DNA from: Oopsacas minuta
Lineage: Eukaryota; Animalia; Porifera
NCBI GenBank assembly: GCA_024704765.1
Contig: JAKMXF010000354.1
Coordinates: forward strand, 729,690 to 793,689
DNA: 64,000 nt
Reading direction: 5' to 3'
Shown here: piece after piece, positions 1 to 64,000 of the stretch
Numbering within the stretch: position 1 is the first letter of the stretch
How the letters are laid out: every line of letters starts with the position of its first letter
The notes under the pieces: model-generated
Databases searched by the model: none
The model's input: only the letters and a program-made list of their open reading frames with translations
What the model was told of the DNA's origin: nothing
Made by a program: the position numbers and the translations under genes

Positions 1-320
1 GGCATACTTTTGAGTCCCGAAGCTTGGAATAAATGGGTCTCTTCCTTCTATTATTCTTAATCGTGGTAGTATTAGCTCAGGGGTTTTTACGTTAGAGAAA
101 AGTATGTGTCCAGTGACTTCTTCTAATTGGTTGAGGAATGAAAAGTTGGAATTCTGGAGTTCTGGAGAAGAACTATCCAAGAATATCGATAAAGTTCCAA
201 GAATCCGTCGACAACCGCAATATTCGTCATCAAAATAGGACAATGGCTGTATATTCACTAGTAGCTTACTTATGCATAGTTCTCGTACAGGACATTGTCC
301 TAATGTAAAAGTAATTAAAC
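1..320 (-). CDS. Partial exon of an EGFR/insulin-receptor-family receptor (Receptor L domain); runs off the left edge
   Basis: Not in the ORF track. The minus strand is open from acceptor TTTTTTCAG (322/321) to base 1 and reads ...LITFTLGQCPVRELC...YCGCRRILGTLSIF...NFSFLNQLEEVTGHILFSNV...LILPRLRIIEGR. This matches the L1 pattern of EGFR (CEVVLGNLEI...DLSFLKTIQEVAGYVLI...LENLQIIRG). First exon not located. Confidence 0.8.
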
Positions 321-723
321 CTGAAAAAAGCAATATTTTTACGAAGATTAACATTTTTCACGTCAATAACTTTTCACCAAATATTCTTCTTTATACTCTT
401 TGCATTTCTATCACGGCATAATAATGTAGGCATCTTTTCAATATAGGGCATACTCAATTGCTGAAACATAATACATTAACATAGGTCATACCGAGAATGC
501 TTTACTCGTCCTTACTTGTATATGATTTGGATATTATATTCCAGTTGAATATGCAATTTCTTTGAAATTGAGCTCATGTATCCTTTGTCACTAAATTAGT
601 GGAAATCTTTACAACTCATTATATTTCTCCAAATACCTCAAATCACACATATTAAATCATTTATCAATTTATAGTATTAGCTAGAATCTTTGGAATATTA
701 TTAATTAAAGTAGTCTTTCAGTT

Positions 724-1449
724 ATGGCTAATACTGTAATAAACACAGCACCAGAAATGGTGCTGTTACAAATACGTTGTCCTTCAACAGGGCAAATTAC
801 AGAAAAGAGATTTGACAACTCGATATCTGTTGGGGAATTGAAAGGGAAGTTAGAACTAATAACAGGCATGTTAGGTTCTACGATGGATCTGGGACTATAC
901 TCCAAAACTAATGCATACGTTTGTGGTTTGATTGATAACATGAAGCCTCTCTCTGCTTACAATGTAGCGGAGGATATGGTAGTTGAAGTAACCAGTAGTG
1001 ATCCTAAAAGTAAAGTCATAGATTTCAGTGATCCTAACTTTCAGCGCTACGAACTCAACGAAGACGACTACGATAAGCGACCTGGGACGGTAAGGGCTTT
1101 CCTAAAACAGAACCAGCTGGGTACATTCAGTGGTAAAGCTGCACCAAAGGCGAACGAAGATGACGGTAAGGAAGAAGCGGAAAAATTGTCACTCAAGTCA
1201 CGCTGTTTAGTTACTATGCCTAATCAATCTGGCAAAAAGGGTGTGATCATATATATCGGTAAAACTGATTTCAAAGAAGGTTATTGGGTTGGGGTTCGGT
1301 ATGATGAGCCTGTAGGGAAAAACGATGGGAGTGTAAATGGCAAAAGGTACTTTGAATGTCAAGCGAAACACGGAGGATTTGTTAAGCCTAAGTATGTAAC
1401 CATGGGGGACTATCCTGAAGACACATATTCAGATGATGATGAAATGTGA
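724..1449 (+). CDS. TBCB: Tubulin-folding cofactor B (N-terminal Ubl + CAP-Gly), single exon
   Basis: Ubl region (SISVGELKGKLELITG) and CAP-Gly motif WVGVRYDEPVGKNDGSVNGKRYFEC...HGGFVKP; acidic C-terminal tail. Confidence 0.95.
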   Translation: MANTVINTAPEMVLLQIRCPSTGQITEKRFDNSISVGELKGKLELITGMLGSTMDLGLYSKTNAYVCGLIDNMKPLSAYNVAEDMVVEVTSSDPKSKVIDFSDPNFQRYELNEDDYDKRPGTVRAFLKQNQLGTFSGKAAPKANEDDGKEEAEKLSLKSRCLVTMPNQSGKKGVIIYIGKTDFKEGYWVGVRYDEPVGKNDGSVNGKRYFECQAKHGGFVKPKYVTMGDYPEDTYSDDDEM

Positions 1450-1740
1450 TAGTCTCATCAGCCTATGCTTACCAGCAACTTTAATTTCTCCTCTCGAGAG
1501 GCTATAAAACTTGATAATAGAAGCTAGATTCATATATTCAATTGTGTACCCAATGTCTAAAGTTACACTAAATACACGTAATTAGTATAGCAATTTGTAT
1601 GCTCTTATTCTTGTATATCAGTCCAAGGTAGTGCTATTTGTTATTTGTTCAGTTTTTTTCATTTAATAATAATAATTGTTCTTAACATAATACTCAAGTA
1701 TTTATTGTTTCTAATATCTTACAACAAAATACTGTTAACA

Positions 1741-1803
1741 ACCCTTAGGGAAAATCAAAATCTGTTCGAGATAGCGTATGTTCGAGTTAACGGATGTTGA
1801 GTG
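1741..1803. mobile_element. Possible solo end of a Tigger/pogo-like DNA element
   Basis: TGTTCGAGATAGCG...TTCGAGTTAACGGATGTTGAGTG followed by TA resembles a Tigger-type TIR end. The partner TIR was not found. Confidence 0.3.
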
Positions 1804-2240
1804 TATTTACATAATTATTCACGTCCTACCCTCCATTTGATTGATTATTCATAAAACATACCAAATTAGTACTTATAAATGCTTGAAATAGAAATTTTGT
1901 CTTTTTGTGATTGTAATGTTGTCAATTCTATCAGTAAACAGACTTATCATTGTTTCACGTATTTTCTGCAATCGAATGGGTGTTGATATTTCCCTATATG
2001 GTATTGGTGTACTTGTGTTTTCCTGTTTGGGGATATAATTTCATGATTTATGCGTATTGATTAATTCATTAGTTTATGTAATGGAATACTCAAACATTGA
2101 TTTCCATTGAACACGAGGTAGACTGAACTGTAAACTTTTGATTACATGAATGTAGTTATTATCTCAGCATATACTATTCATTCATTATAATTCGGTGTAT
2201 GCATAATATGCTTAAATTTTAACACCAACCCCCTTCGTGA

Positions 2241-2462
2241 CAGAGTTGGAATCAGGTCCACTTTTCAGAACCTGACCCGACCCGACCCGAACCCGACCCG
2301 AACCCGAAGTGTAAATAAGTGTCGATATTAACTGAAATTCCTCTAAAATATATGTTTTGTTGATATTCTCTTTCAAAAAATGGAATTGAATCATTGAATT
2401 TAGAAAATTACACATAAAGTTCGAACTGATCAACTTTGAACCCGAACCCGATTCCAACTCTG
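2241..2462. mobile_element. hAT-type MITE (222 bp)
   Basis: Perfect 13-bp TIRs CAGAGTTGGAATC / GATTCCAACTCTG; 8-bp flanking direct repeats CTTCGTGA (2233-2240) and CTTCGTCA (2463-2470); subterminal ACCCGA repeats. Confidence 0.85.
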
Positions 2463-2883
2463 CTTCGTCATAATATAATTCAAAATATTATCTCGAATTA
2501 AACCAGTACTACGTTTTCTGGTCACATTATCCAATTCTTACATAACTCATAATCAAATTCCGTAATTTGAATTAAATATACAGCTCTCATAGGATTCCTA
2601 TTCACCACTGACTACGTGCCATTCTCTGATCGAGTCGGTTTCTTGTTCTTTTATGTTACCCAACTTGGTTATATTTCATTTACAATAGTATGAATATATT
2701 GATGTAATGCAGATAGCAGCTATAAATAACGTTAGCTTAGCTATACTTTATTAATATTTTGTAAATTTATGACTTCCGTTACCAAATATTTTGTTACTTT
2801 ATTATTAGCATAACATTCACGATAGTTATCTCTTTACATCCGCGAAAGGGACTTATCGCTTTTACTAATCCGTCTAAATCAGA

Positions 2884-5800
2884 ATGACAGTAATACTTGT
2901 TATCATACTGTATCTCTGTTATATATTTAACCTCGGAGTAACTCAAACGGCGGACTGTTCAGACTCTACGCATGCTTTTCTTGACACTGATATCGGAGCT
3001 AGTACCATTGATTGTGTTACAACTGGAGATTTTGATATGTATTCTGATAACAGAGTTGAATGGTTTAATGCTTTAACAATGGTTAGCCTCTCCTTATCTA
3101 ATTCCCTGTTCGTGTCTGGTATTACTACTGAAGCAGGTATTTACGAACTTGTTTGTAATTTTACTATAAATTCAACTGACCCTAACTCAGACGTCACAAC
3201 TTGTGATGTTACTGTTGCAATAAATAAGTTACCTACCCTCTCAATTACACCTCAAGCTATCTCCATAACCTATCCTAGTCCCGATACACTAGAATGTATT
3301 GCAGATAACGGTTTTGATAGCCCAATGTTATCATGGGAAGATTCATCTGGGATTCAATTGTCTAACAATTTTATCCTTAATTTCAATACTGATGAGAATT
3401 TGAAGATTGGTGATGACAAGGAGTTTGTGTGTGTCTCAATGAATTCTGCAGGAACAATTACTGTAAATATAACAATTACTATTGAACCTAACCCCCCAAC
3501 AGTCACTATTTCACCATCATCATCATTCTCTGTGAATATTGGGGGTCTTACAGAACTAACCTGCTCTGCTACTTCACCCTTGTTATCTACAGCTTATACT
3601 TACACATGGTCTATTGACGGCACCGCACTTACTAGCGGTACAAATGGTGTTTCTATAATGAATAATGTATTAACAATTTCCAACACAAGATCAATCAATG
3701 ATGGTCTCTACACCTGTATGGCTACTATTTTCAATAGTGACCCTGGAATGGATAGTACACAACTAACAGTAATGTCTCCTCCTCCTCTAGTTAGAATTGA
3801 TAGAGATCCTGCCTTAACTACTTATGTAGCGTTTAATACCTTGGTATTAACATGTGAAGTTACTCCTCAACCATTTAATGACAATCTTTCCATAGTCATA
3901 ACCTGGAGTACTACCTCAGGAGCTGTATCAGGAACAAATGGTGATACGTTAACATTTAATTCCCTCTCACTATCTGATGTAGGAGATATAAGATGTGAAG
4001 CCACAGTGGGTAATAGTGTAGCAGCATTTGATACTTATACGTTGGCTGTTGTTCCTCCTGCACCCACAGTCTTATTGATGTTCTCACCAACAAAGACTCC
4101 TGATTACGGATCTACTGTTACATTAACTTGTGATGTTACTGATAGTTCAGGTTCTACTCAAAATTTTGTATTTGAATGGTACAAAGATTCATCTCTTATT
4201 ACTTCAGAAACTAGTAAGGATCTTATCCTTTCAAGTGTTACAACAAGTGATACAGGTAACTATTCTTGTTCTGCTTCCATACAAGGTAGTAATACAACAG
4301 TTTCTGATGAAGTACTAATTGAAGTTTATATTTCCCCTCCTGTAATTACACCAGTAACTATTTCTGAGGAGCCTGTTATAGAAGGTGTTACGACAGGCAC
4401 ATTAGATTGTAATACTAGTGGTATTCCACCCCCTACAGTCACGTGGCTGGATAGGTTTGGTGGGAGTTATGATAATCCTCTTAATCTAGCTACACTCAAT
4501 AACTCGGTGAATGGTACATTCACATGCAATGCCACTAACGTAGCGTTACCTCAAGGAGTGTCAGATGATATTATAATCATTATTATACCTCCTACACCAA
4601 TTCTTGAAGTCTCTCTCGGTATACCCAACCCTGTTCTTGGTTTTCCCTTTTCTCTCTCTTGTGAAGTCACCAGTACTATTCCATTCGGTAGATCCATCGC
4701 TGATTACTCCTTCTCATGGGAAACTATTCCTCCTACAACACAGGTTGCTGATACACAAACATATTCCTTTACTGCTATGTTAGAAACTAACAATACTCAA
4801 TATATGTGTAATTCTACTGTAGCTGGAAGTGAATCAGGTGCAGCTAATAGTAGTATACTCATGCTACAGACTGTTCCGAGTATTACCAGCTTTGATATAC
4901 CAAATACTATATACATTGGAATTCCTTATTTTATTCCCTGTGAAGCAACTGGGATCCCAGTCCCAACTATAACAGTAACAAATCAACAAGGTAACGTGGG
5001 TGATCTAAACTCCTACGTACAGTCTGATAATGGTACAACTGAGATTTATACTTGTTTCGTTGAGAACATACACGGCAAAGATAATACAACTAAAACTTTT
5101 AATATAATACAACCTACGATAACTGTAGAATTCGTCTCGCTTCCATCAACCGTAGTGCAAGGATCAAAATTTATACTTAACTGTAGTGTGACTACTAATC
5201 CATCCATTTCCCTGGCTGGTACTACTTATGTATTCAAAATGAATGGAACCAAGATTGACGAGACCCCAATATACAGTGATGACAGAAGTTCAGCAGCTAT
5301 ATTTGATGTAGTCTTCCGCTCTACTATAGATTTCACTTGTACTGTATCAATACCATCAGGGGAAATAACAGCTGAAGAGACGCTGATAGTCCCTGAGTTA
5401 CCCACGGTTGATCCTCTCCTTCTTGGTGCGGTTGGTGTATCCCTTCTCGTCTTCATAATGTTATGTTCTCTGATATCCTTAGTCTTCTGTATGATCATAT
5501 GCTGTATCAGACAGAGATATAAGAAAGACAAGTCAGAGTCTGGTGGAACACCATACTTTGATCTCGAACCTTGTATTGGCAGTAATCAAACTTCATTTTC
5601 CTATCCCATTCCTGTAGCTACTTACTCAGAAACATATGAACAGCTCCTGGAAGATGGCCAACACAAGTTAAAGGAACAATACCAGCAACTGACCACCATT
5701 AAAGGCACTACTGAAGAAGCGAGAAAGAACATTAATTCAACAAAGAACAGGTATCCTGATGTTCTAGCTTATGACCATAGTAGAGTAATTATCTCTAAAA

Positions 5801-7401
5801 ACCAAGGGACTGATTACATAAATGCAAACTATATGGATGGATTCGGGAATACTTCTAACGCGTATATTGGGGCACAAGGTCCACTGGGTCCTGCCAAGAT
5901 CCAAGCCGGTCCCTCCTCCAACACTGGAGCTGCCACTCCGCCTCTTGACACAGTCAATGATTTCTGGCGCATGATTTGGGAGCAAAACATAACAACAATC
6001 GTTATGTTAACCAATCTAATTGAAAACAATAGGATCAAATGTGCATTATATTGGCCTGATGATACACAGACATACAGCAGAATCCGTGTCCGTAAAATCG
6101 AAGAGAGTCGATTTTGTGATTATGTCATTAGGAAATTCTCTATTCAGCGGATACAGGTTCGTACTGAGAGTGTGACTAGACAAGTAACACAATTCCATTT
6201 CGTTGCATGGCCGGATCACGGTGTCCCTCTATTTCCTATAGCCATGATACAATTCGTTAAATTGGTCAGGGCGTTTATCAACCAAACTGAAGACGGAACA
6301 AACGCCCCTACTCTTGTCCACTGTAGTGCTGGGGTTGGGAGAACAGGTACTTTCATTTGTTTGGATGTGATTTTGCAACAATTAGCTGCTGTCGAAAAAT
6401 CAGTTGACATATGGAAGGAGACTTCTAGGCTACGGATAAAGAGAAACTACATGATACAGGAGTATTTACAGTATGAGTTTGTGCATCAGGCCATCAATGA
6501 GCATATACAATTCGGAGACACAGAATGTTCAGCTGCAGATTTCCCAAAGATGGTCGCTCACCTACATGAAGTAACTGATGAGAATCCGTATAAAGTAGGG
6601 ATGTCGAGGTTGGAGATTGAATTCAGGAAGTTACAACTACGGGTTATACAGACACAACACAGTCACGCCAAACTCAACGAGAACGCAGGGAAAAATAGGT
6701 TCATCAATACGATGCCATTTGATAGTAATAGAGTGAAGTTGAATCCACTCCCAGGTATCGTTGGATCTGACTACATCAACGGTAGCTATATTGACTCTGA
6801 TAAAACTCACTGGGCTTTTATTGCCACTCAAGGTCCTTTAAAATCTACGATGGAAGACTTTTGTCGAATGTTAATAGAACATAACTCAAACGTAATAATA
6901 ATGTTGTCTGAAAATACAGAAGACAAGACGGAAGATTATTTCTCATTCTCCCAAACTCATTACGGGCCATTCCATATCCAAACAACGAAAAAGCATTTGC
7001 TTAACGACTATATCCATCGCGAGATGATAATTCGAGTTGACAACGAAAACATTACACACCAATTACATCATTTTCAACTAACTAAACCTCTAGCTCCTAG
7101 CTACAGTCTTAAAGACTGTGCCAAAGCACTATTAAGCCTTATAACTGGAGTAACTGTAACTCTACAGCCTGATGAAACAAAAAAAGGACCAATGGTGGTC
7201 CACTGTGGTACCGGAAATGGCATGACAGGAGTATTCATAGCAGTATATATTATCCTTCAACGCCTGGAATATGAAGACAGGGTGGATGTGTTTAATACCG
7301 TTAAACGCCTCAGGATGCAAAGAGTAGCAATGGTACAGAGTCCAGACCAGTACGATCTGTGCTACAAATCTGTTATGGAGTATCTACAGTCAAGTCCCTA
7401 A
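2884..7401 (+). CDS. Receptor-type protein tyrosine phosphatase: signal peptide, about 9 Ig-like domains, TM helix, tandem PTP domains; single exon
   Basis: Paired Cys with W/YxC Ig motifs; TM LLLGAVGVSLLVFIMLCSLISLVFCMIICC; D1 motifs KNRY, DYINA, WPDHGVP, VHCSAGVGRTG; D2 motifs KNRF, DYINGS and degenerate VHCGTGNGMTG. Confidence 0.95.
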   Translation: MTVILVIILYLCYIFNLGVTQTADCSDSTHAFLDTDIGASTIDCVTTGDFDMYSDNRVEWFNALTMVSLSLSNSLFVSGITTEAGIYELVCNFTINSTDPNSDVTTCDVTVAINKLPTLSITPQAISITYPSPDTLECIADNGFDSPMLSWEDSSGIQLSNNFILNFNTDENLKIGDDKEFVCVSMNSAGTITVNITITIEPNPPTVTISPSSSFSVNIGGLTELTCSATSPLLSTAYTYTWSIDGTALTSGTNGVSIMNNVLTISNTRSINDGLYTCMATIFNSDPGMDSTQLTVMSPPPLVRIDRDPALTTYVAFNTLVLTCEVTPQPFNDNLSIVITWSTTSGAVSGTNGDTLTFNSLSLSDVGDIRCEATVGNSVAAFDTYTLAVVPPAPTVLLMFSPTKTPDYGSTVTLTCDVTDSSGSTQNFVFEWYKDSSLITSETSKDLILSSVTTSDTGNYSCSASIQGSNTTVSDEVLIEVYISPPVITPVTISEEPVIEGVTTGTLDCNTSGIPPPTVTWLDRFGGSYDNPLNLATLNNSVNGTFTCNATNVALPQGVSDDIIIIIIPPTPILEVSLGIPNPVLGFPFSLSCEVTSTIPFGRSIADYSFSWETIPPTTQVADTQTYSFTAMLETNNTQYMCNSTVAGSESGAANSSILMLQTVPSITSFDIPNTIYIGIPYFIPCEATGIPVPTITVTNQQGNVGDLNSYVQSDNGTTEIYTCFVENIHGKDNTTKTFNIIQPTITVEFVSLPSTVVQGSKFILNCSVTTNPSISLAGTTYVFKMNGTKIDETPIYSDDRSSAAIFDVVFRSTIDFTCTVSIPSGEITAEETLIVPELPTVDPLLLGAVGVSLLVFIMLCSLISLVFCMIICCIRQRYKKDKSESGGTPYFDLEPCIGSNQTSFSYPIPVATYSETYEQLLEDGQHKLKEQYQQLTTIKGTTEEARKNINSTKNRYPDVLAYDHSRVIISKNQGTDYINANYMDGFGNTSNAYIGAQGPLGPAKIQAGPSSNTGAATPPLDTVNDFWRMIWEQNITTIVMLTNLIENNRIKCALYWPDDTQTYSRIRVRKIEESRFCDYVIRKFSIQRIQVRTESVTRQVTQFHFVAWPDHGVPLFPIAMIQFVKLVRAFINQTEDGTNAPTLVHCSAGVGRTGTFICLDVILQQLAAVEKSVDIWKETSRLRIKRNYMIQEYLQYEFVHQAINEHIQFGDTECSAADFPKMVAHLHEVTDENPYKVGMSRLEIEFRKLQLRVIQTQHSHAKLNENAGKNRFINTMPFDSNRVKLNPLPGIVGSDYINGSYIDSDKTHWAFIATQGPLKSTMEDFCRMLIEHNSNVIIMLSENTEDKTEDYFSFSQTHYGPFHIQTTKKHLLNDYIHREMIIRVDNENITHQLHHFQLTKPLAPSYSLKDCAKALLSLITGVTVTLQPDETKKGPMVVHCGTGNGMTGVFIAVYIILQRLEYEDRVDVFNTVKRLRMQRVAMVQSPDQYDLCYKSVMEYLQSSP

Positions 7402-7697
7402 GCACTAAACACATGATTGTGTATATATTTTATAGTTTCTATCATTTTTATCACAGAACAGAGTACATTATATTTGAATGAATTTTTAATGTACTAGTAT
7501 AGGAATGTGTTAGAATTATTTGTATATTAGCTTGAGTGTGTTTATTGATCTTAATTACTGTATATTTTGTTTATCTATTAAATAAGCTCTGTTTATGTGT
7601 AATTATTAAAACTCACATATATTTTTGCTCATAAATACGTATTGAAAATAAGATACTCAACCTTAGTCTGTATAAACTAGATTGATTGGGACTACTC

Positions 7698-8120
7698 ATG
7701 TCACTATTGAGTAGAATAATACAGATGTTTGAAGCTCATGTTAAAACAGGATTCAGCACTAACCTGAAGCATTTACGCATAACTGAAGCACAAACTGAAT
7801 TTGTTAAGGGTAGAATGACTGTAATGGAATCTGATTGTAATGTTAATGGTATGTTACATGGAGGTCAGATTTCAACCATTGTAGATGTTATATCTACATT
7901 TGCTATTATTCTGAGAGGGAGACCACGTGGTGTCTCTGTAGAAATGAATATCTCATTTTTGAGACCAGCCAGATTAGGAGAAGAGATTAACATACATTCT
8001 TACTCTATAAAGACCGGTAGATCTCTAGCAACAGCACTAGTAGATATCAGTAACAGTGAAGGTGAATTAATTGCTCATGGAAAACACACTAAGTATTACA
8101 CTAATCCTACAACCGAATGA
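7698..8120 (+). CDS. ACOT13: Acyl-CoA thioesterase 13-like (HotDog fold)
   Basis: GMLHGGQISTIVD and GVSVEMNISFLRPA...G+..A...VDI...G.LIAHG.HTK. First true ATG is at 7698; the ORF track begins at a TTG. Confidence 0.85.
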   Translation: MSLLSRIIQMFEAHVKTGFSTNLKHLRITEAQTEFVKGRMTVMESDCNVNGMLHGGQISTIVDVISTFAIILRGRPRGVSVEMNISFLRPARLGEEINIHSYSIKTGRSLATALVDISNSEGELIAHGKHTKYYTNPTTE

Positions 8121-8261
8121 GTATAACTATGTTTATATATATCACATCATATCATCATAGATTAAACTTCTGCTACCAATTATTATTATTAGAAATGAGA
8201 ATTATGAGAATTTATATATTGAACTAATTAGCTCAACTTGTACTTGTAGATACCAGAAATA

Positions 8262-8929
8262 ATGCAAATAGAATACTCAGATGATGACTTATCAGCTGAT
8301 ATAGCTTCTGACCCTGAAAATGAGAAAGGGTATATTATGATCTTTTCGAAGAGAAAGATCAGCTGAGTGAACAATCTGATCAAGCTGCTCTCACTCCAGA
8401 GAAGAATTTAGCTTCTGACAATAAGCAAGATGATAAAGATAAGAATAAAGCAAATGAAATCGTTAAACCTAAAAAGAAAATTAATGTACTGACATTCAAG
8501 TCAGATCGTCTGACTAGTGAGAAAGGATTATACGCGGTTGTTAACGATTTCCCGCAGATAGAATTTAGAGGTGATGGCCATGAGAAACAAGACTTGAAGT
8601 TATTAATGAAGAAATATGAGCATTGGGGTAACAGACTATTTCCCAGATTAAGATTTAGTGATTTGTTGGAGAGAATTGAAACATTTGGTTCTAAGAAAGA
8701 GATCAAAGATTGTTTAGGTCGTATTAGGAAAGGAGGTAGAGTTCCCTGGAGTAGCGGAATGGTAGAGGATTTAGATGATCCCATTATAGACATAGATAAT
8801 GTAATTGGGATTAGAAATGAATCTGTCAGGGAAATTGAACAGGAATTGATAAGTCAGGAAATTAATGAACTTGCTCAGCCAAGCAATGAGGATATTGATG
8901 AGATGTTTGAGTTAGCTGGATTTGATTAA
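8262..8929 (+). CDS. TIPIN: TIMELESS-interacting protein (Swi3 domain); 5' end has a frame discontinuity or a tiny intron
   Basis: Frame 8324-8929 reads DRLTSEKGL...FRGDGHEKQDLKLLMKKYEHWGNRLFPRLRFSDLLERIETFG (Swi3). There is no in-frame ATG upstream of this domain; the acidic N-terminus from ATG 8262 is in another frame. Confidence 0.85.
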
Positions 8930-9054
8930 CTATAATACTTTTCTCCGAGACTGCTCTTATTTTGTAAATTAATGATATAATACGAAAGTTTCTTTTGACA
9001 TAGACAAGAATTTGTGTTTTCTATAATTCTAATTTTGATATTCAAATTGCTAGC

Positions 9055-9795
9055 ATGAACTCTGTATATATACTTTTGTTACTTTTCCAACTAAGTGTAA
9101 CATGGTGTAATCTGGATTCAGATGGAGAAGAGGATGAATTTTCTAATTTCTATTCAGACGTTTATGATGATGATAACTTTGATATATTGGAACAAGCTGA
9201 CAAACTATTTGATGATGCTTTCTCTTCAAAACTAACTGATTTATCCGAGAGCCTTTCAGAAGCATTAGGACATACAAAATCAGTCACTGGAATGGTAGAT
9301 GTGATTGACCAGATGACAAAAAATTTAGTATCTTCTTCTGATGGGGAGAAGTGCGTTTTTAATTGTAAAGAAGGTCTTATAGCAATACAGAGAGATAACT
9401 TTGTTCCTGAATCAAATGGATGTGGTAGTACTCTAGGTTTAATGAGTATACAACTCAATACTACTGGTTATGAAGGAATCGAGAGATGTTGTGATAAACA
9501 TGATTTGTGTTACTCTACTTGTAATGATCCGAGGAAATTTTGTGATGACAGCTTCAGGGAATGTATGACGAAGTACTGTGAGACAGATCCTGGAATTATG
9601 CTTGGGCTTAATGAAAGATCTACTGAAGGATGTGTATCAGCAGCTGAAATGATATATCTTGGAGTTGATATGTTTGGATGTTCGAGTTATTTAGAAGCGC
9701 AGCAAGAAGCCTGTGTGTGTAGAAAAGATGTTAAGCAGAAAATTACGTTAAAGAAAGGTGGAGAGAAACCCCATGCAGCAAAAAGCGAATTATGA
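9055..9795 (+). CDS. PLA2G12: Group XII secretory phospholipase A2
   Basis: Signal peptide; NGCGS; catalytic CCDKHDLCY; Cys pattern of group XII; C-terminal KSEL. Confidence 0.9.
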   Translation: MNSVYILLLLFQLSVTWCNLDSDGEEDEFSNFYSDVYDDDNFDILEQADKLFDDAFSSKLTDLSESLSEALGHTKSVTGMVDVIDQMTKNLVSSSDGEKCVFNCKEGLIAIQRDNFVPESNGCGSTLGLMSIQLNTTGYEGIERCCDKHDLCYSTCNDPRKFCDDSFRECMTKYCETDPGIMLGLNERSTEGCVSAAEMIYLGVDMFGCSSYLEAQQEACVCRKDVKQKITLKKGGEKPHAAKSEL

Positions 9796-10283
9796 GTTTG
9801 CTCTCCTAAATGCTGCAATGTCATATAAAATGTTGGTAATTTATAAATTTGTTCATTATAGCTGTTGTTCTATTAGAGAAATTTAGCAAAATATACGTAT
9901 ATATTTGCCATGAATTGTAGAACAGCCGTAAATTGGAAATATCTCAACTTTGTAAATTACTGAATTTCTAACTTTGATGAAGCATCTTGTTATCCCGAAA
10001 AATTATATAATTACTAATTGAGATTAATTATGTGTAATCTCTATGAATGGGACATAAATTTTCCTATGAATTTGTAATCTAATATCGCATTTGTTTGAAT
10101 AATCATCAAAGGTTTTCTAAATTTTCTCAATTTTGTTGTGGATATGTTCTATTGTATAAGTATTGCATAACATGCTACCACCTGTGTTATATGTAATAGC
10201 ACATTTTTCAAGCTAGGATGCTATGACATTATAGTGATTAATTCAATATTCTTTATATCTTAAATTCTATGATATTCCATAGC

Positions 10284-10724
10284 ATGGAGGCATCTGATTT
10301 GAACACCAGTGTAACCACATCAAGTGATGGTTCTAGTGATGTCAATTCTTATTTAGAACAACATAAACTACTTCCTCTGATTGAGAATTTGACTTCTGCT
10401 GTGTTGTACGCTCAGCCTGATGATCCGAAGGAGTTCATAGCTAACTGGTTACAGGAATTAATCAATGCTAGAGCTAGTACCTCTATCAGCCCTCCATCTC
10501 TGGTGGAGGATTCTAACCTAGAGTCGCTATACAATATGCTAGACATTACACAGCGTGGAGTTATCAATGCTGAACAGTATAAGGCTGCTATGTCTAGTTT
10601 AGGAGTTAAGAGTTATAATACAACTCCTCTAGGAGCTACTACTGATAGAATATCTAAAGAGACTTTCTTAAACGAGGCACAAGCAGCTCTCACTCATGCT
10701 AACTCTACATACCAAGAGCATTAG
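10284..10724 (+). CDS. EFCAB10: EF-hand calcium-binding domain-containing protein 10-like (RIIa/Dpy30-like dimerisation domain + EF-hand)
   Basis: YLEQHKLLPLIENLTSAVLYAQPDDPKEF and NLESLYNMLDITQRGVINAEQYKAAMSSLG. Start could be 10269 or 10284. Confidence 0.8.
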   Translation: MEASDLNTSVTTSSDGSSDVNSYLEQHKLLPLIENLTSAVLYAQPDDPKEFIANWLQELINARASTSISPPSLVEDSNLESLYNMLDITQRGVINAEQYKAAMSSLGVKSYNTTPLGATTDRISKETFLNEAQAALTHANSTYQEH

Positions 10725-10850
10725 CTCTTCTAATATGAACTTGTATCACTTATCGCGTTATTATATGCTACAAATTCACATAATAATATTATAAATAGTT
10801 CTATGTAACTCAATGCATGTACTTTGTTATTGTAGATATACACTGAACTC

Positions 10851-13800
10851 ATGTCTTGGAAGTCTATAGCTTGGGGTGCAATCTCCCAGGCTCAGAAATC
10901 TATTGACACAGTACTGAGCAATGCTAATATGCCTGATGAAGGAGGTTATAATGATTTGGATGCGTTTTCTGATATATCTGGTTATGTGGGATCTACTCTC
11001 TACACCTCTACACCTGTTCCCCCGAAGGAACCCCAGATACAAGAGGATTCAGACCCCTCACCGTTACCTAGCGACCATTCTGACACTGAAATATGTTCTC
11101 TAAGTAATGAAGATAATATTTCTAATGATATGAATCAAGAGTTATCAGATTCTAACCAAATGTCTCAATCTACTGAGTTTAAACAAGTTGATCTTTTTTC
11201 TGTTCCCTCTCAAGAAGCCTCTCTAATAAATACTCCTGAACCTCTAGCTAATCATCAACTTGATGATGTTGATAATAGTAAGGAGCTACAAGATAATCCT
11301 GATCCTGTTGAAGTAGAGAATGCACTTGATAGTGATATACCAAGGATAACAGTAGACAACCAGCATTCCATGCTAACTACAGATAATGTATTAGTGCAAT
11401 CAAATGAAGCAGAAGAACCTTCTCATTCATTAACACAGCTAAGAGAAATGTTAAAAGTTAGAGAAGCTAAGCTATTTGAGCTACATGAGTCTTATGCTCA
11501 ACTTCACGATAAATACGAACTTATTAAAGAGAACGCACGTGCTGAAGTAGATCAGCTGTTAGCTGAGAAAGATGAAAAGGTAATAAATATTTGTTTGTTT
11601 CGTTTGTTTGTTACTTTGATATTATCATTATTAGATTCAATTATTGTTTCAAGAAGGAGAAAAACTCTCCAAGCAAGAAATGCAACAAAACAAGCATATT
11701 AGGAAGCAGAGGAATAATATTAAAGATCTAGAGTATAAGAATAAGGTATCAGCTGGTCGCCTCTCTGATATAGAGAAAGTTAATGCTACTCTTAAAGAAG
11801 ATAAAACTAGTTTGGAGATATCTGTCAAGAAGGAACAAGAAGTTAACAAGTTAGTAAAATAAGAATATATACGTTGTTATCCATTGAACATACATATATT
11901 CTATATTTTGGATTATCCACTGTCTCTCTATTCTTTAGGAAGTTGGAGACTGCATTTAGTCAGCAAGAGAAGGAACTACTCGTCTCAAAGAGAGAGCAAT
12001 CAAATATGTTAATTAAAATAGAAGAATTATCAGATTTAAATTCTAAATCTAATTCAGAAATCTCATCTCTCAGACATTCTACACTTACCAGTGAGATTAG
12101 TACTGAGAATGCTATTAAGAGTGCAGAGGATAGTTTTCAGCAACAAATGCAACAAACTCTTGCTGACCAAAACACCGCATTTATGGTGAGATTATATACT
12201 ATCTTATCTAGTTATTCGTAATGTATTTTGTTGTTACGATTTCCGCGTATTTAGTATAATTTCTTTCAACATAATCTATATGATGTGAAACAGCTTTACT
12301 AATATTCGCAATATTGTCGTTAGAACAATTGCTATCTGCAGAATAATGGTAGATAGTGTGTTTCACACAAATATTACTATTTTATTATAGAGCAGCTTTT
12401 GAGAAACATACGTATGCGGAGATTTATTCGCAAATTATACGTGACATTATTTTAGCAAATAAGTGTTGGGTTCCTGTCATTTGTTACAAAATACACAAAT
12501 TCACCTTTAATGGAGTAATTTTCACTCGAAGCAATATAATCTTACAGTTTACAAGGTTATAACGTGGTTATAATATATTAAAGTTTATTCTCTTGGATTA
12601 CTTCACATAAATTATTGTATTACGGCAGAATGGGTTTTACACAACTAAACTTCCTCTTGATTACAATAGCTACTATTCTGTATAATAGAGTAATTTAGTT
12701 TTGAGATATAAACTGACTCTATTAATTCTCTAATTTGTATGTGGTAATTGATATTGCAGATTGTGAATTACCTTGCTGCTGCTGCTGCTGTGGATTTATC
12801 CCTGATACTTGTTATTTCCTGTAGTTAGAAAGAAGAAGTTTGCAAGAGAAACTAAATGACTTGGAACAGACCTTAGTTTGGAAAGAACAATCAGCTTCTC
12901 GACAGGAAGACAGGTTTAAAGAAGAGATAGAAGAGTTAAGAGCTCATGTAGAGAGAGGAGAACAGAAGATACAACAATATTCTCAATCAATCAGTTCATC
13001 TACTCAACCTCTGTTAAGAGAGATAGAACATTTAAGGTATTTCTAGCTATTAGTATAGAGCTATTATATTATTATTCATCTTACTAGGACATCTCATAAT
13101 GATCAGTCACAGAACTGGTCGAGTGTAGAATCTAATCTGAGATCTGAGCTTACAAAGTCTCACCAAGAGAACGCTCGTTTGAAGGAAGATATCCATCTGG
13201 TTCAGGATGAGAAACAAATGTTAGAAATACGTATTACTTCTATGGACAAGAAACTGATGGGTCATAGAGAAGAACAGCAACATAATGTCCAACTATTGGA
13301 GTCCCTCAAGGCTGAGTTAGCTAAGAGCAAGCTCGAAGGACAGGACCAAGAGTCTAGGTTTAAATTATGGAAAGATTCTTATCAAGGAAGTATAGAACAG
13401 TTACAGGAAGAGAATAGGAAACTGCAAGCCGATTTACTGGAGAGGGAGAGAGAGGTTAATCTAACCACTGCATATACTAAACCATTCTTATCATCATTAG
13501 ATATTCATGTAGATCAGAATAATAGCATTAAGTCTACGGAGCATGAAGAGATTACGTTAGATCGAGCTAATAGCACTGCTTCTTTAAGTGATGCAGATCA
13601 ATACTCTGATACGGGTGTAGGTTCTCTATGGTCCTCTGCTACACAGGTAGATAGACTGCAACAGCTTTTACGACAGAAAGAAGGACAGATGTCTAGCTAT
13701 AAGCAGCAGACTATTAGACTCGAAAAGACATGTACTTTACTAACTGATGAATTAGCTAAACTAACTGCAACCAACCAGGATTTGAAAAACAAACTTGATG

Positions 13801-13985
13801 AAGTACCAAAATTAAAGAAACAGCTGTTACAACTTAACAAGCGACACGAAACTACATTAGAGATGTGTGGCGAGAAAATAGAGGAAAATGAAGAGCTTAA
13901 GTTGGATCTCAAAGATATTAAAGAAATGTACAAATCACAAACTGAGGAACTTGTTACTCTTTTGCAGAAAAATACGAACAGTTAG
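10851..13985 (+). CDS. TMF1: TATA element modulatory factor / golgin TMF1; exons about 10851-11579, 11635-11849, 11939-12185, 12825-13036, 13088-13985
   Basis: N-terminal MSWKSIAWGAISQAQKSIDTVL; EGEKLSKQ; STQPLLREIE; C-terminal HETTLEMCGEKIEENEELKLDLKDIKEMYKSQ (TMF TATA-binding domain). GT-AG junctions preserve frame. Confidence 0.9.
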
Positions 13986-14128
13986 CAATCTATATTATTC
14001 AATTTATCATTTTAATACTGGAATAATGATATATCTTAATATATGCTTGAGATTGGTTTCTACATCTGTATCAATACAATGTGTTATAATATTGAGAGAT
14101 TTATGTGTTATCGTGTACAAGCAGAGTT

Positions 14129-15148
14129 ATGGCTACTCTACTGAAGAGTTTGGTACCGGATATGCCGGATGAATATTCCGAGCCTGAACAGGCTCTGTTA
14201 CGGATATACGAACAGATGGAGGAGAAGGATATTAATAGGAGAGAATCTCTAGGAAGTGTAGGAGCTTTATCTCCTATTCATAGAGATGTAAGTCTATCTC
14301 CTCTCACCAAGAGAATGAAGAGTGAGAAAAGAGATAGCTTTCCAGCTACCACGCCTTTATCTCCCACTCTAGCAAAACAGTACGCTATGAAACAGATAGC
14401 TGATGGGAAGCTGGTGATTAATAAGGACACGAAGAGTAAAGGATTCAAAAAGACAAGGTCTCAGGAGAGACATGTAATCAATCGTCGTGAATCTTACACA
14501 GGACTTATGAGTCCTTGTTTCAGTCCTTACCTCCCTACTGCTCCCTCCCCTCTCTCCCAAGATACAACTGGTATGCATAAACATCTGTCAGACGAGTATA
14601 GGAAGAGTTTTATTAAGAAAGCTACCCTCACGAGTAGTTTTAGTTTTCCTTCACAAGAAATTATTGATAAGAATCAAATTGATGAAGAATGTCCCTTAGA
14701 TGATGAAATGTCAAATTCTGAAGTAGTTCCTCGCATAAAAAGTGATTTCTTACAAATCTCACTTGTACCTTCTCTGACCAGTTCCTCCAAACAAGTTCTC
14801 TCAAATGACATCATCAGACAAACATTTTCGAGTTACGGAAAAATAAAAACACTAATAGATAAAGATAGTGAAGAGGGCTTATACTTACTCTTCCAAGATC
14901 CTTCAATTAATCAACAAGTTGTTAATGATATGAACAATGCTCGTATCATGGGTATGGAGATTCTAGTTTGTATTCCTGACAGAGACAGAGCACCATCTGA
15001 ACTGACTGCTGTTCAGATATCTCAGCCATGGACTCGGCTAGCTGCTGGCATTACCGACACTACACCAGATGAAATTAATCCCAGTGGTACTTTAGATTCT
15101 AAACGGAGAGAAACGAATTTTACGTATAAGGATTCTCCATTCACTTAA
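14129..15148 (+). CDS. Uncharacterised protein: Ser/Pro-rich disordered N-terminus and a C-terminal RRM-like domain
   Basis: Long ORF (first ATG 14129). IIRQTFSSYGKIK...GLYLLFQD...VVNDMNNARIMGMEILV resembles an RRM; many SP/TP and RRxS motifs. Confidence 0.65.
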   Translation: MATLLKSLVPDMPDEYSEPEQALLRIYEQMEEKDINRRESLGSVGALSPIHRDVSLSPLTKRMKSEKRDSFPATTPLSPTLAKQYAMKQIADGKLVINKDTKSKGFKKTRSQERHVINRRESYTGLMSPCFSPYLPTAPSPLSQDTTGMHKHLSDEYRKSFIKKATLTSSFSFPSQEIIDKNQIDEECPLDDEMSNSEVVPRIKSDFLQISLVPSLTSSSKQVLSNDIIRQTFSSYGKIKTLIDKDSEEGLYLLFQDPSINQQVVNDMNNARIMGMEILVCIPDRDRAPSELTAVQISQPWTRLAAGITDTTPDEINPSGTLDSKRRETNFTYKDSPFT

Positions 15149-15323
15149 TTAATTAATTGGTGTTGATATTAACTAGTGAATATATTATTACGATTGTATT
15201 GTACAGACATGCAACTTTACTTAAAATAGTTTCATATAGCAACTGATAATACTTATAATACCTATAATATAGTAAATACAAGTAGGATATGTACACCAAT
15301 TTAAATAATACAAGTACTGTGAG

Positions 15324-16904
15324 TTATGTTGCCTCTTTTCTACACTTGCAAGTCAAGATCCTTTTCCAGAACTGTCTCACTTCCTTGTTTGTGACAGCAG
15401 CCAGGCCTCCTATACCCCATACACATGTAGAGAATCCTCCCAATATGCTTAACCAGGCCTGATAGATGGTTTGGTACTCAGGTGTACAACAATCAGCGGG
15501 GAATATAGAAATGCAGTACGTGTAGACATCTAGGTATTTTAAATATTTCTTCTCGTAGAACACATAGATAGACGCATCTAATAGTACTACCCAAATAGAT
15601 AGTGAGAATACAAGTGTGAAAATAGACAGCTGGAATACCCACTCAGTGCTGACTATAGTGGAAGTAGTTATTCTGGCTTGTTTGTATTTAAGGTGGACCA
15701 TTTTAACAACGATTATGACTATCATAGTTCCATTAAAGAGACAGAATACAAATCCGAGCATGTATAGAGATACAATTTCTATTTCTGATATTCCTGGCAG
15801 ACAGAATTCTGGTACATTATTTATTACGTATGCAGTCGATATGGTGCCTGTTACAGCAACCAGAATGAAATTAACTATTATAACGAGTAGAGGTAGTCCC
15901 CATGCTAGCACCAACTCAGTGGTATGAATAACATGAAGGTATTTGAAGAACCAGCGAGCTCCCTTTAGCGGGCTTAGCACGATTATTGACAGATTGCTTA
16001 TGGAGAATATATACCACATCAAAAAGGAGAGTAGTGCATAGTGTATCACTGTTCCTTGAACTAGGCAGAAAATAGTTGAATCTGCTCTCGATGTATCAAG
16101 GTTGTCATGTTTACAATAGTATTTTTTAGGCACAATGGCACCAGATAATATCGACAGAGCCTGGAGCAGGATTGTTATCATCATGTAGAAGTTTACTATT
16201 TTGGGAAATTTCCATAAATCTTTGTTAACCCAACTCAACATTCCTATTAGCGTAGCTACCAGTGTAAAGCTAGATCCTAGTATAGTAGTTACTCGGAATG
16301 CCCACCACATAGACCTGCCCCCTGGGGTGAATTCGAGACACTCAGGACCACAATTGGTGTTATTTGGCACGAAATCAACTGGACAGCTGGTTACTAATAC
16401 GGTACTGTTCGTGTAATTACTTGCTCTCAGTGCCGACACATACTTTGTGTACATCTCATATGCCTTTTCTATGTCTGTGCAATTCGATGTTTGTTGATAA
16501 GTTGTGTTGAAGGCTTCGTCTTCAGTAATTTTAGGCGCATCAGCTATTCCGTATACTAGAAACGCAGCTGTACTAAGATATCCCACCCACAGTATAGCCA
16601 GTATTATACCGGCTATGACGAAACTGAAATATAGTTTCATTTGTGATTTCATATATGTTTTGTTTTGTTTATGTTGTCTGGCGTTTAAATAGTTTTGTGT
16701 AGCATCAGATAACCCTCTCTTCCATTCCATTTCGTTGTTCTGTGTACTCGTCTTCGGTTCACTGTCTTCATCCTGATCTATACCTTTATACTCTTCAATC
16801 TCACACTTATCAGCCACTGAATCTAACTCTATGAAGCATTCTACCGTCATATCTTTTTCCAAGTGACTCTTTCGTTTGGAACCCTGCTTGCCTTTACGAC
16901 TCAT
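15324..16904 (-). CDS. Smoothened/Frizzled-like (class F) 7TM receptor A, no CRD, extra N-terminal TM; single exon
   Basis: Eight hydrophobic segments; pre-TM1 CPVDFVPNNTNCGPEC; WKFP at TM2; C-x-VQG at TM3; ECL2 CLP; ECL3 YxxC...CC; C-tail KEVRQFWKR aligns with Smoothened KATLLIWRR. Confidence 0.8.
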   Translation of the reverse strand: MSRKGKQGSKRKSHLEKDMTVECFIELDSVADKCEIEEYKGIDQDEDSEPKTSTQNNEMEWKRGLSDATQNYLNARQHKQNKTYMKSQMKLYFSFVIAGIILAILWVGYLSTAAFLVYGIADAPKITEDEAFNTTYQQTSNCTDIEKAYEMYTKYVSALRASNYTNSTVLVTSCPVDFVPNNTNCGPECLEFTPGGRSMWWAFRVTTILGSSFTLVATLIGMLSWVNKDLWKFPKIVNFYMMITILLQALSILSGAIVPKKYYCKHDNLDTSRADSTIFCLVQGTVIHYALLSFLMWYIFSISNLSIIVLSPLKGARWFFKYLHVIHTTELVLAWGLPLLVIIVNFILVAVTGTISTAYVINNVPEFCLPGISEIEIVSLYMLGFVFCLFNGTMIVIIVVKMVHLKYKQARITTSTIVSTEWVFQLSIFTLVFSLSIWVVLLDASIYVFYEKKYLKYLDVYTYCISIFPADCCTPEYQTIYQAWLSILGGFSTCVWGIGGLAAVTNKEVRQFWKRILTCKCRKEAT

Positions 16905-17479
16905 CTTTCCAAATGATTAATTTACATTTTCCCGGGTTCATACATATTTATACTTGTGATATTGTAGTTGCTTGGATCAGTGATATATGAGCTTTTTATG
17001 ATGTGCATACGTATCATCATAATTATTATATGATAATTGTAATTCAATGCCACGTGTGTTTCTGATAATAATTAGACGTTTACTTCCTTCATTGAGTTAA
17101 TATTTAGACATTTTCTAGAAAACCAGTAGCGATTCCTGGAGGTTATTACTTGTAATTAGCTATCAGTATGCTATATATTATCCAGATTATCATTCTATTA
17201 ATGTTCTGTTCTATAATTATCTTGAACTGTACGTATACAGTTTGATCGACTATTCCTATCGAATTTATCATATAGTGTCTCAAACAATTCAAAACGGAGT
17301 TTAATTATGTAATTTTTAATAATAAATACAAAATTTACAAAAGTTACTCCATATAGAATACAGTTTGGATCAGAAAATTATCATGCACAGTCTTAGAGAG
17401 CATATTTATTTTCCTATTGGAATTACGGGTATTTCCCTAGAATGATATTGACTTTGAATAATTTCCATCTCTGTCACCA

Positions 17480-19717
17480 CTACCAGCCATATAGTAATGG
17501 CTTTACAGGATTTTCTTTGTTATGACATACAGCATAAATACTACAGTCACTCCCAACTGCTAATCCAGTAGGATTCTTAGCCGTTCCTATGTCCACATCT
17601 CTAATGTTGTATATATTATTCGGTTGCGGTAGTATGGTGTAGACCTTGTGATCTGAGTAGGATGAGATGTATAACTGGTTTGTTTGGTCAATTGTTATGT
17701 ACATAGGATCTTGTATTTCCTTCAAGAGACACTTGATCCATTGGAAGTTGTTATCATAGAATACAACATCGTTATTAGCAGTTGATATGATATAAAATTC
17801 CTCATTTGTAATAGCTACATCAACAGGATGTTGTAATATATATTGATTAGAGAAACCCACTGCTATCATACAACCAGTTTTGAGGTTAACTAGCTGGATC
17901 CTGTGGTTGAACCTGTCTGTTACTACTAGCTGTTTCCTGGACTTGTTTATTGCTATTCCATGTGGACTTAAGAATTCACCGATGTCACTGCCATGCTTTC
18001 CGAATTTTTGTAGAAATGCGCCAATGTTTGTGAAACAGAATACAGCGTTAGCAATACGGTCACTAACATAGATAAAATCTTCAAAGCAGCATATACCGTG
18101 TGGACCAGCTAGTACGCCCTTTCCTATACACAATTCCAAACTAATTGCAAACTTAGGGTTTGGAAATGAAGGCAAATCAGGAGTACTTGGTCGCAATGGA
18201 GAACCAAATCTTGGCGTATAGTATCTTCCACTAGAGTGAATAGACTCCTCTTCTAATGGTGATTCTCTAAACTTAGTTATCTCTTCGGGGAATCCTCGAT
18301 AAATCGAGTACATTTCCACTTCACCTCTAGCACCCGATACTATATACAAGTTATCGCCTTGTATTGCAATTCCATTCCTCTCTCCTTTTCCTTCTAGATG
18401 GTTTACTGTTGGGTTTTTCATGAAAGAAATGTCACGAGAGACTGAAAAATGCCAATTTTTGTTAACTTTGATATTATTTACAATTAATCTGATTTTGTAT
18501 ACCCCCGCTTCTAAAACTTCCAATATGTGTATGTAAGAAGAATTACTCTTGTCAAATCTTTCTTTGCCCAAAGTTTCTTTAACAATTCTAACACTTCCCT
18601 CTCTCGGAATTTGTTTGTAAACTTCAACCGATATTATAGAATTTGTGCTAAATGCTACTACGTCATATTGATCAACCGTGTAAATACGCATTTCTAATTT
18701 CCCTCCTTCATAAAGCTGTTTGTCAGGAATAAAATCTATTTCTGTACGTTTTGGATCGATTATTCGTGCTTCAATCGATATTTTGTTTTCTTTTTTATCA
18801 AGTTCTCTGATAATCTTTATTATCCTTGGTGTCATTTCTAACAAGAATGTGACAAATGATGTCATACTCTGCTCTTCAAATTTCTCGAATGAGAGAGCTT
18901 TGAGAATATCCCCTCCTTTCTTAGGACAGAAACTTTTGATATCCATCATAGTCTTAACCGCTCGCATTACCTTGGCTAATTTCTTTTGATTCTCCGTATG
19001 ACAAGTTTCCAACTGCTCCTTTGTTTGTTGACAAGTTGTTTCGACATTTCTCTTAGCCTCGGTCTCTAATTCATCCAGCATCTCTCTTATTCTTGAAAAT
19101 CTGTTATCAATATCTTCGCTAACTTTCTCTTTCCATCTGTCAATCGTTGAGCTCAACTCTTCAAGTTTCTGCTGATGATTCCTGCCCTGTAATAAAAGCT
19201 CTTCACAATTGTCGAGGAAATTGTTTAACTGTTCAGAGACATCTCTTTCCTTTTGGTTCATAGTATCTTTATTTACTTTTGTCAGGAGATCTTGTAATTT
19301 CAAATCATTAGTCAGCTTAATGAAGGAGTGCTGATTTCCATTAAACATAGCACGATTGTGCAATTCTATATCTTGCTCACACCAAAATGAGGCACAAATA
19401 ATACAAAACAGAATATCTTTATCTTCTTGCTCTTCACATTGACAAATAACACAATTACTCTTTTCATTATTGGGCAATTGTGACTTGTGTAGATTCTGTA
19501 ATTGCTGTGCATATAGTTCAGTAAGTGGATGGGGAATTAAAGCTCCAGATTTAGTTGGTATTGTACAACATTTCTCAGGACCCTGTTTAAATGTTGCACC
19601 CTGTTTAAATGTTGCTATACAATCTCCGCAGATAACATGAAAGCACTCTAAGATGTAGCTTGTCTGCTTAATCGAGTTACAATTGATACATAGAAATATT
19701 TTTAATATTTCACTCAT
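17480..19717 (-). CDS. TRIM-NHL-like protein (degenerate RING, B-box, coiled coil, filamin-like, NHL repeats); single exon
   Basis: CINC...CFHVICGDC (RING-like); CVICQC...CIICASFWC...H (B-box); NHL repeats GPHGICC, FLSPHGIAIN...VTDRFNHRIQ, NPTGLAV. Confidence 0.85.
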   Translation of the reverse strand: MSEILKIFLCINCNSIKQTSYILECFHVICGDCIATFKQGATFKQGPEKCCTIPTKSGALIPHPLTELYAQQLQNLHKSQLPNNEKSNCVICQCEEQEDKDILFCIICASFWCEQDIELHNRAMFNGNQHSFIKLTNDLKLQDLLTKVNKDTMNQKERDVSEQLNNFLDNCEELLLQGRNHQQKLEELSSTIDRWKEKVSEDIDNRFSRIREMLDELETEAKRNVETTCQQTKEQLETCHTENQKKLAKVMRAVKTMMDIKSFCPKKGGDILKALSFEKFEEQSMTSFVTFLLEMTPRIIKIIRELDKKENKISIEARIIDPKRTEIDFIPDKQLYEGGKLEMRIYTVDQYDVVAFSTNSIISVEVYKQIPREGSVRIVKETLGKERFDKSNSSYIHILEVLEAGVYKIRLIVNNIKVNKNWHFSVSRDISFMKNPTVNHLEGKGERNGIAIQGDNLYIVSGARGEVEMYSIYRGFPEEITKFRESPLEEESIHSSGRYYTPRFGSPLRPSTPDLPSFPNPKFAISLELCIGKGVLAGPHGICCFEDFIYVSDRIANAVFCFTNIGAFLQKFGKHGSDIGEFLSPHGIAINKSRKQLVVTDRFNHRIQLVNLKTGCMIAVGFSNQYILQHPVDVAITNEEFYIISTANNDVVFYDNNFQWIKCLLKEIQDPMYITIDQTNQLYISSYSDHKVYTILPQPNNIYNIRDVDIGTAKNPTGLAVGSDCSIYAVCHNKENPVKPLLYGW
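19580..19615. repeat. Perfect 18-bp tandem duplication inside the RING region
   Basis: ACCCTGTTTAAATGTTGC x2, encoding ATFKQG-ATFKQG on the minus strand. Confidence 0.95.
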
Positions 19718-20427
19718 TTATTTTCCAAAATATATAAATGTATCATTTAGAATATTCTTATATTCTTATCAGTCGGCTAATTAGGTATACATTCTAGTAT
19801 AATACTCCTCTGGAATATCACGTTTCAGTCTTGCTATTCACATACTTTTTGATGGTATTTGTGTGTAAAACCCGATTGCAATATTTAAAACATGAAATCA
19901 CTTTGACAATATTTCAGTAGAAGCTCGCACTTGCAACCTTTGCAACATTCGTATTTGAATTACTACTCCCCTCCCCGTTCCAATTGACTAACAATATTTT
20001 TTTGGTATAAACATTATTAAATTGTGAACACAAAAGTAAATATGTAACGAAATACAATGGAACATTCCATTTCATGTTAGAACACAGTCATTAGGTCCTG
20101 GAAATTTGTATATCACAGGGTTTGTATGAACGAGAATCTACACTAAATGAATAAATAGCATATAGTTGCTACTGATCTAACGTGATAGGCGAATACGCAA
20201 TTATATAATCAAGTGATGGAATATGAACCATTCCGCAACAGAAAGTTCTATAATATATTTCACAATTCTAACGTATTCTGTCGCAATCTTGCTCCTAATG
20301 GTACCAGTTATGCAATGTCGTATAGATGATGCAATATGGCCAGCTCAGCGATCATATTCTAGTACTAGCATCAAGCATAAATACTTAGTCTTCTAAACAT
20401 TTATTGTTCTTAATTCCGTTTAAATTT

Positions 20428-21669
20428 ATGGCTTATTCAGTTCCTGCTTCGGATATTCTAACCGCTATTAATATAGCACGTACACAAGTCAGAGAGAATG
20501 TATCTCGAGGAGTCGAGTTCTTGCGGGAAAGGGAGAGAGTTCTGCTAAGTTATTTGCAGTGTCTTGAAGAAGCATACATTGAAGACAGAGCGCGGAGAGA
20601 CTTTGAACTGCAAGAACTTCTTATATCAAGAGAACAAAATCTTGAAATATTGAAATGCAACAAACATGAAAATACGTTGAAATATATTCTACAAGATTTA
20701 GATGATAGAATTACTGAACTCGATGTTAACAACGAACAACTACATTTGGAATGGGACTGTAAGTTAGAAAGCAGAATACACAGTGCTGGGAGATTCGTAT
20801 TGAATGGGGGAAGGACAATGTCATACCATTACAAGTCTAAACGAACTCCTGTACAAGTATTTGGACGTCATAATCAAGATAGATCGCAAGTAATGGAACA
20901 AGAATTTTTATACCCAAATGCAATCGCTATTGATCCGCTAACTAACTTTATTTATGTGTGTGATACAGGGAGAAACAGAATACAGGTATTTGATAGAACT
21001 TCTCAATTTCTATTTAAATTTAGCGAACTAATGAGCACACCATTTGGTATATGTATTCATGCTAACAGAGTATATGTAACTCAAATGATGTCAAATATTA
21101 TTACAGTGTATGGAGTCGGTGGTAAACTAATCGCATCAACTGAGAAAGGGGAGGGTAACAATTTCCAATTGAGCTCTCCTAAAGGTATAACAGTTTGCAA
21201 GATTACTGGATATATCTATGTATGTGATTACACTAATAAACGCATTATTATTTTGAACCAAGAACTCTGCTATCAATCTTCTATCCAATGTGATTCATTT
21301 CCTGATGACATCAAGCTAACAGAACTCGAAATATTCCTGTTAGAGTGTGCAGATCCCTGTATTTCAATATACAAGAGACATGGCATACACAGCCATCAGT
21401 TAGTAGGGCGGGTAATCCCATACGGTATGGGTAAACTGGTACTGGAATCCTTCAATTTTTTTCTTGACCATGAAGAGAATATTCTCATTACTGATACTAA
21501 GTCTCACAATGTTTTGGTATTTTCCAGGAGAGGAAGTCTTATTCACACGTTTGGTACTTTTGGACAAGCTGCTGGTGAATTTATTTGCCCCAAAGGGATT
21601 TGTGTAGATTCAGAAGGAAGAATTCTGGTTGCATCACAGAATCCAAATTATTGTATTCAATTCTTCTGA
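20428..21669 (+). CDS. Coiled-coil + NHL-repeat protein (TRIM-like, lacking RING and B-box); single exon
   Basis: NHL repeats FLYPNAIAIDP...YVCDTGRNRIQVF, LSSPKGITV, FICPKGICVDSEGRILV. First ATG at 20428. Confidence 0.85.
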   Translation: MAYSVPASDILTAINIARTQVRENVSRGVEFLRERERVLLSYLQCLEEAYIEDRARRDFELQELLISREQNLEILKCNKHENTLKYILQDLDDRITELDVNNEQLHLEWDCKLESRIHSAGRFVLNGGRTMSYHYKSKRTPVQVFGRHNQDRSQVMEQEFLYPNAIAIDPLTNFIYVCDTGRNRIQVFDRTSQFLFKFSELMSTPFGICIHANRVYVTQMMSNIITVYGVGGKLIASTEKGEGNNFQLSSPKGITVCKITGYIYVCDYTNKRIIILNQELCYQSSIQCDSFPDDIKLTELEIFLLECADPCISIYKRHGIHSHQLVGRVIPYGMGKLVLESFNFFLDHEENILITDTKSHNVLVFSRRGSLIHTFGTFGQAAGEFICPKGICVDSEGRILVASQNPNYCIQFF

Positions 21670-22034
21670 ATGGGAAATTAACAATAATAAAATATAGTAA
21701 TACGTATTCTAAGCACTTAGTCAACGAAATATTTACAATAATTATATAAATCAATATGCTAAAGATATTCTTAGTAATTCATTCACTGATTAGGGAATGA
21801 CCTTGCAATATATTAGCTCAAGAACTTCTGTATAGGCCAGAGCTCTGCAGCAGAACTAGCAATAAACATCCCATATTTATGTAAATTTCAAATATAAGAT
21901 CACTAATTCTAATTTTCCACCTACACAGAGTGGGCACATAACTGACATAAGGAAATACATTCGAATAGCATTTAGTTACTCCCTAACTATATTAATACTT
22001 ATATAGTTAATAATATTATATTTATTTGAGTTAG

Positions 22035-22604
22035 ATGATAGGATATTCTCTGATAATTCTAGTGATAGCATTTCTTACAGCCTGTCTGTCTGAGCTGACG
22101 TTATACTTCCTAGTGTATAGAACTGAACACTACAAGAAGTTAAAGCTAACGCTAGAGAGACAAGCTAAGAAATTGGAGAAGAAAAAGGAGTCTGCAGCAT
22201 GGACAGCTAAACCAGGAGTTAACCAGAAGAAAAAGTTGGAGAAGACAGAGGAGAAGCTTCAAGTTGATAACCGAGAGATAAATATGATCAAAACCAAATC
22301 TATGGTAATTCTAGGATTCACTTTCACTGCATTACTTGGGATGTTCAATCAGATATTTGATGCCGTGGTTGTAGCCAGACTGCCTTTCGAGCCAATACCG
22401 TTTATACAAGGGCTTACACATAGGAATTTAATGGGCAGTGATATGCAAGATTGTTCCTTCATTTTCCTTTACATACTAAGCACAATGGCTATCAGAGAGA
22501 ATTTACAGAAATTGACTGGATTTGGTCCCTCTAGAGCAGTGGGGAGATTGGGAGGAAGTATGTGGCAACCTTCAGGGAGTAACTCAGCTGGAAAATTATG
22601 GTGA
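22035..22604 (+). CDS. TMCO1: Calcium load-activated calcium channel TMCO1
   Basis: LVYRTEHYKKLK...KKLEKKKE; KSMVILGF; FDAVVVARLPFEP...GLTHRNLMG.D..DCSFIFLYIL. Confidence 0.95.
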   Translation: MIGYSLIILVIAFLTACLSELTLYFLVYRTEHYKKLKLTLERQAKKLEKKKESAAWTAKPGVNQKKKLEKTEEKLQVDNREINMIKTKSMVILGFTFTALLGMFNQIFDAVVVARLPFEPIPFIQGLTHRNLMGSDMQDCSFIFLYILSTMAIRENLQKLTGFGPSRAVGRLGGSMWQPSGSNSAGKLW

Positions 22605-23067
22605 ATGAATTTATGTTAGCTTAACACAGTACTGGAATATATTCAAATTGATAGGATTAATCTAATTATTACTTAATGCACCAGTTGCAAATATTTCCTA
22701 GTTACGTATCATGGTGATTGGTATTTTAATTATTCAATGATAAAAGCCCGGTCCATATATAGTTCCATCAGACTTGCTCTGTACGTAAGTAGTAGCACAG
22801 TCTATGGTTAATATTTAATCACAACAATTAATAATTAAGGAGATGAGCGCTACTATACACGTATTATATCTTGTCTACAAATTCTGATGTAATTAGTATA
22901 CTCTAGCATTCTAATGTCTAGAGTTACAGATATATTTTCCAATGCGTAGATATCTCCAATTACATCCTAATCAATGTAGGGTAACTCAATCTTAATAATT
23001 GTTTCTGCCTATACACAGAGATGGACTGCTACAAAACGAAATGCTTCATTATTTAAAGTAAAGTATA

Positions 23068-24657
23068 ATGTCTAGAAGAGTCAAGTTCAGTACCAGCCAG
23101 GAGATGAGTATTGAAGAGAAGCAGCAACAAACTAATGAGAAGAATAGAATTAGGAATAAGTTGTGGAGTTTAAGAATAGTCTTCTTTTTATTACTTATCT
23201 TTATTTGGCTTATGTACATCAGTCCTTTACTAGGAGGAATTGAAGGTCTCCTTGTAGGAGCTCTAGAAGTCATAAATCCTAGCGTTGACTATTATAATCG
23301 TAATAACACCAAACATATTGTGTATAATTCACAATGTAACTTAACGCATAAATACACAAAAAATTCTTATAACATTGATGCAAACAACACATTCAATGGT
23401 ACTTGTCCAATAGCATACATTTTCAATGGAACATACTGTGTACCTGAGTGTATCAGATGGAATCCAGGTGGAAACGTGTATTTCTGGATATACAGGATTA
23501 GTACTGTAGTAGGCTCAGCTATACAAATAGGTACTTGTATTATCTTCTTATCAGCCTGGCTACAAGCTGGACGCTCTGTGTGGAGATTTCCAGCTGTTAC
23601 TTCTTTCTACCTGATGATTACTATCCTCATTCAATCGCTGGCTGTGTTTTCTGGCTCACTTATACCAGAGAGGTTCTACTGCAGTAGCCAAGAGCTTGAT
23701 AGGTCCCGTGAAGCTAGTACTATAGCATGCAAGATACAGGGTGCTTTGTTCCAGTATGGTATATTCTCGTTCATGCTATGGTATCTATCATCATTCGTTA
23801 ATTTAGCGTTACTAGTCGCAATCCCCTTACACACTGCCAAGATAATGAAACACAGACATAAGATCCATGTTCTAGAATTCATAATCTGTTTCTTCTTTCC
23901 GATTATTGTTCTTTTGATTAGTTTCTTTGCAGACAGTGACGGACAAGGTTATAGAATTCTTAACGTCCCCGAGGTATGTCTTCCTAAAGACGCTTTCATA
24001 TTCATTACTATCTATCTACCAGGTATATTATTCTCTCTCATCCTTGGGAGCTTAGCTATGCTCATCTTGTATAAACTGTTTACTCAACAATTCGTGTCTA
24101 GTGCTGGAGCAGGGCTAAAGCGTACAATAATAACTGATCTAGCTATTCAGGTTATCCTCTTTCTAGTTTCGTTCGGATTCCTGATTTGGATAATTATGAT
24201 AGATTTTGTTGTTTATGAGAATCTAAAACTTCCCTATAAAGGATTCCTTGATGAGTACATAAGATGTATAACTGACTATCTCGGAAATGAAGCTTGTTGT
24301 AATGCTGTATTCCAAGAGTATTACGCTAGCTGGCTCAGTACATTGGCTGGATTCTGCAGTACTGTATGGGCAGCTCCCGCTCTGCTAGGCCTAGCTGGAC
24401 GAATCATTAGTCAGAAATGTTGCAGTTGTGTACGGGAAAGTCATTCTGAGAATCGCACAGCGATAACTACTACTAACCACGATAGGAGGAACGAATTAAT
24501 CAGAGGTCAAACTTTAAAAAGAGAAGAAAATAATGTTGGATATGGTAACCCTTACCCCGGGAAAATCGCTACCATTCTAACGGAAGATTCACCTAAAGTT
24601 AGTGACAAATTTAAGAAGTCGAATACTGTAGATGATTTCAACGAGGTGCATCACTGA
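23068..24657 (+). CDS. Smoothened/Frizzled-like 7TM receptor B, no CRD, extra N-terminal TM; paralog of 15324-16904
   Basis: Same architecture and motifs as receptor A: CPIAYIFNGTYCVPECIRWNPGG, WRFP, YC...SR..STIACKIQG, NVPEVCLP, EYIRC...CC, WLSTLAGFCSTVW. Confidence 0.8.
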   Translation: MSRRVKFSTSQEMSIEEKQQQTNEKNRIRNKLWSLRIVFFLLLIFIWLMYISPLLGGIEGLLVGALEVINPSVDYYNRNNTKHIVYNSQCNLTHKYTKNSYNIDANNTFNGTCPIAYIFNGTYCVPECIRWNPGGNVYFWIYRISTVVGSAIQIGTCIIFLSAWLQAGRSVWRFPAVTSFYLMITILIQSLAVFSGSLIPERFYCSSQELDRSREASTIACKIQGALFQYGIFSFMLWYLSSFVNLALLVAIPLHTAKIMKHRHKIHVLEFIICFFFPIIVLLISFFADSDGQGYRILNVPEVCLPKDAFIFITIYLPGILFSLILGSLAMLILYKLFTQQFVSSAGAGLKRTIITDLAIQVILFLVSFGFLIWIIMIDFVVYENLKLPYKGFLDEYIRCITDYLGNEACCNAVFQEYYASWLSTLAGFCSTVWAAPALLGLAGRIISQKCCSCVRESHSENRTAITTTNHDRRNELIRGQTLKREENNVGYGNPYPGKIATILTEDSPKVSDKFKKSNTVDDFNEVHH

Positions 24658-24972
24658 AGAGACCTTAGAATACATCTCTTCCATTCTAATATATTTTGGC
24701 TTTTTTATAGGATTTTTTTAATATTTTAATTTATTGTAATTATGATGTAATAATTGTGTTTGCCTGATATTAGCTTCCATGTAATAAAGATAGAGATAAA
24801 ACAAATGCATGTGTTTATTACAATACTATTCTCATTAATAAAAATATAATAATGTTATAGTGTAAGGGATTGTCTAGTTCAATCGATGAATTAACACGTT
24901 CAAGTTGTGCATCTATTCTGTTATCAGTTATAAGAGATCGGGGCGAGGTTACGATTGTTAAGTTAAAATAAA

Positions 24973-27900
24973 TTAGTCCTCGGGTTCATTTTGTTTATAT
25001 ATTTTCATAGCTTGGCCCACTGTCAGATATCTCCTAATACCCAAAAACTCTCCCTCTTGGCCTTCTACTCCCTCCTGATCTTGTATAAGTTTGTTGTCTC
25101 TGGAAAACTTCTCAAATCCTTGCTGTATAGTGTCTACCGCCCATGATAGCTCTTCTCTCTCTTTAAGTTCCTGTAATAGGTTAATTAGTACCAGTTCCTC
25201 TGTCTGCGAAGAAGCATCTGACTTTACAATAGCTTCAATGCTGTCATCAGCTGAAAATGTTTGTGTAGCTGATTTATTTATGAGCTCTATATCTGTTTGG
25301 TATTTATCGAATCCTTCCTGAACCATTCCAACTGCCCAGTTGTAGTCATTCACAAATGAATTCTGTCTTTTCTTAGTGCGATGCATTGACCAATACTGTT
25401 GAATAATACGAGCACTGCTTTCACGTCTATGCTTGCTATCACTACGTATAAAAAGGCTAGAAGCTTTCTCTTGTAGTCTTCTAGCATGGTCTTGAGCCAA
25501 TGATTCTTTTCTCTTCCAATCATTTAAACTCTCTATTTCACTTGACAACTTATTTCTCTCTTCCTCTCCTTCTATTGCCTTTCCTTTCAAGTCATCCAAT
25601 TCTACATCACGAGTCTGCAACCGTTGTCTATAGGATAAAATAGTCCTTTTTACCATAGCAATTTTAGGAAATGGGGAGGGATCATAACACACATTTTATC
25701 CTTATTACTTATTGACCATAACTTTGAAATATGATACATAGTTATTTAAGATCTGAAATCAAACACTCACTTGAAGAGCTCCTTCTCTTGTGCTACATGA
25801 CCACACTCTTGTGTAAGAGTCTCGTATCTCTCTGACAAAGTTTTACCTTCCTTTTCTAGATCAGTTATCTCTTCCTTCAGTGAACTTTCCTTATCAATCA
25901 TTTCTAATAGCATTATTTCCTTCCCTTCTAAATGCTCTGTGAATTTACTTCTCGTGCTCTCCTCTCGTTTCTTAGCCTCTATCAATTCTATCTCCAGAGA
26001 AACTAGGTTATCCAAAAGTTGCATGTAATTCCTACCCAAGTATTTAGCTGCTAGCATATTCTTATCTTCGCCTAATCCTGTAATTTCTTGTGGTGGAATA
26101 AACTCATCCAGTTCCTCTAATCTCAATATCAATTCTGCTTTCTCATTTTCAACTAGTTTCTTCTGGACCTTAATCTCTCTTATGGTTCTATTCAGTGTGT
26201 TAACTTGGTCCTGATAATGCTCAGAAACTTCTTTCTCATAGCTGTCTATAATAGCAGTCAGTCTGAGTATTTCTTGTGTGCAAACCTCAAGCTGTACCTA
26301 CACGTATAAATAAGATTATTTAGTAAACTCACGAGAATTCAGTGTGTTTGGAGCTGCCAATATCTCCTCACACTTTGCATTCTAGTCTATTCAATAGTTA
26401 GTAGTAATGTTAGACCATCACATCTTGAAATGTCTCATAGGAATAACATAATCTGAGGAATGCTATATGGATGAAGAATCGTTGAGAAATCGTTTACTTA
26501 ATCGCTTGAAAGATCAACAAAAACAAGAACGACAGGAACAACAACAATCAATAACTCATGAAGACGTTGGAACGCCGAGCATACCAATGCTACCAAACAA
26601 TCTCCATCTGAATAGCACAGTAGATTCTGAGATTAGCAGTGCAGAGATGGCGGATAGCATAAAGGGAGACGATGAGAATATTATACACAAAACACATAAA
26701 CTACACAAACAAGATAGATACCGTAAGGGAAAGAGAAATGAGATAAAACTAGAGAAAAATACACAAGACAGAAAGCCTAATCAGAGTAAAAAATTAGAAG
26801 AAAAGAGAGAAGATAAAAAGAAGATGAAAGTTAAACATAAAGACAAACAACAAAAATCTGTTGTAAAGTTGAAGAAGGAGATCAGTCCATCTCGTAGCTC
26901 TCCCTCTATCACTAAACGAGCTAAATACAAGAGAGAATCTAGTCCTGATAGGAACTACAGGAGACGTAGGAAGAGATCTGACTCAAGAGATAGCAAATAC
27001 AATAGGAGGACACATAGATACAGGTTAGTTAGTGAATTCAGTAGTTATATACGATAATTGGGATTTATTGATTAGGAGCAGAACCCCTGTAAGGAGGAAG
27101 AGAGCTGATACGTCACATAATAGGGACCGCTACTACCGTAAGAGTTCTAGAGAAAATAGATACTCTCCAGAAAGAGGGAGGAGGACGATGAGAGACTCAA
27201 GGAATGATAGAAATACTCAAGTCTATAGAAGGAGATATCATTCCAGATCAAGTGAGTTAACTGTATTAACAATTACATTCTATAACTACAATACATCTAA
27301 TAGGGTCCCGTTCATTTAACCGCTACACAGACTCTGAGAGTACCACAAGCTTTAGTATTAGTACTTATGGCTCTGACATAGAGACGTCTTTGAAGGAAAA
27401 GAATGTGATGCCAGCTACCAGCACTACTAGCGGAGACAGAGGGGTCCCTTCCGGGTTCGGACAAGGTTTATATATTCCTCAATTAAATCAGGCTGATAAG
27501 AATAAAGGAGGGATAGGAGACCTCTTGACAGCCATTAGACAAGGACAGAATCAGCAAAGCAAGAGTACAGCAATAGCTCAATACACAGCTATATTTCAGA
27601 GAATATCTGAAAGGTAAGGATTAAAATTATACGTATATGGAATATGTGTTTATCATATTTATACTTTAGAGAGGTTGAACAGACTCCCAATACAGAAGAA
27701 CCTGCAATAGAGATAACACAGGAATCTAACCAGCCAAGCAAGTTTAAGCTAGTAGAACAGGAGTTCCCAGTATCTCACGGCTCTGAACATCGTAAAGCTA
27801 CCTTCAATTCAGAAATAGGAGTTATAGGTAATCAAATTGAAGAACAGCTGTTTACAGACCCTGCTTCTATTAACAGGATGATGTTGGGTATTAACCCTGG

Positions 27901-29653
27901 TAAATACATTGGAGATAAGGCGGTCTGCTTACCAATGAATCTATTAGAAGGAGGAGATCCTGCTTGGGTTAAGAAGCACCAGTTTAAACGGTTGGCTCCA
28001 GTGGGAGACGGAATAGGACGAAAATTGATGGAGAAAATGGGGTGGAAAGAAGGAATGCCTCTGGGTAAAAGCGGGTATGGAGCAATTACTCCAATTGAAC
28101 CGGATGTTAAGACAGACCGTAAGGGACTGGGCGTTGGGTCTAGCAAGGATCTGCTGTGCCTCCCCTTACCTCCTATGAATAACATTCCAAACTACAATCC
28201 TGTAGCAGGTGATAATAGTATGGATATCTCAGATCCAAGTGCTAGATTGTTTGAGCCAAATGCACTAGCTGGAGGTAAACATCCAGTATGTGTATTGATG
28301 GAGATTTGTGCTAAAAGGCATTGGACTAATCCTGTATTCGAAGAGGTAGGAGAACAAGGACCTAAATCTTTCAAATACAGAGTTAGAACATCTATGGGTT
28401 GTTATCAACCCTCAATAACTTCTGTCAATAAGAAAGATGCTAAAAGACATGCAGCGTTAGCTTGTCTCCAGGCCCTGGGACAGGTACCATGTAAACCAAT
28501 GGATGTTACACCTACAAACTCTATACCTCAATACAATATTCAGCAACAACCACCAATGCTTCATAACATCTCACTGATGCCTCAATTCCCTATATCAGCA
28601 CCTAGACATATGCCCCTCCTACCTCAGATATATCCTCCTCCCTTACCTCAAGCACCATCCTACTTACACACTAATGCACACCCTGGTGCTATAAGTCACA
28701 TGCCTGTCTATCAGAAACCTTTCACCATGTAGTCAGTCATATATATTTAATTAATAGCGATTTTGATCAATATTAATAATTCATAAATGAATCATATAGA
28801 CTATAGTTCTTGTATTTTAAAACGGTTACACACACATGTGTTCTTATGAACTGAAATTATTGTCTTATTCATATGAATATAATCATGAGTTATCTAACCT
28901 GCATTTCACGTGTATCCATGGTTTTAGAATCCTCTTGTAACTTGCTCAAAGCATGTTCCCTCTCTCTTAGCGTTTTCTGTAATGTGTATATTTGTCTTTT
29001 CATAGACAGAATCAGTGTCTTGCTGCCTGATCCCTGTCCTTGTCCTGTCCTCTCCTTGTCCCCTAGAGACCGTACTAACTCCTGTTGAGACAAACCTCCG
29101 TCACCAGATAGCACTTCCTCCAGTTCTTTATCTCTGCGATTCAATTCTTCTTCTGTTCTCCTCAATCTAAGAGTACTAATTCAAATATCGAATAATTATC
29201 TAGAAATAATACCTATTACCTAGACTTTAGATTGTCTCTCTCATTTCCAGCTAATCTCACAGCTTTCTTGAGGCCTTGTAACTCCAGATACATTTCTTCT
29301 TTAGTCCCGTACTGCTTAGCTGATCTGTTTAGACTTGTGGTTGCTTTGTCTGCTCCTCTCTTTGCTTGAGTAGTCTTCATAACTACGTTGTATAGTGACT
29401 GTGTGGTTTGTCCGGTCTGGTTAGGAGAATAATTCCCCTCTGTACCAACACCTACCCCAGTAACAGCTAGAGCTCTCTTCCATAATCCTCCACCATCAGT
29501 TACCTCTCCCTCTCCTTGCCCCTGAATAGTCTTACCACGCTTAGAACTGCCCAGGCCTGTACCTGGGGGTGTCCATGTTGCAATGGACTGGTAAGGAGAG
29601 GCTGTACGGCTTTTCGTGTGTAAGGGGCTTGTTACCCCTAGAGTCTTAGACAT
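24973..29653 (-). CDS. IQCE: IQ domain-containing protein E; exons 29653-29220, 29166-28899, 26297-25771, 25627-24973
   Basis: KEEMYLELQGLKK...RLRRTEEELNRRDKELEEVL...LILSMKRQIYTLQKTLREREHALSKLQED.KT...EMQ|VQLEVCTQEILRL matches the IQCE core; IQ motif ARIIQQYWSMHR; GT-AG junctions preserve frame. Confidence 0.8.
26467..28732 (+). CDS. SON: SON DNA/RNA-binding protein (RS-rich, G-patch, dsRBM), about 4 exons, nested in IQCE intron 2
   Basis: RS-rich exons; G-patch GIGRKLMEKMGWKEGMPLGKSGYG...DRKGLG; dsRBM GKHPVCVLMEICAKRHWTNP...KKDAKRHAA. Short GT-AG introns near 27024-27075, 27252-27303 and 27614-27669. Confidence 0.85.
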
Positions 29654-29757
29654 TTATGATATCAACTAAATTGTCTATACTAGTTATAAGAGTAATCGGT
29701 TGTAGGATTGATTTCTATTTTTAGAATTTTCGTAGTTATATTTATCCATCAATCTTT
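29654..29757. promoter_or_regulatory. Putative 104-nt bidirectional promoter between IQCE and SETD7
   Basis: Head-to-head ATGs at 29653 (-) and 29758 (+). Holds only if neither gene has an upstream exon elsewhere. Confidence 0.45.
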
Positions 29758-30831
29758 ATGTCATATGATTATTACTACGGAGGGGTAGATAGAGATAATC
29801 ACCCGCATGGAAGGGGTAGTATGCATTGGGGAGAATCTGTTAGATTTGAAGGAAGATTTTCCAGGGGTAATAGGGTCGGGAAAGGTACACTGTACTTTGG
29901 AGATGGTAGTTATCTGACAGGTTCATATAAGGACGACACGATTCATGGATTAGGTCGTTATGTGTTCAGTGATGGCAGTGAGTTAGTAGGCATGTTTGTG
30001 GATGGAGAAATGAATGGATTAGTGCGAAAGTTCTCACCTGAAGGGGACTTTGTTTTCTATGGAAAGTACAGAGATAATTTACCCTTTGGTGAAGTGTGTT
30101 CCTATGACGAATGGGGAGGTATGGTGTGTGGTATTGTGAATAATAAAGGGGAGTTGACAGGAGATAACATATCTTATGTCTATCCAGACAAGAAGCATGC
30201 ACTCACTGGATTATTTAGAGACGGGATGCTTGTGAAAGCAGTCCCTTCTCTTGTACAAGATTACAACAAAGAAACTAGATGCTACCATTGTAAGCAAACG
30301 GCAAAGACAAGTATATCATATGACTTGTCTACCAAATTGAGGATATCTAAATTCCCAATGGAGTCTGACCATTATGAACAGTACTATGTTTATGTCAGTA
30401 GCTCACTTATTGCTGGAGCTGGCGAAGGACTATTTGCTAAGAGAATGCTATCTCCCCATCAAGTAATTTCATTCTATAACGGTATACGAGTTAGTCATGA
30501 TATTGTTAACAAACGGTCATGGTTAGAGAACGCTAATACAATTTCCTTAGACGATTATGTGGTAATAGATGTCCCTGTAGAGTATAATCAGTTACTTACG
30601 TATTGTGCTAGTTTAGCTCATAAAGCTAACCATTCTTCACAGCCTAATAGCTACTACGATAAATTCACTCATCCAAGATTTGGTAGGATCAAATGTATTA
30701 GAGCTGCTAGAGAGATTAGTCCTCGTGAAGAGATTACGGTTAACTATGAGTATATTCACGTAAACACGGATAATGAGACGGATCTCCCTGTCTGGTACAC
30801 TCAGGCCAATTCAGCTGTAATAATAAGTTAG
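29758..30831 (+). CDS. SETD7: Lysine methyltransferase SETD7 (MORN repeats + SET)
   Basis: N-terminal MORN repeats; YVYPD...L.G.F.DG; SSLIAGAGEGLF; SLAHKANHS; EEITVNYEY. Confidence 0.92.
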   Translation: MSYDYYYGGVDRDNHPHGRGSMHWGESVRFEGRFSRGNRVGKGTLYFGDGSYLTGSYKDDTIHGLGRYVFSDGSELVGMFVDGEMNGLVRKFSPEGDFVFYGKYRDNLPFGEVCSYDEWGGMVCGIVNNKGELTGDNISYVYPDKKHALTGLFRDGMLVKAVPSLVQDYNKETRCYHCKQTAKTSISYDLSTKLRISKFPMESDHYEQYYVYVSSSLIAGAGEGLFAKRMLSPHQVISFYNGIRVSHDIVNKRSWLENANTISLDDYVVIDVPVEYNQLLTYCASLAHKANHSSQPNSYYDKFTHPRFGRIKCIRAAREISPREEITVNYEYIHVNTDNETDLPVWYTQANSAVIIS

Positions 30832-31397
30832 CTTGCTAATGTTTGGTTTACTGTTTTGTTCGAATCAATAATATATTATTTTCGTTGTGATTATTTACAA
30901 AGTTTTAAATTTTATCACAACAGGCCCGAATGAAGTCAGGGCTGTTAAGTCACACATTTTTCTTTGGCTGGCGAGTTTTTTTATTCAAAAAAATACCAGT
31001 GAATACAGATGTTTGCAAATTTGTAAAGTGATGCAATTTTGTAAAATATTTATTGTCTTCAAGTGTTAGATCATATTGGCATAGTATAGCTAATATATTT
31101 TGGGTTTCTTTTGAGTAATGAATTTGTTCTTATAAAAGCAAAAATTCAGACAAATTTTATGGATTTGAGTACATCTGGGCTTCTAATAAGATAGAATATC
31201 TCATAGACCGTTTAACTCTAATCAGTGCGTATGGCAAAATGACTTTTGAAACTTGTTGAATAGAGTAACCACTTTCCGTTTTGCTTTTCAACTGTTAGGC
31301 ATACATGTAATATAAAGTCATTGTGACATATGGAGATATCCTATTTATGTTCTTTGGTGTTATTAGAATCATATAACAATAGAGATCTGTTGCAGAT

Positions 31398-32033
31398 ATG
31401 GCTAAAGTGATGGCTCCAGCTCCCCCTCCTCCCAAGCCTGGTTCCATCCGTGTAGTCCAAGCTCTATTCCCTTACAAAGCCCAGCACGTAGACGAGCTAT
31501 CATTTAGTGAAGGAGATCTCCTATACATCATAGAGGGTATCAATTTGGAGGCTGGATGGTTGAAAGCCAAATGCAAAGGTAAAATAGGTCTAATTCCTGG
31601 TAACTACGTAGAAACACAATCTGAGAGTATTCCCAATCCTTTACAAGAGGCAGCTAAGCGAGGCAATATTGAATTCCTGAATGAATGTTTGCAGAATAAA
31701 GTGTCTGTTAATAGCTTAGATAAATCTGGGTCTACTGCCATACACTGGGCTGCCCGAGGAGGACACATAGAGTGCGCTACTGCTCTCCTAAGGTACCCTA
31801 ATATCCAAGTTAACTCGCAGAACAAACTAGGGGATACTCCACTACATAATGCTGCCTGGAAAGGCGACAGTGCTATCGTGGCAATCTTACTAGAGGCTGG
31901 CGCAGATATCACGATTAGGAACAATGATAAATTGACCCCTTATGACCTCTCTAAGATCCCAGAGGTAGGAGTACTCCTCAAACAACGTCACGGGCTAGAT
32001 GAGGATATTGATGACGGAGGGGACTCTGACTGA
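31398..32033 (+). CDS. OSTF1: Osteoclast-stimulating factor 1 (SH3 + ankyrin repeats)
   Basis: PPPPPKPG...ALFPY...DELSF.EGD...GLIPGNYVE; NPLQEAAKRGN; QNKLGDTPLHNAAWKG. Confidence 0.95.
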   Translation: MAKVMAPAPPPPKPGSIRVVQALFPYKAQHVDELSFSEGDLLYIIEGINLEAGWLKAKCKGKIGLIPGNYVETQSESIPNPLQEAAKRGNIEFLNECLQNKVSVNSLDKSGSTAIHWAARGGHIECATALLRYPNIQVNSQNKLGDTPLHNAAWKGDSAIVAILLEAGADITIRNNDKLTPYDLSKIPEVGVLLKQRHGLDEDIDDGGDSD

Positions 32034-32209
32034 TAAAATGATTTGTTTGTGTTATTTACAAGAATTCATTATTTGTTTACATAGCGATTTGTCGTGTGAG
32101 ATAAATATTATCCTTTGTGTATTGTTTATATATTAAATGAATATATGTCCTAATAATTTATAATCACCGACACATACTGCAATTACCTAACTTTATAATT
32201 GAGTAGGAA

Positions 32210-32761
32210 ATGTCTGTGGATTCAGATACACAACAAGACATGATTGATAGTATAAACTACAGACTCGATAAGCTACAGAACAATCTTACTGGAGCTGCTG
32301 ATATTCACCAGGTACAGCATTACCCGTTCTGTGCGCTTGATATGACGTCACGTATACAGAATCAGATTTCTATTTTTGAATCCAAACATGCCAATGTTAA
32401 GGATCTCAATAGTAAATTAGATGAATTACGTCCTTACCTCACTTCAGAAGAGTATCTCCATGATGCTGAAGGTATAAGTGAAGTAATCCTGTCACGAGCT
32501 GATGACATCATGAAGCAAGCTAGTGAGTTAGAAAGATTAGAACAGCTCAAGCAGTATGATGGTACTCTATCAACTGACGTCAGTTCATTACAACATAGAG
32601 TTAAACCTCTTATTGAGGTAACTCTACATCAAACCCATGACACTGAGAAAATGACGTCACAGGTTCAGGAGGTTGTAGCTAGATACAACAATGTTATATC
32701 TGCTATATCGAACCAGTTCTTAGTGTGGGATGAATTACTAACCAAATTAGAAACCAAATAG
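32210..32761 (+). CDS. DCTN3: Dynactin subunit 3 (p22/p24)
   Basis: Coiled coil ending ISNQFLVWDELLTKLE, matching the DCTN3 C-terminus (LSKQFVQWDELL). Confidence 0.8.
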   Translation: MSVDSDTQQDMIDSINYRLDKLQNNLTGAADIHQVQHYPFCALDMTSRIQNQISIFESKHANVKDLNSKLDELRPYLTSEEYLHDAEGISEVILSRADDIMKQASELERLEQLKQYDGTLSTDVSSLQHRVKPLIEVTLHQTHDTEKMTSQVQEVVARYNNVISAISNQFLVWDELLTKLETK

Positions 32762-32862
32762 TCAATTGGAATGTATTGTAATAAAATTATCTACTCTCTG
32801 TTATTCTCACAGTATTGAGCTAATATAATTATACTGTAAAAGGATTTAAATAGATTAGCTAA

Positions 32863-35800
32863 ATGGCATGGAATTACGTGGTGACAGCTCACAGGTCAAC
32901 AGCTGTCAGTATGGGTTTGACAGGTTACTTCACTCACAGCAAGCAGGACTCTAACTGTACTCTACCTGACCTGGTAGTAGTGAAGGGAAGGAGCTTGAGC
33001 TTCTACCAGCTAGTTAGTAACGGACTCAAGCTCTATCTGGATGTTCCTGTTTTCGCTAAATTCATATGTCTTGAGGTAAGTATTGTAATCTAATTATTTG
33101 TATTGATAATTATGACGTAATGCATTACAGTCCTACCACTTATCTACTACTGGGAAAGATGTACTATGCTTCTTAACTTCTTGGAATTTGATACGTATCG
33201 TAGAGCTAAATGATGATAAGCTAATAACACGAGCACATGGGTGTATTGATGTAATGGGAGGTCAGCCTACTATGCATGCTGCTATAATGCGGATTGATCA
33301 AGAACACGGGATTATAGGAGTAATGGCATTCACTGGGTATCTTCATAAGATATCTCTAAATGCTCCTCTAGCTCAGAAGAAGAAGAATGATACAGCTAAG
33401 TAAGTTATTTTAATACTAGCGCGCTTCGCTTGCCAGGTTGGTGCGTCAGATTTAGCTTAAGTATTAAACAGCTATATTTCTCAGTGCCCAAAAGTATTCC
33501 AAAAATCAGCCCTGGGGGTATTACAGTTTCTTCAATCAATTCCGAACATACAAACATATACATACATACATATATACACATATATTAATTACGTTTAATA
33601 TTATAGATTATATATTACGTCGTTTTATCATTTGTTTAATTATTTAGTTCTACCTCTTCAAGTTTAGATAATAATTATATAAAGATATCAGAATTGACTG
33701 TTGTGGATTTTGTGTTTCTAAAAGGCTATTCATGTGCTACCATAGCAGTGCTTACACAAGCTGTAGAAGGAAGACAGATAGTCACCTACGAGCTAAATGA
33801 GTCTCTCTCTCAAGGTCCTATCCCATCTACTCTAACTTCAGATTCAGAGGCACATCTACTGATACCGCTTACAGACAGTATACGTATGTAATTTGTCATA
33901 AAGTAATTTAATTTGCATATAACGGTTACCAAAGAAACCGGAAAATATCGGCCGTAATGTACAGGTCCCGTTAACAGATACCATCCTAATTTTCATTATG
34001 TCATATCGAATTTTATCCTTATACTGCCTTATTGTATATACCCGCTCTAGCTATTAATGAGAAGACTAATCAAATGAGTTTGTATAGGATTCTCTTGTTT
34101 GTTTCTAACTCATATATGCTTATATATAAATTTATATGAGATCTCAGTTATTTATTGATTCTGTTGTTAGAGGGTCTTCTGGTTGTGGGTCCCACTTTCG
34201 TGAACTATCACAACTCTACAAGTGCAGCGGTTAAGAACACGATACCTAAACTGAGAGAAGCATTCTCTTGCTATGTAGAGATAGACAGCTGTAGATTTAT
34301 CCTGGGTGATGACAGAGGACAGATATACATGCTGCTACTCAATTATGATAACTCTTCTAGAATTGTTAAGGGAATGCATATAGAATGTTTGGGTGTTACT
34401 TGTATTCCTTCATTCCTTGGTTATTTGAGGGAGGCACTATATGTAGGTTCTAAGGTAAAGTTAATATCTCTTTTGTATTGTAATTAATTGGAACTTATCT
34501 TGCTTAAAATTAGACAATTTTCTAGCCACACGTACGTGTAATTGTACGGGAGAATAGGAGAATAGGAAAATTACTTTTCGGCTTCTCATTCAATTTGTTA
34601 CATCTAGTATAATGGGCTAATCTTCTATTATTACTGTGCAGATTCTTATTCTACTTGTTTGTATTCAAATATTTACATACTACATTCTTACTTTATCAAT
34701 AAATACGATTAGATAATTATTTTATTATTTACTTATGACAGTTAGGAGACCCTCAGTTGATAAAGTTCACGGAATTCAGCACATCCATGGTTGTATCAAT
34801 GGAAACAGAGATTGCGAATAACCCTGTAGTGAAGTCAGAGAGATATTTTGAAGTGTTAGAATCTTTACCAAACTTAGGTCCTATAGTTGACATGCAAGTT
34901 GTGGACTTGGAGAAACACGGACAGGGACAGTTAATAACATGTTCTGGTTATAGGTTAGCAACCATATTGGCAGTTAGTTATTTGTACTTTTCATTGTCTG
35001 TTATCCCGATAGGACAGATGGATCTCTACGTATTGTACGTAATGGCATTGGTATTGAGAGCAAGGCTACCATAGACTTGCCTGGTATAGTTAGTGTATGG
35101 ACTCTATCTCTACATAAATCTGTCTTAGACGGGACCACTCAGCTAGAACATGACACTATTGTGTATACCTCTGTGTATAACACATGCTTCTTTAGACTGG
35201 TGGGATTTGATATGGAAGAGTTTGAAGAGACTGAGATGGGAGACCTGGAGTGTAATTCACAATCTCTTCTCATTAGTAATGTCATCCATGGTCAGGTTAG
35301 TGTAAATTTATTTAGAAATTCATCACTGGCATTTTGTATTATTGGATTGGTTGTAATTTGTTTTTAGATTATACAAGTAACCTCTACGTCAGTACGTCTC
35401 CTCAAAGCTCCCAATCTTTCTCTCCTCTCACAATGGCAGCCCCCCTCTGGCCTTCAGATAGACAAGGTAGCTGGTAACACCAGTCAGCTACTAATCTCTG
35501 TCAAAACACATCTTATCTATATTGTAATATCAGATGGAAATCTGCAATCATCAGCTGAGAGAGAGCTACATCATGAAATATCATGTCTGGACATATCTCC
35601 CATACAACCGTTTGGAGAAGCTAATGTTTGCGCTATTTGTTTATGGCCAATTGCTACAATAAATATCCTCTCATTACCAAACTTATCTGATATATCTGTT
35701 ACACAGATTAGTAAGCATAAGAATCCTGGTTCTGTACAGCTATGTTGGGATATGGAAGGAATACAGTATCTTCTCTGCACCATGGATAATGATGGTTCCT

Positions 35801-37716
35801 TACTGTATTATCAGGTAACGTAAATTATTGTTATACGTATATCTATGTCACTATTGATTTGAGATTAATTTATTCAGATTGATCCATCTTGTGGAGCTTT
35901 GTTCGGTGAAAAGAACATAGTTCTTGGAAAAGACCCAGTTCGATTAATTCAATTCTTCTCTCATGGCAAGAGTAACATATTCGCCTGCTCAGATAAACCT
36001 ACAATCATTTATTCTAACAATAGGAAACTTACATTTTCAGATGTTGATCAGCCTAAAGTCATCTGCATGGCATCTCTTAACAATGAATGCTATCCTGAAC
36101 ATTTGATACTGGTTCACTATAATCAATTGGAAATTGGTAAAATCGACAAAATTCAGAAACTGCACATCAGGAAGATCCCTCTCATGGAAACTCCCTATAG
36201 GATAGCTCATCAGGAAGCTACTAAGACTCTTGGAGTGATAACTTGTCGTTATGGCTTGTTTGATATGGAAACAAGCACTGTAACAGATACTACTCGTAGT
36301 GCTAGCGTGCGAGCTCCTATGCGACACAAACTAACTCCAGAAGAGAGAGTAGGTGACAAGTCTATGGCTAATATGCTAGAGCATCAGGACGAGGTGGAGA
36401 TACACTCTCTTCTTATTCTAGATCAGCAAAACTTTGATGTAAGTATGAATACACATAAGTAATGTACATTAACAAGCATCAAATTATAGCTAGCTTTACA
36501 GAGCAAGTCTCCACGTATAATTTATATAAAATTTATATAATATACGTGGAGACTGGCAACAATCTCTATCCACCTACATCACCAAAAGAAGATTATGTTA
36601 TTCCCAAATTTACGAATTGGACAAACAAACAAACAAACACACAATCACACCTATTGCCTTATATTAATATAGATGTATTCTTTATAGGTGCTTATATCTT
36701 ATGAGTTAAATCAACAGGAGTCTGCAGTAAGTATCATTTCATATATTATTAAAAACGTTGCTTACTATATCGTTGGAACTGCTATTGTTTTACCTTTCCA
36801 AGAGGAGCCATCCAATGGTCGTCTCCTCGCTTTCCAAATGAACAACGGTCGCCTGGAATTGTTATACAAAATAGATGTCCCTGGTGCTGTGTACTCACTG
36901 AGAGTTTTCAATGATTTAATTCTATGTTCCATCAATGCTACAATTGCTCTATACACAATTGACCTAGACAATGGATTCAAACAAGTAGGAGTGCACAATG
37001 GATCTGTATTGTCATTAATGTTGAAAACTAAAGGAGACTTTGTTATCGTGGGTGATTTAATGAAGTCAATTACTTTGCTGAATTATCAGAGAGATCGACC
37101 GGATGCGTTCGTAGAAATTGCACAGGATTTTGATTGTAAATGGATGTTATCTCTGGAATTCATTGATGATGATAGCTTCCTTGGTTGTGAAAACTTTTGT
37201 AACCTATTTACTCTAATTAAAAACCCAGACGTTAGTTCAGAAGCTGAACAGAGCAGATTAGTTCAGTTCGGACAGTTCTACCTAGGTGAGTCAGTTAATG
37301 TATTTACTCACGGCTCGTTAGTAATGGATACAGCTGAGAACAGACCTGATTTCATACAAGGTAAATCTATAATATTCGGTGGAGTGAGTGGGAGTGTAGG
37401 ATTGGTTATACCAATCTCTGAAGAGGCTTACAACATTCTTATTGCAGCTCAAACCAAATTTCTCGAGTCAGAATTTACTAAATCTGTTGGTAATATAGAA
37501 CATTTCGACTGGAGGACATATAGGAACCTCCATGTTAAAAAACCTCCCCAGAACTTCATTGATGGGGATGTAGTTGAAGTTCTTTTGGAATTTCCACGCT
37601 CAGATATGACAAATCTGATTTCTGATATTGAGATAAAAGATCAGAAAGGAGGAATAAGGGTAGTCGGCTCTGAGGAAGTATTTAGGATTATTGAAGAATT
37701 AGCTAGATTGCATTAA
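32863..37716 (+). CDS. DDB1: DNA damage-binding protein 1, multi-exon
   Basis: MAWNYVVTAH; ITRAHG; LPNLGPIVDMQVVDLEKHGQGQLITCSG; GSLRIVRNGIGI; IGKIDKIQKLHIRKIPL; VIVGDLMKSI; NFIDGDVVE; EELARLH. Short GT-AG introns separate the ORF pieces. Confidence 0.95.
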
Positions 37717-37913
37717 TGTGTGTGTGTACATTGTGACGTAATTCTTCCTAGTAATTAGAGAATTACGTAATTAAGCGAAGTTAAAAATTTATTGGAATAT
37801 ACAAATATTTAAACTATTTAAAATGAACACAGTGACTATATACAGATGCATTAATAAATATACAAAATTGAGTTAAAATCAACCATTACGTTTCCTTCTA
37901 TCTCCATTTCTCC

Positions 37914-39722
37914 TTAAACTTTACATTGAACAATGTTAGTAATACAGTTATAGATTGTAGCTACAAGAATAAATAAATAAAATTTTGCTCATATTTTTGA
38001 AGAGTATTTTCACTTACAAGTTTCATGTTCAGCTCTGCATCCGCATTCATAAGCTGGTTGCGGTCTATCCTCGAAGTATACAACATATGTGCTCATTGTT
38101 GATAGAATATCTAAGCTGAGAGTCTCGTTATCTAGACTTCCTTCACACCATACCCCTGTAACACGATATCCCTGCAAATACGAGTTTGTTAATATTATTA
38201 GAATACGTATATGTTATTAATTACTAACCTCCATCACTTTCAACAAACTATTATTCCCATTTGGTAGACAAGCATTCCCTGTGTTAGCTCTACAGTTTCT
38301 CCTATTGTGAATACAGGGCCCTAGACTCTCATTTTTTAATGAATTGTTAAGGCTCTGGAATTGTGAATTTAATTGAACTCCTTCATCCTATAAGAGATAA
38401 TGCAAATTAATTCAGAAATATTCTTCCATCATTATAAACTCACTAACCTCTACAACCTCTACTCTCTCATCTAGTGTTGTATTGGTCTGTGTTAGCTGTT
38501 CATTTACTGTTATTATCTATTGGATGGAATATTGATTTCTACAACTATTGCATATTTCAGGTTATATTGATTTCCTTATTAAGTTGCAAAAGTTCATTAC
38601 GTCAATCTTGGCAGTCCACGGATTCGAGAACTTTGTAATTAATCTATTTCTATGAATTTGATCTCAGTAACCTGTTTATATGAACTACTTATTCTAATTC
38701 TAATTTAATTGCCTCTAGCTTACCCGTGTTTCTAATACAGATATTGTATTGGTGAGATTCTCTATCATAGATTTCAATGCGTTGTAGTCACTCTAGATGT
38801 TTGAAGGAGAAATAATTCACTGATTATGTGAATTCTTACAGAAATAGAATTTATCAATACTTACTTGTGCTTGTGTAGTTGGTGTTGCTTCTAGGTTCTT
38901 TGCTTCCAGTAGTGCGATTACAGCTACAGCTGCTACTGCAAGAATGAGAACAATTGTGAGAAGTTGGCAGAGGAAGAGAAGACAGTGTATCGGATATTTC
39001 TTCTGTTTTTTGGTGACAGTTATGTGTCTCACTATAGTATCGTCATCATCTACTTTCATGTTCTTCACATCAGTCATAGTCGGATTAGACGGAGGGAAAT
39101 TAACTATGCTAGAAGAGGCTGTATCCTTCTGTACAAGTCCTCTTTTTTCTAAAGTTTCATAATGTTTGTCCTCTAGAAATGTGCTGAAGGTTTGTTGTGC
39201 TCTATTCTCCAGTGGATCTCGGGTGAATCCTTGCTTTGGATTGTTAGCAAATGGGAGCAAGGTTTGGGGATTCGGTGCAACAATGTTATTCCTATCCATG
39301 GGAGAGAAGTTTCTGGGATGAGGTTGAGGTCCAGGATATGGCGGTTGGATTACTCCATCTCTGCTCATAGATTTAGGTAATAAACTTGGTTTACCGAATT
39401 CAGGTTCATCCCCTGGCAAGAAGTGATACTGCTTCTCAGGAGGTACCTGGTCTGAGTGTTGGGTAATTGATAAGTCTAGACTCCTGCTTGGTGACAGTGG
39501 GGCCCTTACAATATTTCCTTGCATCGGTGCTCCTTGAGACATCTGTCGCTGCTTGAGTAAAGGCTGTAATGGTATGTTTCGTTGGTTTTGAGGATGTCTT
39601 GGATCGTTTGCAAAGTAAAAGTTTGAAGGGTCCATCTCTAAATGATCAATGTCTGAACTCATTTTTTGAATTAATGATCTCTTATCCAAGGACAGGTTGG
39701 AATTGTTCAAGATATTAGCCAT
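37914..39722 (-). CDS. Uncharacterised type II membrane protein (Pro/Gln-rich cytosolic N-terminus, TM, coiled-coil stalk, Cys-rich C-terminal domain); about 6 exons
   Basis: Exon 1 39722-38865 (donor GTAAGT) with TM IHCLLFLCQLLTIVLILAVAAVAVIALL. Two 69-nt phase-0 exons, 38792-38724 and 38516-38448 (heptad-like). Then DEGVQ...PCIHNRRNC...AC..., GYRVTGVWCEG...ECGCRAEHET and STIYNCITNIVQCKV*. Confidence 0.7.
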
Positions 39723-40899
39723 ATGAGAGCTTTGATATATATAAAGATTTGGTTATAACCAGCCTATTATAGCCACAATAACTCCTGGAGATAGCTATCT
39801 TATTACCATCTGATTTGAACCTACTAAGAATGTTGTTATAGGATGAAATTTATATTATTATATACTATGAGTGAGGACTTAGTATCGTAATGATACATTC
39901 CAGAATCATTGCAACTCATTTGTTTAGCTGGCAATATTACAAATTATCTAGTTTGCGAATTATGCCATGCTTTTCAGGAATGTTTCGTAATTTTTATTAA
40001 TTGAGTATCGACTTAATCATGATTATGGAGTTATTCAATAATTCGCAAGAAATACAGAATAATTTGGACTAAGACCTCGTCTGCAGTTTTCAGTACTGAC
40101 GCGTACCAACTTTTCTACTACCCAGGTTATTGTCATTATATTTTTGCGTTATTTAAATACCGATCTCCAGTATAGAATTACTGCTATCTAGCCTAGACTA
40201 CGTAATTACACTATCCATTATTTTATTAATATTAGCCACAAATTTGGAATCGCATTGCTAAATGTAATGACACTACCCGACCTATGTATCTTGCGAACAG
40301 TCTTATGATTACGTAGACATCCAAACTCTATCAGAACGACATGAATATCTAATAACAGTAAGGTTCGCATAGCCATCTTTTGATAAAGGAAAAGTCCATG
40401 CGGATACGTAAACATCATACATTTCCACAAGAAATAAAAGTTTTAGAATATATCCACATGATAGAATAGAAACCGTAGACGGAAATCTACTTAATTTCTC
40501 TTTTCTGGGTTGTTTGCATAATTAATATTTGCAATTAATCAGTATATAAGCTTACTTACATAGATTGGGTCATATTACCTCGCTGCTGTTGACGGATTAC
40601 GTACATTAATATATATTTTAGCACTTGAATCCTACTGCTTACAGTTGTTTTGTGACTTCGGATACAATTATTATTCGCTTACAAAGTTATAATTATTGTG
40701 TACGTATGTAATATTAGCTAATTCATGTGTTGAGGGATTTCTATTCTTTATAGAATTGCATTTCAATGAATATTGGGTGGTTACCAGCTGGTAGATATCG
40801 CATAAGAATAGTTAATTATTATTACTTATGTATGTAATCGATTTACATTAATGATTACTATTGCAAACATTGCTGTATTAGAACTAGCAAAGTAGTAAG

Positions 40900-43800
40900 A
40901 TGTTTTCATTCGTCAACAGAATCCTGGAGTGGTTCAAGAGCCTATTCTGGAAGGAAGAAATGGAGCTGACTCTAGTAGGCCTGCAAAACTCAGGGAAAAC
41001 TTCATTCGTCAATGTTATTGCCGTAAGCTATATACTTAGTGTATTTTTAGTTAATTTCTTTTACATATTTTACCTAACCAAATCCTTATCTACATATTTA
41101 ATACAAGAAGTAATCTATCGATATTCTTCTGGTATTTTTTGTATAATGGCTCGTACTATACAACTGTCTCATTATATGAAAGGGGCAATACAACAGGGAC
41201 CTCCTATCATAATGTTACACGGTCTATTCGGTAATAAACGCAACTGGTTAGACATATCTAGGAAAATTAACAATATAACTAACCGTAGAGTATATGCACT
41301 GGATTTACGTAATCACGGAGATAGTCCACACACCTCTGCTATATCATATAACCTAATGTCTGAAGATGTATACCAATTCCTTAAGGATAATTCTATCAAC
41401 AAGTGTTCTGTTATTGGGCATAGTATGGGAGGGCGTGTAGCTATGGCTCTCTGCTTAGAACATTCTGATATTATTGAAAAGATGGTTGCAGTGGATGTGT
41501 CACCTGATAGATCACCTAATCCGGGGATAGCAACTGCTTGTATCAAAGGAATGCTGAATTTGCCTCTAGCGAAAGTGACTAGTCGTAAACAAGCCTCACA
41601 ATCTATGATAGAATATAGTGAAGATCCTCGTATTAGAGATTTTCTAATGACTAATCTTACCTTAAGAAATGGAGTTTGGAGATGGAGAATTAATTTAGAA
41701 GGAATTGCTAGCTCATTAAATTCTCTTACGTCACTACCAGATTCTTATTTCAAAATGAAATATATGAAACCGTCCTTATTTATAGGTGGAGCTAACTCTC
41801 CTTACCTCTCAGGTCAATCCACACAAATTATTAAAATATTATTCCCAAATTCAGTAATCAGTATTATTCCTGATGCTGGACACTGGGTGCATATTGACCA
41901 GTTAAAATTGTTTGTAGTTAAAGTCAGTGAGTTTTTAGTAGGGACCAAATAACAATACTCCAGTTAGTAAAATTTATTAACCTGCGAATATATGTACTAA
42001 TTATTGTATATTGATATATAAATATATATTAATTAATTGAACTACTACTACTACTCGTATTCTTATCTTTGTTTCGGAACAATTCAATTACTGTCTCTGC
42101 AGCGATTAGGCCCGGGGATCCCATAACGCCTCCACTTGGATGAATGCCGCTGCCGCACTGGAACAGGTTAGCTATAGGGGTCACAGGACCACAGAGGGTA
42201 CGACTGGGACGACACCAGTATAGTTGGTCAAGTGACAGAGCCCCATGGAATATGTTACCCCCTGTGAGTCCAAACACAGCTTCTAGGTCAGGGGGAGTTA
42301 GTATGTCCTTACCCACAACTGATTGCTTGAATCCTGGTGCATAATCCTCAATAGAATTGAACACACAATTGCAGTAGTCTTCTTTCTTACTCTCTGTCCA
42401 TGGTCCGTCTATAGGATTGTACGGTGTATACTGTGTGAATAGACTTATGACGTGAGCACCCTTAGGAGCTAGTGTTGGGTCTAGGGAAGAAGGAATACAC
42501 ATTTCTATCATAGGATAGGTAGATACTTGCTTGTTTTGTCCTTCAAGATATGCCTTGTGTATATCAGTCATAGATTCACAGTTTAGATGTATGCTAGCAC
42601 TATGTATAGATTGCGGCTTATCTGGATGGGAATTGGGTAGACAAGTGAAGTTTGGCAGACATTTGACAGCAACGTTAATCTTAGTAACAGGAGACGTGTA
42701 GTCTATTAAATTTACCTCGTTCTGTAGATGTTTGGGAAGATCTCTCTCCAGCAGCTTAGAGAATGTTACATATGGTGTAGCATTAGACATAACGATCTCA
42801 CTTCTTATCTCTTCTCCATTCTCTAACTCCACACCTATAGCTCTTCCTTCATGCACTAATATACGAGTTACTGTCTTATCTACTTCTATCCTAGCTCCGT
42901 GATGTACTGCACTGTTTGCAATAGCTCTAGAAACTGATCCCATCCCTCCTTCAGGGTACACCCATACATTCTTCCTTCCCTCATACTCCCCCATTACATG
43001 ATGTAGCAATACATAGCTGCTACCTAAACTATTTGGACTTATCATAGCGCCAATAACCGCATCTGTTGCTAGGGTAGCCAGGAGTGGTTCAGATTCAAAC
43101 CACTTACGTAACCACTTTGAAGCTGGTGAAATTAGAAACTCTGTGAATTCAGGTATCTCTCTCAACCCCAGCTTCCTACCTGCTTCTAGGGATGGTCCTA
43201 ACTCGTAGAGAGATTTTAGAGATATACCTCTAGAGAAATCAGCTGGAGCTCTTTCTAGATACGGCTGTATTGCATCTGCGTATTTACATAGCTTATCTTC
43301 AAATGTTGAGTAGCGGTCTGCATCACGGAGAGAGAACTTACTAATCTCCCGTCTGGTCTCATCCACATCCGAGCTGAGAATCAGATAGCGTCCATCTCTC
43401 ATTGGAGTAAAACTGTGTGTGTTACGTTGGTATACTTTCAACCCGAATTTCACTAGCTCTAGTTCTTTTATGATCCTTGGTCTGAGGAGACTGAGTACAT
43501 AGGATGCTCGACTGAACTTGAATCCTGGTATTATTTCTTCTGTCACTGCAGCTCCTCCCACTAAATGTCTCCTCTCAAGCACCAGAACCTTTTTCCCACT
43601 GCGAGCTAGATAAGCGGCTGCCACTAATCCATTGTGTCCTGCACCAATTATAGTTACATCCCACTTATGGCTTATAATAGACTGACTGCTATAACTCCTT
43701 ACTGTATTGCTGACTGCTAGTCTAGTTGTTGTGAGGAATGAACGGAGACTATTGGTGAGAGACATTATGACCTGAGGGGAAATTGAGTGATTTATGTTTA

Positions 43801-44664
43801 TTATTGTTTATTTATTTATTATCACGAATTGCAAGAGGTTATGGTCAGTTAGGATTGACAGCGTTCCGCTCAATTGTATACGATTTACTTCTTATTTTTG
43901 TCTCAATTATATTGTCTTTATCTAGTCAGGACAATTCAATGAAGATATGATTCCAACTGTTGGGTTTAATATGAGAAAGGTTACAAAAGGGAACGTGACA
44001 ATTAAGGTACACTGTTATTAACAATCTTTTAATATTCTCATTATTCTAATTATACTATTCTTTAGATATGGGATATTGGTGGCCAGCCTCGTTTCAGAAA
44101 TATGTGGGAGAGATACTGCAGAGGAGTTCAAGCAATCCTGTTAGTTAACAATAATATTATCATTTGTTGTTTATTTGCTGTTATTTTTATTTTGCTTTTG
44201 TTTAGTTATATGGTTGATGCAGCAGATCATGAAAAGCTAGAAGCTTCAAGAAATGAACTACATGCCTTGTTAGAGAAGGAACAGTTACATGGCATACCTG
44301 TTAGTTACCTGACACACGAATGTTGTACTTATTTATTTAACATGTACTTTCATAGGTTCTAGTTCTCGGAAACAAGATAGATTTACCTAATGTTTATGGA
44401 GAGAGGGAACTAATAGAAGTGATGTATGTTATCTTTCTTATTAATAAATATGCTAGCGACATTATTACATGATATTTGTAGGCATCTTAACGAGATAAAA
44501 GATAGAGAGATTTGTTGCTACTCCATCTCCTGCAAAGAAAAGAGCAACATTGGTTTGTCCCTATTATTTCTATTGTATTTTACAAATAATGCATTACAAC
44601 TCTTCTATATATAGACATAACTCTCCAATGGTTGGTGAAACACTCAAAGGCCAGTAGCAGCTAG
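40900..44664 (+). CDS. ARL8: ADP-ribosylation factor-like 8; 7 exons: 40900-41022, 43926-44006, 44066-44139, 44206-44299, 44356-44423, 44482-44552, 44615-44664
   Basis: Spliced product reads ...[26 protein letters not shown]|[27 protein letters not shown]|[21 protein letters not shown]...[26 protein letters not shown]. All junctions GT-AG and in frame. Confidence 0.95.
41146..41952 (+). CDS. ABHD11: Alpha/beta hydrolase ABHD11-like, nested in ARL8 intron 1 (sense strand)
   Basis: [14 protein letters not shown]; [10 protein letters not shown]; GHSMGG nucleophile motif; AGHWVH. Confidence 0.9.
42029..43765 (-). CDS. PYROXD2: Pyridine nucleotide-disulfide oxidoreductase domain-containing protein 2, nested in ARL8 intron 1 (antisense)
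   Basis: [15 protein letters not shown]; [20 protein letters not shown]; [11 protein letters not shown]; [11 protein letters not shown]; [13 protein letters not shown]; N-terminal transit-peptide-like sequence. Confidence 0.93.
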   Translation of the reverse strand: MSLTNSLRSFLTTTRLAVSNTVRSYSSQSIISHKWDVTIIGAGHNGLVAAAYLARSGKKVLVLERRHLVGGAAVTEEIIPGFKFSRASYVLSLLRPRIIKELELVKFGLKVYQRNTHSFTPMRDGRYLILSSDVDETRREISKFSLRDADRYSTFEDKLCKYADAIQPYLERAPADFSRGISLKSLYELGPSLEAGRKLGLREIPEFTEFLISPASKWLRKWFESEPLLATLATDAVIGAMISPNSLGSSYVLLHHVMGEYEGRKNVWVYPEGGMGSVSRAIANSAVHHGARIEVDKTVTRILVHEGRAIGVELENGEEIRSEIVMSNATPYVTFSKLLERDLPKHLQNEVNLIDYTSPVTKINVAVKCLPNFTCLPNSHPDKPQSIHSASIHLNCESMTDIHKAYLEGQNKQVSTYPMIEMCIPSSLDPTLAPKGAHVISLFTQYTPYNPIDGPWTESKKEDYCNCVFNSIEDYAPGFKQSVVGKDILTPPDLEAVFGLTGGNIFHGALSLDQLYWCRPSRTLCGPVTPIANLFQCGSGIHPSGGVMGSPGLIAAETVIELFRNKDKNTSSSSSSIN

Positions 44665-45207
44665 ATATTGAGTGCTTATTTTTAGCAAATGTCTGCAGCT
44701 CCTCTGTGCATGTGACTATGATTGGAACTCTCTAGTATGTGTATATAGCTACAATTAATTAGCACATGTTATGTAGTAGTTAACCTGTCATAATCTATAA
44801 TCTTTATATTAGTAGATGTTATTAATAATTATAAATATGGAGCAATACCTATAGTTTCCATTTCCGCATGTTTCATACCATATACACCTGTCCTCATATA
44901 CTTTTCATAGATTGGAGTTGTAAGCATTCTTGCTCCAGACTATCTGTGCAGTCTATTTTTGATTTGGACACATTGTCATCTAATTATTATTGTTATAAGC
45001 AACTGAGTGGGGTAGTGGATATCCGAGGCCATTAAATTTGAAGAATCCCATTATTCTACGGAAGCTGAGCTCGTGCTATCACAGACTATATAACAGCTGG
45101 AAAATTAGGATTCCATTGTACTTGAAGGTCATAATAGTCACATTATATAAACTTTATCAAAGGATAGAAATACAAGTATTCCTCTCAAAACTGGCATTCA
45201 ACAAGGA

Positions 45208-46662
45208 ATGGAAAGGACAAGGATCACGGATAGGCTAGATAATTCAGTGCCTAGATGCAAGAACAATTGTGGGTTTGCAGGTAACGCGAATTGGTCAGGT
45301 TATTGCTCAATGTGCTATAAGAATAAATTTGGGAGTCTAGATGTACCTGCTCACAATACTAAGCAACCTACAAATATTAAACCTATAAAAGAAAGCCGTA
45401 AATCTATGAAATCATCAAAATCCCTTACTTTATCTGCAACAGACAAGCCCCAGACTAAAAAGCCCGAAGAAGGGAAGAGTAAAATAGGCCTGAAGTTACC
45501 TAGAACTAAAATAACAATGAACTCTCCACACAAGCAATCTGCTACTACAGAAGTAAAGACAGATAGACAGAATAGCTTAGCGTCTCTAGAGAGGGTAAAT
45601 ATTCCATTCCAGGAGGTTACAGCTGAACTCAATGATCTGCTCAGTAGTGTTAAGCGTTCTCAAGCACAAGACATTGTAGACTCTACGAAAGCCTTTATGA
45701 CTCAGTTTCAATCTCCAGATTGTGCAGTGCATCCTGAGGAGACAGTAAAGAAGATACAGAACTATTTCCTAGCTATGTCATACAGTCTATACAATACTGA
45801 TACTTATAAGAGCCTGTCCGTTAACACCAAGGATTCTCTATTCTTAGCTCTTGAGAATTACGTCATCACCCATGTGTACAAGTCTATTTTCTGCCTCCCG
45901 TCTACTGACGATGAATTCTTAGACAGTTCTCTGAGAAGGCAAATGCTGTGTCTGAGCTGGATTACTACTGAGAACATAGACTGTCATCTACAGCTTGATA
46001 AGACAGAAGTTAAACATGCAGTACAGCTGTGTAAAGAAGAGATATGGTCACTAGACAAGAGATATACACCCAGACAGAAGCTATCCTCTATTGTCAGTCT
46101 ATCTAAACATATTAATAATGCTCTACACTGTTCCCAGGGACATGCTGCTTCTGCTGATGATTTTCTACCTGCACTCATATTTATACTAATTCAGTCAGCT
46201 CCTCCCTTCCTAGCTTCAAATGTACGATTCATCGAGAGGTTTGCTCCAGCAGATCTTGTTAACTCTGGAGAGTCTGCCTACTACTTTACTAACTTCTTAG
46301 GAGCTGTTAACTTCCTTGAGAATGTTAGCTGTGACCAATTAAAACACGTTACTCCTGAGCTATTCGATGAGATGGCAGTAGAGTGCATGCGTAAAGAGGT
46401 GGGGTTTGAAGATCTAGGACAGGGGGAGATACAAGGACATTGGGACATAATCAATGAGATAGGATCTGCTATAATCAGTCTGGAGCATTTCAACCAGAAA
46501 CAAACTCAATTATTTAAAACAGCTTTTGAGTTGAAAGAAGAAATACAAGCATTTCGCCTAGGAATCGAGTCTCAAGTAAGCTCTATTATCGAACAACCGT
46601 TAGTGACATCATTACGTAGGGAGATGACGTCACACACACCAGTAGCTGTCACTACCCTGTAA
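45208..46662 (+). CDS. RABGEF1: Rab5 GDP/GTP exchange factor Rabex-5 (A20 zinc finger + VPS9)
   Basis: CKNNCGFAGNANWSGYCSMC; VPS9 motifs ASADDFLPALIFILIQSAPP and GESAYYFTN. Confidence 0.9.
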   Translation: MERTRITDRLDNSVPRCKNNCGFAGNANWSGYCSMCYKNKFGSLDVPAHNTKQPTNIKPIKESRKSMKSSKSLTLSATDKPQTKKPEEGKSKIGLKLPRTKITMNSPHKQSATTEVKTDRQNSLASLERVNIPFQEVTAELNDLLSSVKRSQAQDIVDSTKAFMTQFQSPDCAVHPEETVKKIQNYFLAMSYSLYNTDTYKSLSVNTKDSLFLALENYVITHVYKSIFCLPSTDDEFLDSSLRRQMLCLSWITTENIDCHLQLDKTEVKHAVQLCKEEIWSLDKRYTPRQKLSSIVSLSKHINNALHCSQGHAASADDFLPALIFILIQSAPPFLASNVRFIERFAPADLVNSGESAYYFTNFLGAVNFLENVSCDQLKHVTPELFDEMAVECMRKEVGFEDLGQGEIQGHWDIINEIGSAIISLEHFNQKQTQLFKTAFELKEEIQAFRLGIESQVSSIIEQPLVTSLRREMTSHTPVAVTTL

Positions 46663-46794
46663 CCATGGATCAAAATTGCTTTGTATACATATTGTAAATT
46701 ATGTCTGTCAGGTGCATAGCATAATGTTACGTAATTTCTTATAAATAACTTAGACTCGGTAAGTTTTGTAATTCTTATAAATGCTGAGTTAGTA

Positions 46795-48606
46795 ATGAGT
46801 CTCCTGCTGTTAAGAACTCTTCCTCTAACCTCTCTCCGCGGATTACGTGCTTTCTCAGCTGGTAACACGAAACTCTTCATTAACGGAGAGTTCGTAGAGT
46901 CACGTACTGACAAGTGGATTAATGTACATAATCCTGCCACTAATGAAGTTATTACTCGTGTGCCATGTGCCACTCAGGATGAGATGAAAGCTGCGGTGGA
47001 TTCAGCTCAATCATCGTTCGCATCATGGTCAGAACAATCAGTACTCTCTCGACAGAGAGTAATGTTTAGACTACAAGAGCTTATACGTGAAAATCAAGGT
47101 AAGATAGCTAAGCTAATTACTGAGGAACAAGGTAAGACTATACCAGATGCAGAGGGAGATGTGTTGAGGGGTCTACAGGTAGTAGAACATGCATGTAGCA
47201 TAACCTCTCTACAGCAAGGAGACACTCTACCATCTCTTAGTAAAGACATGGACTGCTATACTTATCGTGTACCTATTGGAGTGTGTGCGGGTATCACTCC
47301 ATTCAATTTCCCTGCTATGATACCACTGTGGATGTTTCCAGTAGCAATTGTGTGTGGTAATACTTATGTATTGAAACCATCAGAGAGAGATCCAGGTAAG
47401 TGATTGCTGGATTATGAACGAGAATATTACAGTAGATGTCGGCTATAAGAACCCCCTTGGGAGTAACAATACATGCTCTTACAACCTACATAAATATAAG
47501 GAATACATGAGAACCGTTTTCCAGAGGATGGTGCTTATATCTGGCATGTTCTTATAACTGGTATCTACTGGAATTTAATTATAATATATTGTAGGTGCTT
47601 CCATGTTCCTGGCAGAACTAGCCAGACAGGCTGGAGTCCCAGCTGGTGTGCTAAATATTATCCACGGGTCAGTAGATGCTGTTAACTTTATTTGTGATGA
47701 ACCAAGGATAAGAGCTATCTCATTTGTGGGATCAGATACAGCTGGTACTCACATCTATAAGAGAGGCGGGTAGTCTATGTTAATATACTAATGAGTATGA
47801 TTCTAATATGTATTGCAGGTTCTCAGAATGGAAAGAGAGTACAGGCTAATATGGGAGCTAAGAACCATGGAGTTGTTATGCCAGATGCTAACAAGGAGAA
47901 TAGTTTGAATCAGCTGGTAGGTGCGGCATTTGGAGCTGCAGGACAGAGATGCATGGCTCTGTCTGTTGCTTTATTCGTGGGAGAGTCTAAGGATTGGATC
48001 CCTGATCTGATTGAGCGAGCTAAGAAATTGAAAATTAATGCTGGAGACCAGCCAGGTACTGACTTAGGACCTGTGATTAGTCCAGCTGCGAAACAGAGGA
48101 TCGTTAATCTAGTAACGAGTGGAGAGAAGGAAGGAGCTCAGGTTATTCTGGATGGCAGAGATGTCAAGGTGTCAGGATTCGAGAAAGGGAATTTCGTTGG
48201 ACCAACAGTAGTAACTGGAGTAAAGCCGAATATGACTTGTTACCGTGAGGAGATATTCGGACCTGTTCTACTCACAATGAATGTTGATACATTAGAGGAG
48301 GCATTGGAAGTAATTAATCAGAACAGATACGGGAATGGAACAGCTATATTCACTTCTAATGGAGCTACAGCAAGGAAATTCCAGAATGAAGTTGATGTAG
48401 GACAAGTGGGGGTGAATGTACCCATACCAGTTCCCCTGCCCATGTTCTCCTTCACAGGATCTCGCGGCTCTTTCCTAGGAGATTCTAATTTCTATGGACG
48501 AAAGGGTATTGACTTTTTTACCCAAACCAAAACGATTACTAGTCTCTGGAAGGAAGAAGATGTCACCCACCAGAAACCAGCTGTCGCGATGCCAACCATG
48601 AAATAA
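46795..48606 (+). CDS. ALDH6A1: Methylmalonate-semialdehyde dehydrogenase; exons 46795-47395, 47595-47765, 47819-48606
   Basis: [17 protein letters not shown]; LKPSERDPG; [12 protein letters not shown]; [13 protein letters not shown]; EEIFGPV; [22 protein letters not shown]. Intron 2 needs a GC donor. Confidence 0.95.
47430..47570. mobile_element. Tc1/pogo-like MITE in ALDH6A1 intron 1 (141 bp)
   Basis: Imperfect 23-bp TIRs CAGTAGATGTCGGCTATAAGAAC / GTTCTTATAACTGGTATCTACTG; TA on the left flank, right flank degenerate. Confidence 0.7.
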
Positions 48607-49810
48607 TTGTATTATCTCATAATTTTAGTATAATTAGATTTGTCAGACTGTATTACTCACTATGTTAGTATTCTGACTTATTTATTTGCTATAGAATTGT
48701 CGAATTAAAGATTTAGGTTAATTACTCGTATTTATACATACGTATACACTAAGTATATCCCAAGATAATGTCAAAAATAGAGGAAAGCTGTGATAATGGA
48801 TATCAACATTGATAAAATCATTACTAATCAACAGAATTGATGGTGTAGAATCTATTAGTATTAATTAATTTTAATTTTCCAAATAATGACATATCTTGTG
48901 TGCCTCAATTGGATAGGTTCATGATCACCGCGGAGATATGATCAATGGATGCTGGATAGGTGTATCGAGTGGATTTGAAATCTGGGGTACTGTAAGGCTT
49001 CGAATGGTTCTCAAAAGCTTAGAGCAATTTGTTTAGTTGGTCTAGGTTATATAATCTTCTTGTTTATGCAAACTCCTTCCTCCATTCCTAAAGAACATGA
49101 TGTATATAATCTATAGCCCTGAGATCGATTCTCTAACTTCCTCTGTTATACATTGTTGGGGTGGACATATCTTCCAACCAGGCAACCATTAATAATGTCT
49201 AATATTTAGCATGACCTGATGGTAATATAGCGAATTGAATCAAAACACATATTGTAATAAGAGTAGGGTATTTTGTACTCATCTACTAGCTGCCTATCTC
49301 AATAGCTGAAAACTGATAATCACTAGTTAATTATTGTATTATCTATAATCAGTAAGATATCTAATTCCCTTCATTCACATCCAATTCATAATTTAGACTC
49401 AGCAACCATTGTTTAAGATTCATGCTAGAGTCAGAACTTATAATCTGTATCAAAATATCTGATTGTACATCCGTATCTGATATATGCTGAATGATATTGT
49501 ACGTATCTAACCCTATCAATTTCCTATAATTTTTATTGAAATGAAACTTGTTCGGCTAGGATTCATCTACTCGGTTGTATCTTCAACTCAAAATATCGTT
49601 TTTTTGATGGACTTGAAAAAATTGGCACAGATATAATATATTGATCATTACATCTAATCTTATGGTTGCTCTGTGTGCCAAATTTGTCCAAACCCTTGAA
49701 TTACTGTTTAGGTCCCTCTGTCCCCTACAGCAACAAGTAGATGAGATAGAATCTGCTGGTCCATAACTTATTTTACATGTATAACCAGAATTTGTCCGAA
49801 TATGTAGATA

Positions 49811-49939
49811 CAGTGGAGCCTCCATAATCCGACACTAGTCAGGACATGAAAATTGTCGCCTACGTATAATACAGGTGAATATATATTATCAGAAGCTAAT
49901 TCAGATCAGAAACAGTGTTGGATTATAGAGGACTCCCTG
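49811..49939. mobile_element. Degenerate Tigger/pogo-like MITE upstream of SETD1
   Basis: TA|CAGTGGAGCCTCCATAATCCGACACT ... AGTGTTGGATTATAGAGGACTCCCTG, imperfect inverted termini of about 26 bp. Confidence 0.6.
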
Positions 49940-50056
49940 AGCGTACAGGTGTATGATTATGCAGGTTGCACTTTAGATCTTTTGTATCTGTGCGATGATA
50001 ACTGTGTTTTACATTGACTTGTTAGCACAGATTCCCTCAGCTATCTACGTTATGCG

Positions 50057-53000
50057 ATGAGTGACCATCACAGCCACAGGCATCGTTCTGGTTCTCATCG
50101 CAGTCGGGAAGGGAGCCACTCATCTCACTCAAATGGGGGAGGAGTTCCAATTCCACCTAGACCTAGACGAAATTATAAACTCATTTCTGATCCATCAATA
50201 GACCTCAGCTCTTCAGAGAAGTGTTATAGATTCGAAGGTGCAGTAGCAGGACACAGTCCAATCGGGGACCCAGTCGACCCCAGAGCTAGAGGAGGTCGAT
50301 TTGTCCTGGGAGCTAAAGAGTTCCCTGTCCCTCGATTCGTGTACGATGAGTTCTCGATAGGAGACCCGCCTCAGAGGGATGTATTTATCTCTGGTATAAA
50401 TGACAACCTGAGAGAGGATGATCTTACCAAATTGTGTCAGAAAATGGGTGAAGTACACTCAGTACAAGTGTACTACCATCCTGAAAGGAAAGCACATCTA
50501 GGAGGAGCTACTGTATCATTTCTGAAGACTACAGGAGCTATGAAAGCTCTGAAAGATCTCAATGGGAAGAAAATGATGGGACAATATCTGCAGGTCTGTT
50601 ATCTTGACCACAAAAATAATTTTAAAACTCTGAATATTCGTTATTGATTGCAGAGTATGTAACTAGTACTGTTGTGGTTGTGCTATAATGTAATTTTAAT
50701 TGACGAACAGAAGTGACAATATCTTATATCCATGTTATCTTGTAGGTACAAATAGATGACAATGGAGAGATTGCTTCAGACTACAAGAAGAGCAAGTTAT
50801 CCACACAACCTACTTTATGCACTACACAATCCGGACAGCCACGTCCTAGTGATCCCCGATCTGTACTTGCTCCTAAATCTAACTCTACTTCTCAACCTCC
50901 CCTCACTCCACAACCTATAAATACTCCTACTTCTATCTTCCCTCCAGCAGAACTACTAGCCCTGATGCAGGCTAGTCTCTCTCCCTTTATCCCTCTACTA
51001 ACCTCTGCTGCTGTACCACAAGTTCCAGAGGGTATAACAGATCCAAACAGCTTAGAAGCTAGACTAGAGAAGCTGAAGGTACAAGGTATGTTCCCTATTC
51101 CCCCTAACCTATCTCCCCCTCCCCCTCCTCCTCCAACAATCCTACCAACTACTCTCCTATCATCTGACGCTACGTTCCGTATGCTTAATCCCCCTCCTCC
51201 TCCACCGGTAGCTTCACCTCCTGAACCTCCTCCTCTCCCCAAGCAGAAGAAAAAGTCTCCTTCTTCTGATTCAAAACATAATTCTACTCAGAGAGAACGA
51301 TCTAGCAAGATTTCTTCTAAGACAAATCATTGTACACACTCTCCTCCTCAGAGACAGCATCACAGTAGAGACAGAGATAGAGTGAGGAACAGGGACAGGG
51401 AGAGAGATAGGGGGAGAGTTAGAGCGAAGAGTAGAGAACGTGATAGAGGTAGGTACAGATCTCGTGAGAGAGAGAGACACTATAATATGGATAGGACTCG
51501 TGAAGAGAAGGATAGACACAGGAGAGTCAGCAAGAGTCCAACACACAGACACTCCTCCAAGAGATCACATGGGTACCCTCCAATGAGTCATGCCTCCTTC
51601 AACCATCGACACTCCCCTCCTACCTCCCATGCTTCAATTTCAGCTCCCAGCCACAAGAAGTCCCATCATTCACGTTATCACTCTTCCAAACACTCCACCC
51701 CCTCTAAACACGATATATCTTACCAAGCTATATCAGACATATCTTCTGATGAGGGGAATAAACACACTTCAGTACACAATACTTCAAACAAGGAGCAGAA
51801 CACGTCTCTCCCAACAGCTGGGGAGGAGGATATGGAATTAGACCCAGATGTGAGTGAGACTGCACCTGTTATTGAACTGTTTCAACCTCAACAGAAGCAG
51901 GAAGATCAGTCCAAGCTCTTACAACAAGTGAAACAGGTAATACGTAATACAACACATTTTTTGTATCCATGGTATTTTACACATGTTTTTAGGTTCCTCA
52001 GAATGTAGTGTTACAACTCTGCTTGCAATCTCTCCTCACAGCTTTCAGTAACACACAACAAGCACAGAACAACTCTCTACCTGTCCTCCCTACACAGAGC
52101 TCTTCCTCTCCTGTTGTATCACCTTGTCCCTCCCCCTCTTGTCAGAATTTGAATCCAACAGAGATCGCAGAATTGTTACAACGACCCATTCCTCCAGGTT
52201 CTGTCTCCTTACCGGTATTGTCTGGAGTGAGTAAGAGGAGACAACTGAATCTTATTTGTCCTGCACCAGAGACCCATGCTGATAACCTAATGAATAATGT
52301 GCTATACCGTCTCCAGCAAGAACTACGGTCTGTACTATGCAGAGACATAACCAGGCGATTAATAGAGCAGACAGCTTATAAGAGCTTTGAGAAGCATTGG
52401 GAGCTTCCAGACACTAGATTTGATATATACGGACCTCAAGCAAGGAAAGGAGGATCGAGTTCTGGGCCAAAGAGCCAGGAATTACCTAGTCCCCTCAAAA
52501 ATGATGGAAGTAACAACAAACACAGGAGTCTAGCTGGTACACAGTCTCCAGTAAGAGCGCAACCTCCTGCTAGATATAAGATACCATTACTAGCAGGACT
52601 CAAACAACAGAGAAGGAGTCTTAGTAATATGAATAGGATGCGTAGATCTGAAAATCGTAGCGGTATGTCTAGGCAGAGGGGCGGGAGAGTAAGAGATGAA
52701 GAGAGGAAAGACAGAGAGCACAGGAGAAGAGACAGACATAGGAGTGTATCGAGTAATGATTCTCCTGATAGAAAGAAGGACAGATATACCAAACCAATAA
52801 AACGAGTAATATCCTCATCTTCAGATGCAGACAGGAGTGAGCTACACACTGAATCAGCTACAAACAAACTAGACACTTCATTCACAGCTAAATCTTCATC
52901 ATCATCAAGTAGCAGCAGTAGTAGCAGTTCATCTTCCAGTAGTTCTGACTACTCTTCTCAGTCTGAATCAGAGCAAGAAGTGTATAGCAAACCAGCATCA

Positions 53001-54317
53001 TCTCCACCTGTAGTGAATACAGATACATCCCTGGTTGCTAATGGGAATAATCTATTGTTGGAAAACCTTATAGACAATCAGAGGGAGATTGAGGAAGGAA
53101 CAGGAGAGAAAGGAGAGTCCCTCTTGATTCCCTTGACACCTGACTTAACACCATCTACACACCTTCCTTCTACACAGAAGAGCACTTCTCCTCATGAAGA
53201 CTCAGATTCTGATACTTACAGTCCTCCTCCTCCTATCAAAGTAGATGCAGCATACTCCTGGAATCTGAATGGGAAGGAAACAGGACCAACATGGTTATCT
53301 GCTAATGACCCAGCTTCCTGGAGTAAGGATCCCTCCTTCCTCAAGAAATACGCCCCAGCCCTCAAGAGACAGCAACAAGCTCAGTCCAGACGTTTCCCTA
53401 GGAGACCCCCGTGGGAACAGGAGCGAGTGAGAGATAGGTTCTTGGAGGAGGGAGGATTTGATGAAGAAGATACTAGAATGATGCAGTTCGCGTATGTACG
53501 ATTGAAATCTGAGAATTATATTCTACTCAAGAATGTGAACTATGCATACCACCCATTGAAGCCTGAGATTACTCTCCCAGCCCTTACACTCAAGGAACAG
53601 GTCCCTCTGATCAAACGTAAGAGGAACCACAAGCAGATACCGCCTCAAATAGCTATAAGGGAGCATCAAACAGGGTCAGTTAGGACAGAGGGGATGTATC
53701 GATTGACCCTTGAGGAGAAATTGATACAGAGAGGACAGCTGGGTAACACAGAGCGTCTCAGGGGATGGAAAGAGAATTTTGACGTCATACAAACCTCCAG
53801 GGATTCTAGAGCAACTCAGAGACGATTGGCAACTGAACTAGGTTGGGCGGATATAAATAGCGATTTCGCGAAAAACCTTCTTAGAACTCGAAAGAAAATG
53901 CTCTGTTTCGCTAAGTCTACTATCCATAACTGGGGTCTATTCACTCTCGAACCTATTGCAGTAGATGAACTGGTGATAGAGTACATAGGAGAGTGTATAC
54001 GATCTTCTATCGGTGACGTCAGGGAAAGAAGATATCAAGAAGTAGGGATAGGATGTTCTTACATGTTCCGTGTAGACTCTGACTATATCATCGACGCGAC
54101 AAAGAAAGGAAATTTAGCACGATTTATCAACCATAGTTGTGATCCGAACTGTTATGCAAAGATTATCCCAGTCGGTACAGAGAAGAGGATCGCTATATAC
54201 TCGAAACGAGATATTGAAGTGAATGAAGAAATAACATATGATTACAAATTCCCACTAGAAGATGAGAAAATACCTTGTTACTGTGGAGCAGCTACTTGTC
54301 GTGGGACTTTAAATTGA
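50057..54317 (+). CDS. SETD1: H3K4 methyltransferase Set1/SETD1; exons 50057-50593, 50746-51936, 51993-54317
   Basis: RNYKLISDP + RRM; N-SET/WIN region EHQTGSVRTEG; SET FAKSTIHNWGLF...GNLARFINHSCDPNCYAK...EEITYDYKF; post-SET CYCGAATCRGTLN. Confidence 0.95.
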
Positions 54318-54906
54318 AAATATGGATCAGTCCATTCAAATTATATTCAAACTGCAGGGCCGGGCAACCACGAGGTCCGAGCCAACTCAAGAAGTATTTT
54401 AAAATTCACAAGTTATCCGATTATACAACTATATGTAATGCCAGTATATTGTATGTTTGGTGGTTCAAATGATTTTAGCTCATTAAACTCACGCTTCATA
54501 TTATCGTATACCTTCAGACTAAATACGGTCAATTGGGATTCAGATAGAGCTCCGATAGATCTAGTATTAGAACTATTGGAGTAATTTGCACAGACAGATC
54601 CGCCGCATAAATTAGCTCTATGGATTCGGCGCGGGTAAGGGTTTCAATACGAGTTATAAATGAAAGTAAAAACATGTCAATCGAAAAAGAAGTTTTGCCA
54701 CGGCGGGGAAATATCAAAACTGATAAGGCAAAATTGATAAATTCTTAAAGAAATTATCAATATCATCACAATGATGTATCTGTAGATATATCATGCAATA
54801 TACCATGAATTACTAAGGACTGGGTTTAATCTTATCAGGTAGTGTGTGCTAATATATATCTATCAGTTTGATGTATGCTATGATTACGTAGTGACGAGCT
54901 ACACTG

Positions 54907-55593
54907 ATGGACTCATGTAGTGAGGATAGCATGGATGGATTCATGCAGCTGAGAAGCAGCATAAAGGCTGCTAAGCTATACCTGACTAGAGGTAAGGACA
55001 ATAAACAGAATGAAGTTAGAGTAGGGATAGAGTACCAAGCAGTTATACCTCCTTATAAGGATGTGTCATACACGACACAACAGGATAACTCTGTTCTATT
55101 GTGGATACCTAACCAATCAGATGAGGATATGTTACGTGATTACCTCTACAAGGCTTGTCTGGTGTTGGGGGATTGTGGCAGAGATGTATTACCGTTAGGC
55201 AAACAGTGTAGAGATGATGAATTGGCATTATACTATCTGTATAAGACAGGACATAAAATTGTTAAGACTCTGAAGGAAATACGTAATCTGTATCAAAAAG
55301 AAGGATTGGAATTACATTCAAATTTCAGACAGGTAGAGTCTTGGAGCTTAGAAGATTGCGAAAAGTTTGAAACAGGACTGAGGAAGCATTGGAAGAATTT
55401 CTATGAAATACAAAAGGAAATGCTACCTCATAGGAAACTAATGGAAATAGTTGAGTTCTATTATTTCTGGAAGAAAAGTGAAAGATTCGAGAACTTCCTT
55501 CAACATAATAGAAAGAAGAAAGTTACTGGTACTGGTTCACAGGGAACCGAGCAGGGGGAGGAGTTTGATACAGGTGTAGATAAAACTTCTTAG
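54907..55593 (+). CDS. MIER1: ELM2-SANT protein of the MIER family
   Basis: VRVGIEYQAVIP (ELM2); DDELALYYL; WSLEDCEKFETGL...EIVEFYYFWKKSERF (SANT). The paralog cannot be resolved. Confidence 0.75.
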   Translation: MDSCSEDSMDGFMQLRSSIKAAKLYLTRGKDNKQNEVRVGIEYQAVIPPYKDVSYTTQQDNSVLLWIPNQSDEDMLRDYLYKACLVLGDCGRDVLPLGKQCRDDELALYYLYKTGHKIVKTLKEIRNLYQKEGLELHSNFRQVESWSLEDCEKFETGLRKHWKNFYEIQKEMLPHRKLMEIVEFYYFWKKSERFENFLQHNRKKKVTGTGSQGTEQGEEFDTGVDKTS

Positions 55594-55616
55594 TATAACT
55601 AATTATTTCAATATTA

Positions 55617-55738
55617 CAGTGGTTCCCAACCTGGGGTCTATGGCCCCTTGGCGGTCCACGGAAGACACCAGGGGGTCCACAGAATGTGTTATAATTGGTA
55701 TAGGGAGTCTAAAAGGTGAAAAAGGTTGGGAACCGTTG
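55617..55738. mobile_element. hAT (Charlie/MER5-like) MITE (122 bp)
   Basis: TIRs CAGTGGTTCCCAACCT / AGGTTGGGAACCGTTG; 8-bp flanks CAATATTA / TCATATTA (6/8 match). Confidence 0.75.
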
Positions 55739-55798
55739 TCATATTATATAATTTAACTATGTTACATTATTTATGCATTTTAGAATTATTTAATCAAA

Positions 55799-57187
55799 AT
55801 GCATACTCCATATACAGAATACCCAAACTACCCTCCTTACTCCAGAACCAGATCTTCATACAATTTTGATAATTCACATCATTATCCTCCTCCTTGGGAT
55901 CCTCCCTCACACTCCTATCGTCCTCAACATGATCATTACAATTCTAGAAACGATGCTAGAGTATCACGCAGACACAATTCAAGGAGGGGTACACTTCACA
56001 AACGAATTAACGAATCTATAACTAATAGAGATGTAATTACTGTAGACAGTATGCAATCATCTAATAAGGATACAGGTAAAAAGAGGAAAAATGAAGAAAT
56101 AGAGAAGAAAGAAATAACAAAAAAGAAAGCTAAAATCTCTGAAGAAGAGAGATCTTCTTCTTCCGTTATTATCGTAAATTCAGAAGCAGCAAAAACGTCA
56201 ATAGATAATTATCAAGAATTGACATCTGATATAAAAGAGTTTGAGAAATTAAACTCTCCATCTCAGTTAGCAACAAACGTCAAATTAGAATATTGTAATT
56301 TCTTATCTCAACAGGTTTCTAGATCAATTTATAATCCACGATTCATTGTATTCGGATCCAGCCTAAACGGTTTCTCCACTCGCTCCAGTGACCTAGACAT
56401 AACCTTATTAATAGAAGGAGAGGAGTTGTACCAGGACCCACTCAGAAAAGTGTATAGACGTCTCCGTAAGATTACCAGTAAGATATCAAGATGTCAACTT
56501 ATTCATGCTAAGGTCCCTATCGTTATGTTTGAAGATCTTCAGTTCGGATTTGAAGTAGATATAAGCATAAATAACGACTCAGGTATCCGTAACACATTCC
56601 TATTACGTACATACTCACGTCTAGACACACGAGTTAGACCTCTTGTCATAGTTATTAAGGAATGGGCTAAGGCTAACAACGTGTGTAATTCTAAATCGGG
56701 TCTCCTATCGAGTTACGCCCTCAATTTGATGGTACTCTTCTTCCTGCAGCACAATGCTTCTCCACGAGTGCTCCCCTCGTTACAACGAATGTTCCCAGGC
56801 ATATTCAATTCATACTACACCATAGATGATATACAGAAGGTTGGTTTACAGGAAATTTGTAACTCTTGGAAATCAGAAAATACTGAATCAGTTGGTGAGC
56901 TTCTTATAAAATTTTTTGAGTTTTATTCCATGCTTGATTTCCGTGAGAAATTAATTTCTATTCGTACTGGCTCTATACATCAACGTCCTGTCTGGGATTC
57001 AGCTAGAGGATACAAGGGATACATCAATATAGAAGAGCCGTATACTCTGGATAATGCAGCTAGAAGCGTATACCTCCTTATTCGTTGTAAAGAGATTATT
57101 AGTGAGTTTAAACGGAAGCACAAACAGCTGATGAGTATAGGAAAACCTAAGAACTTGGATACTGTATTCTCCGTGACTACATATTGA
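55799..57187 (+). CDS. TENT2: GLD-2-like non-canonical poly(A) polymerase
   Basis: FGSSLNGF...SDLDI; DISINNDSGIRNTFLLRTY...RVRPLVIVIKEWAK; LSSYAL.LMVLFFLQ; IEEPYTLDNAAR. Confidence 0.85.
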   Translation: MHTPYTEYPNYPPYSRTRSSYNFDNSHHYPPPWDPPSHSYRPQHDHYNSRNDARVSRRHNSRRGTLHKRINESITNRDVITVDSMQSSNKDTGKKRKNEEIEKKEITKKKAKISEEERSSSSVIIVNSEAAKTSIDNYQELTSDIKEFEKLNSPSQLATNVKLEYCNFLSQQVSRSIYNPRFIVFGSSLNGFSTRSSDLDITLLIEGEELYQDPLRKVYRRLRKITSKISRCQLIHAKVPIVMFEDLQFGFEVDISINNDSGIRNTFLLRTYSRLDTRVRPLVIVIKEWAKANNVCNSKSGLLSSYALNLMVLFFLQHNASPRVLPSLQRMFPGIFNSYYTIDDIQKVGLQEICNSWKSENTESVGELLIKFFEFYSMLDFREKLISIRTGSIHQRPVWDSARGYKGYINIEEPYTLDNAARSVYLLIRCKEIISEFKRKHKQLMSIGKPKNLDTVFSVTTY

Positions 57188-57456
57188 AATATGCAGCAAT
57201 TTCGTTTGGAAATTTATGCTTTTTGTACCGAACTGATATTTGTACTCACGTCATTCTACAGTTCTCCATAGGTATATATACTCATATTGTTTAGTATACC
57301 AAGTATATTAAAATGGATTTATAAGACTTTGATATTATTGGTAGCTTAGTAGAATTGGTGAGTTGTTTTCTACGTCCTAATTAATTACATAACTAATATA
57401 TTAATAAACAAATTTATTCAATTACTGAGTATTAAATCCCTTATCAATACAGTATA

Positions 57457-60135
57457 ATGTATAACCTGAGTGCTCAGCTGTTGGGTCACACAGCTGATAT
57501 AAGAGCTATAACACATACATCAGATGATGCTATTGTAAGCACATCACGTGACGTGACGTCTCGTGTTTGGAAGAGGACCGATACTTCTCCGTGTGATTAC
57601 GAAGAAAGACAGACCCTTCAAGGACATTCTCGTTACATAATAGCAGTATGTGCTCTCCCTAAAGAGTTTGCAGAAGTTATACAAACATTTGCACATGGTG
57701 ACATGATAGCTACAGGCAGTAATGATAATATTATAAACCTGTACGCTCTAGACACAACTGAGACTCTACTCAATCCTATCTTCGCTTTTAAAGGACACAC
57801 AGACACAGTTTGTTGTCTGAATTATCACAGAGGAGCTCTCCTGTCCAGTTCATGGGACGGGACTTGTAGGGTATGGAAGGGTGCTAATTCATTCGTAGAG
57901 TTAAAGGGACATACAACTACTGTATGGTATATAGTAGGGGTTCCTGGTACCAATTATCTGCTGAGTGCTTCTGGAGACCGTACAATTCGTCTATGGGATA
58001 TGGAGGTATGTATTGCTAGAGTAATGAGTTATGATAGTAGGTAATACTTGTTGCTTAGGGTGTGTGTAGATTAAGCTATGAAGGACATCAAGATGCAGTT
58101 AGAAGCATACTGCCTATAGATGATACTAGCTTCCTATCAGCAGCTAATGACAGTCTTATTATTCAATGGAATATACACTCACGTCAGAGGATAAAGAGCT
58201 TTATGGGACATGAATCTCTTATCTATCAGCTGTATCCTCTCCCCATGAAGGAGGGGTTCGTATCTGTTGGAGAAGACAAATCCCTGAAGGTGTGGAGCTA
58301 TGAAGACACAGTACCAAAAGAAACAATACGTCATCCTGCTATTTCAGTATGGTGTGTCACAGTACTGTCTAATGGAGACATCGCTACCGGTAGTAGTGAT
58401 GGAGTTATACGTGTATTCTCAAAAGACGGAGACAGGAAAGCTCCAGCTAGCGTATTAGAAATATATAATGAGATGTGTCAGTCATCAGCTAGCATGGATA
58501 AGATTGATCCTAAAGAGTTACCTGGCTTACAAGCATTAGCCACACCGGGGAAGTTTAATCATGAGAATAGGCTAGTTAACAACCAGGGATTAGCTGAAGT
58601 GTATCAATGGAATGAGAAGGATGGGAAGTGGAGTAATATGGGTGAGGCTATGGGGTCATCAATAGGGGGCACTGGGCCTAAAACAGAGCATGTATCAGCT
58701 GTTTCAAATAAGACAATGCTAGACGGAGAGGAATTTGATCAGGTATATACGTATTATAATAAATCCTATTGGTGTAGTTTGTTTATGTTATACACAGGTT
58801 ATAGATGTAGATGTAAAAGAAGGTATGAAACCATTCAAACTAGGATTTAACTACAATGATGATCCATGGATGGTTGGTCAGAAGTTTATTTGGAAGCACG
58901 GATTATCTCAGCTGTTCTTAGATCAAATTTCTTTGTTCATAGCTGAGAATCAGAAGAATTCAGGACTCAGTACTAATGTGTCATCATTTTCAGACCCATA
59001 TAGTGGTTCAAACAGATACATTCCCGGAACTTCTGGTAATCCCTCAAATAATGCACCCTCACCAGCACAATCAGATCCTTATAGTGGTGGTGGCAGGTAT
59101 ATCCCTGGTTCTTCTTCCTCTTCTTTTCCAGCTGTTAGTCCAGTAAATACTTACATAACTATACCACCAGATCCTCCTATCACTCGTTTCTCAGGTTATG
59201 CCCCTGCTGCTCTCTCCTCCCTACCTCCCCCTCCTGTATCATCTCATCCTAGGCACATTCCTACAAATCTCCCCGCCCATTATACGCGGAAAGCTAGACA
59301 TACCCCAAATAACCCTCTACCTCCTGTCCCCACATCTACAGGTGATAACAAATACTTCCCCAAGAGAGATTTACAGCTGTTCACTGCGAAAGATCCCAAT
59401 AAGATAATGGAGAAATTAACAGAGTTTAATTCAGATAATTCTATTTCTGCAGATGCTGTATCAGATATCAATACGATATTAACTATAAGAGAGTTTGACT
59501 GCCATAAACTGTACTCATTAGTTATACCTCTATGTTGGCCCCCTGATAAGTTCTTCATTGCTCTAGACATTATACGTATAGCTATGTTAGACCCCTCCGG
59601 TAACAGATACTATGCTGAAGAGGAGGGGGAAGGTCTCCTTCATTTTGTCCTCTACTCCTTGCCCAGCGGGGGGGAAACTGCGTGTAAGTACCTCTGGATG
59701 GGTATCAACATCTTGAATAATCTATTCGCATATCGACCTGGCCAGTATTTAATGGAACATACATACGATCAAGTTATACCTAGATTGATTCAACTACTAC
59801 ACGAACATCCTATAGCTAAAGTACAGATAGGGATTAGTACTGTATGTCTTAATTACAGTGTGATAGCTACGTGTATAAAGAATGAACAGCTGTATTCTCT
59901 ATGTGGGAGACTCATCAGAGATTTGTTATCTAATTCCAAGAGTGAAGAAGCGCAATTTCGTACATTGGTAGCATTCGGACACTTGACGACACTAGCACCT
60001 GAAGAAATGACTAACTTGATAACAAATGATGGTATTGTAGCGGTTATACAATCTCTGGTAGCAGTAGACGGTATCCCTAAGATATCAGAGTGTGCTGATC
60101 TGCTACAAGCATTACTTATAAGCAAACAGAAGTAG
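57457..60135 (+). CDS. PLAA: Phospholipase A2-activating protein / Doa1 (WD40-PFU-PUL); exons 57457-58005, 58059-58742, 58798-60135
   Basis: WD40 repeats; PFU GEEFDQVIDVDVKEG...KLGFNYNDDPWMVGQKFI; SDPYSGSNRY; PUL domain QFRTLVAFG. Confidence 0.92.
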
Positions 60136-60296
60136 TGAGATTATAGGTTTTGTTTGTTTGTATTTAGTGATTGTTTAGATGGACTGTACATATGAACTTA
60201 ATTGTTGTAAGGGTTGGGTTAACTCTAGCAAAGATATCAGTAGGATTCATTAGGATATTAGTAACTTATTTTCTATTATTATTTCAGCTAGATAAT

Positions 60297-61092
60297 ATGA
60301 AATTTTTCTTCTTCATTATTACAAGCATTTTCTTCATACAGATTGTTAGAGGTAATTAACTAATATTTTCCTATTTTATTCAATTGATCAACATTTAAAT
60401 TATAGGCACCTGTACTGCTGAAGATGTAAAGTCTTATTCTACTTCTGATATAAATCTATCTTCTCGTACAGTTTTCACTGCTGAATTTTCTATAATTGCG
60501 ACAATCAGGTAAGTATACTTACATAAAAATTAAATATTTGCTGATATTTGATTTATTTTGCTTAGGAGAAATCGAAAGGGACCTTTTTTGCTCAGATGAA
60601 TGGTATGGCATTGGAGATGGCTAAAGGTCTTGAAAAATATCAGGTACTTGTCTAACACTACGAGGTAATAGCATGCATGGTATATTGTATTATCCTTGTA
60701 TTTAGATAACTTGGGTTAACGAACATTCAGTAGCAACTCCTGGAAAATATGAGATACAGATTTATGATGAAGAGAGCTTCACATTACTAAGAAAAGTTAG
60801 TTTTTTATTTCTGGGGTTCTATCAGAGATTTTCTATTCTTTAATGTTATATTAAACTTATTAGGCTGAAAGATCTGGTTCTGAGGAGACTACTAATCCTA
60901 TATTCGTGCTAAAGATCAATCACCCTGTGAGCAAACAATTTTATCAATAATATAGGTTTCAATTGAATTTATCAATTCTTTTAGGGGGCTCGTTCACCCA
61001 AACCAAGCATCCCTATCGAGACGTTCTTCATTTTAGCTCTCATCGCTCTCATATGGTTCGCGTACATAAACAAATCTCGTTTGGTGGAGTGA
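60297..61092 (+). CDS. SSR4: Translocon-associated protein delta; 6 exons (60297-60351, 60406-60508, about 60566-60643, 60706-60795, 60864-60926, 60985-61092); apparent 1-nt frameshift in exon 2
   Basis: Only exon 1 appears in the ORF track. Signal peptide; SYSTSDINLSSRTVFTAEFS; KYQ|ITW...GKYEIQIYDEESFTLLRK|AER; C-terminal TM. Matches SSR4 motifs. Confidence 0.85.
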
Positions 61093-61429
61093 TTATAATA
61101 TCCTTATAGCTCACTTAGTCTTAGCTCGCTCAGTCAAGTAACGTTAATAATATTATTGAATAGGAAATTGTATATTTGATGTTACTGTTCTTAGTAATAC
61201 GTATTATCTTTGATGTTAATTAAATGGATTATTGTTAGCATGTTGGAAAGACCATCTGACCCCGTTTTAGATATATAAAATATTGAACACACAACCAGAG
61301 GTAATCAGCGCGAAAGAACTACAAATAAGTAATATAGAATTCGTATCTAAGAAAATAAATAATAATTCTATATAAGACATCATTTTTGAGCTAAGTATTT
61401 GGATTAGCAGTGATTGATTGGAGATCCGG

Positions 61430-63901
<2,472 letters not shown>

Positions 63902-64000
63902 CTATTCTTAATAACTACACAATATTAATAATAAGAATCTGTAAGTGAATGTAGTACTAACTGATAACCAATTCTGTATGAAATTTACCAAATGCAAAAA

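Follow-up and report, generated by a model that had tools for sequence, protein, structure and literature searches.

In the genome of the glass sponge Oopsacas minuta, within a window of 64 kb (the whole stretch of DNA analysed here), a gene that we call receptor A probably encodes a functional and highly divergent class F homolog, which, on the evidence of sequence comparisons and a structure model, would belong to an unnamed family of sponge and stony-coral receptors with a transmembrane helix (TM0) before the ectodomain. Class F is usually divided into two animal types, Frizzled (FZD) and Smoothened (SMO), both built from an N-terminal cysteine-rich domain (CRD), which binds the ligand, and seven helices. 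The family described here adds an eighth helix in front, which would leave the N-terminus in the cytoplasm, and it keeps the CRD in demosponges and homoscleromorphs, the domain being absent in the clade of receptor A and in corals. The gene, its parts and its neighbourhood are arranged in the window as follows:

15324..16904, reverse strand: receptor A gene, a single-exon open reading frame of 526 aa plus stop, with an ATG start.
16647..16904, reverse strand: aa 1-86, a hydrophilic, charged N-terminal segment, probably cytosolic, with a dN/dS of 0.39.
16542..16646, reverse strand: TM0, aa 87-121, a 35-residue hydrophobic helix, putative N-in signal anchor.
16386..16541, reverse strand: ectodomain stalk, aa 122-173, with two predicted helices and no CRD.
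16317..16385, reverse strand: class F linker, aa 174-196, C174-x10-C185-x3-C189, with sequon N181.
15393..16316, reverse strand: seven-helix bundle, aa 197-504, placed by structure model and alignment.
15324..15392, reverse strand: helix 8 and tail, aa 505-526 plus stop, with K507-x5-W513 and a short tail bearing C519 and C521.
16905..17479, reverse strand: upstream spacer of 575 bp reaching the next same-strand gene, AT-rich, with stops in all three frames and no CRD-like coding potential.
23068..24657, forward strand: receptor B, a paralog of 529 aa with the TM0, linker and 7TM plan of receptor A and 30% identity to it.

Hydropathy of receptor A reveals eight hydrophobic segments, namely TM0 (aa 87-121) and seven more within aa 197-505, and the helices of the bundle lie at aa 197-226 (TM1), 236-257 (TM2), 278-310 (TM3), 323-352 (TM4), 373-412 (TM5), 420-467 (a long TM6) and 483-504 (TM7). 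Cysteines occur at positions 174, 185, 189, 264, 280, 368, 464, 472 and 473, of which C368 sits in the hairpin of ECL2 (aa 359-370) and C464, C472 and C473 in ECL3. The five sequons are all between TM0 and TM1, four of them in the stalk (N133, N141, N163 and N166), which has a single Cys, and the fifth (N181) in the linker, where a beta-hairpin is predicted at aa 178-188 and where the alignment with SMO begins, at SMO residue 193. The tail reads NKEVRQFWKR at aa 506-515; that of receptor B is different, longer and without the helix-8 Trp. Most of what a preliminary description had read from the letters of 15324-16904 on this strand is indeed there: the seven helices, the ECL2 and ECL3 cysteines, the NxS/T sites, the C-x10-C-x3-C linker and the KEVRQFWKR tail. 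The N-terminus is charged, as described, and the length of about 90 aa given for it is to be corrected to a hydrophilic part of 86 aa.

Taken alone, the receptor A sequence matches nothing in Pfam or in a PDB search; Pfam Frizzled does not appear even at E 10, and there is no Fz, 7tm_2, GAIN/GPS or HRM domain. Profiles give a different picture. One built from 9 sequences hit only SMO, below threshold (E 0.5-5), and was not counted as evidence; one built from 18 close relatives, each without a Pfam match of its own, placed Smoothened in all of the top 13 PDB rows (best E 1.8e-10), followed by adhesion GPCRs as the next class (E 2e-3); its match to SMO covers the linker, TM1-3 and the region from TM6 to helix 8. 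When 41 family members were used, FZD6, FZD3 and SMO were recovered at E values between 5e-21 and 1e-19, and adhesion GPCRs at 2.6e-8; FZD and SMO tie in this profile, whereas the close-relative profile prefers SMO. In an hhalign comparison, the CRD-less clade aligned to seven CRD-bearing sponge members over 355 columns with a probability of 99.9% (E 1e-35). Three of these seven exceed the Pfam Frizzled threshold, Fz-domain matches among them are near threshold, and the best relatives score just 33-40 bits on Pfam Frizzled.

Structure prediction points in the same direction. An initial AlphaFold model (9 sequences, pLDDT 60) was set aside, as it failed to distinguish class F from class B and returned adhesion and secretin receptors interleaved with class F. 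The model retained, which covers aa 120-526 and derives from a 56-sequence alignment, reaches a pLDDT of 87.8 and a pTM of 0.86. Foldseek searches with it, a check proposed in the preliminary description, returned only SMO and FZD at ranks 1-33, and a comparison with representative folds put five class F structures in front, with about 40 more residues aligned and the linker included. FZD folds are on a par with SMO in Z in this comparison and class A folds trail class F by only about 2-3 Z units, while adhesion folds rank below all class F folds in both the fold comparison and Foldseek. Atlas feature and shape searches also gave Frizzled/Smoothened clusters first.

These data bear directly on whether receptor A could belong to another GPCR class, of the adhesion/secretin (7tm_2) or cAMP-receptor-like type, and resemble class F only through the common 7TM fold. 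Two family members do score better on 7tm_2, above its threshold, one of them being labelled 'adhesion GPCR G7-like' by NCBI, and the interleaving seen with the low-confidence model would fit such a reading. Against it stand the confident model, with its five leading class F representatives and aligned linker, the uniform Foldseek ranks, profile scores in which SMO and FZD lead adhesion receptors by 23-40 bits, a linker and four-disulfide Cys pattern in agreement with SMO position by position, and the lack of a GAIN/GPS or HRM domain, so that we regard membership of another class as very unlikely. The class F ancestry claimed from the letters alone is upheld, since SMO and FZD, and not secretin or cAMP-receptor types, come first among the structural matches. 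Both the class F homology of receptor A and the lack of a CRD, discussed below, can be proposed with high confidence.

Eight framework positions are Cys in receptor A, each of them aligned to a Cys of SMO, where they form four disulfides; the corresponding bonds are predicted here. Among the 41 family rows, C174, C185, C189 and C264 are kept in 40-41, C280 and C368 covary (both present in 22 rows, neither in 17, mixed in 2), and C464 and C473 occur together in 29 rows and are both missing in 8. Class F receptors carry a helix-8 motif, K-T-x-x-x-W in FZD and K-A-T-x-x-x-W in SMO. In receptor A, the segment K507-E-V-R-Q-F-W513 lines up with the SMO motif with no gap; the K-A-T-x-x-x-W named in the preliminary description is to be corrected to K-E-V-x-x-x-W, of SMO-like spacing and with Thr missing. 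The helix-8 Trp is found in 26 of the 41 family rows and a Lys or Arg in 16. A further class F signature is the molecular switch formed by R/K6.32 and W7.55. The column of SMO R6.32 (the Arg of TMLRLGIF) is occupied by Gln425 in receptor A and by R or K in 29 of 41 relatives, and the column of W7.55 (the Trp before TKAT) by Thr505, no family member having Trp there; the switch pair is thus not retained in receptor A.

The loss of the switch residues, together with the large number of paralogs, is what could be expected if receptor A were a decaying or non-signalling copy from a lineage-specific expansion, left open by chance. We consider this highly improbable in view of the orthologs, of which seven (51-69% identity) keep the whole architecture, a conservation that places the plan of receptor A above chance. 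The frame is maintained across eight orthologs at that identity, gene order around the receptor A ortholog is conserved, and all eight structural cysteines are retained. Comparison with the syntenic ortholog gives a dN/dS of about 0.10, although dS is saturated. In the same comparison, the 7TM region has the lowest dN and is the most constrained part, and the N-terminal segment has a dN/dS of 0.39. All four sequencing runs in which the locus occurs stem from a single sample; they contain library adaptors, their contigs extend across intergenic DNA, and they look like genomic DNA.

A TM0 behind a probably cytosolic N-terminus is the feature that is new here, and it is common to about 40 sponge and coral relatives, whether or not they bear a CRD. 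In the 35 members scored, it follows a hydrophilic N-terminus of 6-98 aa and consists of a hydrophobic stretch of 19-44 residues. Lys and Arg are distributed asymmetrically around it in the family, 123 on the N-side versus 42 on the C-side, and the sequons are concentrated behind it. The N-terminal segment of receptor A (aa 1-86) shows, in the alignment of orthologs and paralogs, conserved blocks that include MSRK, TVECF(L/I)EL and RGLSxATQNYL, and W106, within TM0, recurs in 20 of 22 members of the clade and in 21 of the 41 rows family-wide. A translation start at M85 or M89, which would turn TM0 into a signal peptide, was rejected, given that the upstream frame is conserved and that P0004, P0008 and receptor B lack a Met beside TM0. 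With no adjacent Met in these three members, TM0 can be ruled out as an N-terminal signal peptide. The internal membrane anchor proposed before the ectodomain is therefore well founded, with 86 hydrophilic residues ahead of it, the charge bias of 123 to 42 and no nearby Met in three members. Its supposed coupling to CRD loss has to be abandoned, since CRD-bearing relatives have TM0 too.

Canonical class F receptors have a cleaved signal peptide, and the sequence of receptor A departs from the usual plan of such a peptide followed by an extracellular N-terminus. TM0 is most likely an N-in signal anchor, as far as the sequence can tell, and we think it likely that it is kept in the mature receptor A. 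A less probable course is that TM0 acts as an internal signal sequence cut by signal peptidase, whereby the N-terminal peptide would be discarded and the mature protein would be an ordinary 7TM receptor with a short free N-terminus. The precedent of canonical class F receptors speaks for cleavage, as do the small residues YGIADA after TM0, a possible cleavage site. Nevertheless, a stretch of 19-44 residues located 6-98 residues into the protein is unlike cleaved signal peptides, the Trp of TM0 is conserved both in the clade and family-wide, and the conserved N-terminal blocks, with their dN/dS of 0.39, would be unexpected in a discarded piece.

The absence of a CRD from receptor A, as anticipated in the preliminary description, was confirmed in every place searched. 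The CRDs of seven relatives matched nothing in the 64-kb window (all E above 0.7), the 575-bp spacer has stops in all three frames and no CRD coding sequence, and in the 1.36-kb region before the syntenic ortholog no open stretch exceeds 81 codons and none is Cys-rich. Only one Cys lies between TM0 and the linker of receptor A. The 166-aa ectodomain of P0071 was considered as a hidden CRD and rejected, as it has 3 Cys only and no Fz match. CRD-bearing relatives in other sponges invite the suspicion that the gene model is incomplete, and that an upstream exon with a Frizzled CRD and a signal peptide is spliced on to give a conventional receptor. The search for such an exon, at the DNA level, found no CRD coding sequence, and several observations make it extremely improbable: an in-frame stop precedes the ATG by five codons and further stops are present throughout the spacer, the window and the upstream region of the ortholog were negative as above, the gene that follows upstream, of the NHL/B-box type, has no counterpart at the syntenic ortholog, the same M-S start is common to eight orthologs and to the paralog receptor B, and a CRD ahead of a cytosolic N-terminus and TM0 would not face the outside of the cell. 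The AG directly before the receptor A ATG, conceivably a spliced-leader acceptor, is not kept at the syntenic ortholog.

About 40 full-length members share the family plan of a hydrophilic N-terminus, TM0, either a CRD or a short stalk, a C-x(n)-C-x3-C linker and 7TM. In an unrooted tree, a clade of 22 rows that contains receptors A and B receives 99% SH-aLRT support; CRD-bearing members come from Amphimedon and Oscarella, and CRD-less ones from Corticium, corals and the clade of receptors A and B. Public records of the TM0-bearing relatives call them 'uncharacterized', and we found no description of TM0, of the CRD-less clade or of the coral members in the accessible GPCR-survey literature. 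The suggestion of an undescribed receptor family is thus borne out, and its restriction to sponges is not, because corals have members.

Among known receptors, Smoothened (e.g. PDB 4jkv and 6xbl) is the best profile and structural match to receptor A. Common to both are a linker hairpin, four disulfide positions on the extracellular side, a long TM6 and, in helix 8, a K-x5-W of identical spacing. Receptor A departs from Smoothened in lacking a CRD, in its additional TM0 and probably cytosolic N-terminus, and in the shortness of its C-tail, about 20 residues beyond helix 8; it also shows Thr for Trp7.55 and Gln for Arg6.32. It differs from Frizzled (FZD1-10 and the sponge FzdA/FzdB) in having TM0 and in lacking a CRD and an exact K-T-x-x-x-W. 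FzdB, the one recognised Frizzled of this genome, is a different gene (PMC10280926). For some authors, the CRD defines the Frizzled/Smoothened family (PMC10445921), and receptor A has none. A resemblance exists to the Fsl/Fsc ('sans CRD') receptors of Dictyostelium, divergent class F-like 7TM proteins with repeated CRD loss, often below Pfam thresholds and mostly without KTxxxW (PMC10445921). An amoebozoan Frizzled/Smoothened cluster was the top Atlas shape match to receptor A (TM 0.73), a likeness by shape and description; however, Fsl/Fsc proteins are amoebozoan and not animal, and an N-terminal cytosolic segment with TM0 is not mentioned for them in PMC10445921. In Amphimedon, Krishnan et al. 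2014 recorded 8-9 Frizzled-like sequences, one of them basal to Smoothened; most were set aside as fragments, and no characterisation followed (PMC4302439). XP_019850181 and XP_019859819 ('FZ domain-containing protein'), also from Amphimedon, may be among that set.

With TM0 as an N-in signal anchor, both ends of receptor A would be cytoplasmic and its ectodomain would be tethered on both sides, TM0 holding the conserved N-terminal peptide at the cytoplasmic face of the receptor. Outside the cell, the receptor A/B clade would expose a glycosylated stalk of about 50 residues, the linker hairpin and loops joined by the four class F disulfides. A ligand could then be sensed through the 7TM/loop core, comparable to the 7TM site of Smoothened, and the signal could pass through heterotrimeric G proteins. 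Smoothened, which binds ligands inside its 7TM bundle and couples to Gi, provides the class F precedent. We propose this core-pocket ligand and G-protein output in view of the missing CRD of receptor A and of the reported absence of wnt, wntless and dishevelled from the genome, for which 8 G-alpha genes are reported (PMC10280926); it is a tentative proposal that may well prove wrong.

A more ambitious and rather doubtful scenario is that the TM0-bearing proteins represent a third ancient class F lineage of animals beside Frizzled and Smoothened, present in the sponge-cnidarian ancestor and missing from bilaterians. In glass sponges, devoid of Wnt, Wntless and Dishevelled, this lineage would have dispensed with the CRD and multiplied into a set of receptors independent of Wnt, with both ends cytoplasmic and ligand reading by the 7TM core, taking over developmental or environmental signalling. 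The family bears on how glass sponges are patterned without those three components, as the gene list names FzdB alone, yet several more class F-type receptors are encoded. Surveys based on HMM thresholds would not count receptor A because it has no Pfam Frizzled match even at E 10; a 2025 survey of GPCRs in the closest relatives of animals sampled Oopsacas, and such thresholds would leave receptor A uncounted. As a natural experiment, these proteins offer a class F core without CRD or Trp7.55, with an ectodomain that would be tethered at both ends, and, in many paralogs, without the TM3-ECL2 disulfide.

Receptor A is a single unbroken ORF of 526 codons, with an in-frame stop 5 codons 5′ of its ATG and, upstream, an AT-rich spacer of 575 bp with stops in all frames that extends to the next gene on the same strand. 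The genes concerned are:

15324-16904, minus strand: receptor A
17480-19717, minus strand: NHL/B-box protein gene, the next same-strand gene upstream of receptor A
23068-24657, plus strand: receptor B, a paralog with the same TM0, linker and 7TM plan, 30% identical to receptor A

Inspection of the ORF, hydropathy, cysteines, sequons and tail recovered every element listed in the preliminary description: eight hydrophobic segments (aa 87-121, the extra helix called TM0, and seven within approximately aa 197-505), cysteines at 174, 185 and 189 (C-x10-C-x3-C), 264, 280, 368, 464, 472 and 473, five N-x-S/T sequons, all between hydrophobic segments 1 and 2, and a C-terminal NKEVRQFWKR followed by a short tail containing Cys. 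A word-based search turned up seven orthologs in ENA assemblies (51-69% identity, 511-544 aa), all collinear along their whole length, initiator Met included, and the one at the syntenic locus is also a single ORF. Against the latter, dN/dS is about 0.10, a figure that is only rough because dS is saturated (about 2.2), and dN rises from 0.16 in the 7TM region through 0.32 in TM0 and the ectodomain taken together to 0.38 in the N-terminal segment. Judged from its sequence, receptor A is a real gene under constraint. An AG directly precedes its ATG (GGAAAG, window 16905-16910, minus strand); the ortholog has ATCGAA there, and the AG is not kept.

The derivation of this receptor from class F, proposed in the preliminary description, is supported: Smoothened (SMO) and Frizzleds (FZD) lead the profile and Foldseek comparisons, and the cysteine pattern aligns to that of SMO. 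Searched as a single sequence, receptor A matched neither a Pfam family (even at E 10 Frizzled is absent) nor a PDB chain, and a nine-sequence profile reached Smoothened at E 0.5-5 only. An exhaustive profile search of 1.84 billion representatives returned 70 relatives at E ≤1e-3 (28 of these at E ≤1e-10). Among the 41 longer ones, Pfam matched the Fz domain in nine, the Frizzled membrane region in eight and 7tm_2 in four; the Frizzled threshold was passed by three relatives bearing the Frizzled cysteine-rich domain (CRD; 34-40 bits), and also by one CRD-less coral relative (33 bits). Because circularity was to be avoided, a further profile took in, besides receptors A and B, only the receptor A orthologs and nine other close relatives, all of them without a Pfam match of their own. 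Against the PDB, Smoothened filled its top 13 rows (best E 1.8e-10), followed by adhesion GPCRs as the next class (E 2e-3), and with the 41-member profile E lay between 5e-21 and 1e-19 for FZD6, FZD3 and SMO, and at 2.6e-8 for adhesion GPCRs. When the CRD-less clade that includes receptors A and B (22 sequences) was compared with seven CRD-bearing sponge members by hhalign, the alignment began at the linker, ended at helix 8 and took in 355 columns (99.9% probability, E 1e-35).

Structural models point in the same direction. A first model of receptor A, with pLDDT 60 and built on 9 sequences, had the 7TM GPCR fold, with TM0 as a long helix, and did not separate class F from class B. The second one (aa 120-526, 56 family sequences; pLDDT 87.8, pTM 0.86) contains seven helices, TM6 being 48 residues long, as well as helix 8 and two hairpins, one in ECL2 and a beta-hairpin in the linker (aa 178-188), and its fold alignment to SMO begins at the first linker Cys (model residue 53-55 opposite SMO 192-197). 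In a Foldseek search, SMO and FZD structures took every one of ranks 1-33 (E 1e-9 to 7e-5), with an adhesion GPCR next (1.1e-4). The ESM Atlas feature search ranked Frizzled/Smoothened clusters first (0.93), and the best matches by shape were an amoebozoan Fsl-type cluster (TM 0.73) and an arthropod Frizzled-4 (0.70). SMO and FZD folds are tied for the modelled receptor, and structure gives no preference between the two.

Class F signature positions of receptor A, mapped to SMO through HMM alignment and counted across 41 family rows
C174, C185, C189, C264: linker and ECL1 cysteines; Cys in 40-41 of 41 rows
C280 / C368: TM3 / ECL2 pair; both in 22, neither in 17, mixed in 2
C464 / C473: ECL3 pair; both in 29, neither in 8, first only in 4
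W513: helix-8 Trp; Trp in 26 of 41
Q425: column of SMO Arg6.32; R/K in 29 of 41, Gln in all of the receptor A/B clade
T505: column of SMO Trp7.55; Trp in no row

Receptor A retains all eight cysteines of the class F framework, and its K507-x5-W513 aligns without gaps to the K-A-T-x-x-x-W of SMO, so that, on this alignment, the framework is that of class F, with the described activation switch not kept. The co-variation of C280 and C368 is the pattern predicted for a disulfide pair. Of the 22 CRD-less clade members, 14 have lost these two cysteines jointly (family alignments A5/A2), the TM3-ECL2 disulfide being otherwise among the most conserved GPCR features.

The CRD itself, previously described as absent, could not be found. 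Between TM0 and the linker of receptor A there are 52 residues with one Cys and no Fz match, and the CRDs of seven relatives, used as tblastn queries, had no match in the 64-kb window (all E >0.7), the upstream spacer included. The syntenic ortholog has a different upstream neighbour, and the 1.36 kb upstream of it hold no CRD-like coding (no open stretch above 81 codons, at most 3 Cys). A CRD exon spliced ahead of the N-terminus of receptor A would lie on the cytoplasmic side of TM0.

Of the 30 clusters of relatives looked up, 13 bear an organism name, that of sponges (Amphimedon queenslandica, 2; Oscarella pearsei, 5; Oscarella lobularis, 2; Corticium candelabrum) or of corals (Orbicella faveolata and Desmophyllum pertusum), and their database names are “uncharacterized”, “hypothetical”, “FZ domain-containing” and, in one case, “adhesion GPCR G7-like”. 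The last concerns the Oscarella lobularis relatives P0027 and P0102 (XP_065829460, XP_065829459), one isoform of which NCBI calls “adhesion G-protein coupled receptor G7-like”; as profile and tree place this member in the class F-like family, this name is probably a mis-annotation from a weak 7tm_2 match. A quick maximum-likelihood tree of 40 members, unrooted, splits in two: a 22-row clade (99% SH-aLRT) that holds receptors A and B, is known only from ENA assemblies and shows no CRD to Pfam, and a half of 18 rows to which the named proteins of sponges and corals belong, some with a CRD and some without. At least three changes of CRD state occur on it. As FZD and SMO carry CRDs and, by the literature, fungal and amoebozoan homologs do too (PMC12716839), the parsimonious reading, on a tree that is unrooted, is that the clade of receptor A has lost the domain.

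The N-terminal membrane anchor that had been proposed is likewise supported, and it is probably retained in the mature protein. In the 35 members scored, with or without a downstream CRD, the chain opens with 6-98 hydrophilic residues and continues into a hydrophobic segment of 19-44; Lys and Arg total 123 in the 15 residues before TM0 and 42 in the 15 after, and sequons cluster C-terminal to it. This charge bias and sequon placement indicate an N-terminus inside and an ectodomain outside. Translation from a later start, which would make an ordinary signal peptide of TM0, is ruled out by the lack of a Met beside it in two relatives (P0004 and P0008) and in receptor B. Trp106, within TM0, is retained in 20 of the 22 clade members.

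Canonical class F members have a CRD, the switch residues and a seven-helix N-out topology. As these three features fail in receptor A, we file it under neither Frizzled nor Smoothened and treat it as a variant class F homolog. For O. minuta, the genome paper reports one frizzled B gene, eight G-alpha genes and the absence of wnt, wntless, dishevelled and frizzled A (PMC10280926), and its supplementary gene lists give FzdB only (PMC10280926; PMC5684314). Given that CRD, Wnt and Dishevelled are all absent, we infer as most economical that the 7TM/loop core would recognise the ligand and that the receptor would couple to heterotrimeric G proteins. TM0 would confine the N-terminal peptide, which is conserved, to the inner face of the receptor. 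Precedents are the 7TM ligand site of Smoothened for the proposed recognition and, for the output, the G-protein coupling of SMO and FZDs in solved complexes among the matched structures. Among described receptors, the Fsc “sans CRD” proteins of Dictyostelium come closest as analogues, with repeated CRD loss and frequent failure of Pfam (PMC10445921). “Frizzled-like” Amphimedon sequences, one basal to Smoothened, were mentioned and then set aside in 2014 (PMC4302439), and our literature searches found neither a class F receptor that combines a cytosolic N-terminal segment with an additional helix nor a description of the TM0-bearing sponge/coral family.

Only four sequencing runs, from a single sample, contain the receptor A locus, and they look like genomic libraries. 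In one of them (X4), within window 14000-19900, contig depth sums to about 550-2260 across 14000-16950 and to 148 from 16955 on, with many short contigs, several single-base differences, and adaptor-bearing contig ends at 15333 and 16900, adjoining the ORF ends; a different library type or mixed individuals may account for this depth pattern.

Receptor B has an N-terminus of only 27 aa, no helix-8 Trp and a hydrophilic C-terminal tail about 80 residues longer than that of receptor A; together with a third lineage, P0011, its ortholog P0009 forms a sister group to the receptor A lineage. Gene order is kept between window 13179-24657 and the syntenic locus (L001:495-9632, ENA ERZ25071281): TMF-like, a 345-aa gene, receptor A, NHL, EMC3/TMCO1 and receptor B. 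Two NHL-repeat genes lie between the receptors (17480-19717, minus strand; 20404-21669, plus strand). One of them, of 745 aa, has a Cys-rich B-box-like N-terminus and a coiled coil (TRIM-NHL-like) and is missing from that locus, hence a lineage-specific insertion or loss. Convergent with the 3′ end of receptor A, at a distance of 175 bp, a Ser/Pro-rich ORF of 347 aa (14105-15148, plus strand) has no Pfam match, and its counterpart at the syntenic locus is the 345-aa gene.
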